Source: Dehalococcoidia bacterium (GTDB taxonomy: Bacteria; Chloroflexota; Dehalococcoidia; UBA2979). Taken from it: a stretch of 64,000 bases of DNA. The notes beneath the pieces are model-generated. The model worked only from the letters and a program-made list of their open reading frames with translations. It ran no database searches and had not been told where the DNA came from. Below, piece after piece: positions 1 to 64,000 of this stretch. The stretch spans positions 96,001 through 160,000 of the forward strand of contig OZ244720.1 in the NCBI GenBank assembly GCA_965219085.1. The letters are read 5' to 3'. A program made the position numbers and the translations under genes. Within the stretch, counting starts at the first letter, position 1. Every line of letters begins with the position of its first letter.

Positions 1-63
1 GACCGGCCTCACCACCTACTCGCTGCGCCCGGTACCGCCGGGTGGCACACCAGATAGCGGCCG

Positions 64-525
64 GTGGTGAGCGGCGTGTCACCCGAACCGCGCTGGCCCG
101 CCGAGCCGCTCGAAGCGGTCGCTGCGTACTGGGAGCAGCAGCCCCTGTACGCGATGTTCGGCATCGAGCTCGAGGCGCTCGAGGAGGGCTACGCGCGCAT
201 CGGCGTCGAGCGCGACCGCGTGCCGCTGCGCGGCGTGCGCGACTCGCTCAACGGTGGTGTCGTGGCCTCGCTCGGCGAGGCCGCCGCGCAGCTATGCCTG
301 ACGACCCAGCTCAGGCCCGACGAGGTGCTGGGCGTGACGCACGAGGTGAGCGTCTCCTACCTGACCTCGGCGCGCGGCGAGCACACCGTGGCCGAGGCGC
401 GCCTGCTGCGCCGCGGCGGGCGCATCGCCGTCGCCGACGTCGAGCTGCGCGACACGACAGACGGCGCGATCAACGCCAAGATCCGCGTCTCGATGGGCAT
501 CGACCGCGTCGAGGCGAGCACGTAG
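64..525 (+). CDS. PaaI-family thioesterase (hot-dog fold)
   Basis: 153-aa ORF; LNGGVVASLGE helix and T.E.SVSYL...GGRIAVADVEL pattern typical of PaaI/4HBT. Confidence 0.85.
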   Translation: MVSGVSPEPRWPAEPLEAVAAYWEQQPLYAMFGIELEALEEGYARIGVERDRVPLRGVRDSLNGGVVASLGEAAAQLCLTTQLRPDEVLGVTHEVSVSYLTSARGEHTVAEARLLRRGGRIAVADVELRDTTDGAINAKIRVSMGIDRVEAST

Positions 526-606
526 ACCCCTCGCCCCGTCCGACACCGCGCGGGCGGTAGCGGCGGCCATGCGGTACGCTTTCCCCATAACGTGGAAGGT
601 GGGCGC

Positions 607-1428
607 ATGCCCCGCTACCTGATCGTCGCCGACCAGACCGTCACCAGCCCGGACCTCGTCGCGCGCGCCTCGCAACTCGCGCGCGCCGAGCCCGACTCCA
701 CGTTCTCGCTGCTCCTGCCCGCCCTCCTGCCCTCGCACATCCGCGGCGGGCCGTTCGACGCGGTCACGCGCGGCCGCGCCGAGCAGGCGAAGCGGCTGCT
801 CGCCGCCGCCGGCATCGAGGTGGGCCGCACGGCCGTCGGCGACGCCGCGCCGCTGCTCGCGATCGAGGACGAGCTCACCGAGCATCCTGACGCGTACGAC
901 ACGATCATCCTCTGCACCCTGCCGGAGGGCATCTCGCGCTGGCTGCGCATGAACGTCCACCGCGACGCGGCCGAGCGCTTCGGCCTGCCCCTCGTCCACG
1001 TCGAGGCACGCATCGCGACGCGGCTCGAGTTCCGCCGCGCGACGCTGCACGACCACGAACGCATCCAGGCGCTGTGGGACGAGTCGCGCCTCGACACCGT
1101 CGACGAGCACGAGTGGGACACGCTCATCACGAGCCCGGGCGCGATCGTGCTGGTGGCCGAGGAAGAGGGCGCGCTCGTCGGCGCGATCGTCGGCACCTTC
1201 GACGGGTGGCGGGCGTACGTCTACCACGTGGCCGTCGTGCCCGGCCGGCGTCGGCGTGGCGTCGCCAAGGCGCTGTTCGAGGAGGCGCAGGCGCACCTCG
1301 CGTACGAGGGCAACCGCATCGTCTACGTGATGGTGAACGAGGAGAACGAGGGCGGCATGGCCCTGCTGCACTCGCTCGGCTACCGCCAGCAGGGCGACAT
1401 CGTGATGGTCACCGAGATCGGCGAGTAG
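607..1428 (+). CDS. USP-like N-terminal domain fused to a GNAT acetyltransferase
   Basis: N-term YLIVADQT...D.IILCTLP..ISRWLR.. (USP-like); C-term GTFDGWRAYVYHVAVVP..RRRGVA (GNAT motif A); ATG 607 after GAAGG. Confidence 0.75.
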   Translation: MPRYLIVADQTVTSPDLVARASQLARAEPDSTFSLLLPALLPSHIRGGPFDAVTRGRAEQAKRLLAAAGIEVGRTAVGDAAPLLAIEDELTEHPDAYDTIILCTLPEGISRWLRMNVHRDAAERFGLPLVHVEARIATRLEFRRATLHDHERIQALWDESRLDTVDEHEWDTLITSPGAIVLVAEEEGALVGAIVGTFDGWRAYVYHVAVVPGRRRRGVAKALFEEAQAHLAYEGNRIVYVMVNEENEGGMALLHSLGYRQQGDIVMVTEIGE

Positions 1429-1479
1429 CCAGCGTCGAGGCCCGTCGCACGCCGCCCTGCGAACCACCTGCGACGCAGC

Positions 1480-1839
1480 CTACTGGCGCGCGAGCGTCTG
1501 CCCGAGCCACACCGCCGCGAGCGCCCCCGTCACGCTCAGCACGACGTTGAGCGCGACGTACGTCCACTCGCCGTCCTGCGCGAGCCGCAGCGTCTCCAGG
1601 CTGAACGTCGAGAACGTGGTGTACGAGCCGAGCAGGCCGACGAGCAGCGCGGTGCGCAGCTCGGCGGGCATCCCCGTGCGCTCGACGAGGAACGTCGCAA
1701 GGAAGCCGATGGCGAAGGAGCCGGTGACGTTCACGGTGAGCGTGGCGGCCGGGAACGTCTCGGGCTGCACGGCGCGGCCGACGCCGTAGCGCAGGAGCGC
1801 CCCGGCCGCACCAGCCACCGCGATCAGCGCGAGTTGCAC
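1480..1839 (-). CDS. crcB: Fluoride efflux channel CrcB/FluC
   Basis: GAAGALLRY, FPAATLTVNVTGSF, G.LGSYTTFSTFSLE signature motifs. Confidence 0.95.
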   Translation of the reverse strand: MQLALIAVAGAAGALLRYGVGRAVQPETFPAATLTVNVTGSFAIGFLATFLVERTGMPAELRTALLVGLLGSYTTFSTFSLETLRLAQDGEWTYVALNVVLSVTGALAAVWLGQTLARQ

Positions 1840-1880
1840 ATCGCCACGCTACGAGGCGCGTGGCGTTTGGGCCAGCGGGC
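1807..1880. repeat. Direct repeat copy 1 (crcB promoter plus first 11 codons)
   Basis: 74 nt, 6 mismatches to 3290-3363 by manual alignment. Confidence 0.9.
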
Positions 1881-1968
1881 GTGGGGCATGGGTCGGGTGG
1901 GGGTTGCAAACCCATTCGGAGATCCGTAGAGTCGCCGCTTTCCTCCGCGCGTGTGGGGGAGGTGAGCA

Positions 1969-3288
1969 ATGCGCGTTCCTCGTTCGGCCCCGCTGCTGTT
2001 GTTCGTCGTGCTGCTGGTGGCCGCATCGGCCTTTGCCGGTTGCGGCCGCTTCGAGGACCAGTCACTGACCGTGACCGCGTTTATCGGCAGCGAGGGTGCT
2101 GGCGAAGTGGTGCTGGAGTGGGCGGGCGGTCCCCGGGACGTGCAGCTCTGGCAGTATCAGTACCGCCGCCCATCCCCCCTCCGTGTCGTCCCGTGGGGCG
2201 ACGAATGGCGAGACATCCCGCTTGAAAGCGTGCGCCTCGCTCGGCACCGAGTCGAAGGATTGGAGCCCGGGCGGGGGTACCACTTCCGCATGCGCCCGGT
2301 GTCATGGTCCGGACTCGGAGCGCCATCCGAACTCGCCTCATCAGTGTCGTCGGAGGTTGGCATCGACGGCATCGTGATTGCCGGGCATCGCCTTGCGCTC
2401 GAACGTGGCGGCAGGTTCCGTCTACCAACCTCGGAGTACTGGACCTTCAAGGTACCGCCCGAGGGTATTTTCGGGGCCGAACTCCATCACTTCGATTTCC
2501 CGGGCGACGCGATCACAGAGCTCAAGTCCGACGCGGTTCTGTTCCTTGAGCCGAACACGGGCAGAGAAACGGGCAGGTGGATCCCCGAAGGCAGCCGCAG
2601 CGACGTGGGTCCGCTGTTCGACCAGATCGCCGACTCCGTGCGGTACCGGCCGGAACACCCCGTTGGCCCGCTCTACGCACTGGTAGGTGCAGACGCGGGC
2701 GTGATCGTGCTGGAGTGGGAGCATCACGGATCGGGCGTGAGTCGCTGGCAGTACCGACAGCGAGAACGGCACCGGATCGACCGGGGCGAGTGGGGCGAGT
2801 GGGGCGAGTGGAGTGCGTGGGCAGAAATCCCCGGCAGCGACGCCGGCGCGAGGGTGCACCGGTTGAGTGGGCTCCTCGGCGGCGTGTCGTACGGCTTCGA
2901 GCTGCGACCGCAGCCGTTCGGGGCTCTGGTCTTCGGCGCTGACGCGTCCCTGCCCGCTACGGATCCCGGCAGCTTCGTGTGGACGAGCAGGCCCGAAAGC
3001 GGTCGAACCTTCAAGCTCTCTGAAGACTTCGTCTTTGACGTGCCGCGTGGCTTGCACCTCCGACTACTGTCCTTCACCTACCATCCCGCCGTGGTGCCCG
3101 GAGTGGACGTGCGCACCACCGTACGACGACGCGCAACCGCGATGCTCGACCTAGAGACCGGGTCCACTTTGGTCGTCTACGCGCCGACGGGTGAGTACCT
3201 CGGTCGCCACGTCACGTCCAGGGGTGAGCGGCTAGGGGTCGACGCGCTGTTCGACCAGATCGTCGCGTCCATCCGGCCCGCTCCGTAG
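1969..3288 (+). CDS. Lipoprotein with two [fibronectin type III + PsbP/DcrB-like] modules
   Basis: GGAGG RBS; lipobox FAGC; two Fn3-like segments (VVLEW...WQY...GL.PG..Y.F..RP), each followed by a domain ending LFDQI..S[VI]R. Confidence 0.75.
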   Translation: MRVPRSAPLLLFVVLLVAASAFAGCGRFEDQSLTVTAFIGSEGAGEVVLEWAGGPRDVQLWQYQYRRPSPLRVVPWGDEWRDIPLESVRLARHRVEGLEPGRGYHFRMRPVSWSGLGAPSELASSVSSEVGIDGIVIAGHRLALERGGRFRLPTSEYWTFKVPPEGIFGAELHHFDFPGDAITELKSDAVLFLEPNTGRETGRWIPEGSRSDVGPLFDQIADSVRYRPEHPVGPLYALVGADAGVIVLEWEHHGSGVSRWQYRQRERHRIDRGEWGEWGEWSAWAEIPGSDAGARVHRLSGLLGGVSYGFELRPQPFGALVFGADASLPATDPGSFVWTSRPESGRTFKLSEDFVFDVPRGLHLRLLSFTYHPAVVPGVDVRTTVRRRATAMLDLETGSTLVVYAPTGEYLGRHVTSRGERLGVDALFDQIVASIRPAP

Positions 3289-3289
3289 G

Positions 3290-3363
3290 CGCTCCGGCCA
3301 CCGCGATCAGCGCGAGTTGCACGTCGCCACGCTAGGAGGCACGTGGCGTTTGGGCCCGCGGGC
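3290..3363. repeat. Direct repeat copy 2 (orphan crcB promoter and 5' end)
   Basis: Begins 2 nt after the stop of the 1969-3288 gene; encodes VQLALIAVAGA on the minus strand. Confidence 0.9.
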
Positions 3364-3472
3364 GGCCGACGCGGGTCGACGGCCGGACGATTCGATAGAC
3401 GCACTTCTGCATGTAGCAGGATTCGCGCGCACGCTCCCACAAGGCCCAGCAGCACCAGAGGAACGAGGCAAC

Positions 3473-4045
3473 ATGCCCACTGACAGCACCAGCGATCCGA
3501 CAGACGTCAACATCGCGTTGCTGCGCGGGATCAACGTCGGTGGCAAGAACAGGCTGCCGATGAAGGATCTCGCAGCAATGTTCGTGGACGCGGGCTGCGA
3601 CGACGTTCGGACCTACATCCAGAGCGGGAACGTGCTCTTTCGGACGGAGCCGACGCGAGGCGAGGACATCCCATCCCTCATCAGTGCGTCGATCCTGAGT
3701 CACTTCGGCTACCAGGTTCCCGTGGTTGCTCGCGGAGCCCGGGAGCTCGAAGCGATTGTGCAGGCAAATCCCTTCGTTGAAGGCGGGGCCGAAACCGACA
3801 AGCTGCACGTCGTGTTCCTGGCGGATCTACCCGACGCCGAGCACGTCGGGGCACTCGACCCGGATCGCTCGCCACCCGACGAGTTCGCCGTGCGAGGTCG
3901 TGAAATCTATCTCCACTGTCCGAATGGGCTCGCGCGCAGCAAGCTCACGAACAGCTACTTCGACTCCAGACTTTCGACCATCAGCACGATGCGGAACTGG
4001 AAGACCGTGCGGAAGCTGCTCGAGCTGGCCGCCGATGTCCACTGA
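3473..4045 (+). CDS. DUF1697 family protein
   Basis: IALLRGINVGGKN...VRTYIQSGNV...TMRNWKTV motifs. Confidence 0.9.
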   Translation: MPTDSTSDPTDVNIALLRGINVGGKNRLPMKDLAAMFVDAGCDDVRTYIQSGNVLFRTEPTRGEDIPSLISASILSHFGYQVPVVARGARELEAIVQANPFVEGGAETDKLHVVFLADLPDAEHVGALDPDRSPPDEFAVRGREIYLHCPNGLARSKLTNSYFDSRLSTISTMRNWKTVRKLLELAADVH

Positions 4046-4148
4046 GCGACGGCGCGTCTGCCGCACGACCGCCGGCCCGACCCACGCCGCACCGCCGACG
4101 CGGCTATCATGCGCGCGACCGCGAAGCGCGAGCACCGGGAGGGACGCC

Positions 4149-5264
4149 ATGACCACGGGACGCGTCGTCGTCTTCAAGGACCACGGACTGCCGTTCGAGA
4201 TCGAGGAGTACCCGGTCCCCGACCCGGAGCCGGGCGGCATCATCCTCCGCATCACCCAGGCCGGCGTCTGCGGCTCCGACCTCCACACCTGGCGCGGTGA
4301 CCAGCGGCGCGTCCAGATCCCACCCTCGGGCCGGAACATGGGCCACGAGGGCGCCGGGGTCGTCTGGGCGCTCGGCGAGGGCCGCACCACCGACTCGCTC
4401 GGCCGCCCCATCCAGGAGGGCGACCGCCTGATGTACGCCGCGATCATGCCCTGCAACAGCTGCTACCACTGCGGGCGCGGCGAGAAGAACTGGTGCTCGA
4501 ACCGCCAGACGGGCATCGGCGCGCGCATCGCCGGCGAGTTCCCGTACTTCACCGGCACCTACGCCGACTACTTCTGGATCCCCGCCGGCCACCCCGTCTA
4601 CAAGGTCCCCGACGAGCTCCCCGACTCGGTGCTCGGCTGGGTCAACTGCGCGATGGGCACCGTCACCGAGGGCCTGCTCCGCGCGGGCTGCACCGCCGGC
4701 GACTACGTCGTGATCCAGGGCGCGGGTGGCCTCGGGCTGAACGCGACCGCGCTGGCCAGGGACATGGGCGCGAACAAGGTGATCGTGCTCGACCGCCTCG
4801 CCAACCGCCTCGAGCTCGCCGAGGAGTTCGGCGCCGACCACACCATCAACATCGAGGAGTTCAACACGCACGAGGCGCGCCGCGACCACATCCTCGACAT
4901 CACCGAGGGGCGCGGCGCGAACATCGTGATGGAACTCGTCGGCCGCGCCGAGTTGCTCGTCGAGGGCCTCGACTACCTCACCAACGGCGGCACGTTCATG
5001 GAGATCGGCGACATCGTGCCGGGACGGACCGTCGAGCTCGACCCGTCGACGATCCTGCGCGGCAAACGCATCATCGGCTCCTCGATGTACCGGCCGGAGC
5101 TGCTGCCGGTGATGATGGAGACGCTGGTCAAGAAGATGGACACGGTGCCGTACGACAAGATCGTGTCGGACTTCTACCCGCTCGACCAGGTCAACGAGGC
5201 GTTCGCCAGGGCCGAGTGGAACGAGACCCAGACGCAGATCTCGCGCGCGATGCTCGTGCCGTAG
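4149..5264 (+). CDS. Zinc-binding alcohol dehydrogenase (MDR family)
   Basis: GVCGSDLH, GHEGAG, C..C..C.......C structural Zn cluster, GAGGLG Rossmann motif. Confidence 0.92.
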   Translation: MTTGRVVVFKDHGLPFEIEEYPVPDPEPGGIILRITQAGVCGSDLHTWRGDQRRVQIPPSGRNMGHEGAGVVWALGEGRTTDSLGRPIQEGDRLMYAAIMPCNSCYHCGRGEKNWCSNRQTGIGARIAGEFPYFTGTYADYFWIPAGHPVYKVPDELPDSVLGWVNCAMGTVTEGLLRAGCTAGDYVVIQGAGGLGLNATALARDMGANKVIVLDRLANRLELAEEFGADHTINIEEFNTHEARRDHILDITEGRGANIVMELVGRAELLVEGLDYLTNGGTFMEIGDIVPGRTVELDPSTILRGKRIIGSSMYRPELLPVMMETLVKKMDTVPYDKIVSDFYPLDQVNEAFARAEWNETQTQISRAMLVP

Positions 5265-5293
5265 CGGCCGGCGTCGACCGACCGAGTGCCTCA

Positions 5294-5329
5294 ACGTGCG
5301 CCGGCGGTGACGCCGGCGCGCTGAGTCAC
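5294..5329. repeat. Displaced duplicate of the pcp 3' end
   Basis: 36 nt, 7 mismatches to 6029-6064; minus strand reads VTQRAGVTAGAR-stop versus pcp VTQRAGGTAGAH. Confidence 0.75.
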
Positions 5330-5587
5330 GTGGCCCTGTCGGAGGCAGGCGCGCGGATGCTGATCCCTCGGTGGAACCATGCGTGGTCGGGCAACGTAGT
5401 TCATGCGAGTGGATGTTGGTGCTGGCGAGATGCCAGTAGGGCGCGAGGGCGCCTTCCCGCATGCCGGGGTCCCGGTACCACATGCGTAGCGCGCCGACCA
5501 CGGACCGCGCACGACGGTGGAACAGGGGACAGATCGCGATGCGAGTCCACCTGAAGCCGCCGGGCCGGCTTCGGCCAGGCGGCGGTC

Positions 5588-6013
5588 ATGCTCGTCCTCG
5601 CGGTCGTGCTCATCGTCGCACTCGGACGTGAGGACCACTGCGAGCCACGGGCCAGCCTGGACGACGCAGATCAATTTGTAGACATGACCATTGGCTGGAA
5701 GGTGGACCTCCCCATCACTGGCCTCGCGACGCTCATCTGGTCGAAGTCATCCCCGCCGTACGACCGCGGGGAAGATGCCGTGATTCTCGACATTCCCGAG
5801 GGGGTTGTGATGACGGACGTGAGGGTGGAACGGGGGCATGTCCAACCCGGGCAGCCAGAGTATGTGATCGGCATTTTTCTGGAGGACGGTTCGAAGCTCG
5901 TCATTGACCCCGCTGGTCACAGGTGGGACCGAGACTCAAGGAGCCGCGCTGGCGCCATCGCCCTGGACCGTATCCAGGCCTCGATTCGGACGCTATGCCC
6001 GGGCCAGCCGTGA
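5588..6013 (+). CDS. Membrane-anchored or exported protein with one domain related to the C-terminal modules of 1969-3288
   Basis: Hydrophobic N-terminus; ILDIPEG...LEDGSKLVIDP.G...ALDRIQASIR parallels VFDVPRG...LETGSTLVVYAPTG...ALFDQIVASIR. Confidence 0.65.
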   Translation: MLVLAVVLIVALGREDHCEPRASLDDADQFVDMTIGWKVDLPITGLATLIWSKSSPPYDRGEDAVILDIPEGVVMTDVRVERGHVQPGQPEYVIGIFLEDGSKLVIDPAGHRWDRDSRSRAGAIALDRIQASIRTLCPGQP

Positions 6014-6667
6014 CCCTGAGCTGCTGGTATGCGCGCCGGCGGTGCCGCCCGCACGCTGCGTTACCAGGTCACGCACGAACTCGATCGCCGCGCGCACGCC
6101 GAGCGCCTGCGCGTCGAGCGCCATCGAGGGTGTGCCGGCGCGCTTGTCGATGGTCTGCTCGGGCAGGTACGGGAGGTGGATGAAGCCGCCGATCGCGCCC
6201 GCGCCCGTCGCGTCGAGGCGGTCCATCATCGCGTAGAGGGTCTCATTGCAGATGTAGGTGCCCGCCGTCTCCGACACCTGCGACGGGGCGCCCGCCTCGC
6301 GCATCGCCGCGGCTAGTTCGCCGACGGGCAGACGCGCGAAGTAGCCCGCGGGCCCACACGCCACGAGCGTCTGCTCCGGCATCACGCGCCCCTCGGCGTC
6401 GCGGTCGATGAGCACGTTGACGCCGGTGCGTTCGACCGAGAGGTGCGAGCGTCCGCCGGCCTCGCCGAGGCCGATCCACGCGTCGAACCCGCCCGCCTCG
6501 AACGCCGGGATGAGCCGGTCGAACGAGATGCGGCCGCGCACGGGCAGCCGCAGCAACTCGAGGTCGACGCCGTCCGGCGGCGCGGCGCCGATGGCGCTCG
6601 CGACCTCCCACGAGGGGTTCACGCGCTCTCCCCCGAACGGTTCGAAGCCCGACAGCAGCAGCCGCAT
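5993..6667 (-). CDS. pcp: Pyroglutamyl-peptidase I
   Basis: LLSGFEPFGGERVNPS, AGTYICN, GFIHLPY catalytic motifs; GGAGG RBS. Confidence 0.93.
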   Translation of the reverse strand: MRLLLSGFEPFGGERVNPSWEVASAIGAAPPDGVDLELLRLPVRGRISFDRLIPAFEAGGFDAWIGLGEAGGRSHLSVERTGVNVLIDRDAEGRVMPEQTLVACGPAGYFARLPVGELAAAMREAGAPSQVSETAGTYICNETLYAMMDRLDATGAGAIGGFIHLPYLPEQTIDKRAGTPSMALDAQALGVRAAIEFVRDLVTQRAGGTAGAHTSSSGSRLARA

Positions 6668-6733
6668 GACGCCCTCCTCCGGTTGGCCCGTCGCGTGCAG
6701 TCTAGCGACCCGCCGATGCCGTAGGCTGCGCGC

Positions 6734-7600
6734 ATGGAAGTCTTCCTCCTCGACGGGACGTACGAGCTGTTCCGCCACTACTTCGGCGCGCCCCCGCACC
6801 GCGACGCCGAGGGCAACGACGCGGGCGCGGTGGTCGGGGTGCTGGGCTCGGTGGTGAGGCTGTTCGAGGAGGGCGTGACGCACCTCGGCGTGGCGACGGA
6901 CCACGTCGTCGAGTCGTTCCGCAACGACCTGTGGCCGGGCTACAAGACCAGCGCGGGCATGGAGGAGGGCATCCTCGCGCAGTTCGTTCCCCTTGAGGAC
7001 GCGCTCACGGTGATGGGCGTCCGCGTGTGGCCGATGGTCGACCTCGAGGCCGACGACGCGCTCGCCTCCGCTGCCCTCCAGGCCGCCGAGGACCCCGACG
7101 TCACACGCGTGGTGATTGCGACGCCCGACAAGGACCTCGGGCAGTGCGTCGGCGGGAAGGTCGTGCAGTTCGACCGCCAGCGCCGCGAGGTGCGCGACGC
7201 CGCAGCCGTCGAGGCGCGCTTCGGCGTGCCGCCCGCCTCGATCCCCGACTACCTGGCGCTGACGGGCGACAGCGCCGACGGCTTCCCCGGCCTCAAGGGC
7301 TGGGGCGCGAAGTCGAGCGCGACGGTGCTCGCCCGCTACGGCCACATCGAGGCGATCCCGCTCGACCCGGCGGACTGGGACATCACGGTGCGCGGCGCGT
7401 CTCGGCTCGCGACTGCCCTCGTGGACGGCTACGACGCGGCGATGCTGTTCCGCGACCTCGCGACGCTGCGCACCTCGGAGCCCGTCTTCGAGTCGGTCGA
7501 GGAGCTGCGGTGGGCAGGCCCCACTGCCGAGTTCGAGGAGTTGGCGAACCACCTGCGCTCGCCAGGGCTGCTCACGCGCGCGCTGGCAGCTGCACCGTGA
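6734..7600 (+). CDS. 5'-3' exonuclease / flap endonuclease (H3TH)
   Basis: LLDGTYELFR, EADDALAS, PDKDL.Q, YLALTGDSADG.PG..GWG.K. Confidence 0.92.
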   Translation: MEVFLLDGTYELFRHYFGAPPHRDAEGNDAGAVVGVLGSVVRLFEEGVTHLGVATDHVVESFRNDLWPGYKTSAGMEEGILAQFVPLEDALTVMGVRVWPMVDLEADDALASAALQAAEDPDVTRVVIATPDKDLGQCVGGKVVQFDRQRREVRDAAAVEARFGVPPASIPDYLALTGDSADGFPGLKGWGAKSSATVLARYGHIEAIPLDPADWDITVRGASRLATALVDGYDAAMLFRDLATLRTSEPVFESVEELRWAGPTAEFEELANHLRSPGLLTRALAAAP

Positions 7601-7655
7601 ACCGCCTCGGCGGTAGCATCCCGCGCACCGGCGCACGATGCATGGAGGCCCACTC

Positions 7656-8072
7656 GTGACGCTCGACGTGCAGCCGCCCGGCATCCCGCTGCCCCGGCCC
7701 CGGGAACTCACGCAGCCGCACTGGGAGGGCTGCCGCCGCGGCGAGCTGCTCGTGCAGCGCTGCGAGGACTGCGGCCACCACGTCTTCATCCCCCAACACG
7801 CATGCACGGCCTGCCTCAGCGAGCGCCTCGAGTGGGTGCCGAGCAGCGGCACCGGCGTCGTCTACAGCTACACGACGGTCCACCGCCCGCAGCAGCCGGC
7901 GTTCGAGACGCCCTACGTGTGCGCCATCGTCGAACTCGACGAGGGCTGGCACATGCTCAGCAACCTCGTCGGCCTCGAGGCGGAGGGCGTGCGCATCGGG
8001 ATGCGTGTCGAGGTCGCCTTCCATGCGGTCTCGGACGAGGTGACGCTGCCGTACTTCCGGCCTGCCGAGTAG
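7656..8072 (+). CDS. Zn-ribbon/OB-fold protein (DUF35, ChsH2-like)
   Basis: WEG...GELLVQRCEDCG..F.P...C..C, SG.GVVYSYT; GGAGG RBS before GTG. Confidence 0.9.
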   Translation: MTLDVQPPGIPLPRPRELTQPHWEGCRRGELLVQRCEDCGHHVFIPQHACTACLSERLEWVPSSGTGVVYSYTTVHRPQQPAFETPYVCAIVELDEGWHMLSNLVGLEAEGVRIGMRVEVAFHAVSDEVTLPYFRPAE

Positions 8073-8145
8073 CGGCGGGCGCCTCGAGCCCGGGGGGCCG
8101 CGTCTTGCCCGCGTCCCGCGTGTCGGCCACACTTGGTTGAGGCTA

Positions 8146-8221
8146 TCCCCGATAGCTCAATCGGTAGAGCGAGCGGCTGTTAACCGCTAGGTTCGTGGTT
8201 CGAGTCCACGTCGGGGAGCCA
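8146..8221 (+). tRNA. tRNA-Asn(GTT)
   Basis: Cloverleaf TCCCCGA...AGCGG-CT-GTT-AA-CCGCT...GGTTCGAGTCC...TCGGGGAGCCA. Confidence 0.97.
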
Positions 8222-8405
8222 ACACTTATGTCGCGCATCTCCCCTTCGCCCCGCGCCCGAGGTGACTACGCCCGATCCGCGTCGCAATCTACAGACCGAC
8301 AGGACAGCCGAGGCGGCGGTGGAGGCCGTCGATCGACCCCGTACATGTGGGGAGCGTCTGGCGCGGCGCCAGGCTGGCGCTCGAATTACTTCGAAGGGAA
8401 CCGCG

Positions 8406-9206
8406 ATGACGACAGCAGAACAGTTCTTCACGATCGCGTGGCCCGGCGGAATGATGGGGCTCCGATGCATCGGGGTTGAGCCTGTCGGGGACAATCAGGT
8501 TGCCATAGTTCAAGAGGCCATGGAGCAGTTCGCTACCGAGTCCCACCTGATGTTCATCTGGTACATCGGCGTGCTGAACAGCCGTGAGGCCATTCAGCGT
8601 CAACTCTCTGACAGCATCGCACCCGAGAGTCCAGTCGCCGTCGTCAGCGCACGGGACGATGGCACAACCCGATCGATACGCACTCGAGTTCGCGGCGCCG
8701 AGGCTACTGACGCCATCGCGAGAGGAGCGGAGTTCGAGCGGTTGTACGCCAGATCGCACATCATCTCCGTGTTCACACTCTGGGAGGAGCTCATTCGTCC
8801 AAAGATCGCCGACGCGCTCGGCGTTGACCGAAACGCGGTGACTTCTGATCTCATGGGCGATTGGAGACATCTGAGAAACTGGCTCGTGCATCCGAAAGAC
8901 AGCACAGAAGAGGACTACTTCAACAACGCTCAGGCGCTGTCGGAGGCGCTGGGCTCACAGCGAGGGAGACCTGAGATCACGGCTGGCGGCGTTCTCGTCC
9001 TGATGGAACGGCTGAACGCACTTGCGGTGGTGGTGAACCCCCACAACCAAGAGCCACTCACACAGTTCGTTCCTCCAGACCCAGAGACGTGGGCGAAGAT
9101 ACAGCGAAGCCTTGGTCCTAACGACAGGGTCCTCCCAATGTGGCCCGGGGGCACCACATCCGAACAACGATCGGAGCCCTCGGGGGATCTCCCGACGACA
9201 TACTAA
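8406..9206 (+). CDS. Hypothetical protein with HEPN-like RNxxxH motif
   Basis: Codon usage differs from core genes; VFTLWEE helix and WRHLRNWLVH motif. Confidence 0.6.
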   Translation: MTTAEQFFTIAWPGGMMGLRCIGVEPVGDNQVAIVQEAMEQFATESHLMFIWYIGVLNSREAIQRQLSDSIAPESPVAVVSARDDGTTRSIRTRVRGAEATDAIARGAEFERLYARSHIISVFTLWEELIRPKIADALGVDRNAVTSDLMGDWRHLRNWLVHPKDSTEEDYFNNAQALSEALGSQRGRPEITAGGVLVLMERLNALAVVVNPHNQEPLTQFVPPDPETWAKIQRSLGPNDRVLPMWPGGTTSEQRSEPSGDLPTTY

Positions 9207-9536
9207 GCGAGGAACTAACACCAGATTCCTCTGGAGCCGCCGGGCCAACTCTCGCAACACTGACACCGCCCTTCGCGGCCTCAGTCGGGTCCCGCAAGAC
9301 GCCCTACGGCACACGGGACGCGCGCGCCGACAGTAGACCGACTCAGAGCGCCCACAACTAGCTCGAAGGTTCGTCGTACGGTCTCCCCTGGGGAGCCAAC
9401 CCGAGACCCGCCTGATGCGGCGATTGCGGCTGCGATCGTGAGCGGCCAAGTCTGACGAGATGTGGCTCGCCGTAACACACCGCAAGCTGTGCGGGGCACG
9501 TGAGGAACCCGGATCCTCAGCCGCGCCTCGCGCCGC

Positions 9537-16199
<6,663 letters not shown>

Positions 16200-16580
16200 G
16201 AGGCGCCCCGCATCGTGCCGAGGCGGGTGAGCGTGCGAACGAAGACGCCGAGGGGTGAGAGAGCCGGCTCGCGAGGGCGGCCTGCGCCACGCCGTGCGAA
16301 AGTATGGCTACCTCGGGTGCCAGAAAGCGGGACGCGATCGGGCATGGAACGGCTCGCAAGCTCGCCCACGCCGGGGGTTAATGTACACGTGAATCGGCAC
16401 TTAAGCCATATACAGCCGAATAGGTGCCAGGATTGGAGGACCGTCGCCGATACGAGATTGCCCGTGCTCACGCAGCAGTCCGGGCTCAGGGGACCTCGTC
16501 TCGGCCGGCCGCCCCGACCAGCCAGGCTCTTACGTCAATCTACGACGGCTTATGTGTAGTAGCAGCCCGGACTGGCCGCG

Positions 16581-18968
16581 TTACGTCAAGTCACGCTCCC
16601 GCAGGCCCGCATGGCCGCCCGTCCCCACGACCACGGGCTGGAGTTCCCTCGCCCGCTCGATGGTGAGCCGCGGCAGCATGCGATCGAGCCAGCGCGGCAC
16701 CCACCAGTTGCGCTCACCCAGCAGCTCCATCGCCGCCGGCACCAGCAACAGCCGCACCACCGTCGCGTCGAGGAGCACGGCCACAGCCAAGCCGAGCCCG
16801 AACATCTTGATCGCGCGGTTGTCCTCGAACACGAAGCTCCCGAAGACCACGACCATGATCGCGGCCGCTGCCGTGATGACCTGGGCGGTCGAGGCGAGCC
16901 CGTCCGCGACCGAGCCCACCGCGTCGCCGCTGCGGTCGTACTCCTCGCGCATGCGCGAGAGCAGGAACACCTCGTAGTCCATGGAGAGTCCGAAGACGAT
17001 CGCGAACAGCATCATCGGGATGAACGGCTCGATCGGGCCCGCGTCGACGCCGATCACCGAGCCGAACCAGCCCTGCTGGAACACCATGACGACCACGCCG
17101 TAGGCGGCGGCTATCGAAAGCAGGTTCATGATCACTGCCTTGAGCGGCACCAGCACGGACCGGAACACCACCATCAGCAGGATGAACGAGAGCACGAGCA
17201 CAGCCGCGAAGAAGACGGGGGTGCGTCCGGCAAGGTAGTCGGTGAAGTCGATGCCCAGCCCGACGATGCCGGTGACGCTCACCTGCAGCTCGCTCCCGGC
17301 CACGGCTGCGGGGATCACGTCGGTTCGCAGCCGGCCGACGAGCTCTGTGGTCGCCGGATCCTGCGGCGAGGTCGCCGGGAACACCTGCACCATGTACGCG
17401 GACGCGTTCGCAGGATCGTCGAGGTCGTTGGGCAGCGGGCCGTTCACCGAGACGACGCCCTCGGCGGCCCCGAGCGCGGCGAGGAGCGGCCCGACGGCGG
17501 CGTGATCCTGCGCGACTTGCGGTTCGACGGTCACGAGCAGGGGCCCGGTGAAGCCGGGGCCGAAGCCATCGGCCAGGAGGTCGTAGGCGCGGCGCGTCGT
17601 CGTCCCCTCGGGGAAGTTCCCGTCGTCGGCGAACCCGAGCTGCAGCGACCGCACGGGCGACGCCATCGCGAGCAGCAGCGCCGCACCGGCGATGAGTGCG
17701 ATCCACGGGTGGGACTGCACCAGGCGGCTCCAGCGCCAGGCGACCGTGCGCTCAAGCGGCACTCGCGGCCGCCCCGGAACGACCGCGCGCAGCGGCCGGA
17801 CCACGAACCCCGCGAGGAAGACGATGACGGCGAGCGGCGCGCCGAGCAGCAGCGGCCTGAAGCCCAGGCCCACGCCGAGCAGCGCCACCGCAATGCACGC
17901 AGCGGCGACCAGCCCGCGCCATTGCGTGATCTCGATGCGGTCGCGCACGAACGCGATGAGTGCCGGGAGCAGCGTGACGGAGGCGATCATCGTCGCCCCC
18001 ACGGTGAGCGCCGCCGCGACCGCGAGGCCGGTAATGAACGGGAGCCCCATCAACAGCAACCCAAGGAGCGAGACCACCACCGTCAACCCGGCGAAGATCA
18101 CCGCTCGCCCGGCGGTGTCGAAGGCGACGAGGGCGGATGGCTCCACGGCGCCATCCTCGGCGAGACCGTCGCGGTAGCGCGTGACGATGAACAGCGCGTA
18201 GTCGATGCCGACGCCGATACCGATCATCGCCCCGATCGTGGTCGCGAACTCGGGGATCGACAGCACGTTGGACAGCACCACGGTCAGCGCGAGACCGACG
18301 CCCACGCCGGCCACCGCCACGGCGAGCGGCAACCCCATCGCCATCACCGACCCGAACGCGAGGATCAGCACGACGATCGCGAAGGCGAGGCCGATGAACT
18401 CGGACTGTGGCGGCTCGAACTCGCTCAGCGCTTCGCCGCCGATCTCCACCTGCAGCCCGGGGAGTTCGGGGATGACTCGGATGAACTCAGCGCCGAGGTC
18501 AGACGTCTCGTTGAAATCGAGATCCGGGGCCAGGTCGATGCGCGCGAACGCGACGAGGCCGTCAGCGCTGACCTGCGGGCGCCCCGGTGCGTGAGGAAGA
18601 TTCGGTGCCTGCTGCGTCGGGGTCTCGGGGACAGGAATCGTCACCAGGTACGGGCTGGATACGGTCACGCCCTCGTACGACCGGACCGCCGCGAACATCT
18701 CCTCCATGGCGGCCCGCACCGCGGGGTCGTCCACGCCGGACTCGGAGTAGAAGACGATCGAGCCGCTGAGGCCGCTGCCAACGCCTCCGAAGTGCTCCTC
18801 AAGGACGTCGAACCCGCGGCTGCTATCCGACTCCGGCGCCTGCAACTCCGCCAGGAACGATGGGCCCACGGCACCCGCCGCAGCCAGGGCAACGATGAGT
18901 ACGACCACCCAGGCGGCCACCGTTTTGCGCGGGTTGCGGAAGCACCACCCGCCAATCCGAACGAGCAT
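16581..18968 (-). CDS. MMPL-family (RND) transporter
   Basis: GIGVGIDYALFIVTRYR and FGLSMDYEVFLLSR motifs; two membrane domains. Confidence 0.93.
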   Translation of the reverse strand: MLVRIGGWCFRNPRKTVAAWVVVLIVALAAAGAVGPSFLAELQAPESDSSRGFDVLEEHFGGVGSGLSGSIVFYSESGVDDPAVRAAMEEMFAAVRSYEGVTVSSPYLVTIPVPETPTQQAPNLPHAPGRPQVSADGLVAFARIDLAPDLDFNETSDLGAEFIRVIPELPGLQVEIGGEALSEFEPPQSEFIGLAFAIVVLILAFGSVMAMGLPLAVAVAGVGVGLALTVVLSNVLSIPEFATTIGAMIGIGVGIDYALFIVTRYRDGLAEDGAVEPSALVAFDTAGRAVIFAGLTVVVSLLGLLLMGLPFITGLAVAAALTVGATMIASVTLLPALIAFVRDRIEITQWRGLVAAACIAVALLGVGLGFRPLLLGAPLAVIVFLAGFVVRPLRAVVPGRPRVPLERTVAWRWSRLVQSHPWIALIAGAALLLAMASPVRSLQLGFADDGNFPEGTTTRRAYDLLADGFGPGFTGPLLVTVEPQVAQDHAAVGPLLAALGAAEGVVSVNGPLPNDLDDPANASAYMVQVFPATSPQDPATTELVGRLRTDVIPAAVAGSELQVSVTGIVGLGIDFTDYLAGRTPVFFAAVLVLSFILLMVVFRSVLVPLKAVIMNLLSIAAAYGVVVMVFQQGWFGSVIGVDAGPIEPFIPMMLFAIVFGLSMDYEVFLLSRMREEYDRSGDAVGSVADGLASTAQVITAAAAIMVVVFGSFVFEDNRAIKMFGLGLAVAVLLDATVVRLLLVPAAMELLGERNWWVPRWLDRMLPRLTIERARELQPVVVGTGGHAGLRERDLT

Positions 18969-19176
18969 CGTGGTCCCCGTCTGCGCGTGCACGCGGGCGC
19001 ACCGTCGGCGCCTCGAGTGTCGGCTGGTGGGAGTAGCGCCATTCGAAGTTAACAGCGTGACACGCAAGGGCCAATCGACCGCGTGCTCCGCGCCGAGCCC
19101 GCTCGCGCGTTGACACCCGCCGCGGCCCTCGCTACGAAGAACGCACCACCACGAGCACTACGGAAAGGAAGCAACG

Positions 19177-20289
19177 ATGGCTGACGAGTGGCAGGCGGCA
19201 TGGCAGGGAACGGTCGACGCGGTCGGCGGGGACTTCTCGGGCGGGGTGCAGAGCACGGCGGTCGACCAGATCGAGCTGGGCGCGGTACGCAAGTTCCTCG
19301 AGCCGCTCGAACTCGACTGCCCGCTGCACTACGACCCCGACGCGGCGAAGCAGCACGGCTACCGCAACGTGCTCGCGCCGGTCGCCGGCATCTCGTCGAC
19401 GTGGCTCGACGCCGGGCTGTGGCGGCCGGGCATGGGCAGCCGCTACCCGCAGGCCCACCCCCACGTCGACATTCCGCGCGCCCGCGCCGGGGAGGCGCCG
19501 GAGCCGCCGATGCCCGAGACTACGGCAGGATTCGCGACCGACATCGAGATCGAGTACTTCGAGCCGGCGGTCGTCGGTGACCGCCTGACGGTGCGCGGCC
19601 GCACGCTGCTCTCGTGCGTGCCGCGCGAGACGCGCGTCGGGCGCGGCGCGTTCATGGTGTGGGAGCGCGAGGTCGTCAACCAGGACGGCGCGCGCGTGGC
19701 GCTGCTGCGCAACGGCGGCTACTCCTACGTGCCCCTCGACGCGCCCGGGGACGCCTCCTCGCCGCGCGAGCCGGAGGCCGCGGAGGGAGCAGCGCCCGAG
19801 GAGGACCTGATCGCGATCCGCAACGTCGACCCCGGCGACCCGCCGGCCGTCGACTGGTCGGAGCAACGCTACTGGGAGGACGTGCAGGAGGGCGACGCGA
19901 TGCCGCCGGTCACCGTCAACCTGACCATCGCCCGCCTCGTCGTCGAGGCCGGTGCGAACCGCGACTTCAACCAGATCCACCACAACACGCCGGTCTCGAT
20001 CGCGACCGGCGCGCCTGACATGTACGCCAACAACGGCTTCATCCAGGCGTGGTGGGAGCGCGCGGTGCGCGAGTACATCGGCCTCGGCGGGCGGTTCAGG
20101 AAGACCGGCCCGTTCCGCATGCGCATCTTCAACACCGTCGGCGAGTCGGCCGTCACGTCCGGCGCCGTGAAGCGCAAGTGGGTCGAGGACGGCGAGCACC
20201 TCGTGGAGATCGAGGTGCAGACCGAAATCTCGCGCGGCACCTCGGTCGGCCCCGGCCCGGTGGTCGTCAGCCTGCCGTCGCGCGGCTAG
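19177..20289 (+). CDS. Tandem MaoC/FAS1-like dehydratase (double hot-dog)
   Basis: PLHYDPDAA...GYR..LAP and ANRDFNQIHHN motifs. Confidence 0.8.
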   Translation: MADEWQAAWQGTVDAVGGDFSGGVQSTAVDQIELGAVRKFLEPLELDCPLHYDPDAAKQHGYRNVLAPVAGISSTWLDAGLWRPGMGSRYPQAHPHVDIPRARAGEAPEPPMPETTAGFATDIEIEYFEPAVVGDRLTVRGRTLLSCVPRETRVGRGAFMVWEREVVNQDGARVALLRNGGYSYVPLDAPGDASSPREPEAAEGAAPEEDLIAIRNVDPGDPPAVDWSEQRYWEDVQEGDAMPPVTVNLTIARLVVEAGANRDFNQIHHNTPVSIATGAPDMYANNGFIQAWWERAVREYIGLGGRFRKTGPFRMRIFNTVGESAVTSGAVKRKWVEDGEHLVEIEVQTEISRGTSVGPGPVVVSLPSRG

Positions 20290-20356
20290 ACGAGAGCCCG
20301 CTCACCGGCGTGCGCTTCGCGGTGCGCGCCGGGGAGCGAGCGGCTATGCTGGGGCC

Positions 20357-21232
20357 GTGAACGAACTGCTGATCGAAGAGCGGCCCCAGCTCGACCGCCC
20401 CATCCTGCTCGCGGCGTGGTCCGGGTGGAACGACGCCGGCGAATCGGCGACCGGCGCGCTGCGCTTCATGCTGCGGCGCTGGCGCTCGAAGGCCATCGCA
20501 CGCATCGATCCCGAGACGTTCTACGACTTCACGCAGGCGCGCCCGCGCGTACGCCTGGAGAACGGCGAGCGCGTCCTCGACTGGCCGAAGAACGAGTTCT
20601 CGCCACACCACCGAGCCGGCACGGACGCGGACATCATCGTCATGCTCGGCATCGAGCCGCACCTCGCGTGGCACGCGTACAGCGAGGCGATCGTGGAGTT
20701 CTGCAAGACCTTCGAGGTCGGGCACGTCGTCACCCTCGGCGCGCTGCTTGCCGAGGCGAGCCACGCGCGGCCGATCACCGTCAGTGGGTCGTCCGAGGAC
20801 CCCGACTTCCGCGAGCTACTCGGGCTGCCCGAGCCGCGCACGACCGGGTACGAGGGCCCCACGGGCATCGTCGGCGTCGTCAACAACCGCCTCCGCGACG
20901 AGGGCCTCAAGACGGCGTCGATGTGGGCGAACGTGCCGCATTACGTCAACGCATCGCCCAACCCCAAGGGCGCGCTCGCGCTACTCGAACAGCTCAACGA
21001 CTCGCTGCGGCTCGACCTCAGCCTCCACGACCTCGAGGTGTTCGCGGCGCGCTTCGACGCCCAGGTGGGCACCGAGATCGCCAAGAACCCCGAGATGGTG
21101 GACTACGCCCGCCGCATCGAGGAGCAGCTCGACGCCGAGGCCGACGAGGAGCCGGCGGCGGAGCTGCCGGACGCGCAGGACATGGTCGACGAGCTCGAGC
21201 GCTTCCTCCGCCAGCAGCGCGACTCCGACTAA
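20357..21232 (+). CDS. PAC2 (proteasome assembly chaperone) family protein
   Basis: GWNDAGESAT, FYDFT..RP, YEGPTGIVG, WANVPHYV...PNPK. Confidence 0.92.
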   Translation: MNELLIEERPQLDRPILLAAWSGWNDAGESATGALRFMLRRWRSKAIARIDPETFYDFTQARPRVRLENGERVLDWPKNEFSPHHRAGTDADIIVMLGIEPHLAWHAYSEAIVEFCKTFEVGHVVTLGALLAEASHARPITVSGSSEDPDFRELLGLPEPRTTGYEGPTGIVGVVNNRLRDEGLKTASMWANVPHYVNASPNPKGALALLEQLNDSLRLDLSLHDLEVFAARFDAQVGTEIAKNPEMVDYARRIEEQLDAEADEEPAAELPDAQDMVDELERFLRQQRDSD

Positions 21233-21355
21233 TTGACGGGGATACTGAATTAGGTTCCACCGCGGTGGCACCAACCGCCAGCCTGTCGTGCATGCCCATG
21301 ACAACCACGGTCCGTTTTTCTGCCCGCCATCGAGAGCCGAATGGGAGTCCGACTC

Positions 21356-22243
21356 ATGCCAACCCGTACGCGTGTGGAGAAGCGCCTTGCGACCCTACGC
21401 GACGAACTAACCCTCGTGACGGCGTTCCAGCAGAAGTGGGAGGCGTTGACGGCGTTCACGGTGGAGATGCTCGGGCAGGATGCGATCAGCATGGAGGAAA
21501 TCGAGAAGTTCGATGAACAGCGAGGGGACCTGAATCGGCTTCTTCCTCGTGTAGCCCACCGCCTCGGGAAGCCGCTTGCTCTAAGGTCTCAATTCGGTGT
21601 AACAGAGCAGATTGACGTGTTTGGATTCCTATTAGAGACCGTTCCCCACCTTGGCTCGCTGGCTGGCGACTCCATCCTCGGGATTGAGCAGCAGTATCGG
21701 CAGCGATTCTTCGAGACTCGCGCTCTCGCGAACGCCGCGGTCCAGCGTGCGATAGGGGCCCTTGAACGCGACATCGCCACTGTGGAGGCTGGTCCCTCGA
21801 TCATCGACGCACTGGCTGATCAAGCCGCTGAGACCGGCATAACCGGGTTCCTGTCGCATCTCGAGGAGGCCGAGACGCACTTCGAGGACGACGCGTTTGA
21901 AGATGCGATTCACAGATCGCGCCGCGCTATTGAGCGCCTAGCTACCGAAATCGCAAACGCTGTGAGCAAGACACCGCGGAAGCGAAAATTCAGCGACGCC
22001 ATGAGCGCCTTGAAGGATGTGGGTATCGTCGACGATGCCACCCATCGCTCGATCGTCACGCCTAACGTGGGCTTCTGGGGATGGACGTCGGCGATCGGTA
22101 CTCACGATGAGGATGATCCTGCGGGAAGCTTCGAGGCTGGAGCCGCCGAAGCTCGACTTGCCATCGAGCATGCACGTGCGATTGCGGAGTACCTCCTTTC
22201 ACGGGTCACTCAGCATCTCGCGGACGAAGACAGCACTTCGTAA
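21356..22243 (+). CDS. Hypothetical protein with C-terminal HEPN/Abi_C-like helical domain
   Basis: Lower GC3 than neighbours; EDAIHRSRRAIE...SAIGTH...AEARLAI pattern; start 21341 or 21356. Confidence 0.5.
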   Translation: MPTRTRVEKRLATLRDELTLVTAFQQKWEALTAFTVEMLGQDAISMEEIEKFDEQRGDLNRLLPRVAHRLGKPLALRSQFGVTEQIDVFGFLLETVPHLGSLAGDSILGIEQQYRQRFFETRALANAAVQRAIGALERDIATVEAGPSIIDALADQAAETGITGFLSHLEEAETHFEDDAFEDAIHRSRRAIERLATEIANAVSKTPRKRKFSDAMSALKDVGIVDDATHRSIVTPNVGFWGWTSAIGTHDEDDPAGSFEAGAAEARLAIEHARAIAEYLLSRVTQHLADEDSTS

Positions 22244-22330
22244 GCCGCTGCACGGAGGGACCTCCCAGCCGCTCGGGCACGGTTGGCCGCTTGTGAAGGG
22301 CGGTGCTATCCTCCTCAGCGAACGCACGCG

Positions 22331-22364
22331 GTCTTTAAGCCGGTCCCGCGAGGCCGGGAAGGAC
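22331..22364 (+). promoter_or_regulatory. PyrR binding loop (pyrimidine attenuation)
   Basis: GTCTTTAAGCCGGTCCCGCGAGGCCGGGAAGGAC matches the CUUUAA...RGUCCNGNGAGGY...AAGG consensus, upstream of pyrR. Confidence 0.88.
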
Positions 22365-22427
22365 GCAGGACATGACGCAAGGACCCGTACCGACGTTCTT
22401 TGCGCCTGATGGCGTGCACGCTGATCC

Positions 22428-22453
22428 CCTCCCCATCGGCGGGAGGTTTTTTT
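22428..22453 (+). terminator. Attenuator terminator of the pyr leader
   Basis: CCTCCC-7nt-GGGAGG followed by T7. Confidence 0.85.
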
Positions 22454-22499
22454 AGGCCATGACCCCTTACCAGACGCTCCCCGAGGCAGGCCAACCGTG

Positions 22500-23075
22500 A
22501 TGGAGCAGTCGCCCGCGGGTGAAACCGTCGGCACGGCCCCCGGTCCAGTCCTCGACGCTGACGGCATCCGCCGTACCATGCAGCGCCTCGCGCACGAGAT
22601 CGTCGAGCGCAACGGCGGCGTCGACCACCTCGTGCTCGTCGGCGTCCAGCGCCGCGGCGTGACGCTCGCCGAGCGCCTCGCCTCGTTCATCGAGGAGTTC
22701 GAGGGCGTTCGAGTGCCGATCGGCCGCCTCGACGTGACCCTGCACCGCGACGACCTCGCATCGCGCGGCCTGCGCACCGCGCCGCAACCCAGCGACCTCC
22801 CCGACATCGAGGGCCAACACCTGGTGCTTGTCGACGACGTGCTCTTCACGGGCCGCACCGTGCGGGCCGCGCTCGACTCGCTCAACGACTTCGGCCGGCC
22901 GCACCTCGTGCGGCTCGCTGTGCTCATTGACCGCGGCCACCGCGAGCTGCCGATCCGCGCCGACATCGTGGGCAAGAACATCCCCACCACGCGCAACGAC
23001 CAGGTGCAGGTGCTCCTCGAGGAGGACGACGGCCGCGACGCCGTGGTCGTCTTTCCGGGGGGTGATCGACCATGA
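22500..23075 (+). CDS. pyrR: Bifunctional pyr regulator / uracil phosphoribosyltransferase
   Basis: [41 protein letters not shown]. Confidence 0.97.
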
Positions 23076-24166
23076 CCACCGAAACCACGGGTGCGAGGCA
23101 GACCGGCGTGGCCGGCGCGCCGGACCCCGCAATCGGCGATAACGCGGCGCAGCCCGCGCCGTCCGAAGCTGACCCGGTGTGGCAGCACCGCCACGTGCTT
23201 GACCTCGACGACTTCACGACCGACGAGATCGTGACCGTGCTCGATCTCGCCGACCGCATGCAGGAGGTGCTGGAGCGGCGTATCGCGCGCGTCCCCGCGC
23301 TACGCGGGCACACGGTCGTGAACCTCTTCTACGAGCCCTCGACGCGCACGCGCGCCTCGTTCGAGCTCGCGGGCAAGGTGCTGGGCGCCGACGTGATCAG
23401 CCTGACCGTCGCCACCTCCGCGGTGCAGAAGGGCGAGTCGCTGATCGACACCGTGCGCACGCTGCGGGCGATGGGCGCGGACAGCATCGTCATCCGCCAC
23501 GCGTCGTCGGGCGCGCCCTACCTGGCGGCGCGCCACACGAACGCCTCGATCGTGAACGCCGGCGACGGAGCGCACGCGCACCCGACGCAGGCACTGCTCG
23601 ACCTCTACACGATTCGCTCGCACTTCGGCGACCTCGCCGGTAAGCGGGTGGCGATGATCGGCGACATCTCGCACTCGCGCGTCGCGCGCTCCGACCTGTG
23701 GGGCCTCACGGCCCTCGGCGCGGACGTGGTGGTGTGCGGTCCGCCCACGCTGCTGCCAATCGGCCTCGACGCGAGCCAGCGTCCCGAGCACGCGCAGCAG
23801 GCGCTGCCGCCCGTGCAGATCGAGACGGACATCGAGCGGGCGATCGAGGGCGCGGACGTCGTGATGGCGCTGCGGCTCCAGAGCGAGCGTCAGCAGGGCG
23901 GCCTGCTGCCCTCGCTGCACGAGTATGCGCTGCACTACCAGGTGACCGCCGAACGCCTCTCGCGTGCCCACCCCGACCACCTGCTCATGCACCCCGGCCC
24001 GAAGAACGAGGGCGTCGAGATCGCCCGCGACGTCGCCGCCGGCGCGCACTCCATCATCGAGCAGCAGGTCACGAACGGCGTCGCCGTGCGGATGGCGCTG
24101 CTCTCGCTGCTCGCGCTCGGAGCCGACGGCAGAGGCACAGCGACGGGCGAGGGGAGTGCATCGTGA
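23072..24166 (+). CDS. pyrB: Aspartate carbamoyltransferase catalytic subunit
   Basis: [29 protein letters not shown]. Confidence 0.97.
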
Positions 24167-25539
24167 CCACCCTCGCGATCCACAACGGCCGGGTCATTGA
24201 CCCGGCGCTCGGCCGCGACGGCGTCGCCGACGTGGTCATCGTCGACGGACGCGTGGCGCGCGTCGGGCCCGGCGAGGGCGACGCCGTCGTCGAGGCCGAC
24301 CGCATCGACGCGACCGGGCTGGTCGTGGCGCCGGGATTCGTCGACCTGCACGTGCATCTCCGCGAGCCGGGGTTCGAATACAAGGAGACGATCGCGACCG
24401 GCACCGCCGCCGCGGCGCGCGGCGGCTTCACCACCGTCTGCGCGATGCCCAACACCGACCCGCCCCTCGACCGCCGCTCCGCCGTCGAGTCGGTGCTGCG
24501 GGAGGCCGAGCGTTCCGCGAGCGTGCGCGTGCTGCCGCTCGGCTGCATCACGAGCGGGCGCGCGGGCGCCGAACTAGCGCCTGCGGGCGAACTCGCGCAG
24601 GCGGGCGTCGTCGGGCTCTCCGACGACGGCGACGCGGTCGCCGACGCGCGGCTGATGCGCCACGCGCTCGAGTACGCGACGCGCTTCGGGCTGCCGATCG
24701 TGCAGCACTGCGAGGATCCGGCGCTCGTCTTCGAAGGCCAGATGCACGAGGGCTGGGTCGCCGCCCGGCTCGGGCTGCGAGGGCGCCCTTCAAGTGCCGA
24801 GGAGACGCTGGTCGCGCGCGACATCGCGCTGGCGGAGCTGGCGAACGCGCACCTCCACATCCAGCACGTCTCCACGGCCGGCTCGGTCACGCTCATCCGC
24901 GCGGCGCGGGCGCGCGGCACGCACGTCACCGCCGAGGTGACGCCCCACCACCTCACGCTCACGCACGAGGAGGTCGGCTTCACGCCGGCCGCGCGCGACG
25001 CCTCGAACGGCAACGGCGCGGAAGCCTACCGCGAGATCGCCTACCACACCAACGCGAAGGTGAACCCGCCGCTGCGCGAGCAGCACGACGTCGACGCATG
25101 CGTCGAGGCGCTGCGCGACGGGGTCATCGACGCCATCGCGACGGACCACGCGCCCCACGCGGCCTCGGACAAGGAGATCGAGTTCGACCTCGCGGCGGCC
25201 GGCATCAGCGGCCTCGAGACGGCGTTCGGTGCGGCGATGAGCCTGGTGCACGAGGGCCGCGTCACGCTGCCGATGCTGATCGAGCGGTTGACCGCCGGGC
25301 CCGTCGGCGCGTGGGGGTTGGACCAGCACGCGGGCCTCGCGGGCCTCGGGACGCTGTCGCCGGGCGCGCTCGGCGACGTGGTGCTGCTCGACCCGGACGC
25401 CGAGTGGACGGTGAACCCCGACGAGTTCGCGTCGATGGGGAAGAACACGCCGCTGGCCGGTCGCAGCTTGCGCGGCCAGGTGGTCGCGACGGTCCTCGGC
25501 GGCCGTGTCGTGCACGCGCTGGCGGGTGCGGTCATATGA
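24163..25539 (+). CDS. pyrC: Dihydroorotase
   Basis: DLHVHLREPG, MPNT.P, KVNPPLR, IATDHAPH. Confidence 0.96.
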   Translation: MTTLAIHNGRVIDPALGRDGVADVVIVDGRVARVGPGEGDAVVEADRIDATGLVVAPGFVDLHVHLREPGFEYKETIATGTAAAARGGFTTVCAMPNTDPPLDRRSAVESVLREAERSASVRVLPLGCITSGRAGAELAPAGELAQAGVVGLSDDGDAVADARLMRHALEYATRFGLPIVQHCEDPALVFEGQMHEGWVAARLGLRGRPSSAEETLVARDIALAELANAHLHIQHVSTAGSVTLIRAARARGTHVTAEVTPHHLTLTHEEVGFTPAARDASNGNGAEAYREIAYHTNAKVNPPLREQHDVDACVEALRDGVIDAIATDHAPHAASDKEIEFDLAAAGISGLETAFGAAMSLVHEGRVTLPMLIERLTAGPVGAWGLDQHAGLAGLGTLSPGALGDVVLLDPDAEWTVNPDEFASMGKNTPLAGRSLRGQVVATVLGGRVVHALAGAVI

Positions 25540-26651
25540 CCACGCCCCCTCGCGCGCGGCTGGTGCTGGCCGACGGCCGCGTCTTCGAGGGCGAGGGCCA
25601 CGGCGCCGACGCGCGCGCGACCGGCGAGGTGGTCTTCAACACCTCGATGACCGGCTACCAGGAGGCCCTCACTGACCCGTCATACGGCGGGCAGATCCTG
25701 ACCATGACCTACCCGATCCAGGGCAACTACGGCGTCAACGACACCGACGACGAGAGCGATCGCGTCCAGGTGCGCGGCTTCGTCGTGCGTGAACTGACCG
25801 ACCTGCCCTCGCGCTGGCGCAGCACGCAGACGCTCGGCGCCTACCTGGAGGCGGCGGGCATCCCCTGCATCGCCGGCATCGACACGCGCGCGCTCACGCG
25901 CCACCTGCGCTCGCACGGCGTGGTGATGGGCACCATCACGCGCGACGAGTCGGCGTCCGAGGCGCTCGTGCGGCTGCGCGCGGAGCCCATGTACGGCACC
26001 GAGGATTATGTCGCAGAAGTGTCCACCGACTCGGTCTACGCCTTCGACGGCGCGTCCCCGGACTTCTTGCCTGACGACGCACTGCACATCGTCGTCGTCG
26101 ACCTCGGGGTGAAGCGCAACATCATGCGCCACCTGCGCGGACGCGGGTGCCGCGTCACCGCGGTCCCGCACAACACGGGCGCCGAGGACATCCTGTCGCT
26201 CGGCCCGGACGGCGTGCTGCTGTCGCCGGGGCCCGGCGACCCCATGCTGCTCGACCACGTCGTGCAGTCGGCGCGGGGGCTTGCCGGGCGGACGCCGCTG
26301 ATGGGGATCTGCCTCGGCCACCAGGTGCTCGGGCGGCTCTTCGGCGCCTCGACGTTCAAGCTCAAGTTCGGGCACCGCGGCGCCAACCACCCGGTACGCG
26401 ACGAGGTGACCGGACGGGTCTACATTACATCCCAGAACCACGGGTACGCGGTCGACCCGGACGGGCTCGCCGCCGCGGTGGAGGTGTCGCAAGTGCACCT
26501 CAACGACGGGACCGTCGAGGGTATGCAGCACCGTGAGCTACCATTGTTCACCATCCAGTATCACTCCGAGGCCTCACCGGGCCCGCACGACACGGAGTTC
26601 CTGTTCGATCGATTCCTCGATAGCGTGCGCAACAAGGATGCAAGCCCATGA
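25536..26651 (+). CDS. carA: Carbamoyl-phosphate synthase small subunit
   Basis: GEVVFNTSMTGYQE, GICLGHQ, SQNHGYAV, QYHSEASPGP. Confidence 0.97.
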   Translation: MTTPPRARLVLADGRVFEGEGHGADARATGEVVFNTSMTGYQEALTDPSYGGQILTMTYPIQGNYGVNDTDDESDRVQVRGFVVRELTDLPSRWRSTQTLGAYLEAAGIPCIAGIDTRALTRHLRSHGVVMGTITRDESASEALVRLRAEPMYGTEDYVAEVSTDSVYAFDGASPDFLPDDALHIVVVDLGVKRNIMRHLRGRGCRVTAVPHNTGAEDILSLGPDGVLLSPGPGDPMLLDHVVQSARGLAGRTPLMGICLGHQVLGRLFGASTFKLKFGHRGANHPVRDEVTGRVYITSQNHGYAVDPDGLAAAVEVSQVHLNDGTVEGMQHRELPLFTIQYHSEASPGPHDTEFLFDRFLDSVRNKDASP

Positions 26652-27106
26652 CCCCAGCCGTGCGCCGTGCGACTGCCGAAGACGCCGGCCAGATCTCAGA
26701 CATCATCTCCGAGGTGCTCGGGGAGGGCGTCCCCGTCGCCCTCGACGGCCCCATGACCCCCGACGAAGTGCGCGCCTGGCAGGAGCGCATGGGTGACCGC
26801 GGCGCGATCTTCGCCGTCGACGACGACGCCCGCGTGCTCGCCTTCGGGATCATCGATCCGCTCGAGGACAACCCCGACGAGTGCTTCTACGGCGCGTGGG
26901 TGCGCCCCGACGAGCGCCGCAAAGGCTACGCGACGCAGCTGGCCGAGCAGGCGCTCGCGTTCGCGCGCGAGGTCGGCTACGAGGGCATCCGCGGACGGTT
27001 GCCCGAGGGCAACGAGCCCGCGCTGTCGTACCTCTCGGCCATCGGCGCCATGGTTCCATTCACGAATCCCGGCGCTCACTTCGAGCTGCCGCTGGAGCAG
27101 GAGTAA
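26648..27106 (+). CDS. GNAT family N-acetyltransferase
   Basis: VRRAT.ED, WVRPDERRKGYATQL motif A, N.PA. Confidence 0.85.
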   Translation: MTPAVRRATAEDAGQISDIISEVLGEGVPVALDGPMTPDEVRAWQERMGDRGAIFAVDDDARVLAFGIIDPLEDNPDECFYGAWVRPDERRKGYATQLAEQALAFAREVGYEGIRGRLPEGNEPALSYLSAIGAMVPFTNPGAHFELPLEQE

Positions 27107-27109
27107 GCA

Positions 27110-27880
27110 GTGACGACTGACACGAGTTCGAGAGCCCCCGCAGACGCAGCGAAGGAGTACGCCCAGCGGCGCGAGGCCGACTGGGCCAGCTTCACCTCCG
27201 CCTCCGGCTCGCCCGGTGACTACTGGGAAGCCTGGGGCGAGGAATCCTACGGCTGGCGGCCCGAGATCAGCTTCTTCCAGCCGGTTGGCCTCGACTACGC
27301 GGAGCTCATCGAGCGCATCGAGCCGCTGCGGGCGGCCCTCGACGGCCTGCCGGGCGTGGACCTGCCGCCGCCCGAGTTCCTGCACATGAAGTTCCTGCAG
27401 CTCGGCTTCCTGCGCGCTGTCGACATCTACTGGTCGCAGGTGGAGACGTTCTACGTGAACGCGGCGCCCCGCGTACACCGCGTCGAGCCGTTCTCGCTCC
27501 ACGTCGCCGGGGTCTCGGCGCGCGAGCAGGCGGTCTACCTCGGCGTCGACGACGGCTACGTGCTGCGCGAGGTGCGCCGCCAGGTCGGCATCGGCGTCCC
27601 GAAGGCACAGCAGGTGTTCAAGGAGAAGGGCATCAAGACCGGCCCCGAGGACGACTTCGTGCCCGACATCCCGATCGCCTACCTCGTCGACGGCGGTGAC
27701 CGCGCCGCCATCATCGACGCGGTGATGCCGTACCTCCACGCTGACTTCGGCTCCTATCCCGTCAGCCACATCAAGATGGGCCGCATCGCGCCGGACCCAG
27801 AGGTGCACTACCCGAACATTGACGTCGTGGCCGAGATCAGCATGCTCGGCAAGGACTATCGAAGGGGCTACCACAACTGA
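27110..27880 (+). CDS. 2H phosphoesterase-fold protein with degenerate motifs
   Basis: PPEFLHMKF and [10 protein letters not shown] occupy the two HxT motif positions. Confidence 0.55.
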
Positions 27881-27927
27881 GCGAGCCCGGCCGCGCGCGT
27901 CCCGCCGACACGGAGACGCCCGACACG

Positions 27928-30900
27928 ATGCCCGCGAGTGGAGACGACTCGCGCGGGGAGCGCCCGCGCAAGGTCCTGATCATCGGCAGCGGCCCGATCG
28001 TGATCGGCCAGGCCGCGGAGTTTGACTACGCCGGCACCCAGGCCTGCAAGGCCATGCGCGAGGAGGGCATCTACTCCGTCCTCGTCAACTCCAACCCCGC
28101 GACGATCATGACCGACGAGGACATCGCCGACGTCGTCTACATCGAGCCCCTGACTGTCGAGGTGCTCGAGCGGGTGATCGAGGCCGAGCGCCCCGACAGC
28201 TTGCTCCCCACCCTCGGCGGCCAGACCGGGCTCAACCTCGCCGTCGAACTCGCGGAGGCCGGCATCCTCGATCGCTACGGCGTGCGGCTGCTCGGCACGC
28301 CGCTGGAGTCGATCCAGCTCGCCGAGGACCGCGCGCGCTTCCGCGCGCTGCTCGCCGAGATCGGTGAGCCGTCGCCCGAGTCCGAGATCGTCGAGGACTG
28401 GGAACAGGCGGTCGCGGCGCGCGACCGCATCGGCCTGCCGCTCGTGATCCGGCCCGCCTACACCCTCGGCGGCACCGGCGGCGGGATCGCCTTCACCGAG
28501 GAGGAGTACGAGCGAACCGTGCGCGGCGGCCTCGCCGCGTCACCGATCACGCAGGTCCTGGTCGAGCGCTGCCTGCTCGGCTGGAAGGAGCTCGAGTACG
28601 AGGTGATGCGCGACGGCGCCGACACCTGCGTGACGATCTGCAACATGGAGAACCTCGACCCCATGGGCGTGCACACTGGCGACTCGATCGTCGTGGCGCC
28701 CTCGCAGACGCTCTCCGACCGCGACTACCAGATGCTGCGCACCAGCGCGCTGAAGATCATCCGTGCGCTCGGCATCGAGGGCGGGTGCAACGTGCAGTTC
28801 GCGCTCGCCCCACGCCCCGATATCACCCCGTGGCCGGGCGAGGAGACGGCCGACGCGCTCGAGTACCACGTGATCGAGGTCAACCCGCGCGTCTCACGCT
28901 CCTCGGCGCTGGCATCGAAGGCCACGGGCTACCCGATCGCGCGGGTCGCGGCGAAGATCGCCGCCGGCAAGCGCCTCGACGAGATCACGAACTCGGTCAC
29001 GGGCCGCACGACGGCCGCCTTCGAGCCCGCGCTCGACTACTGCGTGGTGAAGATCCCGCGCTGGCCGTTCGACAAGTTCGCCTTCGGCGACCGCACGCTC
29101 GGCACACAGATGAAGGCCACCGGCGAGGTGATGGCGATCGACCGCACCTTCGAGGCGGCCCTGCAGAAGGCAGTCCGGTCCCTCGAGATGGGCGGGCGCT
29201 CGATCCTCTGGGAGCACCCCGAATGGGCCGAGTCGTTCCCGCAGGACTTCCCCGCCACCGACTACCGGCTGTGGGGCCTGCTCGCGGCACTGCGACGCGA
29301 CATCGAACCGATAGACCTCGCGCGCCGCACCGGGATCGATCCGTGGTTCATCGAGCGTCTTGGACGCGTCGTCGCCCTCGAACGGCGGCTGCTGTCCGAG
29401 GACCTCACGCCCGCGCTGCTGCGCGAGGCCAAGCGCGCCGGCTTCGGCGACACGACGATCGGCACCCTCGCCGACCGCCTGCCGGACCAGGTGCGCGCGC
29501 TCCGCGAGGAGTGGGGTCTGCGCCCCGTCTACAAGATGGTCGACACCTGCGCCGCCGAGTTCGAAGCCGTCACGCCCTACTTCTACTCGACCTACGAGGT
29601 CGAGAACGACGCGGCGCCGGAGATCGGCCGCGAGCGCATGCTTGTCGTCGGCTCCGGTCCGATCCGCATCGGCCAGGGCATCGAATTCGACTACTGCTCC
29701 GTGCAGGCGGCGCGCGCGCTGCAGGCGGCGGGCGTGCAGTCGATCCTCGCCAACTCCAACCCCGAGACCGTCTCGACCGACTTCGACACCTCCGACCGGC
29801 TCTACTTCGAGCCGCTCGACGAGGAGGCGGTACGAGACCTGCTCGACAACGAGGCCGGTGGCGCGGAGGCGCCTCCCTCGATCGTCCAATTCGGCGGCCA
29901 GACGGCGGTGAACCTCGCCGGGGACTTGCAGCGCGCCGCGCTGCCGATTGCCGGCTCCTCGGCCGAGTCGATCGACCTCGCCGAGGACCGTGGGCGCTTC
30001 GAGCGACTGATCTCCGCGCTGGGGGTGCCGCAGCCACCGGGCTCGGCCGTCCGCACGCTCGACGAGGCGCTCCCGACCGCCGAGGCGATCGGCTACCCGG
30101 TGCTCGTGCGTCCCTCGTACGTGCTCGGCGGCCGGGCGATGGAGGTGGTGCAGGACGCCAACGAGCTCGTGCGCTACTTCGGCGCCGCGCTCGCCGAGCG
30201 CTCCGGCCCCGTGCTCATCGACAAGTACCTCGAAGGCCTCGAGATCGAGGTCGACGCGGTCTGCGACGGCGAGTCGGTGCTCATTCCCGGCATCATGGAG
30301 CACATCGAGCGCGCGGGCGTGCACTCCGGCGACTCGATGGCGGTGTACCCACCGCAGAGCATCACGCCCGAGCAGCGCGACGCCATCGTCGACTACACGA
30401 CGCGGATGGCGCTCGCCCTCGACGTGCGCGGGCTCATGAACGTGCAGTACGTGATCGCTCCCGATGCCGACCCGGCCGGTCCGGGCGTGTTCGTGATCGA
30501 GGTCAACCCGCGCTCGTCGCGCACAGTGCCGTTCATCTCGAAGGTCACGGGTATCCCCCTCGTGCCGCTCGCCGTGCATATCATGCTCGGCGAGTCGCTG
30601 GCCGAGCAGGGCTACGAGGGCGGGCTCTACCCCGATCGCAACCTCGTGGCCGTGAAGGCGCCGGTCTTCTCCATGTCGAAGCTGATCGGTGTCGACACGT
30701 TCCTCGGCCCCGAGATGAAGTCGACCGGCGAGGTGATGGGCGTCGACTTCACCTTCGACGCCGCGATTCGCAAGGCGGCGATCGCCTCGAGCGTCGCCGT
30801 CGAACACCCGACGCCGTTCCTGCTGTCGCTCTCGAACCGCACGAAGGCGGAGGCGCTGCCGCTGATCCACATGCTGCACGAGCACGGCTGCAAGCTGTAC

Positions 30901-31212
30901 GCCACCGAGGGCACGGCCGCGCTCGTACAGGGCCTCGGGCTGCCCGTCGAGTTCGTCACCAAACGCCTCTCCGAGGGCCACCCGAACGTCGTCGACGTCA
31001 TCAACGACGGCACCGTCGGGGCCGTGATCAACACGCTCGAGGGCGGGCGCGCCTCGCACATGCGCGACGGCTTCCACATCCGCCGCGCCGCCACCGAGAT
31101 GCGCATCCCGTGCTTCACTTCGCTCGACACGGCTCGCGCGGCGATCCAGCCGCTCACCGCGCCGGGCTCCTATAACGTGCGGCCACTGGCCGCCTACCGC
31201 GACGGCGAATAG
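27928..31212 (+). CDS. carB: Carbamoyl-phosphate synthase large subunit
   Basis: [15 protein letters not shown], two ATP-grasp halves (IEVNPR), MGS domain. Confidence 0.98.
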
Positions 31213-31236
31213 GCGCAGCACGCAGCGGAGGGACCC

Positions 31237-31935
31237 ATGCAGTCACAGCAGACGGCAGCGCCCCTCCCTGATCCCCTCGACGCGATCGTGTTCGACCTCG
31301 ACGGCACGCTCGCCGACTCGATGACCGTGATCGCCGAGGCGCTGGTCGTCACCCTCGACCGCTTCGGCCACACGACAACGGTGAGCGCGCTGATGCCTCA
31401 CTTCGGCCCGCGCATGCAGGAGGTCATCCAGGCCGCGACGGGCGTCGACCTCGCCGAGGCGGACCGCATCTACGCCGACTACCTGCCTCGCTATTACGAG
31501 GAGTACATGTTGCGCTCGCGCCCCCTGCCCGGCGCCGACGCGCTCCTCGACGCCCTCGCGCCCACCGGCGTGCCGCTCGGCATCGTCACCTCGAAGATCG
31601 AGCGGGGCGCGCACGACCTGCTCGCTCATCTCGGCTGGACCGACCACTTCGGCGTCGTCGTCGGCCGCGACACGACGCCGGAGATGAAGCCCTCGCCGGT
31701 GCCAATGCGCTACGCGCTGAACGCGCTCAACGCCGACCCGGCTCGGACAGCGTCCGTCGGTGACACCGAGGCGGACATGCGCGCGGCGTCGGCCGCGGGC
31801 GTGGCCGCGATCATTGGCCTCACCGTCATCCGCACGCCCGAGCAGATGCGCGCCGCGGGCGCGACCCACGTCTGCCAGAACCTCGACGCCGTACGCGACC
31901 TGCTGCTCGCCACACTCAAGGCCCAACCGGCATGA
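31237..31935 (+). CDS. HAD-superfamily phosphatase
   Basis: FDLDGTLADS, VTSK, KPSP, VGD...D. Confidence 0.92.
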   Translation: MQSQQTAAPLPDPLDAIVFDLDGTLADSMTVIAEALVVTLDRFGHTTTVSALMPHFGPRMQEVIQAATGVDLAEADRIYADYLPRYYEEYMLRSRPLPGADALLDALAPTGVPLGIVTSKIERGAHDLLAHLGWTDHFGVVVGRDTTPEMKPSPVPMRYALNALNADPARTASVGDTEADMRAASAAGVAAIIGLTVIRTPEQMRAAGATHVCQNLDAVRDLLLATLKAQPA

Positions 31936-33083
31936 GCGCTGAGGCAGCGGGCGCCCGCGGATCGTTCTTCGAGGTCCTGAGCACGTTCCTCCGGCTCGGC
32001 GTGCTCGCGTTCGGCGGGCCGGTCGCGCACATCGCGATGATGGAGGACGAGTACGTCCGCCGCCGCAACTGGCTGTCGAGCGAGTCGTTCTCGCGCGCCC
32101 TCGCGGCGACGAACCTCGTGCCCGGCCCGAACTCGACGGAGATGGCGATCCACCTCGGCCATCGCCGCAAGGGCATCGCCGGCGGCCTGATCTCCGGCTT
32201 CGCATTCATCGTCCCCGCCGCACTCATGGTGGGCGTGCTGTCGTGGGCGTACTTCGAGTGGGGCACGACCCCCCGAGTCGACGACCTCCTGACCGGCATC
32301 CGGCCCGCCATCGTCGTGCTCGTTGCGCTCGCCGCGTGGCGGCTGCGCCGCCCCGCGATCCGCGGGCCGATGCCGATCGCGCTCGCCGCCGCGGCGTTCG
32401 TCGTCGCCGTGCTCGCGGCGCCGTGGGTGCTGTTCGTGCTACTCGGCGCGGGCGTACTCGCGCTGCTCGTGCGCTGGGCGGGCTGGACGAAGCTGCTCGC
32501 GGCGCTCCCGGCGATGCCGATGGCGCCGCACGGCTTCCAGATGGCCGCCTGGAGCGCGCCCGACGCGCTCGTGATCGCGCTCATCCACCTCAAGACCGGC
32601 GCGCTGCTCTTCGGCGGGGGCTACGTCATGATCCCGCTGCTGCAGCCCGACGCCGTCGCGCAGGGCTGGGTCACCAACGGGCAGTTCCTTGACGGCATCG
32701 CGATCGGGCAGTCCACGCCCGGCCCGATCGTGACGACGGCGACGTTCGTCGGCTACGCCGCTGCCGGCTGGTGGGGCGCGGCCATCGCCACGGCGGCCGT
32801 CTTCGCCCCCGCCTTCGTGTTCGCCCTGTCGCTCGGCCGCGTGCTCGACCGTTTCTCCGACTCGCCGAACGCGACGGCATTCCTCGACGCGGTCGCGGCA
32901 GCGGTGTTCGGCGCGATCGCCGGCGCGGCGCTGCTCCTCCTGCTCGAACTCGAGCTCGACGTGCTCAGCGTCGTCCTCGTTGCCGCGAGCGGGGTGGTGC
33001 TGCTGCGTGGACTTGTGCCGTCGTACGCGTGGATCGCCGCGGCCGGAGCGGCCGGGCTGCTCTACGGCGCCGTGGTAACGTAG
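31932..33083 (+). CDS. chrA: Chromate ion transporter (CHR family)
   Basis: AFGGPVAHIAMM, PGPNSTE, LFGGGYV, TPGP. Confidence 0.93.
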   Translation: MSAEAAGARGSFFEVLSTFLRLGVLAFGGPVAHIAMMEDEYVRRRNWLSSESFSRALAATNLVPGPNSTEMAIHLGHRRKGIAGGLISGFAFIVPAALMVGVLSWAYFEWGTTPRVDDLLTGIRPAIVVLVALAAWRLRRPAIRGPMPIALAAAAFVVAVLAAPWVLFVLLGAGVLALLVRWAGWTKLLAALPAMPMAPHGFQMAAWSAPDALVIALIHLKTGALLFGGGYVMIPLLQPDAVAQGWVTNGQFLDGIAIGQSTPGPIVTTATFVGYAAAGWWGAAIATAAVFAPAFVFALSLGRVLDRFSDSPNATAFLDAVAAAVFGAIAGAALLLLLELELDVLSVVLVAASGVVLLRGLVPSYAWIAAAGAAGLLYGAVVT

Positions 33084-33087
33084 CCGC

Positions 33088-33861
33088 GTGCGCAGCGTCA
33101 ACGTCGAGGTCACCGAGTCGGCCCGCCTCTACGGGCAGACCCACGTGCTGTGGACCACCATGCCCGAGGGGCTGCGCCACGCCACCCCCGGACAGTTCGT
33201 CATGGCGTACGCCGGCGAGGACCTCGACCCGCTGCTCGGCCGCGCGTTCTCGTTCCACCGCGTGCGCGAGGGCCCGGGCGGGCCCGAGTTCGCCCTGCTC
33301 TTCGACGTCGTCGGCCGCGGCACGGACTGGCTCGCGCGCCGCGCGCCGGGCGACGCCGTGCGCGTCGTGGGACCGCTTGGCCGCGGCTACGAGCCGCGCG
33401 CGCGTGTCGGCCACATGCTGCTGGTCGCCGGCGGCATCGGCTGCGCGCCCCTCGTGTGGCTCGCCGACCGCTTCGTGGACGAGGGCCGCGCCGTGACGCT
33501 CCTCCTCGGCGGATCGTCCGAGGCGGCGATCTTCCCGCCGCGGTTGCTGCCCGAGGCCGTCGAGGTCGTCGTGGCGACCGAGGACGGATCGCTGGGCGAG
33601 CACGGGCTGGTGACGAAGCCGTTCGAGCGGCTCCTGCCGTGGGCGGATCAGGCGTTCGCCTGCGGCCCGAACGCGATGTTCGAGGCGCTGTTCGGCGTCG
33701 TGCGCCGGTCAGGACTACGCAAGCCGGTGCAGGGCCTGCTCGAGGAGAGCATGGCGTGCGGGATGGGCATCTGCTACGGCTGCGCGGTGTTCCCGCGTCG
33801 CGGCGGCGTCAAGCTCGTCTGCACCGACGGGCCGATGTTCGACCTGCGGGACATCTACTGA
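33088..33861 (+). CDS. pyrK: Dihydroorotate dehydrogenase electron transfer subunit
   Basis: PGQFVM, GPLGRG, AGGIG.AP, MACGMGICYGC...C.DGP.F. Confidence 0.93.
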   Translation: MRSVNVEVTESARLYGQTHVLWTTMPEGLRHATPGQFVMAYAGEDLDPLLGRAFSFHRVREGPGGPEFALLFDVVGRGTDWLARRAPGDAVRVVGPLGRGYEPRARVGHMLLVAGGIGCAPLVWLADRFVDEGRAVTLLLGGSSEAAIFPPRLLPEAVEVVVATEDGSLGEHGLVTKPFERLLPWADQAFACGPNAMFEALFGVVRRSGLRKPVQGLLEESMACGMGICYGCAVFPRRGGVKLVCTDGPMFDLRDIY

Positions 33862-33889
33862 TGGGACGTCGAGCGAGGCAGGTCGTGCG

Positions 33890-34159
33890 GTGATCGGGAA
33901 CATGTTCCGCCTGTACCTCCCCGTCCTCGGCGGGCTCGTGACCGGCGCCTGGATCGGGGGCGTCGTGCTCGACGCCGATCCGGCGCTCCTCGGCTGGATC
34001 TTCGGCGCTGGCGCCGGCCTGATGGGTGGAGCGTTCATCGCGGCCATCGTCGGCAACGTGCCGCTGGCCGGAAGCGGCGGCGGCGTCCGCCACGCGACGT
34101 TCCCCGGCGACGAGCTTGGCTATGACGACGATGACGAGTGGGACGACGATCGCGAGTGA
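33890..34159 (+). CDS. Small membrane protein with acidic tail
   Basis: Two Gly-rich hydrophobic segments, DDDDEWDDD tail; start 33890 or 33902. Confidence 0.6.
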   Translation: MIGNMFRLYLPVLGGLVTGAWIGGVVLDADPALLGWIFGAGAGLMGGAFIAAIVGNVPLAGSGGGVRHATFPGDELGYDDDDEWDDDRE

Positions 34160-34209
34160 CCACCGGCGAAGTGCTATCATTGCGATAGCATTCGTGACGG
34201 GAGCCCCGC

Positions 34210-34473
34210 ATGGCAACAGTGAACGTACGACGCCTCGACGACGTCGTCGTCCGCAAGCTCAAGGAGCGGGCGGCCGCGAACAACCGCTCACTCGAGGCGG
34301 AGCTACGCCACATACTCGAACAGGTCGTGGCCGGGGACGACTATCAGGCGAAGAAGAGGGCGTTCCTCGAGTACTCGAAGAAGCTGCGCGCGCTCACGGC
34401 CGGCCGCGAGCACACTCGGGCGGAAGAACTGATCAGGGCGAGCCGGGATAGCGGCTACGGACGCGGAACATGA
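34210..34473 (+). CDS. FitA-like ribbon-helix-helix antitoxin
   Basis: VNVRRLDD.V...LK.RAA.NNRSLEAELR.IL; overlaps a PIN gene. Confidence 0.88.
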   Translation: MATVNVRRLDDVVVRKLKERAAANNRSLEAELRHILEQVVAGDDYQAKKRAFLEYSKKLRALTAGREHTRAEELIRASRDSGYGRGT

Positions 34474-34898
34474 CGCAGTTGGTGGTCGACGCCAACGTCG
34501 CGGTCAAATGGCTCGTGGACGAGGAGCAGGTTGAGGAAGCCTCCCGCGTTCTGCTGGGCGACTCCGAGCTCCACGCTCCTCGGTTCATGGCTGCCGAGGT
34601 GGCTGACGTTCTGTGGCAAAAGGCGCGCCGAGGTGAGATCGAGCCCGCAACCGCCGGCACACTCGCCGACACCGTGCATGGTCTGCCCCTGCACTGGGCG
34701 AACGACGAGGCGTTCCTCAGCGACGCCGTGCGACTCGCCATCGAGCTCGACCACCCGGCGTACGACTGTATGTACCTCGCGCTCGCGCACGAACTCGGCG
34801 CGCCCCTTGTGACCGCGGATATGCGCTTCGTGAACCGCGTCGCCTTGACCACGCACGCCAGCGCGGTCATCAGCCTCTCCGAGTATCGCGGCCAGTAG
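34470..34898 (+). CDS. vapC: PIN-domain toxin (VapC family)
   Basis: VVDANVAVKW, E, AYDCMYLALA, LVTAD acidic residues. Confidence 0.92.
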   Translation: MTQLVVDANVAVKWLVDEEQVEEASRVLLGDSELHAPRFMAAEVADVLWQKARRGEIEPATAGTLADTVHGLPLHWANDEAFLSDAVRLAIELDHPAYDCMYLALAHELGAPLVTADMRFVNRVALTTHASAVISLSEYRGQ

Positions 34899-34913
34899 TG
34901 GCGGGATGCCGCG

Positions 34914-36263
34914 TTACACCCCCACCTGGTCCATCATCGTCCCCACATCGATGTAGTGGTCGGCGAGGGCGCGCATCTCGATCGAGGTGCTGCCGCTGAA
35001 CGCGATCACCTCCACGCGCACGCCGCGGCTCTGCAGCAACTCCACCACGCTCGAGAAGTCCGCGTCGCCGGACACGAGCGCCACGACGTCGAGGCGCTCG
35101 GCCATCGTGACCATGTCGATGGCCATCTCGACGTCGAAGTTGCCCTTGATCGAGCCGTCGGCGAAGCGTTTGAGCGGCTTCGTGACGATGCGATAGTCGT
35201 ACGGGACGAACGGCGCGACGAAGCGCTGCCGCTCGACCGGCTCCCCCGGGTCGTCGGAGACGGGGGCGTAGGCCGCCGCACGGATCAGTTCACGGCCGGT
35301 CCTGAGGTAGTCGAGGAGCCTGCCCATGTCGACGGTGGCGCCGGCCGGCCCGCCCTCGCCACGCTCGGCGCCGTAAATGAGGTTCGGCACGTCCACGAAC
35401 ACACCGAGCCGCAGCTTGCGGCTGTTGCGCTCCTGCTGCTCGCGCAGCGCGTCCAGGGCCTGGGTCTGCGCCTCCATCACCGACTGCATCGCTCGCAACT
35501 GCTCGGCCAGAGCCGTGGCGTCTGGAGTGGCCTCGGCTGCAGCGGCCGCCGCCGTACTGCGCCGGCGTCGAGGCGCGGGCTTCGCCTCGGCCTGTTCCGC
35601 CTCGGCAGGCTCGGCCGCGGCTGCGGCACGACGGCGACGAAGCGCCGGCGTTGCCTCGGCCTGCTCCGCCTCGGCCGTCTCGGCCGCGGCTGCGGCACGA
35701 CGGCGACGAGGCGCCGGCGTTGCCTCGGCCTGCTCCGCCTCGGCCGTCTCGGCTGCGGCTGCGCCGCGGCGGCGTCGAGGCGCGGGCTTCGCCTCGGCCT
35801 GCTCCGCCTCGGCCGTCTCGGCTGCGGCGGCGCCACGGCGGCGTCGAGGCGCGGGCGTTGCCTCGGCCTGCTCCGCCTCGGCTGCCTCGGCAGCGGCGGC
35901 GCCACGCCGGCGTCGAGGCGCGGGCTTCGCCTCGGCCTGCTCCGCCTCGGCTGCCTCGGCGGCTGCCGCGCCGCGGCGGCGTCGAGGCGCCGGCGTTGCC
36001 TCGGCCTGTTCCGCGTCGGCGGGCTCGGCCTTGGCGGTGCTCCGGCGCGTCGAGGCAGCGCGCCTGCGTGTGGCCGGCTTTGCGGACTCCTCGGCTGGCG
36101 CGTCCTCGGCGGGTGGGTTGGCGGGCCGGCGGCCGGCGATGCGCGGGTCGTCGAGGACGCTGCCGCCGTCCCCGTCTCCCTTGGCGCGGTCGCGCGCGCC
36201 GCGTGTGCCGCGGCGCCGCGGCGTCGTGCTCTCGGGTTCTTGCTTCTCTTCGTCGGGGGCCAC
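34914..36263 (-). CDS. NYN (LabA/DUF88) domain protein with long Arg/Glu repeat N-terminus
   Basis: VFVDVPNL, KGNFDVEMAID, LVSGDADF, GVRVEV. Confidence 0.9.
   Translation of the reverse strand: MAPDEEKQEPESTTPRRRGTRGARDRAKGDGDGGSVLDDPRIAGRRPANPPAEDAPAEESAKPATRRRAASTRRSTAKAEPADAEQAEATPAPRRRRGAAAAEAAEAEQAEAKPAPRRRRGAAAAEAAEAEQAEATPAPRRRRGAAAAETAEAEQAEAKPAPRRRRGAAAAETAEAEQAEATPAPRRRRAAAAAETAEAEQAEATPALRRRRAAAAAEPAEAEQAEAKPAPRRRRSTAAAAAAEATPDATALAEQLRAMQSVMEAQTQALDALREQQERNSRKLRLGVFVDVPNLIYGAERGEGGPAGATVDMGRLLDYLRTGRELIRAAAYAPVSDDPGEPVERQRFVAPFVPYDYRIVTKPLKRFADGSIKGNFDVEMAIDMVTMAERLDVVALVSGDADFSSVVELLQSRGVRVEVIAFSGSTSIEMRALADHYIDVGTMMDQVGV
35556..36030. repeat. 69-bp tandem repeat x7 encoding AEQAEA[TK]PAPRRRRGAAAAE[AT]AE
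   Basis: CCTCGGCCTG at 35585, 35654 and onward at 69-nt spacing. Confidence 0.9.
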
Positions 36264-36273
36264 AAGCGCCCTC

Positions 36274-37314
<1,041 letters not shown>

Positions 37315-37575
37315 GGTGGATCCTCACCTGGATATATCTTCGCGGTTTCCGGCCCGACGAGGAAACCCTCGGGGCGTCATATGCGTTGTACCTGATGTAG
37401 ACAGTATGCGCCGGGCGAGCCGAGGAACGCTCGATGGGCACGCTGCCGGAAGCGGTTGGAGCGGTCGGGATGCATGTACGTTCGTGGATCTGGTCCGTTT
37501 CGGGCGCGCGCAGGCGGTGTGGAGACGGGTCATCGGCGCTTTACCGCAGTTTACAACCATTTAATGGCTTTAAGC

Positions 37576-37605
37576 TTGACACGATACATTTTTCACCGCT
37601 ATAGT
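37576..37605 (+). promoter_or_regulatory. Near-consensus sigma70 promoter
   Basis: TTGACA-18nt-TATAGT in an AT-rich patch. Confidence 0.75.
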
Positions 37606-37718
37606 TTGGGTCGCAGGTCATCCGCCTGCGCTGCGATCCCACCGCAGACTGATTGCTATGGATGACGTCTCCGGCAGGCGTGGAGGGCCTGCATCGGCGT
37701 CGAAGAAAGGGGCGAGCG

Positions 37719-37970
37719 ATGGCAACCGTAATCGAGGCGAACACGCCGGCTATCGGGGTTTGCACCCACCACTGGGTGATCGAGCCTCCGAACGGCCGCA
37801 CGAGCCCGGGCATCTGCAAGCGTTGCGGCGAGCACCGCGACTTCGCGAATGCAAACGAGAGCGTGATGTGGGAGCAGACGAACACGCTTCGCACCTCCCC
37901 CACCGCCGGTCTCCGCAACATTCCGCGGCCGTCCGAGGTACGCCTCTCCGACGAGATCGTCACGAACTAA
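37719..37970 (+). CDS. Small Cys/His (Zn-ribbon-like) protein
   Basis: AAAGGGG RBS; CTHHWVIE.PNG..S.G.CKRCG..R.F.N; own promoter and downstream hairpin. Confidence 0.75.
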   Translation: MATVIEANTPAIGVCTHHWVIEPPNGRTSPGICKRCGEHRDFANANESVMWEQTNTLRTSPTAGLRNIPRPSEVRLSDEIVTN

Positions 37971-37993
37971 CCCGCTCCAACCGGGCGGTCACC

Positions 37994-38019
37994 GGGACGG
38001 CGCCTTCGGGCGCCGTCCC
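37994..38019 (+). terminator. 11-bp GC hairpin with cUUCGg loop (no U tract)
   Basis: GGGACGGCGCC-TTCG-GGCGCCGTCCC. Confidence 0.65.
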
Positions 38020-38086
38020 TGCGTGTCCGACCCCGCCGCTCCCAACCACCGCGCCCCGGCTATCATGACCTCGGGAGGATCGCGCG

Positions 38087-39022
38087 GTGCAGCCTGACCT
38101 CAGCGTCGTGATCGGCCGGCACGCCAAGCAGGAGTTGCTGATGCGCAACCCTGTCATGACGGCATCCGGGACCTTCTCGAACGGCCTCGAGTTCGCCCGC
38201 CGCTTCGACCTCGACGCGCTCGGGGGGCTCGTCTCCAAGGGCACCACGCTGCGCTCGCGCCAGGGCAACCCGCAGCCGCGCATCGTCGAGACGCCGGCCG
38301 GCATGATCAACTCGATCGGCTTCCAGAACATCGGCGTCGGCGCGATCATCAGCGAGGTCGCGCCCGTGTGGGCGCGCTGGGACGTCCCTGTCGTCGTCAA
38401 CATCATGGGCTACACCGTCCGCGAGTACGGCGTGCTCGCCGAGCGCCTCGAAGGCGTGCCCGGCGTCGCGGCCATCGAGGTCAACGTCTCCTGCCCGAAC
38501 GTCGAGTCGGGCGGGATCGAGTTCGGCCAGGACTGCGCCCTCACCGCCGAGGTGACGGCCGAGGTGCGCCGCCACACCTCGCTGCCGTTCGCAGTCAAAC
38601 TCACTCCGGCAGTCTCCGACCCGCGCCCATTCGTCGAGGCGGTCGAGGAGGCCGGCGCCGACGCGATCTCGCTCGTGAACACCGTGCCGGCGATGGCGAT
38701 CGACACCGTGCGCCGCCGGCCGGTGATCGCGACGGTGTTCGGGGGGCTCTCCGGGCCGGCGCTCAAGCCCATCGCGCTGCGCCACGTGTACCTCGCGGCC
38801 TCGGTGACCTCGCTGCCCATCCTTGCCGCCGGGGGCGTCTCGACCGGGCACGACGCGGTCGAGTTCCTGATGGCCGGCGCGAGCGCCGTGCAGGTGGGGA
38901 CGGCGACGTTCCGCGATCCCGCGACCCCGTGGCGCGTGCTCGACGAGCTGCGCGCCTGGTGCGAGGCCGAGGGCGTCACGCACCTGGACGAGATCGTGGG
39001 CGCGGCGCAGCGGCGCGACTGA
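38087..39022 (+). CDS. pyrD: Dihydroorotate dehydrogenase family 1B
   Basis: NPVMTASGT, GMINSIG.QN, NVSCPN, VKLTP, GGLSGPA.KP. Confidence 0.96.
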   Translation: MQPDLSVVIGRHAKQELLMRNPVMTASGTFSNGLEFARRFDLDALGGLVSKGTTLRSRQGNPQPRIVETPAGMINSIGFQNIGVGAIISEVAPVWARWDVPVVVNIMGYTVREYGVLAERLEGVPGVAAIEVNVSCPNVESGGIEFGQDCALTAEVTAEVRRHTSLPFAVKLTPAVSDPRPFVEAVEEAGADAISLVNTVPAMAIDTVRRRPVIATVFGGLSGPALKPIALRHVYLAASVTSLPILAAGGVSTGHDAVEFLMAGASAVQVGTATFRDPATPWRVLDELRAWCEAEGVTHLDEIVGAAQRRD

Positions 39023-39372
39023 TGGCGCGCGCAGCCTGGATCCTGCCGTGGCTGCTGCCGATCGCCTTCGCGGCCGGCGCGTGGTTCCTGGCGGCGTTCC
39101 GCATCATGCATCGCCTGGGCGCCGGGGAAGCGGCCGCGGCGGCCGGCCTCGTCGTCGCGCTCGCCGTGGCGACGACGCTGTGGCGGTGGGCCGAGCGTGA
39201 CCGCGTACAGCGAGCGATCGAGGCGGGCCGCTGCCCGCGCTGCGCCTCGATGCTGCTCGTGGAGCACGAACACGGGCGCACCGGGGCGAGCGGCGGCATG
39301 CAGCTGTGGGAGTGCCACGCGTGCGGGTATCGCCGGAGCGAGCCGTTGACGTGCGAGCACTGCCCGCCGTAG
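39022..39372 (+). CDS. Small membrane protein with C-terminal zinc ribbon
   Basis: Two TM segments then CPRC...CHAC...CEHC; start overlaps the pyrD stop. Confidence 0.65.
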   Translation: MARAAWILPWLLPIAFAAGAWFLAAFRIMHRLGAGEAAAAAGLVVALAVATTLWRWAERDRVQRAIEAGRCPRCASMLLVEHEHGRTGASGGMQLWECHACGYRRSEPLTCEHCPP

Positions 39373-39403
39373 CGTCAGATCGGCGGGCCTTCCTGCCCGC
39401 CTT

Positions 39404-39480
39404 CGGGGTGTAGCTCAGCCTGGTAGAGCGCTGCGTTTGGGACGCAGAGGCCCGCAGTTCAAGTCTGCGCACCCCGACCA
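39404..39480 (+). tRNA. tRNA-Pro(TGG)
   Basis: CGGGGTG...CTGCG-TT-TGG-GA-CGCAG...GTTCAAGTC...CACCCCGACCA. Confidence 0.96.
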
Positions 39481-39564
39481 ACCCACCACCCATCGGCAAT
39501 TCGACAGGCGAGGGCCGACTCGCGCGTTGAGGCCGGTCCGCGCGCTTGCTACGCTCGCGAGGTC

Positions 39565-39762
39565 ATGCAAGAGAACCTGCCGCCATACGTCCTCGTCGCC
39601 CGGATCGGCTCCATCCTCGGCATGTCGTTCGCGCTGGCGATCGGCTTGTTGCTGCTGCTCGGCGGGCTCGTGCTGCCCTCGCTCGTGGCGTTCGCCGCGT
39701 TCGTGCCGTCGCTCGGCATCATGGTCTACGCCGAACGCGTCGCCGCCTCGAACAACGAATGA
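39565..39762 (+). CDS. Small membrane protein
   Basis: 65-aa hydrophobic ORF with GAGG RBS and core-like codon usage. Confidence 0.55.
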   Translation: MQENLPPYVLVARIGSILGMSFALAIGLLLLLGGLVLPSLVAFAAFVPSLGIMVYAERVAASNNE

Positions 39763-39782
39763 CGGCGGTTCACGCCTGGACG

Positions 39783-40664
39783 CTACTCGCCACCCTCGAT
39801 GATGTCGATGCCGAGGATGCGGTCGCCCGGCGGCTGACCGGGCGACTGCGGATCGCGCGGCGTGAGTGCGCGCAGCACGTCGAGCCCCCCGATCACGCGC
39901 CCAAAGACCGTGAACCCCGCCAGCTCGAGGTGTGGCGTCGGGGCGAGCGTGATGAAGAACTGCGAGCCGCTGACGCTGTTGCCGCCCTTCGCCATCGAGA
40001 GCACACCCTCGTCGAACGGCAGGTCGTTCAACTCCTCGACGAGGTCATAGCCGGACGAGCTGAATCCCGTCCCCGTCGGGTCGCCCGCCTGTGCGACGAA
40101 GCCGGGGATGACGCGATGGAACGTGATGCCGTCGTAGAAGCCGTCGCGGGCGAGGAACACGAAGTTGTTGACGTAGCCCGGCGCGTCGGCCGGCAGCAGC
40201 TCGATACGCACGTTGCCCTTCTCGGTGCGTATCAACGCCTCGTAGGAGCCCTCGGGGTCGATGGTCAGCGGCGGGGGCGCGCTGTAGGTGCGCCCATCGC
40301 TCTGCTCGCCGTCCTCGGTGGTCTCCGTATCGTCGCCGGGTGTCTCGGTCGCGTCCGCCGAGTCGCCAGCGCCCTCGTCGGAACCCTCGGCCGCGGCCTC
40401 CGACGTGTCGTCGCCGGCCTCGGCGGTGGCCTCCGGGACGGTGGGTGTCGGGCCGGCCGTGCCGAGCCCGCCACCGAAGAAGACGGCGCCGAGGCTCACG
40501 ACCAGCACGACGATGCCGATCGCGTAGAACGGGCGCTGGCGACGCTGCAACCAGCCGAACATACCGGGGAACTGCATCGGACCGACGGTTTCGAAGCCCT
40601 GACCGCGATCGCGCCGGCGGCGATCGCGCCGCTGGCGTCGTCTGCGTCGACGTTCGTCGCTCAC
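39783..40664 (-). CDS. Membrane-anchored cyclophilin-type peptidyl-prolyl isomerase
   Basis: NNFVFLA.DGFYDG..FHRVIPGFVAQ.GDP, GSQFFIT, TVFG.V. Confidence 0.92.
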   Translation of the reverse strand: MSDERRRRRRQRRDRRRRDRGQGFETVGPMQFPGMFGWLQRRQRPFYAIGIVVLVVSLGAVFFGGGLGTAGPTPTVPEATAEAGDDTSEAAAEGSDEGAGDSADATETPGDDTETTEDGEQSDGRTYSAPPPLTIDPEGSYEALIRTEKGNVRIELLPADAPGYVNNFVFLARDGFYDGITFHRVIPGFVAQAGDPTGTGFSSSGYDLVEELNDLPFDEGVLSMAKGGNSVSGSQFFITLAPTPHLELAGFTVFGRVIGGLDVLRALTPRDPQSPGQPPGDRILGIDIIEGGE

Positions 40665-40728
40665 GTGTCTCCGGCCTCTCCAACCATGCGGTGTACGGCT
40701 GCAGCGAGCTCGTCCGGGCTCTGGCTAT

Positions 40729-41157
40729 TCACGTAGTAGCGGCGTCCGTCCCTGGTGCCACGGCAACGCCGCCGCGGAGAAACGGCACGGAGCAGGCCCG
40801 TGCGGAGCGCCCGTCGCCCTTGCCCCAGCGCAGGCCCCGGCCACCGTACGCCAGCCAGCGGTACGGCGCGACGCGCACTTCCTCGATCGCCTGGCCGTCA
40901 AGCGTGCAGCCGAACGAACCGAGCCGTACTCGCAGCGGGCTCTCATCCACCGCGATGCGGACGACCAGGAACGCGCGCACCATGCCAGTCAGCACGCCGC
41001 CCGTGCCCGCGAGGATGACGCCTGTCAATATCTCGCCCGCGACGACGAAGAGCCACAGGCCGAGCAAGCACGTCGCGACCGTCGTCGCGAGTACGGCGAT
41101 GGTGAGCCAGCCTGGGCTGTGAACGTGCTCGGAGTACCGCATCAGTGGTGCACTCAT
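40729..41157 (-). CDS. Hypothetical membrane protein (PH-like C-terminus)
   Basis: Two TM helices then LRVRLG...YGGRGLRWG. Confidence 0.55.
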   Translation of the reverse strand: MSAPLMRYSEHVHSPGWLTIAVLATTVATCLLGLWLFVVAGEILTGVILAGTGGVLTGMVRAFLVVRIAVDESPLRVRLGSFGCTLDGQAIEEVRVAPYRWLAYGGRGLRWGKGDGRSARACSVPFLRGGVAVAPGTDAATT

Positions 41158-41278
41158 CCGACAGCGGCAAGCCGCGCTGGTTGACCGCCGACGACTGTGC
41201 TACGGGCATGACGTGCTCGCCGGGTGGCCAGGCGCCGGCCAACGACCGGCTGCAGACGAAGCGGATCGCGCCGGCGGG

Positions 41279-41719
41279 TTATTCCGCGGCGTCAGCGTTG
41301 AGCGCGCTGAAGTTCGCGAGGATCTTCGAGATCACTGCCAACGCCGCCGCTCGTTCGTCGTCGCTCACGCCGTCCAGGAGCTTGTCTTCGTACTCCTCGA
41401 CGCGTGCTACCACATCCCGCGCCGCGGTCCGGCCTTCGGCGGTGAGCAACAGTCTGACGACCCGCCGGTCGTCGGAGCGGCGACGCCTACGGAGCAGGCC
41501 TCGCGTAACGAGCGCATTCACCAGACGGCTGATCCGCGAGGCGTCGGCCGGAAGTACCTCCGACAACTCCGTAGCGGTCCACTCGTCGCGCTCGGCGAAG
41601 CACCTGAGCAGAATGAACTCGTTCGCGGTGAACCCGTGGGACGCGACGATGCGGTCGCGTCCCCCAAGGTACGCGTTCGCGAAGGCGGTGACGCTCCCAA
41701 CCAGGGTCGACGGAACCAT
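41279..41719 (-). CDS. MarR family transcriptional regulator
   Basis: T.TELSE.L..DASRISRLV..LV..GL..R....DRRVV.L.LT..G; GGAGG RBS. Confidence 0.9.
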   Translation of the reverse strand: MVPSTLVGSVTAFANAYLGGRDRIVASHGFTANEFILLRCFAERDEWTATELSEVLPADASRISRLVNALVTRGLLRRRRRSDDRRVVRLLLTAEGRTAARDVVARVEEYEDKLLDGVSDDERAAALAVISKILANFSALNADAAE

Positions 41720-43428
41720 GTACCTCCCCCCCGTCGACTCAGCGGCCTGAAGTGACGGATCGTGAGTGATGTGTAATGTGGGTGACTCCACCATTGCGTT
41801 GTGCGGACACTATTCTGATTCCACACGTGATGAGACGCAACCGCGCTCAGCAACTACTGATGTCTAAGATAAGACGGTACAACGAAATCGCCACAGTACG
41901 GCTCGGAGCAGCACGATGTGGGCGATGGAGGGTCGGCGATGCCGCCCACCGCCCTGACGCGTACACATCCGTCTCGTGAGCATCCGCCGGGGATGACCGG
42001 CGCGGCTGCGCCGGGAGCGCTCGGGCCTACCACCCCTTGTGTCTGGAGCGACGGGCGCGGCAGGCCTGACCAGGTGGCCTTCACCAGGCCACGACGTGAC
42101 GCAGCCGGCCGGCGCAGGCGCCCGTCCCTCGCGCAGTGACCTCGATGGCCGTCCCGTCGGACCAACCGCCGATGAGCGAGATGCGTGCATCGTCAGGCCG
42201 TCCGGCGACGAGAGACTCCGACACCTCCCGTGTGCCCGATCACCCCATCGAGGATCGCCGGCCGCCGCCGGGCAAGCGACACACCGTGGTCGTGAAGATT
42301 GACGGCGCAGAGGCCGCAACGCGGGCTCTCTCATGGGGTAGCGGCGGTGTCCATGCCAGCCGGGGCACGGCCTCCGGAGCATGCGGGACAACCGTCGGGC
42401 AATACCGGGACCTGAACGGCGGAGTCGCTCGCGCCGGCCAGCGCCGCCTCCCGCGGGTTCCTCGGTAGAATCGCCCTGAACCAGGTACTCGGTAGGTTGA
42501 GCTGGCTGGTCACGGCCCACCCGTATCTCACGATCCTCGTCCTCGTCATCATCACCGTCGTGCTGGGCGCGGGGGCACTGCTGCGCCTGCCGCCGCCGGA
42601 GACCGAGGACACCCTTCCCCAGGGAGCGCCGTCGCCGAGGCGTGCACCAGATCGACGTGCTCTTCGGGGAATCCGGCGGGAGCAGCGTTGTCACGCTCCT
42701 GTTCCGCAGTGAGGCGCTCACGCCCGACGGGCTCTCGCAGATGGCCGCCCTGGTTGATGCTATCAAGAGCGACCCGAGTGTCGGAGGCTTGCTGGCGTCG
42801 AGCGATCCAGTCGTCGCTCGCGCGTCCCTGATCCAGACCATGCTCCGAGTGGACGGCTTCGAGTCGGTCACGCAGGCGGACATCGACTCCGCGCGCGGCG
42901 CTCCGCTGCTGCAGCCGGCGCTCGCCGCGATGACTGGTAGCGATACCGACGGAACGCCGGTCGCGATCGCCACCATCCGCCTGCGCGACACGGGCGACGA
43001 GCGCGTTGAGGACGCCGAACGGCTGATCCACGAGCTCGCGGCCGAAGATGAGGGCCCGCTGCGCGTGAGCAGCATCTCACCCACCGTGGTTGAGGACGCA
43101 TACCAGAAGGCGACCGAGGAGGGATGGCGCCGCTCATCGGGCTGGCCCCGTTGCTGATCGCGGCGCTGATCCTGCTCTTCATGCGCACGCTCTCGGATCT
43201 GCTGCTGACGCTAACGGGGCTGCTGTTCGCGCTGATCTGGATCATCCGGGGCGGAGGGGTGGCTCGGGCCGAACGGGCTGGGCGTGACCGGCCCGCCGAA
43301 CTCGCTCACGGCGCTGGTGCCGATCATCGTGATCAGCCTCACCGTGGACTACGCGATCCAGACGGTCTCGCACTACCGCGAGCAGCGCGTTGCCGGGGAT
43401 GACCGGACCCCCTTCGCGAGTCCACCGC

Positions 43429-44253
43429 TTATGAGAGTCCAGCGTGTAGCTGAGTCTCCCAGCGCTCGGCGTAGGCAGCCGGAGCGAGCCAGCCCAGGCT
43501 GCTATGCGGGCGCTTCGTGTTGTACTCGATCCGCCAGTCCTCAAGCAGCACCTGCGCCTCAAGCAGGCTGTCGAACTGCTCGACCGCCAGGAACTCGTCG
43601 CGCAGCCGGCCGTTGAACGACTCGACGTACGGGTTCTCCCACGGCGCACCGGGCTCGATGTAGCTGCTGCCCGTGCCGGAGAACCGGCACCAGTCGCGGA
43701 GGGCGTTGGCCGTGAGCTCAGGTCCGTTGTCGCAGCGGATATACCCGGGCGCCGTCCCGCGCCGGGCGACGATCCCCTCGAGCGTTGAGGCCGTGGCGTC
43801 GGCGTTGATGCGCCTGGCGGCCACGATCGCCAGCGCCTCCCGTGTGTGCTCGTCGACGATGTTGAGCAGCTTCAGGACCCGCCCGTCCGCGGTCTGGTCG
43901 AACTGGAAGTCCAGCGCCCAGACGTGGTTCGGCCGCTCAGCGCGCAGCCTGGCGGCGGGCACCGCCGAGTCCCCCAGGCGCTGACGCTTGCGTCGTTTCA
44001 CCGGGACGCGCAGCCCTTCCTCACGCCAGAGCCGTTGCACCCGCTTGCGATTCACGCCCCATCCCTCCTCGCGTAAGGTCGCCCAGGCCCGGCGGTACCC
44101 CCAGCGGGGGTGGCCACGCGAGAAGGCGTGGAGTTCCGCGCGCAGCGCGTCGTCGCCGCGGCCGCGCACCGGGAGGCGGCGCTGTGTGGAGCGGTGCTGG
44201 CCGGTGACCCGGCATGCCCGCCGTTCCGACAACTCGAGGCGGTCCTGCAACAT
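43429..44253 (-). CDS. IS3 transposase OrfB (DDE integrase core)
   Basis: WALDF.FD, DNGPE, NPYVESFNG..RDE, YN..RPHSSLG. Confidence 0.95.
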   Translation of the reverse strand: MLQDRLELSERRACRVTGQHRSTQRRLPVRGRGDDALRAELHAFSRGHPRWGYRRAWATLREEGWGVNRKRVQRLWREEGLRVPVKRRKRQRLGDSAVPAARLRAERPNHVWALDFQFDQTADGRVLKLLNIVDEHTREALAIVAARRINADATASTLEGIVARRGTAPGYIRCDNGPELTANALRDWCRFSGTGSSYIEPGAPWENPYVESFNGRLRDEFLAVEQFDSLLEAQVLLEDWRIEYNTKRPHSSLGWLAPAAYAERWETQLHAGLS

Positions 44254-44282
44254 GCAGACTGCCTCGCGCCGGCGCGACGGGC

Positions 44283-44561
44283 TTACCAGTTTCCCCGGGC
44301 GATCTCCTTGAGCGCGTCGATCTCGAGTTCCTTGTCGGCGACGATCCGCTTCAGCCGGGCGTTCTCGCGCTCCAGCTCGCGCAGCCGTTTGGCGTCGTCG
44401 GCCTTCATCCCGCCGTACTGGTTGCGCCAGCGGTGGTAGGTCTGCTCCGAGATCTCGACCTGCTTCGCCGCCTCGGCGATCGTCTGCCCCTCACCGAGCA
44501 GCCGCTCCACCTCCCGCAGCTTCCGCACGATCTGCTCGGGCGTGTGCCTGCGTCGTTTCAC
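44283..44561 (-). CDS. IS3 transposase OrfA
   Basis: RRHTPEQIVRKL...TYHRWR.QYGG...L..LE.EN.RLK. Confidence 0.93.
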   Translation of the reverse strand: MKRRRHTPEQIVRKLREVERLLGEGQTIAEAAKQVEISEQTYHRWRNQYGGMKADDAKRLRELERENARLKRIVADKELEIDALKEIARGNW

Positions 44562-45199
44562 CGTGATGTCCTCCTCTGCCCACTTTCATGGGCCAAAGGA
44601 CTCTCATCAACGGTGGTCCCGTTTCAAGGGGTCGGGTCAGGGAGCCGGTCGTCAGCGCCGTTCGCATGGGACTGCGAAGCGTCACCATCCCACTGCTGCT
44701 GGCCGCCGTCACGACGATCGTGAGCCTGCTGGCGAGTCTGTTCTCCCCGATCGAGATCGTGGGCGACTTCGGCATCATCGCGGGGCTTGGCGTGGGCATG
44801 AGCCTGATCGTCATGCTCACGCTGATCCCGGCGGGACGGACGATCATCGACCGGCGGCAAGAGGCTCGCGGCACACTGGCGCCGCCCCGCCCAATCTCGA
44901 GCGCGTTGCCCGGCATCGAGCGGGGAGCGGAGCTGCTCGGGAGGAGCGTGACTCGCTGGCCGGTCCCCTACATCGTGGGCGTGCTTGCGGTGACGGTTGC
45001 GCTCGGGTTCGCGGCCACGGGGCTCAAGTCGGAGTTCAGCATCCGCGACATCCTGCCCAGAGGTGGGGGCTTGCTCACGGATATGGACACCCTCGAAGCG
45101 GCCGTCGGGGGCTCGACGGAGATGGCCAGCGTGCTCGTGCAGGCCGAGGCCACGGAGACTCCGCGAGATCCCGAGGCTCTCCGGCTCGCTGAGCGGGCG

Positions 45200-45741
45200 T
45201 ATGGACGCTCTGCACACGGTCGAGGAGCTTGTCGACGGTCTTCGCCTTCCGTCTCATTCCGGGGGTCTTGAGCATGAATTTGGGCAGGACCCTGAGGACG
45301 TGAGTACTGAGCGCTCGTGCAGGATCGCGGGAGTCGCGACCCTCAACTTCGATCTCTCCGCCAGGGCCAGCATCTATGGGCTCGTTCGTGGAGATCCACG
45401 AACGTTCGATCGACATGGATCTGCGTCTCTGGGTACTGGCCACGCCGGTCGACGCTACGCTCATCGACCTCTCGCTGGTCTCTCAGGTCCGCGAGATACG
45501 GAAGCCGGGGCGGTGGATTGCAGGTCTCGGGTTCCTCCCGGTGAGGCTGCGCGCCCCCGTCATGAACAAGTTCATGTCGCTTCAGCAGAAGCATGACGTG
45601 CTCCAGGACGTGGCGATCTGGGGCCCCAGGCGGTACGTATCCGTCCCGCGTCTCAACCGTTCCGACGGCGAGGTCAGGAAGTATCGGGCCTACTGCGCCC
45701 AGTTCTATCCTGATCCCGGCGATTGCGGCTCCACTGCCTGA
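45200..45741 (+). pseudogene. Fragment resembling the catalytic C-terminus of a KshA-like Rieske oxygenase
   Basis: LWVLATPVD...DVLQDVAIW...YRAYCAQFY; frameshifted, no Rieske N-terminus. Confidence 0.45.
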
Positions 45742-45834
45742 GCCTCGCCACCGGTCGTATGCGATCGAGGTAACACAGCCCGCCACAGGCTGGCGGGAGC
45801 GGCCGCGCTGTGGCCCGAACCGCTGCTCCGAACG

Positions 45835-48800
45835 CTATTCGTCTTCCGGGAGTAGCACGACGCGTACGTAGCGGTCATCCGGCAGGTAGCGTCGGGCTGC
45901 CGCCGCGACCTGCTCCAGCGTCAGCGCGTCCAGTCGCTCATCGAAGCGGTTGATCTCCGTGAACGACTCACCTCGCTCCGTCACAGCCTGGATTTGACCG
46001 AGCCAGAACCCGTTGTCACGCAGCTGTTCCTTCCGTGGCGTGCGGAGCAGTTCCCTGGCCGTGTCCAGGTACGACTGCTCACCCCCCGCGCGCAACCAAT
46101 CCAGTTCCACCGTCACCTCCCCTGTCAGCTCCTCCGCACGGGCAGGATCACTACCGAAGATGATGGCGACCTGGTATTCGGGATCCGGTAGCCGCTGGAG
46201 GCCGGCACTCACGCTGATGCTGTACGTTCCGCCCAGGGCTTCCCGCACTCGCTCGCGGAGACGGATCCCGAGCATCTCGCCTGCTACTCGCAGTGTCAGC
46301 GCTTCGGGGCGGCTCCACTCGGCGTCGCCGGCGAACACCAATATCGTGGTGCTGCGTGGTTCGATGCCGCTGAGGACGACGTGCTCCTCGATGCCGTCTG
46401 GTGGGTCGATCCCGACGTCGCGCCACTCCTCGGCACGCCCGGCGGTCGGCAAGCTGGCCAGGTATGTGGCGGTCAAGGAGCGCAGGTTGTCCCAGTCGAA
46501 GGCGCCGACGAACACGAAGGTGGCGTCGCCCAGGTCGGCAAACCGGTCGGCGTACACCGCTCCCGCTCGCTCCATGCTGAGTTCCTCCAACAGGTCGACG
46601 GTCAGCGGTCGCCGCCGGAAGTGATCCTGGGCGAGCACGGTGTTCGCAGTGTCGTAGAGCACGGCGTCCGGCTGGGCGCTGCGCGTCTCGGCGGCGCTGC
46701 GCAGCCTCGCCTCGTACGTCGAGAAGTAGGCCGGGTCGAGCCTCGGCGCGGTTGCATACAGCGTGATCAGCTGGAACAGGGTCCCCATGTCCTCCGGGGA
46801 GGCGCTGCCGCTGAGGCCCTCCGCCAGCTCCCCGATATAAGGCGAGACCGCCACCCGCTCGCCCGCTAGCAGCTTGTCTAGGCCGACACTGTCGTGCACA
46901 CCGGCGCCGCTGCCGGCAACCAGTGCGGCAGCGTAGAGCGCGGACACGAAGTCCGCGTCGGCGACCAGTGAATGCCCGCCCGGACTGAACGCGGTGAACA
47001 CCACCTCGTCACGGCGGAAGTCGGTCTGCTTGGCAATGACGGTAATGCCGTTCGACAGACTCCACCTGAGAGCGTCGATGGACTCGATTCGCTCCTCCTC
47101 GACGATGCTCCCCGGAGTCGGGAGCGTTGCCAGGAGCGGGACATCCTCGAACGTGTCCGCGTACGGCTGCACGACCAGTGTGTCTGCACCCTCAAGCTGC
47201 GTCCGCAACGCCGCGGCCAACTCCGCATCTGAGCTGGTCTCAGCTCCCTCGGGCTGCAAGACGAGGAGCACCGTGTTCTCGGGCTGCGTCCAGTACGCCG
47301 CTACGTCATCGATATCGGCCAGCGAGACGTGCGGCAGCACCTCCTGGTACAGCTCCCACTCGGCCTCGATGCCGGGAACCGGCGTCCCGCTGAGGAAGTG
47401 GCTCCGGTACGACTGGGCAAGCCGGCCCGACACCTGCTGGTCGCGCTGCTTGTACACACTCTCGACGGAGCTCGACAGGTTGACCTTCTCGCGAGCCAGC
47501 TCGGTGGCGGTAAAGCCATGCTGCCGAGCGCGCTGCAGCTCCTCCAGTAGCCCCGCGAATCCGCGCTCGACGCCGTCCTGCTCCACCAGGATGGTGAAAG
47601 TCAGGATGTCGAGCGGTTCGACGAACCCGGAGCGTCCGGTCTGAGACAACAGGTAGGGGGGATCGGCGACCTGGCCCCGCTCGAACAGCCGGGCGTTCAG
47701 CATCATGAACGCGAGTTGTTCCGTCGCGCCGCGCCGGAATGCTGCCACGTCCTGGCCGGCTTCAGGCGCAATCTTGCGTACCAGGGTCAGCTGCGTGACG
47801 GGCGCCTCGGGGTCGGTGAACACATCGACGAGCGGGGCCTCGTTGTCGGGCACGTCGAAGCTCGGCCGGTCGGTGGGATCCGCGACGGCAGCCCGCTCCT
47901 GGGAAGCCTCGCCCTCCGGGGGCGGCGCGAAGTGCTGCCGCACCTTCGCCTCGATCAGCTCCGCATCGAAGTCACCCACGGCGACCACGGCCATGAGGTC
48001 CGGCCGATACCAACGCTCGTAGTACGCCCGCAACTGCTCCACAGGCGTGGTCTCGATGATCTCGGTGAGCCCGATCGGGCTCCGTTCCGCGTAGCGCGAG
48101 GAGCCGAAGAGCAGCGGGAACAGGTTGGTCTGGAAGCGCGAGGAGAACCCCTGGTACACGCGCCACTCCTCCAGCACCACCTTGCGCTCCAGCTCCACCT
48201 CGTCGGTAGCGAAGCTGATCGCGTAGGCCCAGTCACTGAGAATCTGGAACGCCGTCTCGATCGTGTCGGGATCGTCCGTCGGGATCTCGAGCCAGTACGT
48301 GGTTGAGTCGTAGCCGGTCCCGGCGTTCAGGTCGGCGCCCAGGCTGCTGCCGATGGACTCGAGGTACTCGACGATTTCCTGCTTGGCGAAGCGTGCCGTC
48401 CCGTTGAAGGCCATGTGCTCCACGAAGTGGGCGAGCCCACGCTGCTCCTCTTCTTCAAGGACGGAGCCGGCCTTCACGACCAGCGACAGCTGCGCGCGGC
48501 CGCGTGGCTCCTCGTTGTGCCTGATGTAGTAGTCCAGACCGTTGCTGAGGGTGCCGCGAACCACCGCGGGATCGAAGGGGAGAGCAGCATCCGGCCCGGA
48601 TACGGGCGGTGCAGGCGTCGCCGTGGCCGTGGGTTCGGGAGTTGGAGTAGGCGCCTCGGCCGCGGGCGTAGCCGTAGCCGTGGCCGTGGGTTCGGGAGTT
48701 GGAGTGGGCGCCACGGCCGCGGGCGTAGCCGTGGCCGTGGGTTCCGGAGTTGGAGTGGGCGTCTCGGCAACAGGCGTAGCGGTGGCAGTGGGTTCGGGAG

Positions 48801-49008
48801 TTGGAGCCGGCGTCTCGACCGCAGGTGTAGCGGTGGCTGTGGGGGACGGAGTTGGAGCCGACGTCTCGACCGCAGGTGTAGCCGTGGCTGTCGGAGACGG
48901 AGTTGGCGTGGGGGTAGGTTCGGAAGTGCATCCCACCAATGCAGCCAACACCAGCGTGAAGAAGACAACGGCTAGCAGGGACTTCGGACTCGCGTTCATC
49001 CAATTCAC
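45835..49008 (-). CDS. M16 (pitrilysin/PqqL-like) zinc protease lipoprotein with PT-rich stalk
   Basis: Lipobox LVGC; [14 protein letters not shown] (HxxEH), [16 protein letters not shown]. Confidence 0.93.
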
Positions 49009-50039
49009 CTCTCGGTACCCGTTCTATTACCGCGAGCGCCAGCCGACACGGGAACGCAGTCACGGGCAACGTGCGCGCCTGGAGCAGTAGCGGTCTTCTT
49101 CCGTTATGTGTGCAATCGGTACGTCTGACGGGACTGTACTAGGAACGCGCCTCCCATGAGGCTGTCGGCCTCAGCGCCGGGTGGCTTGCTTCCGCGTTGA
49201 AGGATCTCCGAGCGGGAGGGCGCGTCACGCAGGGCATTCGTGCCAGTCGATATCCCTGGGTCGTCCAACGGTATGTACACGCTTTCTGTACAAAGTGCAT
49301 CCATTTCTCTGCTAATTGTGGACGGATCGCAGTAAATTCATGGCCTCACAGAGATTGAACTCCGGAATTCCCGCGGGGTCGGCTCGCTCGGCCCTTCGTC
49401 TTGAGGTTCGCCACCCCCCATTACGAGAGGACCGGAGACGGCGTCCGGACTCGCGTCCGACCGAAAAAACGTTCGTTGATTTGACTTTCATTGATTTGAA
49501 CCACTTTGAAACGGTGGCGGGGAAGTTTGACATGCCAGTGCAGCACGTTCGGAACATTCGCCACAAGAGGCATCCCGCGCCGGCCGGCCTGACGTTCGCG
49601 CTCGCGGCCCTGGCCGCGATGCTGTGGATCATGCTCACGGTGGACGGAGGCGAACGCACCGCCGCGGCCAGGCCACCGTCCGGCACGGTGGGCTGGGTGC
49701 GCACCTCGAGCAGTCGGCGAGTTCTCCCCCTCGAGGGACGGCAAGTACTTCTTCGAGGTCAAGCCGTCGATCAGGTCAGGGGCGACGATCGGCGCCTACT
49801 ACGTCAAGATCGAGGACATCGGGGCGCAATAGCCGGCGCACCGCGGGCGGCCGCGGCCACGGAGGGTCGCGAGGACAGGCCGGCGACTGCAGGAGGGGCG
49901 ACGATCGGCGCCTGCTACAGCACGATCGAGGTTGCTCTGGGTCGCGGGATGTGCACATTGAGTGCGATTCCCCGCTGTCCGCTCGCAACACGCCCTCACG
50001 GAATCGAGCATCCGCGGCCTCGTGCCTCTGGTGGATGAG

Positions 50040-50392
50040 GAGATGGACGGGGTGGCGCGCGAACAGCGCCTGAGGGCTGGAGACTGCCGAGGAGGGACTG
50101 GCCGACGTTCGCCGGCGGATGGACCGGCGAGGCGAGAGTCGTGCTCGAAGACAGGCGGGCGATGCTGGACAGCGGCGAGGTCATCGCCGCCTACGCTCGC
50201 GAGCTGGACGAGTTCCCGCGGACGAGCGAGTGACCGAGTCGAGGGCCTTCATCCGTTCGTCAAGGAGATCGTGGTGCAGCCCGGAACGGCGACAATCCGC
50301 TACACCATCCCTACCCCGCCGGACAGCCCCACCGGAGGGAGGGATGCGTCGGAGTTCGGACTCCTGGGCCGAGCTATGAGGACAGTCTCGTC
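50040..50392 (+). pseudogene. C-terminal remnant of a large serine recombinase
   Basis: Frameshifted pieces VIAAYAREL.EF / ESRAFIRS / FVKEIVVQPGTATIRYTIP running into the tRNA-Arg 3' end. Confidence 0.6.
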
Positions 50393-50467
50393 TGGTACCC
50401 TCGGCAGGACTCGAACCTGCGCCCCCGGCTCCGGAGGCCGGTGCTCTATCCACTGAGCTACGAGGGC
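50393..50467 (-). tRNA. tRNA-Arg(CCG)
   Basis: GCCCTCG...CCGGC-CT-CCG-GA-GCCGG...GGTTCGAGTCC...CGAGGGTACCA. Confidence 0.96.
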
Positions 50468-50515
50468 ATGGCCTTCAGTGTAGGGATGCCCGCGCGCGCG
50501 GAGCAACCGAGGCCG

Positions 50516-51676
50516 TTACGTCAGCGTCGCGAAGAACGCCGCCACATCGTCCGCGAAGAGCTCGGGCTGCTCCAGCGCGGCGAAGTGCCCTCCGCGCTCC
50601 ATCTCGGTCCAGCGCTCGATGCGGTAGTCGCGCTCCATCGCTGCGCGGGGAGACGCCCACGGCTCGGCCGGGAAGCGCGCGAAGGCCGTCGGCGTCTCGA
50701 TGCGGCCGCGCGGCTGGTACGGCGGGTCCTCGTGCTGCCGTTCGTAGTAGGTGCGCGCCGCGGACAGCACTTTCCCGGTCAGCCAGTAGAGCGTGACGTT
50801 CGCCAGCACGTCGTCGCGGTCGAACGTCTCCCACAGGTCATCGCCGTGGTCGCTCCAGGCCCAGAACTTCTCGACGATCCACGCGAGCAGTCCGACCGGC
50901 GAGTCATTGAGCGCGTAGGCAAGCGTCTGCGGCTTCGTGCCCTGCAGCGCGCCGTAGGCGCCCTCGCGGGTGCGCCAGTCGGCCTGGCTGTTCCACCACT
51001 CGGACTCCTCGGGTGACAGTTCGGCGCCCTCGGCCACAGCGCGCAGCGGCGGGAAGTTGAGATGCAGCCCCGCGACGGCCTCGGGGTGCGCCCCGGCGAG
51101 GCGGCTCGCGATGATCGCGCCCCAGTCCCCGCCCTGCACGCCGTAGCGGTCGTAGCCGAGGGCGCCCATGAGGGCGTGCATCCGCTCCGCGATGCGGCCC
51201 GGGTGCATGCCCGGCGTCGGCGGCACGTCGGAGAACCCGTAGCCGGGCAGCGACGGCACGATCACCTCGAACGCGGGCCCGCCTCCCGCGCCCCGTGAGA
51301 GCAGCTCCGCCGCCGGGATGAGTTCGATGAAGGAGCCGGGCCAGCCGTGCAGCAGCAGCAGCGGGAACGGCGCGACCTCGCCAGCGTCGGGTTCGGGCGC
51401 GAACAGGAAGCAGTGCAGCTCGCCCTCGGGATCGCCGAGGGGGCCCCGCAGCTGGGCGTGGCGGTTGAGCCGCTCCTGCACGTCGAACCAGTCGAACTCG
51501 GTGCGCCAGTAGCGCACGAGGCTGCGCAGCACGGCGTCGTCCGTGCCTGCGGACCAGCCGGTGGCGAACGGCATCGCTGGCCAGCGAGTCGAGTCGATGC
51601 GGCGATGCAGGTCGGCGACGGCGCGCGTGCTGAACGCGATGCGGAACGGCAGCATCCGCATCTGCGCGGGGTTCAT
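50516..51676 (-). CDS. Epoxide hydrolase (EHN + alpha/beta hydrolase)
   Basis: LLHGWPGS, SLPGYGFS, QGGDWG, GGHFAALEQP. Confidence 0.93.
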   Translation of the reverse strand: MNPAQMRMLPFRIAFSTRAVADLHRRIDSTRWPAMPFATGWSAGTDDAVLRSLVRYWRTEFDWFDVQERLNRHAQLRGPLGDPEGELHCFLFAPEPDAGEVAPFPLLLLHGWPGSFIELIPAAELLSRGAGGGPAFEVIVPSLPGYGFSDVPPTPGMHPGRIAERMHALMGALGYDRYGVQGGDWGAIIASRLAGAHPEAVAGLHLNFPPLRAVAEGAELSPEESEWWNSQADWRTREGAYGALQGTKPQTLAYALNDSPVGLLAWIVEKFWAWSDHGDDLWETFDRDDVLANVTLYWLTGKVLSAARTYYERQHEDPPYQPRGRIETPTAFARFPAEPWASPRAAMERDYRIERWTEMERGGHFAALEQPELFADDVAAFFATLT

Positions 51677-51706
51677 GGGGCGGCGACAGTTGCGCGCGCG
51701 ACGCCG

Positions 51707-52471
51707 CTAGCGGCCGTGGTAGACGGGCGTGCGCTTCTCGGCGAAGGCGTCGGCGGCCTCCTTCGTGTCCTCGAGCGCGTAGAGATAGTCCTGCGCCTGC
51801 TTCAGCCCGACAGCGTTCTGGTACTGCGACAGCCGCGGCCGCGCCATCAGCAGTTGCTCCTTCGTGACCTGGACGTGGCGAGGCGGCAGCGCGGCGATCT
51901 CCTCGGCGATCTCGCGCGCGACGCGCATCACGTCGTCGCGCGGCACGACGTGGTTGGCGAGGCCGATCTCGTAGCAGCGCTGGGCGCTGATCTGGTGGCC
52001 GCGGATCAGGATCTCGCTGGCCGCGAGCCACGGGATGTTGTTGACCACGCCGAAGTTCGTCGGTCCGATGGTGCCCGTGGGCACCTCGGACATGGCGAAG
52101 ACGGCATCGTCCGCCGCGACCACGATGTCCGAGTTGTACGCGAGCGCCCAGCCCGCGCCCCACGCGCCGCCGCGCACCGCGCAGATGACGGGCTTCGTCG
52201 TGTACGGCGAGGTCGTACGACCGCGCGCGCCGGTCGTGTGGCCGCCGAGTTCGGCCTGCTCCTTGATGTCGCGGCCGGCGCAGAAGATGCGGCCGGCGCC
52301 GGTGAGAATCACGACCCGCACGTCGTCGTCGTGGATCGCGACGTCCCAGGCCGCAACGAGGTCATCGGCGAGCTCGCTCCCGACGGCGTTGAGGCGCTCC
52401 GGCCGGTTGAGCGTGATAGTGGCGACGTGACCGTCCATCTCGTACTGCACGAACTGCAACTCATCTGCCAT
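51707..52471 (-). CDS. Enoyl-CoA hydratase/isomerase
   Basis: ITLNRPERLNA, FCAG.D, KPVICAV.G. Confidence 0.9.
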   Translation of the reverse strand: MADELQFVQYEMDGHVATITLNRPERLNAVGSELADDLVAAWDVAIHDDDVRVVILTGAGRIFCAGRDIKEQAELGGHTTGARGRTTSPYTTKPVICAVRGGAWGAGWALAYNSDIVVAADDAVFAMSEVPTGTIGPTNFGVVNNIPWLAASEILIRGHQISAQRCYEIGLANHVVPRDDVMRVAREIAEEIAALPPRHVQVTKEQLLMARPRLSQYQNAVGLKQAQDYLYALEDTKEAADAFAEKRTPVYHGR

Positions 52472-52543
52472 GACGGGCTCCCCTCGTGGTCGCCCGCACA
52501 CTAGCCGCCTGCTGCCCCGGCCCGCAACGCGCGGCCCGAGGAC

Positions 52544-54058
52544 TCAGTCGGCCCCGCGCCGCCGGTACTGGATCGCCTCGGCGAGGTGGGCGGCGCTGAT
52601 CGTCTCGCTACCCGCAAGGTCGGCGATCGTGCGGGCCACGCGCAAGATGCGGTGGAACGCGCGCGCCGAGAGCCCGATCTGCTCCATCGCCGCCGACAGC
52701 AGCGGCTCGGCGTCGGTCTCGAGCTGCTGCTGGCAGAACGCGCGTACCTCGGCCGGGCCCATCTCGGCGTTGGTCAGCTGCGCCGTCCCCGCGAGCCGCT
52801 CGCGCTGGAGCGAGCGCGCGGCCTCGACGCGTTCACGTACCGCCGCGCTCGACTCACCCGACGGTTCGCCCGACAGCTCGTGGTACTCGACGCGCGGGAC
52901 GCCCATGAACAGGTCGAAGCGGTCGAGCAGCGGGCCAGAGACACGTCGCTGGTAGCGCGACACGGTGGAGTCGTTGCAGGAGCAGGTGCGGCGCGAGTCG
53001 CCGTAGTAGCCGCAGGGGCACGGGTTCATCGCGGCGATGAGCAGGATGCGTGCCGGGAACGTCAGCGAGCCGCGCGCCCGCGAGATGGTCACGCTTCCGC
53101 TCTCCAGCGGCTCGCGCAACGCCTCAAGGGCGGCGCCGGGGTACTCGGGGAACTCGTCCAGGAACAGCACGCCGCGGTGCGCGAGTGAGATCTCGCCCGG
53201 GCGGATCGTACTCCCGCCGCCGACGAGGCCCGCGTGCGAGATCGTGTGGTGCGGCGAACGGAACGGTCGTTGCCGCACCATGGCGCGGTCCTGCCCCACC
53301 AACCCGGCGACCGAGTAGATCTTCGTCACGTCGAGGGCTTCGGACGCGCTCAGCTCGGGCAGGATGCCCGGTACCGCGCGCGCGAGGAGCGTCTTCCCGG
53401 CGCCGGGTGGCCCCTGCAGCATCACGTTGTGGCTGCCCGCCGCGGCCACCTCGAGCGCGCGTTTCACGTGCTCCTGGCCGCGTACCACCGCGAGGTCGAC
53501 AGCCGCCGGGTGCTCCTCGCGACCACCATCCGGCTCACAGTCGGCGAGCCACGTCTCCGGGTCCTCGCGCACGTTCGAGAGCGTATCTAGCCCTCGCACC
53601 TCGATCGTCTCTGCCAGTTGCGCCTCGGCCACGTCCTCGGGCGGCACGACGGCGGTCGCGATGCCCTGGTCCGCGCACATCGAGACCAGCGGCAGCACGC
53701 CGTTGACGTGCCGCAGGTGCCCGTCGAGCGAGAGTTCGCCGAGCATCGCCATCTCGCCGAACCGGTCCGGTACCTGCTTCGACGCGACGAGGATGGCGAC
53801 GGCGATCGGGAGGTCGTAGAGGGGGCCCTGCTTGCGCACGTCCGCGGGGGCGAGGTTGACGGTGATGCGGCGCAGCGGGAACTCGAACCCCGCGTTGCGG
53901 ATCGCGGCGCGCACGCGCTCACGCGCCTCCTGCACCGCGGCGTCGGGGAGCCCGACGATGTTGAACGCCGGCAGACCACTGCCGATGTCGACCTCGACGT
54001 CGACGGGGATGCCCTCGACCCCGACAACCGCGCCGCTTCGAACCTTCGCGAGCGTCAT
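52544..54058 (-). CDS. comM: ComM/YifB Mg-chelatase-like AAA+ ATPase
   Basis: VGLPD.AV.E, GELSLDG, GPPGAGKT, PGEISLAHRGVLFLDE, NPCPCG. Confidence 0.95.
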   Translation of the reverse strand: MTLAKVRSGAVVGVEGIPVDVEVDIGSGLPAFNIVGLPDAAVQEARERVRAAIRNAGFEFPLRRITVNLAPADVRKQGPLYDLPIAVAILVASKQVPDRFGEMAMLGELSLDGHLRHVNGVLPLVSMCADQGIATAVVPPEDVAEAQLAETIEVRGLDTLSNVREDPETWLADCEPDGGREEHPAAVDLAVVRGQEHVKRALEVAAAGSHNVMLQGPPGAGKTLLARAVPGILPELSASEALDVTKIYSVAGLVGQDRAMVRQRPFRSPHHTISHAGLVGGGSTIRPGEISLAHRGVLFLDEFPEYPGAALEALREPLESGSVTISRARGSLTFPARILLIAAMNPCPCGYYGDSRRTCSCNDSTVSRYQRRVSGPLLDRFDLFMGVPRVEYHELSGEPSGESSAAVRERVEAARSLQRERLAGTAQLTNAEMGPAEVRAFCQQQLETDAEPLLSAAMEQIGLSARAFHRILRVARTIADLAGSETISAAHLAEAIQYRRRGAD

Positions 54059-54132
54059 ATGCGCCTCTCCGTCACCGCGTAACGGCACATCGGCCGTTAC
54101 GGCGCGGAGTCTAGCACATCAGTTCGTTCAAG

Positions 54133-54146
54133 AGAACAATCGTTTC
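54133..54146. promoter_or_regulatory. Putative LexA (GAAC-N4-GTTY) box upstream of comM
   Basis: AGAAC-AATC-GTTTC in the relA-comM intergenic region. Confidence 0.5.
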
Positions 54147-54159
54147 AACACGGACGTTG

Positions 54160-56355
54160 TCAGCGCTCGGACCGTGCGACGGAGATAACGCCCCGGATAC
54201 CGTCGAGGCGCCCCATCAGTCTGGAGACCTGCGTGCGGCCTTCGGTCTCGAGGGTGAGGTGGATCGTGATGGTGCGGTCACCGTGGTCCTGCGTGCTCAC
54301 GTTGACCATGTTCACGCGCTCGGACGCCACGAAGGTGCTGATGTCGCGCAGCAGGCCGACCCGGTCCCAGGCGCGCACCTCCACGGCGGCTGCATACAAA
54401 GCGCCGCTGTGGCCCCAGTCGCACTCGACGAAGCGCTCGGACTCGGCCGCGTTGCGGGCGTTATGACAGCTCCGGCGGTGGATGGTGACGCCTCGCGCTC
54501 TCGTCACGTAGCCGATGATGTCGTCGCCCGGCAGCGGTCCGCAGCATCGTGCGAGGGTCACGTGCAGGCCGGCCGACCCGAGCACGCGCACGCTCGGCGC
54601 GCCGCTCGTGGCCGTGACGGTGGGCGCTGCGAGCTGTGGCGCCGGCGCGGACTCGACACCGTGGTCGGCGAGCTTGTTGCTCAGGTTCTGCACCGAGACG
54701 TCGCCGTAGCCGACCGCTGCGAGCAGGTCCTCGAAGCTCTCGTAGTTGAAGTCGCTGTGGAAGTCCTCAGGCACCGCGTCGATGCCCATGCGCTTGCGCT
54801 CGCGCTCCAGCAGCTCGCGGCCACGGGCGACGTTCTCGCCGCGCTCCCGGCGGCGGAACCACTGCCGGACCTTCTGCCGCGAGTGGCTCGATCCGAGGTA
54901 GCCGAGCTCCGCGCTCAACCAGTCGCGCGACGGCCCGTTGGAGCGCCGGCTGCTCAGGATCTCGACAATGTCGCCGTTCTGGAGCGGCGTGTTGAGCTGC
55001 GTGATACGCCCGTTGATGCGCGCGCCGGTGCAGTAATGCCCGAGGTCGGTGTGGATGCGGTACGCGAAGTCGATCGGCGTCGAGCCGGCCGGCATCACGC
55101 GCACATCGCCCCGAGGGGTGAACACGAAGACCTGGTCGCGGAACACGTCCGTCTTCACGGACTCGAGGAAGTCCTCGGTGCCCGACGCCTCCTGCTGCCA
55201 CTCGATGAGGTGGCGCAGCCAGGCCATGCGCTCCTCGTACTGGCGGTCGCCGGCGCCGGCGTCCTCCTTGTAGCGCCAGTGCGCCGCGACGCCGTACTCG
55301 GCAATCTCGTGCATCTCGTTGGTGCGGATCTGCACCTCGAACGGGCGCGCGCCCGGCCCCATGACGCTCGTGTGCAGCGACTGGTAGAGCGACTCCTTCG
55401 GGCTCGCGATGTAGTCGTCGAACGCGCCGGGGATCGGGTGCCATGTCTGATGCACCACGCCGAGCGCGTGATAGCAATCGCCGACGTTGCTCACGAGCAC
55501 GCGCAGCGCGACGAGGTCGTGGATCTGGTCGAACGATTTTCCCTCGGCGGCGTAGCGCTGCATCTTCTCGTGCGTCGAGTAGAGGTGCTTCACGCGCCCC
55601 GTCACGTTGGCCTCGACGCCGGCCTCGGTGAGCGTTTCGCGCAGCTGCCGCTCGATGCGCCGCACGAACCGCTCGCGCTGCGTGCGCCGCGAGGAGATCG
55701 CCGAGGCTGCCCGGCGGTACTGCTCGGGTTCGAGCAGGCGGAACGCGAGGTCCTCGAGCTGCCACTTCATCTGCCAGATGCCGAGCCGGCCGGCGAGCGG
55801 CGCGTAGATGTCCATCGTCTCGCGTGCGATCTCGCGCTGCCGGTGCGGTTCGAGGTGTTCGATGGTGCGCATGTTGTGCAGCCGGTCGGCGATCTTCACG
55901 ATCACGACCCGCACGTCCTCGGCCATCGCGAGCAGCATCTTGCGCACAGTCTCGGCGTCGACGGCGCCCTTGCCCCCGGGCGCTGCCGTCGAGGGGATGT
56001 GGTCGATCTTCGTGGCGCCCTCGACGAGTCTGGCGATGTCGGCGCCAAAGCCGCTGATCAGCTGCTCACGGCTGACGTCGCAGTCCTCCATGACGTCGTG
56101 GAGGAGCGCCGCCTGCACGGTGTGGGCGTCCATGTGCAGCTCGCCGACGAGTTTCGCGACGGCCACGGGATGCGTGATGTAGGGCTCGCCGGAGCGCCGC
56201 AGCTGCTCGCGGTGGCACTCGGCGGCGAACTCGTACGCGTGCCGGACTTCTTCGAGGCGGTCGTCGGGGAGGTACCCGCGCAGCGATTCAAGCAGCTCCG
56301 AGGAGCCGTCGTCGTAGGCCGTGCCGGTGCGTTCGTCCACGCTGGACGTCGTCAT
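54160..56355 (-). CDS. rel: Bifunctional (p)ppGpp synthetase/hydrolase (long RSH)
   Basis: GEPYI.HP, LLHDV.ED, ADRLHNMRT, YQSLHT, EVQIRT, TGS and ACT domains. Confidence 0.96.
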   Translation of the reverse strand: MTTSSVDERTGTAYDDGSSELLESLRGYLPDDRLEEVRHAYEFAAECHREQLRRSGEPYITHPVAVAKLVGELHMDAHTVQAALLHDVMEDCDVSREQLISGFGADIARLVEGATKIDHIPSTAAPGGKGAVDAETVRKMLLAMAEDVRVVIVKIADRLHNMRTIEHLEPHRQREIARETMDIYAPLAGRLGIWQMKWQLEDLAFRLLEPEQYRRAASAISSRRTQRERFVRRIERQLRETLTEAGVEANVTGRVKHLYSTHEKMQRYAAEGKSFDQIHDLVALRVLVSNVGDCYHALGVVHQTWHPIPGAFDDYIASPKESLYQSLHTSVMGPGARPFEVQIRTNEMHEIAEYGVAAHWRYKEDAGAGDRQYEERMAWLRHLIEWQQEASGTEDFLESVKTDVFRDQVFVFTPRGDVRVMPAGSTPIDFAYRIHTDLGHYCTGARINGRITQLNTPLQNGDIVEILSSRRSNGPSRDWLSAELGYLGSSHSRQKVRQWFRRRERGENVARGRELLERERKRMGIDAVPEDFHSDFNYESFEDLLAAVGYGDVSVQNLSNKLADHGVESAPAPQLAAPTVTATSGAPSVRVLGSAGLHVTLARCCGPLPGDDIIGYVTRARGVTIHRRSCHNARNAAESERFVECDWGHSGALYAAAVEVRAWDRVGLLRDISTFVASERVNMVNVSTQDHGDRTITIHLTLETEGRTQVSRLMGRLDGIRGVISVARSER

Positions 56356-56461
56356 GATCAGGCAGGTTAGCACTTCGGCGCTCCCGGAGACAGCGCGTGA
56401 TGAACGCGACCGGCGCAACGCGTACCCTCGTTCGAGCGACGGCGAGCGCGCCGGAGGGCGT

Positions 56462-57802
56462 ATGGCGGACCTGCAGGCTCCTCGCGGCATGAGCGACGTC
56501 CTCCCCGAGGACGAACCGCTGTGGCGCTTCGTCCGCGACACCGCGGAACGCGTCGCCCGCTCCTTCGACTACCGGCTCATCACCACCCCGATCGTCGAGG
56601 ATATGCGCGTCTTCGCCCGCACGGCCGGAGACGAGTCCGACATCGTCTCGAAAGAGATGTATGTCTTCGAGGACCGTGGCGGCGGCGAGCTCGCCCTGCG
56701 GCCCGAGGGCACCGCGGCCGTCTGCCGCGCCTACATCGAGCACGGCATGGGCAGCCGCCCGCAGCCGGTCCGCCTCTACTACTTCGGCCCGATGTTCCGC
56801 TACGACCGCCCGCAGGCGGGCCGCTACCGTCAGCTCTGGCAGTTCGGCGTCGAGTGCATCGGCGACCCCTCGCCGGCCGCCGACGCCGAGATCATCGAGC
56901 TGCAGTACACGCTCTTCCGCGAGCTCGGGCTGATTCGGACGGACACGGCGGCTCCCGGTCACGACCTCGTGCTGCGCATCAACTCGATCGGTACGGCGGA
57001 CACGCGCCGCACCTACGTCGACGTGCTGCGCGAGCACCTGCGCCCGCACCTCGACGGCCTCACGGCCGACTCGCAGCGCCGGTTCGAGACGAACGTGCTG
57101 CGCATCCTCGACTCGAAGGAAGACTCCGCCCACCCCGCGCTCACGAGCGCACCGAGCATCCTCGACTACCTCACCGACGACGACGCCCAACACTTCGCGG
57201 AGGTGCGCGCACTCCTCGACGCCTCGAGCGTCCCCTACGAGATCGCGCCGCACATCGTGCGCGGCCTCGACTACTACGCGCGCACCGTGTGGGAGTTCGA
57301 GCCGCCGGAAGCCGAGGGCTCAGCCTCCCCTGGACGCGGGGATGCCCCGCGGGGCGGTGGCGGCCAACAGGGCACCGTCAGCGCCGGCGGCCGCTACGAC
57401 GGCCTCATCGAGCTCCTCGGCGGCCCGCCGACGCCGGGCACCGGCACCGCGATGGGCGTCGAGCGCACGATCCTCAACCTCCGCGCCCGTGGCATCGAGG
57501 CGCCCTCGGACGCCGCGGTCGACGTGGTCATGATCCCGCTCGGCGAGCACGGCCCGGGGGCGGCGCTGCGCCTCGCGCAGGCGTTGCGCGCGGCGGGCCT
57601 CGTCGTGCGCGCGGGCATCCCGGGCCGCTCGATGCGCGCGCAGCTCCGCAGCGCCGGCGCCTCCGGCGCCCGCTACGCCGCCATCCTCGGCGACAACGAG
57701 GCGGAGCGCGGCGTCGTGCAGCTCAAGCACCTCGCCGGTGACGGGGAGCAGCGCGAGGTTGCACTGAGCGATGCGCCAAGTGTCGTCGGAGGCGACGAGT
57801 AG
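56462..57802 (+). CDS. hisS: Histidine--tRNA ligase
   Basis: LRPEGTA, FRYDRPQAGRYRQ, VRGLDYY, GGRYDGL. Confidence 0.97.
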   Translation: MADLQAPRGMSDVLPEDEPLWRFVRDTAERVARSFDYRLITTPIVEDMRVFARTAGDESDIVSKEMYVFEDRGGGELALRPEGTAAVCRAYIEHGMGSRPQPVRLYYFGPMFRYDRPQAGRYRQLWQFGVECIGDPSPAADAEIIELQYTLFRELGLIRTDTAAPGHDLVLRINSIGTADTRRTYVDVLREHLRPHLDGLTADSQRRFETNVLRILDSKEDSAHPALTSAPSILDYLTDDDAQHFAEVRALLDASSVPYEIAPHIVRGLDYYARTVWEFEPPEAEGSASPGRGDAPRGGGGQQGTVSAGGRYDGLIELLGGPPTPGTGTAMGVERTILNLRARGIEAPSDAAVDVVMIPLGEHGPGAALRLAQALRAAGLVVRAGIPGRSMRAQLRSAGASGARYAAILGDNEAERGVVQLKHLAGDGEQREVALSDAPSVVGGDE

Positions 57803-57811
57803 GCGCTGACT

Positions 57812-58174
57812 TCAGTCGACTGGTGCCAGCCAGTGCTCGCCCTCGATAGTCTCGCCTGAACGCAGCAGCGCGTCGAGCGCGCGCACGAGGCGACCGACTG
57901 TGCGCGGATGCCCGCGCGGCCAGCGCCGGTTGCTCGTCAGGATCAGCCCGAGGTGCTGACCGCCGGACCGAACCTCGGCGGCGGCAAGCCGGCGGTAGTC
58001 GCCCCGATCCTCCGTCACGACCAAGCGATCGTCCGCACGCGCAACAGCGAGAATCCCGTGGTCCGGAAGGCCGCGCAGCGTGTGCACATCGCTCACGGCA
58101 ACAACGTCGTGGCCGCGCGCTTGCAACCCCGCTGCCACGGCCGGGTCCATCATTTCGTCGAGGAGCAGCTTCAA
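57812..58174 (-). CDS. DUF5615 PIN-like toxin
   Basis: MKLLLDEM...GHDVV...D..IL..A....R.VVTED..D. Confidence 0.85.
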   Translation of the reverse strand: MKLLLDEMMDPAVAAGLQARGHDVVAVSDVHTLRGLPDHGILAVARADDRLVVTEDRGDYRRLAAAEVRSGGQHLGLILTSNRRWPRGHPRTVGRLVRALDALLRSGETIEGEHWLAPVD

Positions 58175-58608
58175 GCGCGCTGGAGCTCGCGCTTACGCAG
58201 CCACTCGGCCTCCGCGCGTTCCGACTCGTCGTCGAGGACGCGCATCCATTCGTCAATCTCGTCGTGGTAGTCGATGTAGTACCCGATGGCGGCCAGCATC
58301 GTGTGGCGCGGCACGCTGCTGAGGAGCGCGATCGCGTGGTCGGCGGCGCGCTCAATCGCTTCATCGCTGTCGAGCGGGAGGTCGCGGAAGAGACGGGCCA
58401 CCATCCATACGTCCGGGCCGCCCATGAGTACCGGGCGCCGGCCTGCGGGCTCCGTGCGGAAGAATACCCACGGGTGCTTCGCCATGCGCAAGCCCTCGTC
58501 GAGGAGCCGCGCCGCCGCGTCCTCACGCGACTCGCCTTCCTCGCGGACGTGCTCATCGAGCGCCTGGAGCGCTGCGTCGTCGAGTTCGATCGAAAGATCC
58601 TTCTTCAC
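58171..58608 (-). CDS. Antitoxin (RHH + DUF433-like)
   Basis: HP...FR..P.GRRPVL.GGPDVW.V...AI.YY..Y.DEID; overlaps the toxin start. Confidence 0.8.
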   Translation of the reverse strand: MKKDLSIELDDAALQALDEHVREEGESREDAAARLLDEGLRMAKHPWVFFRTEPAGRRPVLMGGPDVWMVARLFRDLPLDSDEAIERAADHAIALLSSVPRHTMLAAIGYYIDYHDEIDEWMRVLDDESERAEAEWLRKRELQRA

Positions 58609-58725
58609 CCCTGAGCCTCCACCGCGTGGGAGCGGTCGACACATCGTAGCATCGCGGCCCGCGCGGGCTCCCCACGAGCGCCCCTGCTAAATGATCAGCG
58701 GTCGAACGCATCGCGAGGTGGGAGC

Positions 58726-58772
58726 AGGCACCGCTGGGTCGCGCGGTCGGACCGCGCGACCCAGCGGTGCCT
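58726..58772. repeat. Perfect 23-bp inverted repeat with 1-nt spacer
   Basis: AGGCACCGCTGGGTCGCGCGGTC-G-GACCGCGCGACCCAGCGGTGCCT. Confidence 0.92.
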
Positions 58773-58863
58773 CCGACGACCGTCGCATGGCCGACCTCCC
58801 GCGCGAACGCTATGCTAGACGCATCACCCTGGCGCGCATTCTCCACAAGCCGAGAGGGACTCC

Positions 58864-60612
58864 GTGACCGACGCAGTAGCGCTGCACACCATCTTCGAGC
58901 CCGACCAGATCTTCGAGGCGCCTCTCTTCCAGCGCCGTTACCGGTGGTCCCCCACGGGATCTCGGCGCGAGTTGGCCCGGTTCTGGGACGACATTAGCGA
59001 CCTAGAGAATGAGACCACTGAATCCTTGTTCCTCGGCGCGATCATCACGAAGCCATCGCAACCGAGCTCGACGACCAGGGCTGCGCGGTTCTCACTGATC
59101 GATGGACAGCAGCGGCTCACTACCATCTTCTTAACGATACTGGCTGCCGCAGTCGAACTACTAGAACGAGGTTACGAAACGGATAGTGAGCGTCTGATCT
59201 CAAGCTACCTAGGGATCGCGAACCGGAGAGAAGACCGCGCCCTCCCAAAGATGATCGTTACTACACCTGATGTTGCCGAATACGCGGCCTTAATTCGAAA
59301 TGCTAAGAGCCAGAATATCCGCTTCGGTACGTTGCAACCGCACCGCCAAGGATTAATGACGAGATGTTTTGACTACGCGCGCCTTCAGATCAAAAATCGC
59401 ATCGTAAACAAAGCACCAGAGATCACCGACTCAGAGGCGATTCTCAATCTGATCGACCTAATTCTTGCGAAGGCCGAGCTCGTAGAAATCCAATTGGAGC
59501 CCAGACACGATCCCAGTGAAGTCTTTGATCGGCTCAACCGTGAAGGAGCTCCGCTCACTGTTGCCGACCTGGTCCGGAATCATGTCTTTGGGAAACTCTC
59601 GGGGAACCGGGTGCTCGCGCAGAACATACACTCGCAGCTATGGGAACCTTTCGAGCAACGTCTTGATGACGCTATAGATAACTATTTCTTTCCGTTCGCC
59701 CTCATACGCGATCCGCAAACTACAAAGTCGCGCTCAATGAACGCCCTCGAGCAGTATTGGAACGATCTCAATCGCGAAGAGGCCGATCACGAGCAGCAGA
59801 TTAAGAACATCGTTGACGATATCGAACTATTCGTCCCTGCGTTCCTGTGCCTGACGGCGGGCCGCGACTACGCTGGCCTCCCACGCGATGTGGCCGCGGT
59901 AGCACGGCGGCTTTACCGAATGAATCCGCCGTCAGTGATCCTTCCGTTCCCGATGCGTGTGCTGGAGGCTGCGGCCTCAGGTGAACTGGACCTTGAACAA
60001 GCAGCCGAATCATTAACGATTGTCGAAGCGTTCTTGGTTCGACGGGCGTTTGTCGGCCTGGAGCCGACAGGGCTGCACACAGTGTTCAAAGTCCTTTGGG
60101 ATCGATCAGCAGGAGCTGACCCAGCGAAGGTCCGCAAGGAACTCGAAGCTCGGAGCATGCGGTTCCCAGGGGACGATATCGTGCGTTCAAACATCATGCG
60201 GGAACCTCTATACGGCCGACGGCTCTGTCATTACATCATGGAAGAATACGAGGTTTCTTTGCGAAGAGGTGATCGGCTAAGCGCCACGCAACTGTCTGGG
60301 TTCACCATCGACCACGTAGCTCCACAGAGCCTCAAAGGGGAATGGGCTGACGTCTTCCGTGACGCCGAGGAAAAGCTCATCGGTAGCTGGGGCAACTTGG
60401 TTCCGCTCTCGCAGGCTGCCAACTCGACGAAGAGCACAATGTCTTGGTCGGACGCGCAAGACCTGCTGCGCAGAGATACGATCTATAAGTCGACGATGAC
60501 GATCTACGAAGACTACGAACAATGGACGCCAAGCGAAATCGAGGACCGTAACCGCGAGCTAGCTGAATGGGCCATAGGGCAGTGGCCTTCCTTCAGTCAT
60601 CACCTACCCTAG
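58864..60612 (+). CDS. DUF262 + DUF1524 (GmrSD-like type IV restriction) protein
   Basis: P.FQR.Y.W, IDGQQRLTT, F..LN..G..L, C-terminal IDHVAPQ...GNLV.L...N; lower GC. Confidence 0.9.
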   Translation: MTDAVALHTIFEPDQIFEAPLFQRRYRWSPTGSRRELARFWDDISDLENETTESLFLGAIITKPSQPSSTTRAARFSLIDGQQRLTTIFLTILAAAVELLERGYETDSERLISSYLGIANRREDRALPKMIVTTPDVAEYAALIRNAKSQNIRFGTLQPHRQGLMTRCFDYARLQIKNRIVNKAPEITDSEAILNLIDLILAKAELVEIQLEPRHDPSEVFDRLNREGAPLTVADLVRNHVFGKLSGNRVLAQNIHSQLWEPFEQRLDDAIDNYFFPFALIRDPQTTKSRSMNALEQYWNDLNREEADHEQQIKNIVDDIELFVPAFLCLTAGRDYAGLPRDVAAVARRLYRMNPPSVILPFPMRVLEAAASGELDLEQAAESLTIVEAFLVRRAFVGLEPTGLHTVFKVLWDRSAGADPAKVRKELEARSMRFPGDDIVRSNIMREPLYGRRLCHYIMEEYEVSLRRGDRLSATQLSGFTIDHVAPQSLKGEWADVFRDAEEKLIGSWGNLVPLSQAANSTKSTMSWSDAQDLLRRDTIYKSTMTIYEDYEQWTPSEIEDRNRELAEWAIGQWPSFSHHLP

Positions 60613-60616
60613 TCCC

Positions 60617-61684
60617 ATGCTCGAACGTATTGCCGAGATCGAAGCGCGGTTCGAGGAGCTCACGGCGCTCCTCGCCGACCCGGAGGTGATGTCCGACCAC
60701 CGCCGCATGGCCGAAATCGCCCGCGAACGCTCCCACCTCGAACGCACCGTCGACCTCGGCCGTCGCTTCCGCGACACCCGCGAGGCCCTCGACGACGCGC
60801 ACGACCTCCTGCGCTCCAACGACGAGGACGAGCGCGAGCTCGCCCGCGAGGAGGAGGAGCGGCTGTCACCTCTGTTCGCGCAGCTCGAGGAGGACCTGAA
60901 GGTCGCCCTGCTGCCTCGCGACCCCGCCGACGAGAAGGACGCCATCGTTGAGATCCGCGGCGGCGCCGGCGGCGACGAGGCCGCCCTGTTCGCCGCCGAC
61001 CTGTTCCGCATGTACTCGCGCTACGCGGAGCGCCAGGGCTGGCGGCTGGAGGTGCTCAACACCTCGGAGTCCGGCCCCGGCGGATACCGCGAGATCACGT
61101 TCGAGGTGAGCGGTCAGGACGCGTATCGACGCATGAAGCACGAGTCCGGCGTCCACCGCGTGCAGCGCGTGCCCGAGACCGAGTCGCAGGGGCGCATCCA
61201 CACCTCGACGGCTACGGTCGCCGTCCTGCCCGAGGTCGACGAGGTCGAGGTCGACATCGACTGGTCCGAGGTGCGGATCGACATCTTCCACGCGAGCAGC
61301 GCGGGCGGCCAGAACGTGAACAAGGTGGCCACGGCCGTGCGCTTCACGCACGAGCCGACGGGCACCGTCGTGATCTGCCAGGACGAGCGCTCGCAGGCCA
61401 AGAACCGCGCGAAGGCGGCAAGCGTGCTGCGCGCGCGCCTCTACGAGCTCGAGCGCGCGAAGGCCGACGCCGAGGTCGCCGACGCCCGCCGTACGCAGGT
61501 CGGCACCGGGGACCGCTCGGAGAAGATCCGCACCTACAATTTCCCGCAGGACCGCGTCACCGACCATCGCGTAAATGTCACGCTGCACAGCCTCCCGCGC
61601 ATCCTCGACGGCGAGATCGAGGCCCTCATCGACGCCGTCCAGCTCGATGAGCAGTCGCGCCTCCTCGCCGCCACCGCCGGCTAG
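60617..61684 (+). CDS. prfA: Peptide chain release factor 1
   Basis: HRVQRVPETE (PxT), GGQNVNK, IRTYNFPQ.RVTDHR. Confidence 0.97.
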   Translation: MLERIAEIEARFEELTALLADPEVMSDHRRMAEIARERSHLERTVDLGRRFRDTREALDDAHDLLRSNDEDERELAREEEERLSPLFAQLEEDLKVALLPRDPADEKDAIVEIRGGAGGDEAALFAADLFRMYSRYAERQGWRLEVLNTSESGPGGYREITFEVSGQDAYRRMKHESGVHRVQRVPETESQGRIHTSTATVAVLPEVDEVEVDIDWSEVRIDIFHASSAGGQNVNKVATAVRFTHEPTGTVVICQDERSQAKNRAKAASVLRARLYELERAKADAEVADARRTQVGTGDRSEKIRTYNFPQDRVTDHRVNVTLHSLPRILDGEIEALIDAVQLDEQSRLLAATAG

Positions 61685-61698
61685 CCACCCTCGACGTC

Positions 61699-62598
61699 GT
61701 GACCAGCAGCAGCGAGCCCGTCCCGTCGCTCAGTGAGCGGCTGCACGCGGCCGCCTCCGACCTGCTCGATCGAGGCGCCTCCGGCGACCTCGACGAGGCG
61801 CGACTCGAAGTCGAGCTGTTATACGGCGAGGCCGCTGGGTTGACGCGCGTGCAGGTCATCGCCGCGTCGCGTGAGCCCGCCGACGTTGCGCACCTCGCGG
61901 CGTTCGAAACGCTGCTGGAGCGCCGCCGCGAGCGCGAGCCGCTCGCGTACATCCTCGGGCGACGCGAGTTCTACGGGCTGACGTTCGAGGTCGGCCCCGG
62001 CGCGCTCATCCCGCGCCCGGAGACCGAGACGCTGGTGGAGGCGACGCTGGCGGCGATCCGCGCGCACCCCAACGCGCGCCGCCTCGTGCGCGTCGCCGAC
62101 GCGGGCACGGGCAGCGGCGCGGTCGCGCTCGCCGTCGCGCGGCACGCCCCGCAGGCGAAGGTCTTCGCCACCGACGCGTCGACCGAGGCGCTGGCGTGGG
62201 CGGGCCGCAACCGCACGCGCTTCGGACTGCTCGACCGCGTGGTGCTGCTCACCGGCGACCTCCTCGAACCCATCGGCGAGCCGCTCGACGTGGTCGCCGC
62301 GAACCTGCCGTACATCCCCACCGATGAGTTCGAGCGCCTCCCCGCAGAGATCCGCGCCGCCGAGCCCCGTCTCGCCGTCGACGGCGGTGAGACAGGCGTG
62401 GATGTCATCCGCGCGTTCGTCGACCAGCTCCCGGACCACGTCGCCGAGGGCCCCGTCGCCGTGCTGCTCGAGCTCGGCGGCGGCCAGTCCGGCCTTGTCG
62501 GCGACTGGGTGACGGCGGCGCTGGGTGGCGGGGAGACTGAGGTGCATCGCGACCTGGCGGGGAACCGGCGGGTGCTGGAGGTGCGGCGAGGGTATTGA
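61699..62598 (+). CDS. prmC: Release factor glutamine methyltransferase
   Basis: EPLAYILG, LIPRPETE, D.GTGSG, ANLPY; follows prfA. Confidence 0.95.
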   Translation: MTSSSEPVPSLSERLHAAASDLLDRGASGDLDEARLEVELLYGEAAGLTRVQVIAASREPADVAHLAAFETLLERRREREPLAYILGRREFYGLTFEVGPGALIPRPETETLVEATLAAIRAHPNARRLVRVADAGTGSGAVALAVARHAPQAKVFATDASTEALAWAGRNRTRFGLLDRVVLLTGDLLEPIGEPLDVVAANLPYIPTDEFERLPAEIRAAEPRLAVDGGETGVDVIRAFVDQLPDHVAEGPVAVLLELGGGQSGLVGDWVTAALGGGETEVHRDLAGNRRVLEVRRGY

Positions 62599-62615
62599 GT
62601 ACCCGGAAACTGCAA

Positions 62616-63593
62616 CTAGGAGCGGCGCTCGACCACGAACTCGGCGAGGCGCTCCAGGGTGTGGCGCGGCTCACCGCCCGGCAGCGCGTCGAGGGCCTTG
62701 ACTGCCTCTCTGGCAAAGCGACGACCCGTCTCGAGCGACTCCTCGAGGAGCCCGGACGCGCGGATCTCCTCGATCGCGCGCTGCAGGTTGGCGCGCCTGC
62801 GCACGCCGTCGAACGCGCGGCGGATCGGATTGTCGTCGGGGTAGCGCTCCATGTACAGCAGCGCCGGCAGCGTGAGCGTGCCGGCGAGGAGGTCCGAGCC
62901 GACCGGCTTGCCGAGCTCCTCGGACGTGGCGCTGAAGTCGAGCACGTCGTCGACGATCTGAAACGCCATGCCGAGCTGCGCGCCGTAGCGGCGCGCGGCC
63001 TCGACGTGGGGCTCGGGCGCGCCGCAGACGATCGCGCCGCCCTCGCTCGCGGTCGCGAAGAGGGAGGCGGTCTTGCCGTAGATGCGGTCGAGGTAGCGCT
63101 GCACGTCGCGCGAGTACTCGTAGGCGGAAACGTCCTGGCTGAGTTCGCCGGTCGCCATCACGCGCAGCGTGTCGGCGAAGTTGCGGATCACGCGGATGTT
63201 GCCCGTGCGCGCCACGAACTCCGCAGCGTGCGCGAACATGTAGTCGCCCAGCATCACGCTCGGCGCGTTGTTGAACTGCGACGCCGCCGTCGGGCGGCCG
63301 CGACGCTCCTCGGCCATGTCGATCACGTCGTCGTGGACGAGCGTCGCCGTGTGCAGTAGCTCGACGCTCGCGGCCATCGGCACGAGCAGGTCAAGGTCGT
63401 AGCTGCCGAGGCGACCCGCGAGCAGGCTCACCGCGGGTCGCATACGCTTCCCGCTCCCGCCGAGCGCCGCCTCGAGCATCTCGCGCAGCCACGGGAAGTC
63501 GACGTCGTAGAGCGAGGCGAGCAGTTCGTCGACGGCCGGCAGGTCGTCGGCGACGGGGCCGTACAGCGCGAACTGATCGACGCGCGTCGTCAC
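62616..63593 (-). CDS. Polyprenyl diphosphate synthase
   Basis: GKRMRP, LVHDDVID...RRG, FQIVDDVLD. Confidence 0.93.
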   Translation of the reverse strand: MTTRVDQFALYGPVADDLPAVDELLASLYDVDFPWLREMLEAALGGSGKRMRPAVSLLAGRLGSYDLDLLVPMAASVELLHTATLVHDDVIDMAEERRGRPTAASQFNNAPSVMLGDYMFAHAAEFVARTGNIRVIRNFADTLRVMATGELSQDVSAYEYSRDVQRYLDRIYGKTASLFATASEGGAIVCGAPEPHVEAARRYGAQLGMAFQIVDDVLDFSATSEELGKPVGSDLLAGTLTLPALLYMERYPDDNPIRRAFDGVRRRANLQRAIEEIRASGLLEESLETGRRFAREAVKALDALPGGEPRHTLERLAEFVVERRS

Positions 63594-64000
63594 GATGGCA
63601 ACTCGAAGCTGAAGAGGCGCGCGGCGTTCTCCGCCGTGACGCGCGAGATGTGCTCCGGCGTGTCGCCGCGCAGCTGGGCGACGAACGCGATGGTCTCGAG
63701 GATGTAGGCTGGCTCGTTGCGGCTGCCGAGGTTCGACTGCGGCGTCAGCGCCGGAGCGTCGGTCTCCACGAGCAGCGACTCGAGCGGCGCGGTGCGGGCC
63801 ACGTCCTGGCGACGCGTGGCGCCGGGGTACGTGACGGGGCCGGGGATCGAAAGCAGGAAGCCGAGCGCGCGGTAGCGCTCGCCGAGCTCGGTGTCGCCGG
63901 CGTAGCAGTGCATCATCCCGATCTCGCGGTCCGGCCCGAGGTAGCGCCCGACGCGGCCCGCCCACTCGGCGATGACCTCGTAGGCCTCCTCGTCGGCGTC
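63590..64000 (-). CDS. tatD: TatD family hydrolase (5' end outside window)
   Basis: MHCY.G, LLVETDAP.L.P, RNEP, T.ENA.RLF. Confidence 0.88.
   Translation of the reverse strand, partial: DADEEAYEVIAEWAGRVGRYLGPDREIGMMHCYAGDTELGERYRALGFLLSIPGPVTYPGATRRQDVARTAPLESLLVETDAPALTPQSNLGSRNEPAYILETIAFVAQLRGDTPEHISRVTAENAARLFSFELPS

Follow-up and report, generated by a model that had tools for sequence, protein, structure and literature searches.

Introduction

Two unrelated housekeeping genes lying within 4.3 kb of each other, crcB and pcp, each carry one terminus in duplicate, and the question raised by this locus is how a single small gene came to be enclosed by each pair of copies. The locus belongs to a window of 64,000 nucleotides from a Dehalococcoidia bacterium (contig OZ244720.1, positions 96,001 to 160,000), and a first-pass annotation of this window had proposed an undescribed mode of dispersal for a variable surface-protein family, based on gene-end replacement arms and either a trans-acting recombinase or homology-facilitated illegitimate recombination. 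Some integrative elements have coding genes as their targets, and their attP contains a replacement for the gene end; the minimal mobile elements of Neisseria are variable cassettes found at fixed slots between conserved genes and exchanged by homologous recombination; and insertion sequences of the IS1634/IS1549 type display long variable target duplications together with terminal inverted repeats. The anatomy itself has already been published under the name of insertion with long target duplication, known for restriction-modification genes (Furuta, Abe and Kobayashi, 2010, PMC2853133); in the sections of that paper drawn on here the mechanism is unproven, and DNA breakage made by the cargo is suggested.

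Results

Duplicated gene ends around single genes

The features of both inserts are listed in Table 1. As had been annotated, each duplicate pair encloses one long coding-like ORF, and neither insert contains a Pfam match to an integrase or a transposase.

Table 1. Features of the two inserts and their surroundings (window positions)
Feature	Positions	Strand	Remarks
crcB, fluoride channel family, intact, GTG start	1480..1839	-	Pfam CRCB E=7.7e-29
crcB 5' end, working copy	1807..1881	-	11 codons plus ~42 nt upstream; alignable as far as 1895
Putative cargo-gene promoter-like pair (TTGCAA, 17 nt, TAGAGT) and ribosome-binding site	1904..1962	+	By eye
P1, 439 aa	1969..3288	+	Lipoprotein-like signal (by eye), then two units of fn3-like domain and unnamed ~100-aa domain
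crcB 5' end, leftover (orphan) copy	3290..3364	-	Starts 1 nt past the P1 stop
DUF1697 gene, between both inserts	3473..4045	+	Pfam E=1.9e-43
Zinc-binding dehydrogenase gene, left neighbour of insert 2	4149..5264	+	Pfam ADH_N, ADH_zinc_N
pcp 3' end, leftover copy	5291..5329	-	12 codons and native-type stop; matches relatives' pcp ends
P2, 141 aa	5588..6013	+	Hydrophobic N-terminus and one unnamed domain; no Pfam match; profile E=2.4e-6
pcp 3' end, working copy	6032..6064	-	
pcp (pyroglutamyl peptidase), open, C-terminal tail replaced	5993..6667	-	Pfam Peptidase_C15 E=5.3e-49

The crcB copies, separated by 1,408 nt, differ at 6 of 75 nt (1807-1881 against 3290-3364; 92% alike, 95 bits), their alignment stretches to 89 nt at 87%, and the leftover copy runs on into the upstream region of the DUF1697 gene. 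The pcp duplicate is shorter (32-39 nt), with 703 nt between copies that differ at 5 of 32 nt (5298-5329 against 6033-6064); this pair scores 27.8 bits, which is near noise when taken alone, 1,363 of 4,983 genome-wide pairs lying at 25-30 bits. We accepted it because the leftover copy (5291-5329) is in frame to a stop and matches the pcp end of all six relatives aligned; the duplicate is, moreover, placed exactly at the relatives' empty site. In agreement with the annotation, the translated coding parts of the duplicates differ mostly at synonymous positions (two synonymous and no other differences for crcB, five synonymous and one non-synonymous for pcp). The end of the working pcp gene was not restored: the final codon and the stop are gone, and the frame continues for 12 codons inside the insert (5993-6031), where it overlaps the 3' part of P2. 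A frameshift may have affected the beginning of P2, as position 5539 has an ATG, preceded by a purine-rich ribosome site, in a different frame from P2.

The promoter-like pair ahead of P1, which scores under the threshold of the consensus scan, is kept ahead of homologous cargo genes in two relatives (G007 and G014); over positions 1700-6200, the consensus promoter scan and a terminator scan each gave zero hits. An RNA-family search of window positions 1-9000 revealed neither a fluoride riboswitch nor another family at the duplicated crcB upstream region; the matches obtained in that interval were a tRNA-Asn and one at chance level.

The duplications are not an assembly artefact. Contigs from runs X2 and X3 cover positions 1065-3961 with 0 differences, an X3 contig covers 5178-6919 with 0 differences, and X4, from another study, covers 5267-6101 with 4 differences, all being runs that may include the source sample. 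Among 15 of the 81 joints listed, assembled contigs of public runs contained no circle or empty-site joint.

The shared domain and its paralogues

Sequence comparison supports a shared, unnamed domain of ~100 residues in P1 and P2, P2 being only a distant homologue. BLASTP between both proteins gave E=0.002, and a domain profile trained without P2 assigned it E=2.4e-6 in a search of 34,799 genome ORFs, the training library deriving from a search whose seed included P2 as one of eight rows. Homology of the two proteins, as annotated, is thus upheld at the profile level; their export is putative, the N-termini having been judged by eye. The fn3 match of P1 lies under the Pfam cut-off (E=0.0057) and over it in the G007 homologue, and no restriction, modification or nuclease Pfam match was obtained for P1 or P2.

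The genome holds nine loci with the domain. Clear short gene-end brackets were found at two, both in the window; a third member has a decayed bracket of 15-20 nt, a copy of the mutS2 end; one locus lies inside a 1.36-kb whole-gene duplication; and the remaining five have none, so that the flanking duplications anticipated for the paralogues are confined to a minority. Likewise, among nine distinct loci of P1 homologues for which 900 nt or more can be seen on each side, host gene-end brackets were present at two (the crcB site described here and that of G007), one was bracketed by the repeat of its own tandem array, and six by nothing. The bracket at G011 was considered as a host gene end and rejected, as the repeated sequence belongs to an array of tandem paralogues. 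A check of 21 loci for the same cargo at other sites retrieved mostly homologues of 64-79% identity without brackets, with a gene-end copy only at the same-site cassette of G016, and a 30-nt intergenic repeat at two loci.

Empty sites and alleles in relatives

Comparison with related genomes supports the view that both window loci are insertions, the relatives having empty sites. The crcB site is single-copy in G018, G016, G014 and G008, filled in G007, and interrupted by a contig break in G003; the pcp site is directly joined in G007 and G014. One-copy empty sites were also found for the Fic site (4/5 genomes, with an 81-nt overlap), an aspartyl-protease site (6/6) and an RNase H site (3/5).

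The crcB insert joint is common to the window genome and G007, and the flanks differ between them. Between these genomes the working copies differ at 5/75 nt and the leftovers at 14/59; relative to G018, the leftover shows 11/75 differences and the working copy 8/75. Across genomes, identity at the crcB slot is 32% for the cargo, against 74-96% for the neighbouring genes, and the P1 unit with its promoter occupies two adjoining slots in different genomes. Both copies at the window sites carry bases found in no sampled relative, which implies either that the donor was very close kin or that the copies were made alike in place; no donor of either window cassette was detected among the sampled relatives.

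At other sites the leftover is native-like, as for trpS (12 vs 1 informative columns to G018), the aminopeptidase gene (8 vs 0, along its entire length) and the Fic site (4 vs 1, in three genomes); at trpS and the aminopeptidase gene the working ends are unlike all relatives, whereas the leftover resembles them. For the pheS and DUF885 gene cassettes, common to two genomes, the copies in each genome share the bases of their own lineage. Over 19 sites, the working copy was closer to G018 at 12 and the leftover at 6, with one tie (78 vs 52 columns), in an ungapped comparison that distorts the crcB row; this mixed polarity is fitted as well by plain duplication followed by decay. Furthermore, the same cargo end joins its target at differing points at the trpS 3' end (G014 vs G016) and at the DUF885 gene, a pattern that can also result from later small deletions.

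Both parental arrangements are visible in relatives for one locus of the genome (1757200-1763000). It begins with a G003-type allele, consisting of PCD, a DndB block and the first ~95 nt of an aminotransferase gene, and continues with a G014-type allele, in which 204 nt from the 5' region of PCD precede different cargo and the whole aminotransferase gene; a single joint connects the alleles, bringing together two unrelated genes that have 2-3 bases in common there. This locus displays a homologous anchor on one side and a near-microhomology-free joint on the other.

Genome-wide survey of gene-end duplications

Gene-end pairs numbered 51 at distances of 150-3,150 nt and 3 at 3,150-6,150 nt, against 0, 0 and 0 at three shifted control distances; an insertion whose joint misses the shared segment produces no duplicate and escapes this count. 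A curated set of 33 sites was obtained by removing 23 of 55 filter rows by hand, namely tandem paralogues, repeat proteins, overlapping rows, long near-whole-gene duplicates and one row with an IS5-like ORF, some of which may be true cases, and by adding pcp by hand, its pair having failed the filter. The window cassettes are ordinary members of this genome-wide set, in which the cargo is mixed: toxin-antitoxin-type Pfam matches were obtained at 10 of the 24 sites scanned, and the other cargo included NYN, PaREP1, DndB, GNAT, protease and exported proteins. The unnamed domain is present at only 2 of the 33 sites. Duplicates range from 31 to >200 nt, and span a start or stop at 27/33 sites, a proportion that is partly built into the filter.

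Regarding the codons that differ between copies, 73/147 are synonymous genome-wide, and the duplicates, which had been annotated as recoded, are better read as two alleles. A simulated freely decaying copy displayed 37-40% synonymous changes; the observed share was reached in 0/400 runs at the rate closest to the divergence and in 26/400 at the lowest rate, so the excess is modest, and the test combines a simple model with hand-curated sites. At one site (genome 174340) the copies are identical over 117/117 bases.

No terminal inverted repeats were detected at the 33 sites (mean score 5.0 vs 5.06 in the control), nor was a shared junction motif or cassette-end sequence found over the 33 joints, by eye and by pairwise end scores. 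The absence of a shared motif, together with the variable joints at one gene end, leaves the proposal of att-like arms served by a recombinase in trans unsupported. Matches to the large serine recombinase domain number 9 in the genome, and those to tyrosine recombinases only 2, a number equalled or exceeded in every genome of the genus; these recombinase matches sit elsewhere, neither in nor beside the window inserts. TIGR01765, which we take to be a model for the IS1634/IS1549-type transposase, gave 0 matches in this 92.7% complete genome, being a single short model (73 positions) that covers the family only partly. ComEC and DprA were found in 19/19 genomes, and were also over cut-off in 10/14 controls.

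Discussion

We consider both inserts to be probably scars of host recombination with DNA from relatives, having one homologous and one illegitimate end; homology-facilitated illegitimate recombination, the second option of the first-pass annotation, fits the data best. At birth, DNA of a relative carrying extra genes beside the same host gene would recombine homologously inside that gene, and its far end would be joined illegitimately, at a point that the recipient's own gene end still covers, which would leave a working gene end beside the cargo and the native end beyond it. The same product is expected from a linear one-ended event and from a single crossover by a re-circularised fragment. 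During spread, the leftover copy may act as a second homology arm, so that an ordinary double crossover would insert the cargo in any relative with that host gene, independently of whatever lies beyond the gene. Loss would follow from recombination between the copies, restoring the empty site, and fixation from decay of the leftover, giving cargo without brackets; both steps are partly shown. The cargo would be any small accessory DNA beside the gene, and both surface proteins would be passengers.

Support for such an origin comes from conjugation in E. coli, where a homologous gene segment was duplicated in 56/60 clones (109-950 bp in the 14 sequenced), an outcome ascribed in the portion of the study considered here to a single crossover by re-circularised, partly degraded DNA; the same source reports that one-ended events are rare in the laboratory (3.5e-10), which counts against our explanation (PMC3240628). 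Also weighing against it are the lack of a donor for either window cassette among the sampled relatives, the mixed polarity of the copies and, at crcB, a leftover that is no closer to G018 than the working copy. The likeness extends to one homologous anchor with one non-homologous joint, a variable anchor duplication, and part of the native gene pushed to the far side of the insert (PMC3240628). Such recombination has also been invoked for the displacement of T6SS effectors (PMC5361080). As far as these accounts go, they concern laboratory crosses or polymorphic toxin loci, whereas the present events are deduced from genomes and affect housekeeping gene ends (PMC3240628, PMC5361080). In its classical form, homology-facilitated illegitimate recombination deletes recipient DNA and leaves no duplicate, while a duplicate is present here.

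A circular route, in which small circles excise and re-integrate through imperfect repeats in the manner of microcin H47, by RecA-independent or RecA-dependent host functions, is unlikely as the main means of movement. The anatomy is the same, a recombinase-free unit between long imperfect direct repeats; in the H47 report, as far as it is used here, excision and integration occur at several identity stretches in recA cells (PMC3191183); the crcB joint common to the window genome and G007 despite differing flanks agrees with it, and toxin-antitoxin cargo would be expected to resist pop-out loss. Against this, the route needs a pre-existing repeat and therefore leaves the first joint unexplained, the PCD/aminotransferase joint fuses two unrelated genes, and the aminopeptidase leftover, native-like throughout, would force the crossover to its extreme edge. 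We regard as somewhat less likely still a true target-site duplication, by capture at a staggered or resected break, with copies identical at first and no donor allele. The identical copies of the genome 174340 site, the greater closeness of the working copy to G018 at 12/19 sites, several leftovers with indels and the lineage-specific bases in both window copies speak for it, as does the break-based route suggested for restriction genes in the relevant part of PMC2853133. It gives no account of how the alleles of two relatives came to stand in tandem across a single joint, of trpS and aminopeptidase leftovers that match relatives while the working ends differ, or of the synonymous excess, and the window cargo lacks a nuclease Pfam match, as the sites lack terminal inverted repeats.

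Two further ideas of the annotation fare worse. Integrase-free cassettes moved by a site-specific recombinase in trans, with an attP that carries a replacement gene end, would explain the attL/attR-like geometry and the near-identical stretch of trpS followed by a diverged, replaced start, and the 9 large serine recombinase matches offer an enzyme; we find this very improbable, as 33 unrelated targets without a common motif, duplicates of widely ranging length and only two tyrosine-recombinase matches oppose it, and the joints that vary at one gene end already largely refute it. A mode particular to the exported-protein family we hold to be scarcely credible. It draws on the two bracketed members within 4.3 kb, the third member with its mutS2-end copy, the P1 unit in adjoining slots and the divergent cargo of the crcB slot; it founders on the rarity of the domain among the curated sites and on P1-homologue brackets restricted to the crcB site. 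A dispersal system of that family was rejected, since most domain paralogues lack brackets and unrelated cargo is bracketed alike.

Regarding known systems, the window units resemble gene-end-replacing integrative elements in having the working end beside the insert and the leftover at its far side, and differ from them in that no integrase lies in or beside the unit, no fixed crossover core is seen over 33 joints, dozens of unrelated targets are used, and pcp did not regain its stop. Variable cassettes, fixed slots and homologous exchange are shared with the Neisseria minimal mobile elements, which recombine through the genes on either side and are not known to require a duplicated gene end. 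The terminal inverted repeats of IS1634/IS1549-type elements are missing inside the duplications (5.0 vs 5.06 over 33 sites). Like the microcin H47 island of E. coli, the inserts have long imperfect direct repeats, no recombinase inside and hybrid empty sites; as described in the parts of the literature used here, that island measures 13 kb and has att-like repeats at many E. coli sites (PMC3191183, PMC5426353), whereas each repeat here is a unique host gene end.

The closest resemblance is to the units of Furuta et al., in the portion of their paper considered here: small inserts with no mobile-element gene, variable duplications of >30 bp, often across a start or stop codon, and empty sites in relatives (PMC2853133). 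The window inserts are <20 kb, with duplications >30 bp, no other mobile-element gene and a single-copy empty site in a relative, and contain no restriction and modification genes. In place of these, the present cargo consists of toxin-antitoxin modules, exported proteins and others; the copies are mostly 78-96% alike, against near-identical pairs among the rows of their Table 2 compared here, and ~33-51 cases occur in one genome, against 9/760 locus pairs in their intraspecific survey (PMC2853133). A narrow literature search retrieved no paper on toxin-antitoxin islets with target duplications; papers that mention both long target duplication and toxin-antitoxin systems do exist. The anatomy of insertion with long target duplication here brackets cargo free of restriction enzymes at no fewer than 33 sites of one genome, and empty, filled, refilled and decayed states are all present among close relatives; non-restriction cargo at many sites, together with visible parental alleles, favours a general host-recombination route.

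As a tentative extension, which we hold possible though doubtful, the leftover end could, in this genus, be a functional part as well as a scar, and make the cassettes self-targeting. Host recombination would then suffice to spread toxin-antitoxin modules and surface-protein genes between lineages, with dozens of housekeeping-gene ends as entry points and independently of synteny beyond the gene, as the dominant route for small genes in the genus and as a general nuclease-free account of insertion with long target duplication. If so, the PCD/aminotransferase locus would be a natural case with both parents visible.

The unnamed surface domain constitutes a side lead. No Pfam family names it, an ESM Atlas query with P2 gave no usable match, the single-sequence structure prediction of P1 reached a pLDDT of 32, and Foldseek with the domain model gave no match at E<=0.001. 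The domain model (pLDDT 89) shows a beta-sheet with a C-terminal helix, and its structural matches include several PsbP-type chains (Z 5.2, rmsd 3.1, 78 aligned) as well as LpqN, MTC28 and TplEi (Z 4.0-4.7), which we take to group in a PsbP/Mog1-like family; the best scores (Z 5.2-5.4) are all below 8 and tied with unrelated acetyltransferase folds. As a lead only, the predicted domain may resemble the PsbP/Mog1-like fold.

Gene-end duplications and cargo in the window

The source genome is a single contig of 3.3 Mb with a G+C content of 69.8%; the window takes in its bases 96,001-160,000. The first-pass annotation described two housekeeping genes with one terminus duplicated, and both duplications hold (Table). 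The crcB copies differ at 6 of 75 nt and span 11 codons plus about 42 nt upstream, the right copy starting one base past the stop of P1, the cargo ORF of this insert; by sequence, the duplication is strong. The pcp copies around P2, the second cargo ORF, differ at 5 of 32 nt and score 27.8 bits, as many chance pairs do; though weak by score, this duplication is judged genuine, since the left copy is open in frame up to a stop codon, in agreement with the end of pcp in all six relatives, and the working pcp (the functional gene's copy) has lost that native stop and is read for 12 codons into the insert. The coding parts differ mainly at synonymous positions, as had been noted (the two sites together have 7 synonymous differences and 1 non-synonymous). 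Both inserts are spanned, with 0 to 4 differences, by contigs from other public runs, so an assembly artefact is ruled out; the source sample may be among those runs. On the minus strand, the leftover crcB copy (the orphan end beyond the cargo) retains a -10-like box and a start codon. The resulting reading frame of 36 codons runs antisense to P1, and the copy could drive antisense transcription into it.

Gene order around the two inserts was kept in six congeners among the 30 relatives searched, and empty sites were looked for and found: crcB is single-copy ahead of DUF1697 in four genomes (G018, G016, G014 and G008; the G003 contig breaks there), and the dehydrogenase and pcp genes are directly joined in G007 and G014. 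P2 is absent from the pcp slot in all six, which is filled by palindromic sequence in G018, G003 and G008 and by an unrelated 182-aa protein, without a duplicate, in G016. At the identical crcB joint, G007 also has a cassette, whose cargo shares 32% identity with P1 and whose leftover copy has lost 17 nt. In G014, the next slot along, which lies between DUF1697 and the dehydrogenase, holds a homologue of P1 that has the same promoter and no accompanying duplicate. By sequence comparison, both cassettes are insertions. In G018, G003 and G008 alike, a G+C-rich family of palindromic repeats occupies the intergenic slots upstream of crcB and between the dehydrogenase and pcp.

P1 has an N-terminus that looks lipoprotein-like by eye, followed by two repeats, each an fn3-like domain and then a domain of about 100 residues that no Pfam family names; P2 has a single copy of this unnamed domain. 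The proposed homology of P1 and P2, weak in direct comparison (E=0.002), was borne out by a profile trained without P2, which detected P2 at E=2.4e-6 as the lowest-ranked of 12 domain matches in 11 genome ORFs. A search of 1.84 billion representatives returned 207 proteins at E<=0.001; the structure model (pLDDT 89) gave weak matches (Z about 5), several of PsbP type. An ATG at window 5539, with a purine-rich upstream site and basic residues, is out of frame with P2 (start 5588), and the sequence between them is identical in other runs; P2 may be frameshifted or a pseudogene, or 5588 may be a weak start. Several paralogues carry an N-terminal helix-turn-helix, which we take to be LuxR-like from its appearance, and possibly form a one-component sensor family.

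Table. Coordinates of the features discussed
Feature	Location	Remark
crcB copies	window 1807-1881; 3290-3364	
P1	window 1969-3288 (+)	cargo of crcB insert
pcp copies	window 5298-5329; 6033-6064	
P2	window 5588-6013 (+)	cargo of pcp insert
tRNA-Asn, then orphan 314-aa ORF and 2,220-aa exported protein	window 8146-16199	LRR, cadherin and SWM repeats in the exported protein
Small ORF and PIN-domain gene	window 34210-34898	toxin-antitoxin-like
rve integrase-core transposase ORF	window 43429-44253	
Helix-turn-helix plus unnamed-domain paralogues	genome 210019-211719; 1114604-1116259; 1624731-1627386; 2247540-2249234	
Identical gene-end duplication (L033)	genome 174340-174896	117 nt, around 85-aa ORF
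Tandem aminotransferase/PCD locus (L043)	genome 1757200-1763000	joint near L043:3676
trpS copies (L048)	genome 2794022-2794108; 2795289-2795375	
Palindromic repeats	L013:4837-4988; L014; L015; L018	
Tandem fn3 plus unnamed-domain genes (L126)	G011:C2:592000-602000	in a related genome

Bracketed inserts across the genome

The genome was scanned for direct repeats of low copy number in which one copy lies at a gene terminus, genes being taken from our own codon model. There were 51 pairs at 150-3,150 nt and 3 at 3,150-6,150 nt; the three distance-shifted controls each gave 0. Hand curation removed 23 of 55 rows and added pcp, and in the 33 sites that remained the repeats measure 31-131 nt and the inserts 197-2,762 nt. 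Toxin-antitoxin-type matches occurred in the cargo at 10 of the 24 sites scanned (HicAB; Phd/PIN; three more PIN; Gp49/HTH; two Fic; DUF433; nucleotidyltransferase/HepT), the remainder including NYN, PaREP1, DndB, GNAT, aspartyl protease, LppM and unnamed exported proteins. Clean empty sites were seen for Fic (4 of 5 genomes), protease (6 of 6) and RNase H (3 of 5), and the same gene ends in relatives bear their own bracketed cassettes with different cargo. The duplication at L033, with zero differences, is probably the youngest case.

The first-pass annotation had suggested a possible dispersal mode of one surface-protein family, which would leave a duplicated neighbouring gene end at each paralogue. 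This did not hold: among nine genome loci with the unnamed domain, clear short brackets occur only at the two in the window, one retains a decayed duplicate of the end of a gene that is, from its sequence, presumably mutS2-like, one sits inside a 1.36-kb whole-gene duplication, and five have no bracket. Likewise, P1 homologues in the genus occupy 30 loci, nine of them distinct with at least 900 nt visible on either side, and host-gene-end brackets were found only at the window site and its G007 counterpart. With unrelated cargo at the other bracketed sites, a mode particular to this family is scarcely credible.

Origin of the duplications

The locus most telling about mechanism is the tandem aminotransferase locus. 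In G003 a DndB block separates the gene PCD from the aminotransferase; in G014 a different small gene stands between the two, an arrangement whose right part G007 and G008 match. The source genome carries the G003-type and then the G014-type arrangement, fused at one joint with 2-3 shared bases between 5' pieces of the two genes: the first arrangement breaks off about 95 nt into the aminotransferase, and the second sets in at PCD, 204 nt from where the shared upstream segment ends. Two gene-end duplications thus arise from one non-homologous joint that links two alleles of a single locus, as an event with one homologous and one illegitimate end would leave them. Indels occur in both leftovers there.

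We therefore favour, with moderate confidence, birth of the inserts by host recombination with one homologous and one illegitimate end, and later spread of the cassette through the leftover copy as a homology arm; both steps are inferred. This ranking rests on the single-joint locus; on native-like leftover copies at the trpS, aminopeptidase and Fic sites; on cassettes common to two genomes, whose copies within each genome carry that lineage's bases (for crcB, working copies differ from those of G007 at 5 of 75 nt and leftovers at 14 of 59); and on a synonymous share of 73/147 over curated sites, higher than the 37-40% that a freely decaying copy reaches in simulation. Against it were weighed the comparison with G018 at 19 sites, in which the working copy is nearer at 12 and the leftover at 6, the polarity at crcB, whose leftover is not nearer to G018, the many leftovers that simply decayed, the lack of a known donor for the window crcB and pcp sites, and ComEC and DprA, present here but common in controls too. 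As the main route, circle excision with re-integration is unlikely. True target duplication is slightly less likely still, since it would not give a single joint between two alleles, and at the tandem locus both it and an att crossover are ruled out by that fusion.

Insertion by a trans-acting recombinase on att-like arms, the other element of the initial proposal, is very improbable. Two tyrosine and nine serine recombinase matches lie elsewhere in the genome, so absence from the cassettes leaves room for such an enzyme; yet the 33 sites show neither terminal inverted repeats nor shared ends nor a junction motif, a given cargo end joins its target at points that vary between genomes (later deletion could contribute), and a single enzyme serving 33 unrelated targets seems unlikely.

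In anatomy the inserts match 'insertion with long target duplication', a class in which start or stop codons often lie within the repeats; PMC2853133 defines it by restriction-gene cargo, so ours work in the same way and fall strictly outside it. That paper states that experimental evidence for the release and re-infection steps of the class is lacking. Variable anchor duplications arose in 56 of 60 laboratory clones (PMC3240628), and one-ended recombination was proposed as the cause of displacement at T6SS loci (PMC5361080). The H47 island was shown to excise by its imperfect repeats with no recombinase (PMC3191183, PMC5426353). The window cassettes are a real instance of a known, widespread, poorly explained pattern, and differ from its described cases in cargo and density; a search mostly outside subscription journals found no published account of such density with toxin-antitoxin and surface-protein cargo. 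The main gain is comparative evidence on mechanism.

Other observations

At L048, trpS now begins with a different N-terminus and ribosome-binding site, and the leftover copy retains the start found in five of five relatives, where the ATG lies about 7 nt past a -10-like box; trpS of those relatives is possibly leaderless. L126 holds three near-identical fn3 plus unnamed-domain genes in tandem, the promoter region being repeated before each. In G003 and G008, a large serine recombinase match lies just beyond the region corresponding to the window's tRNA-Asn segment, suggesting an island site there.
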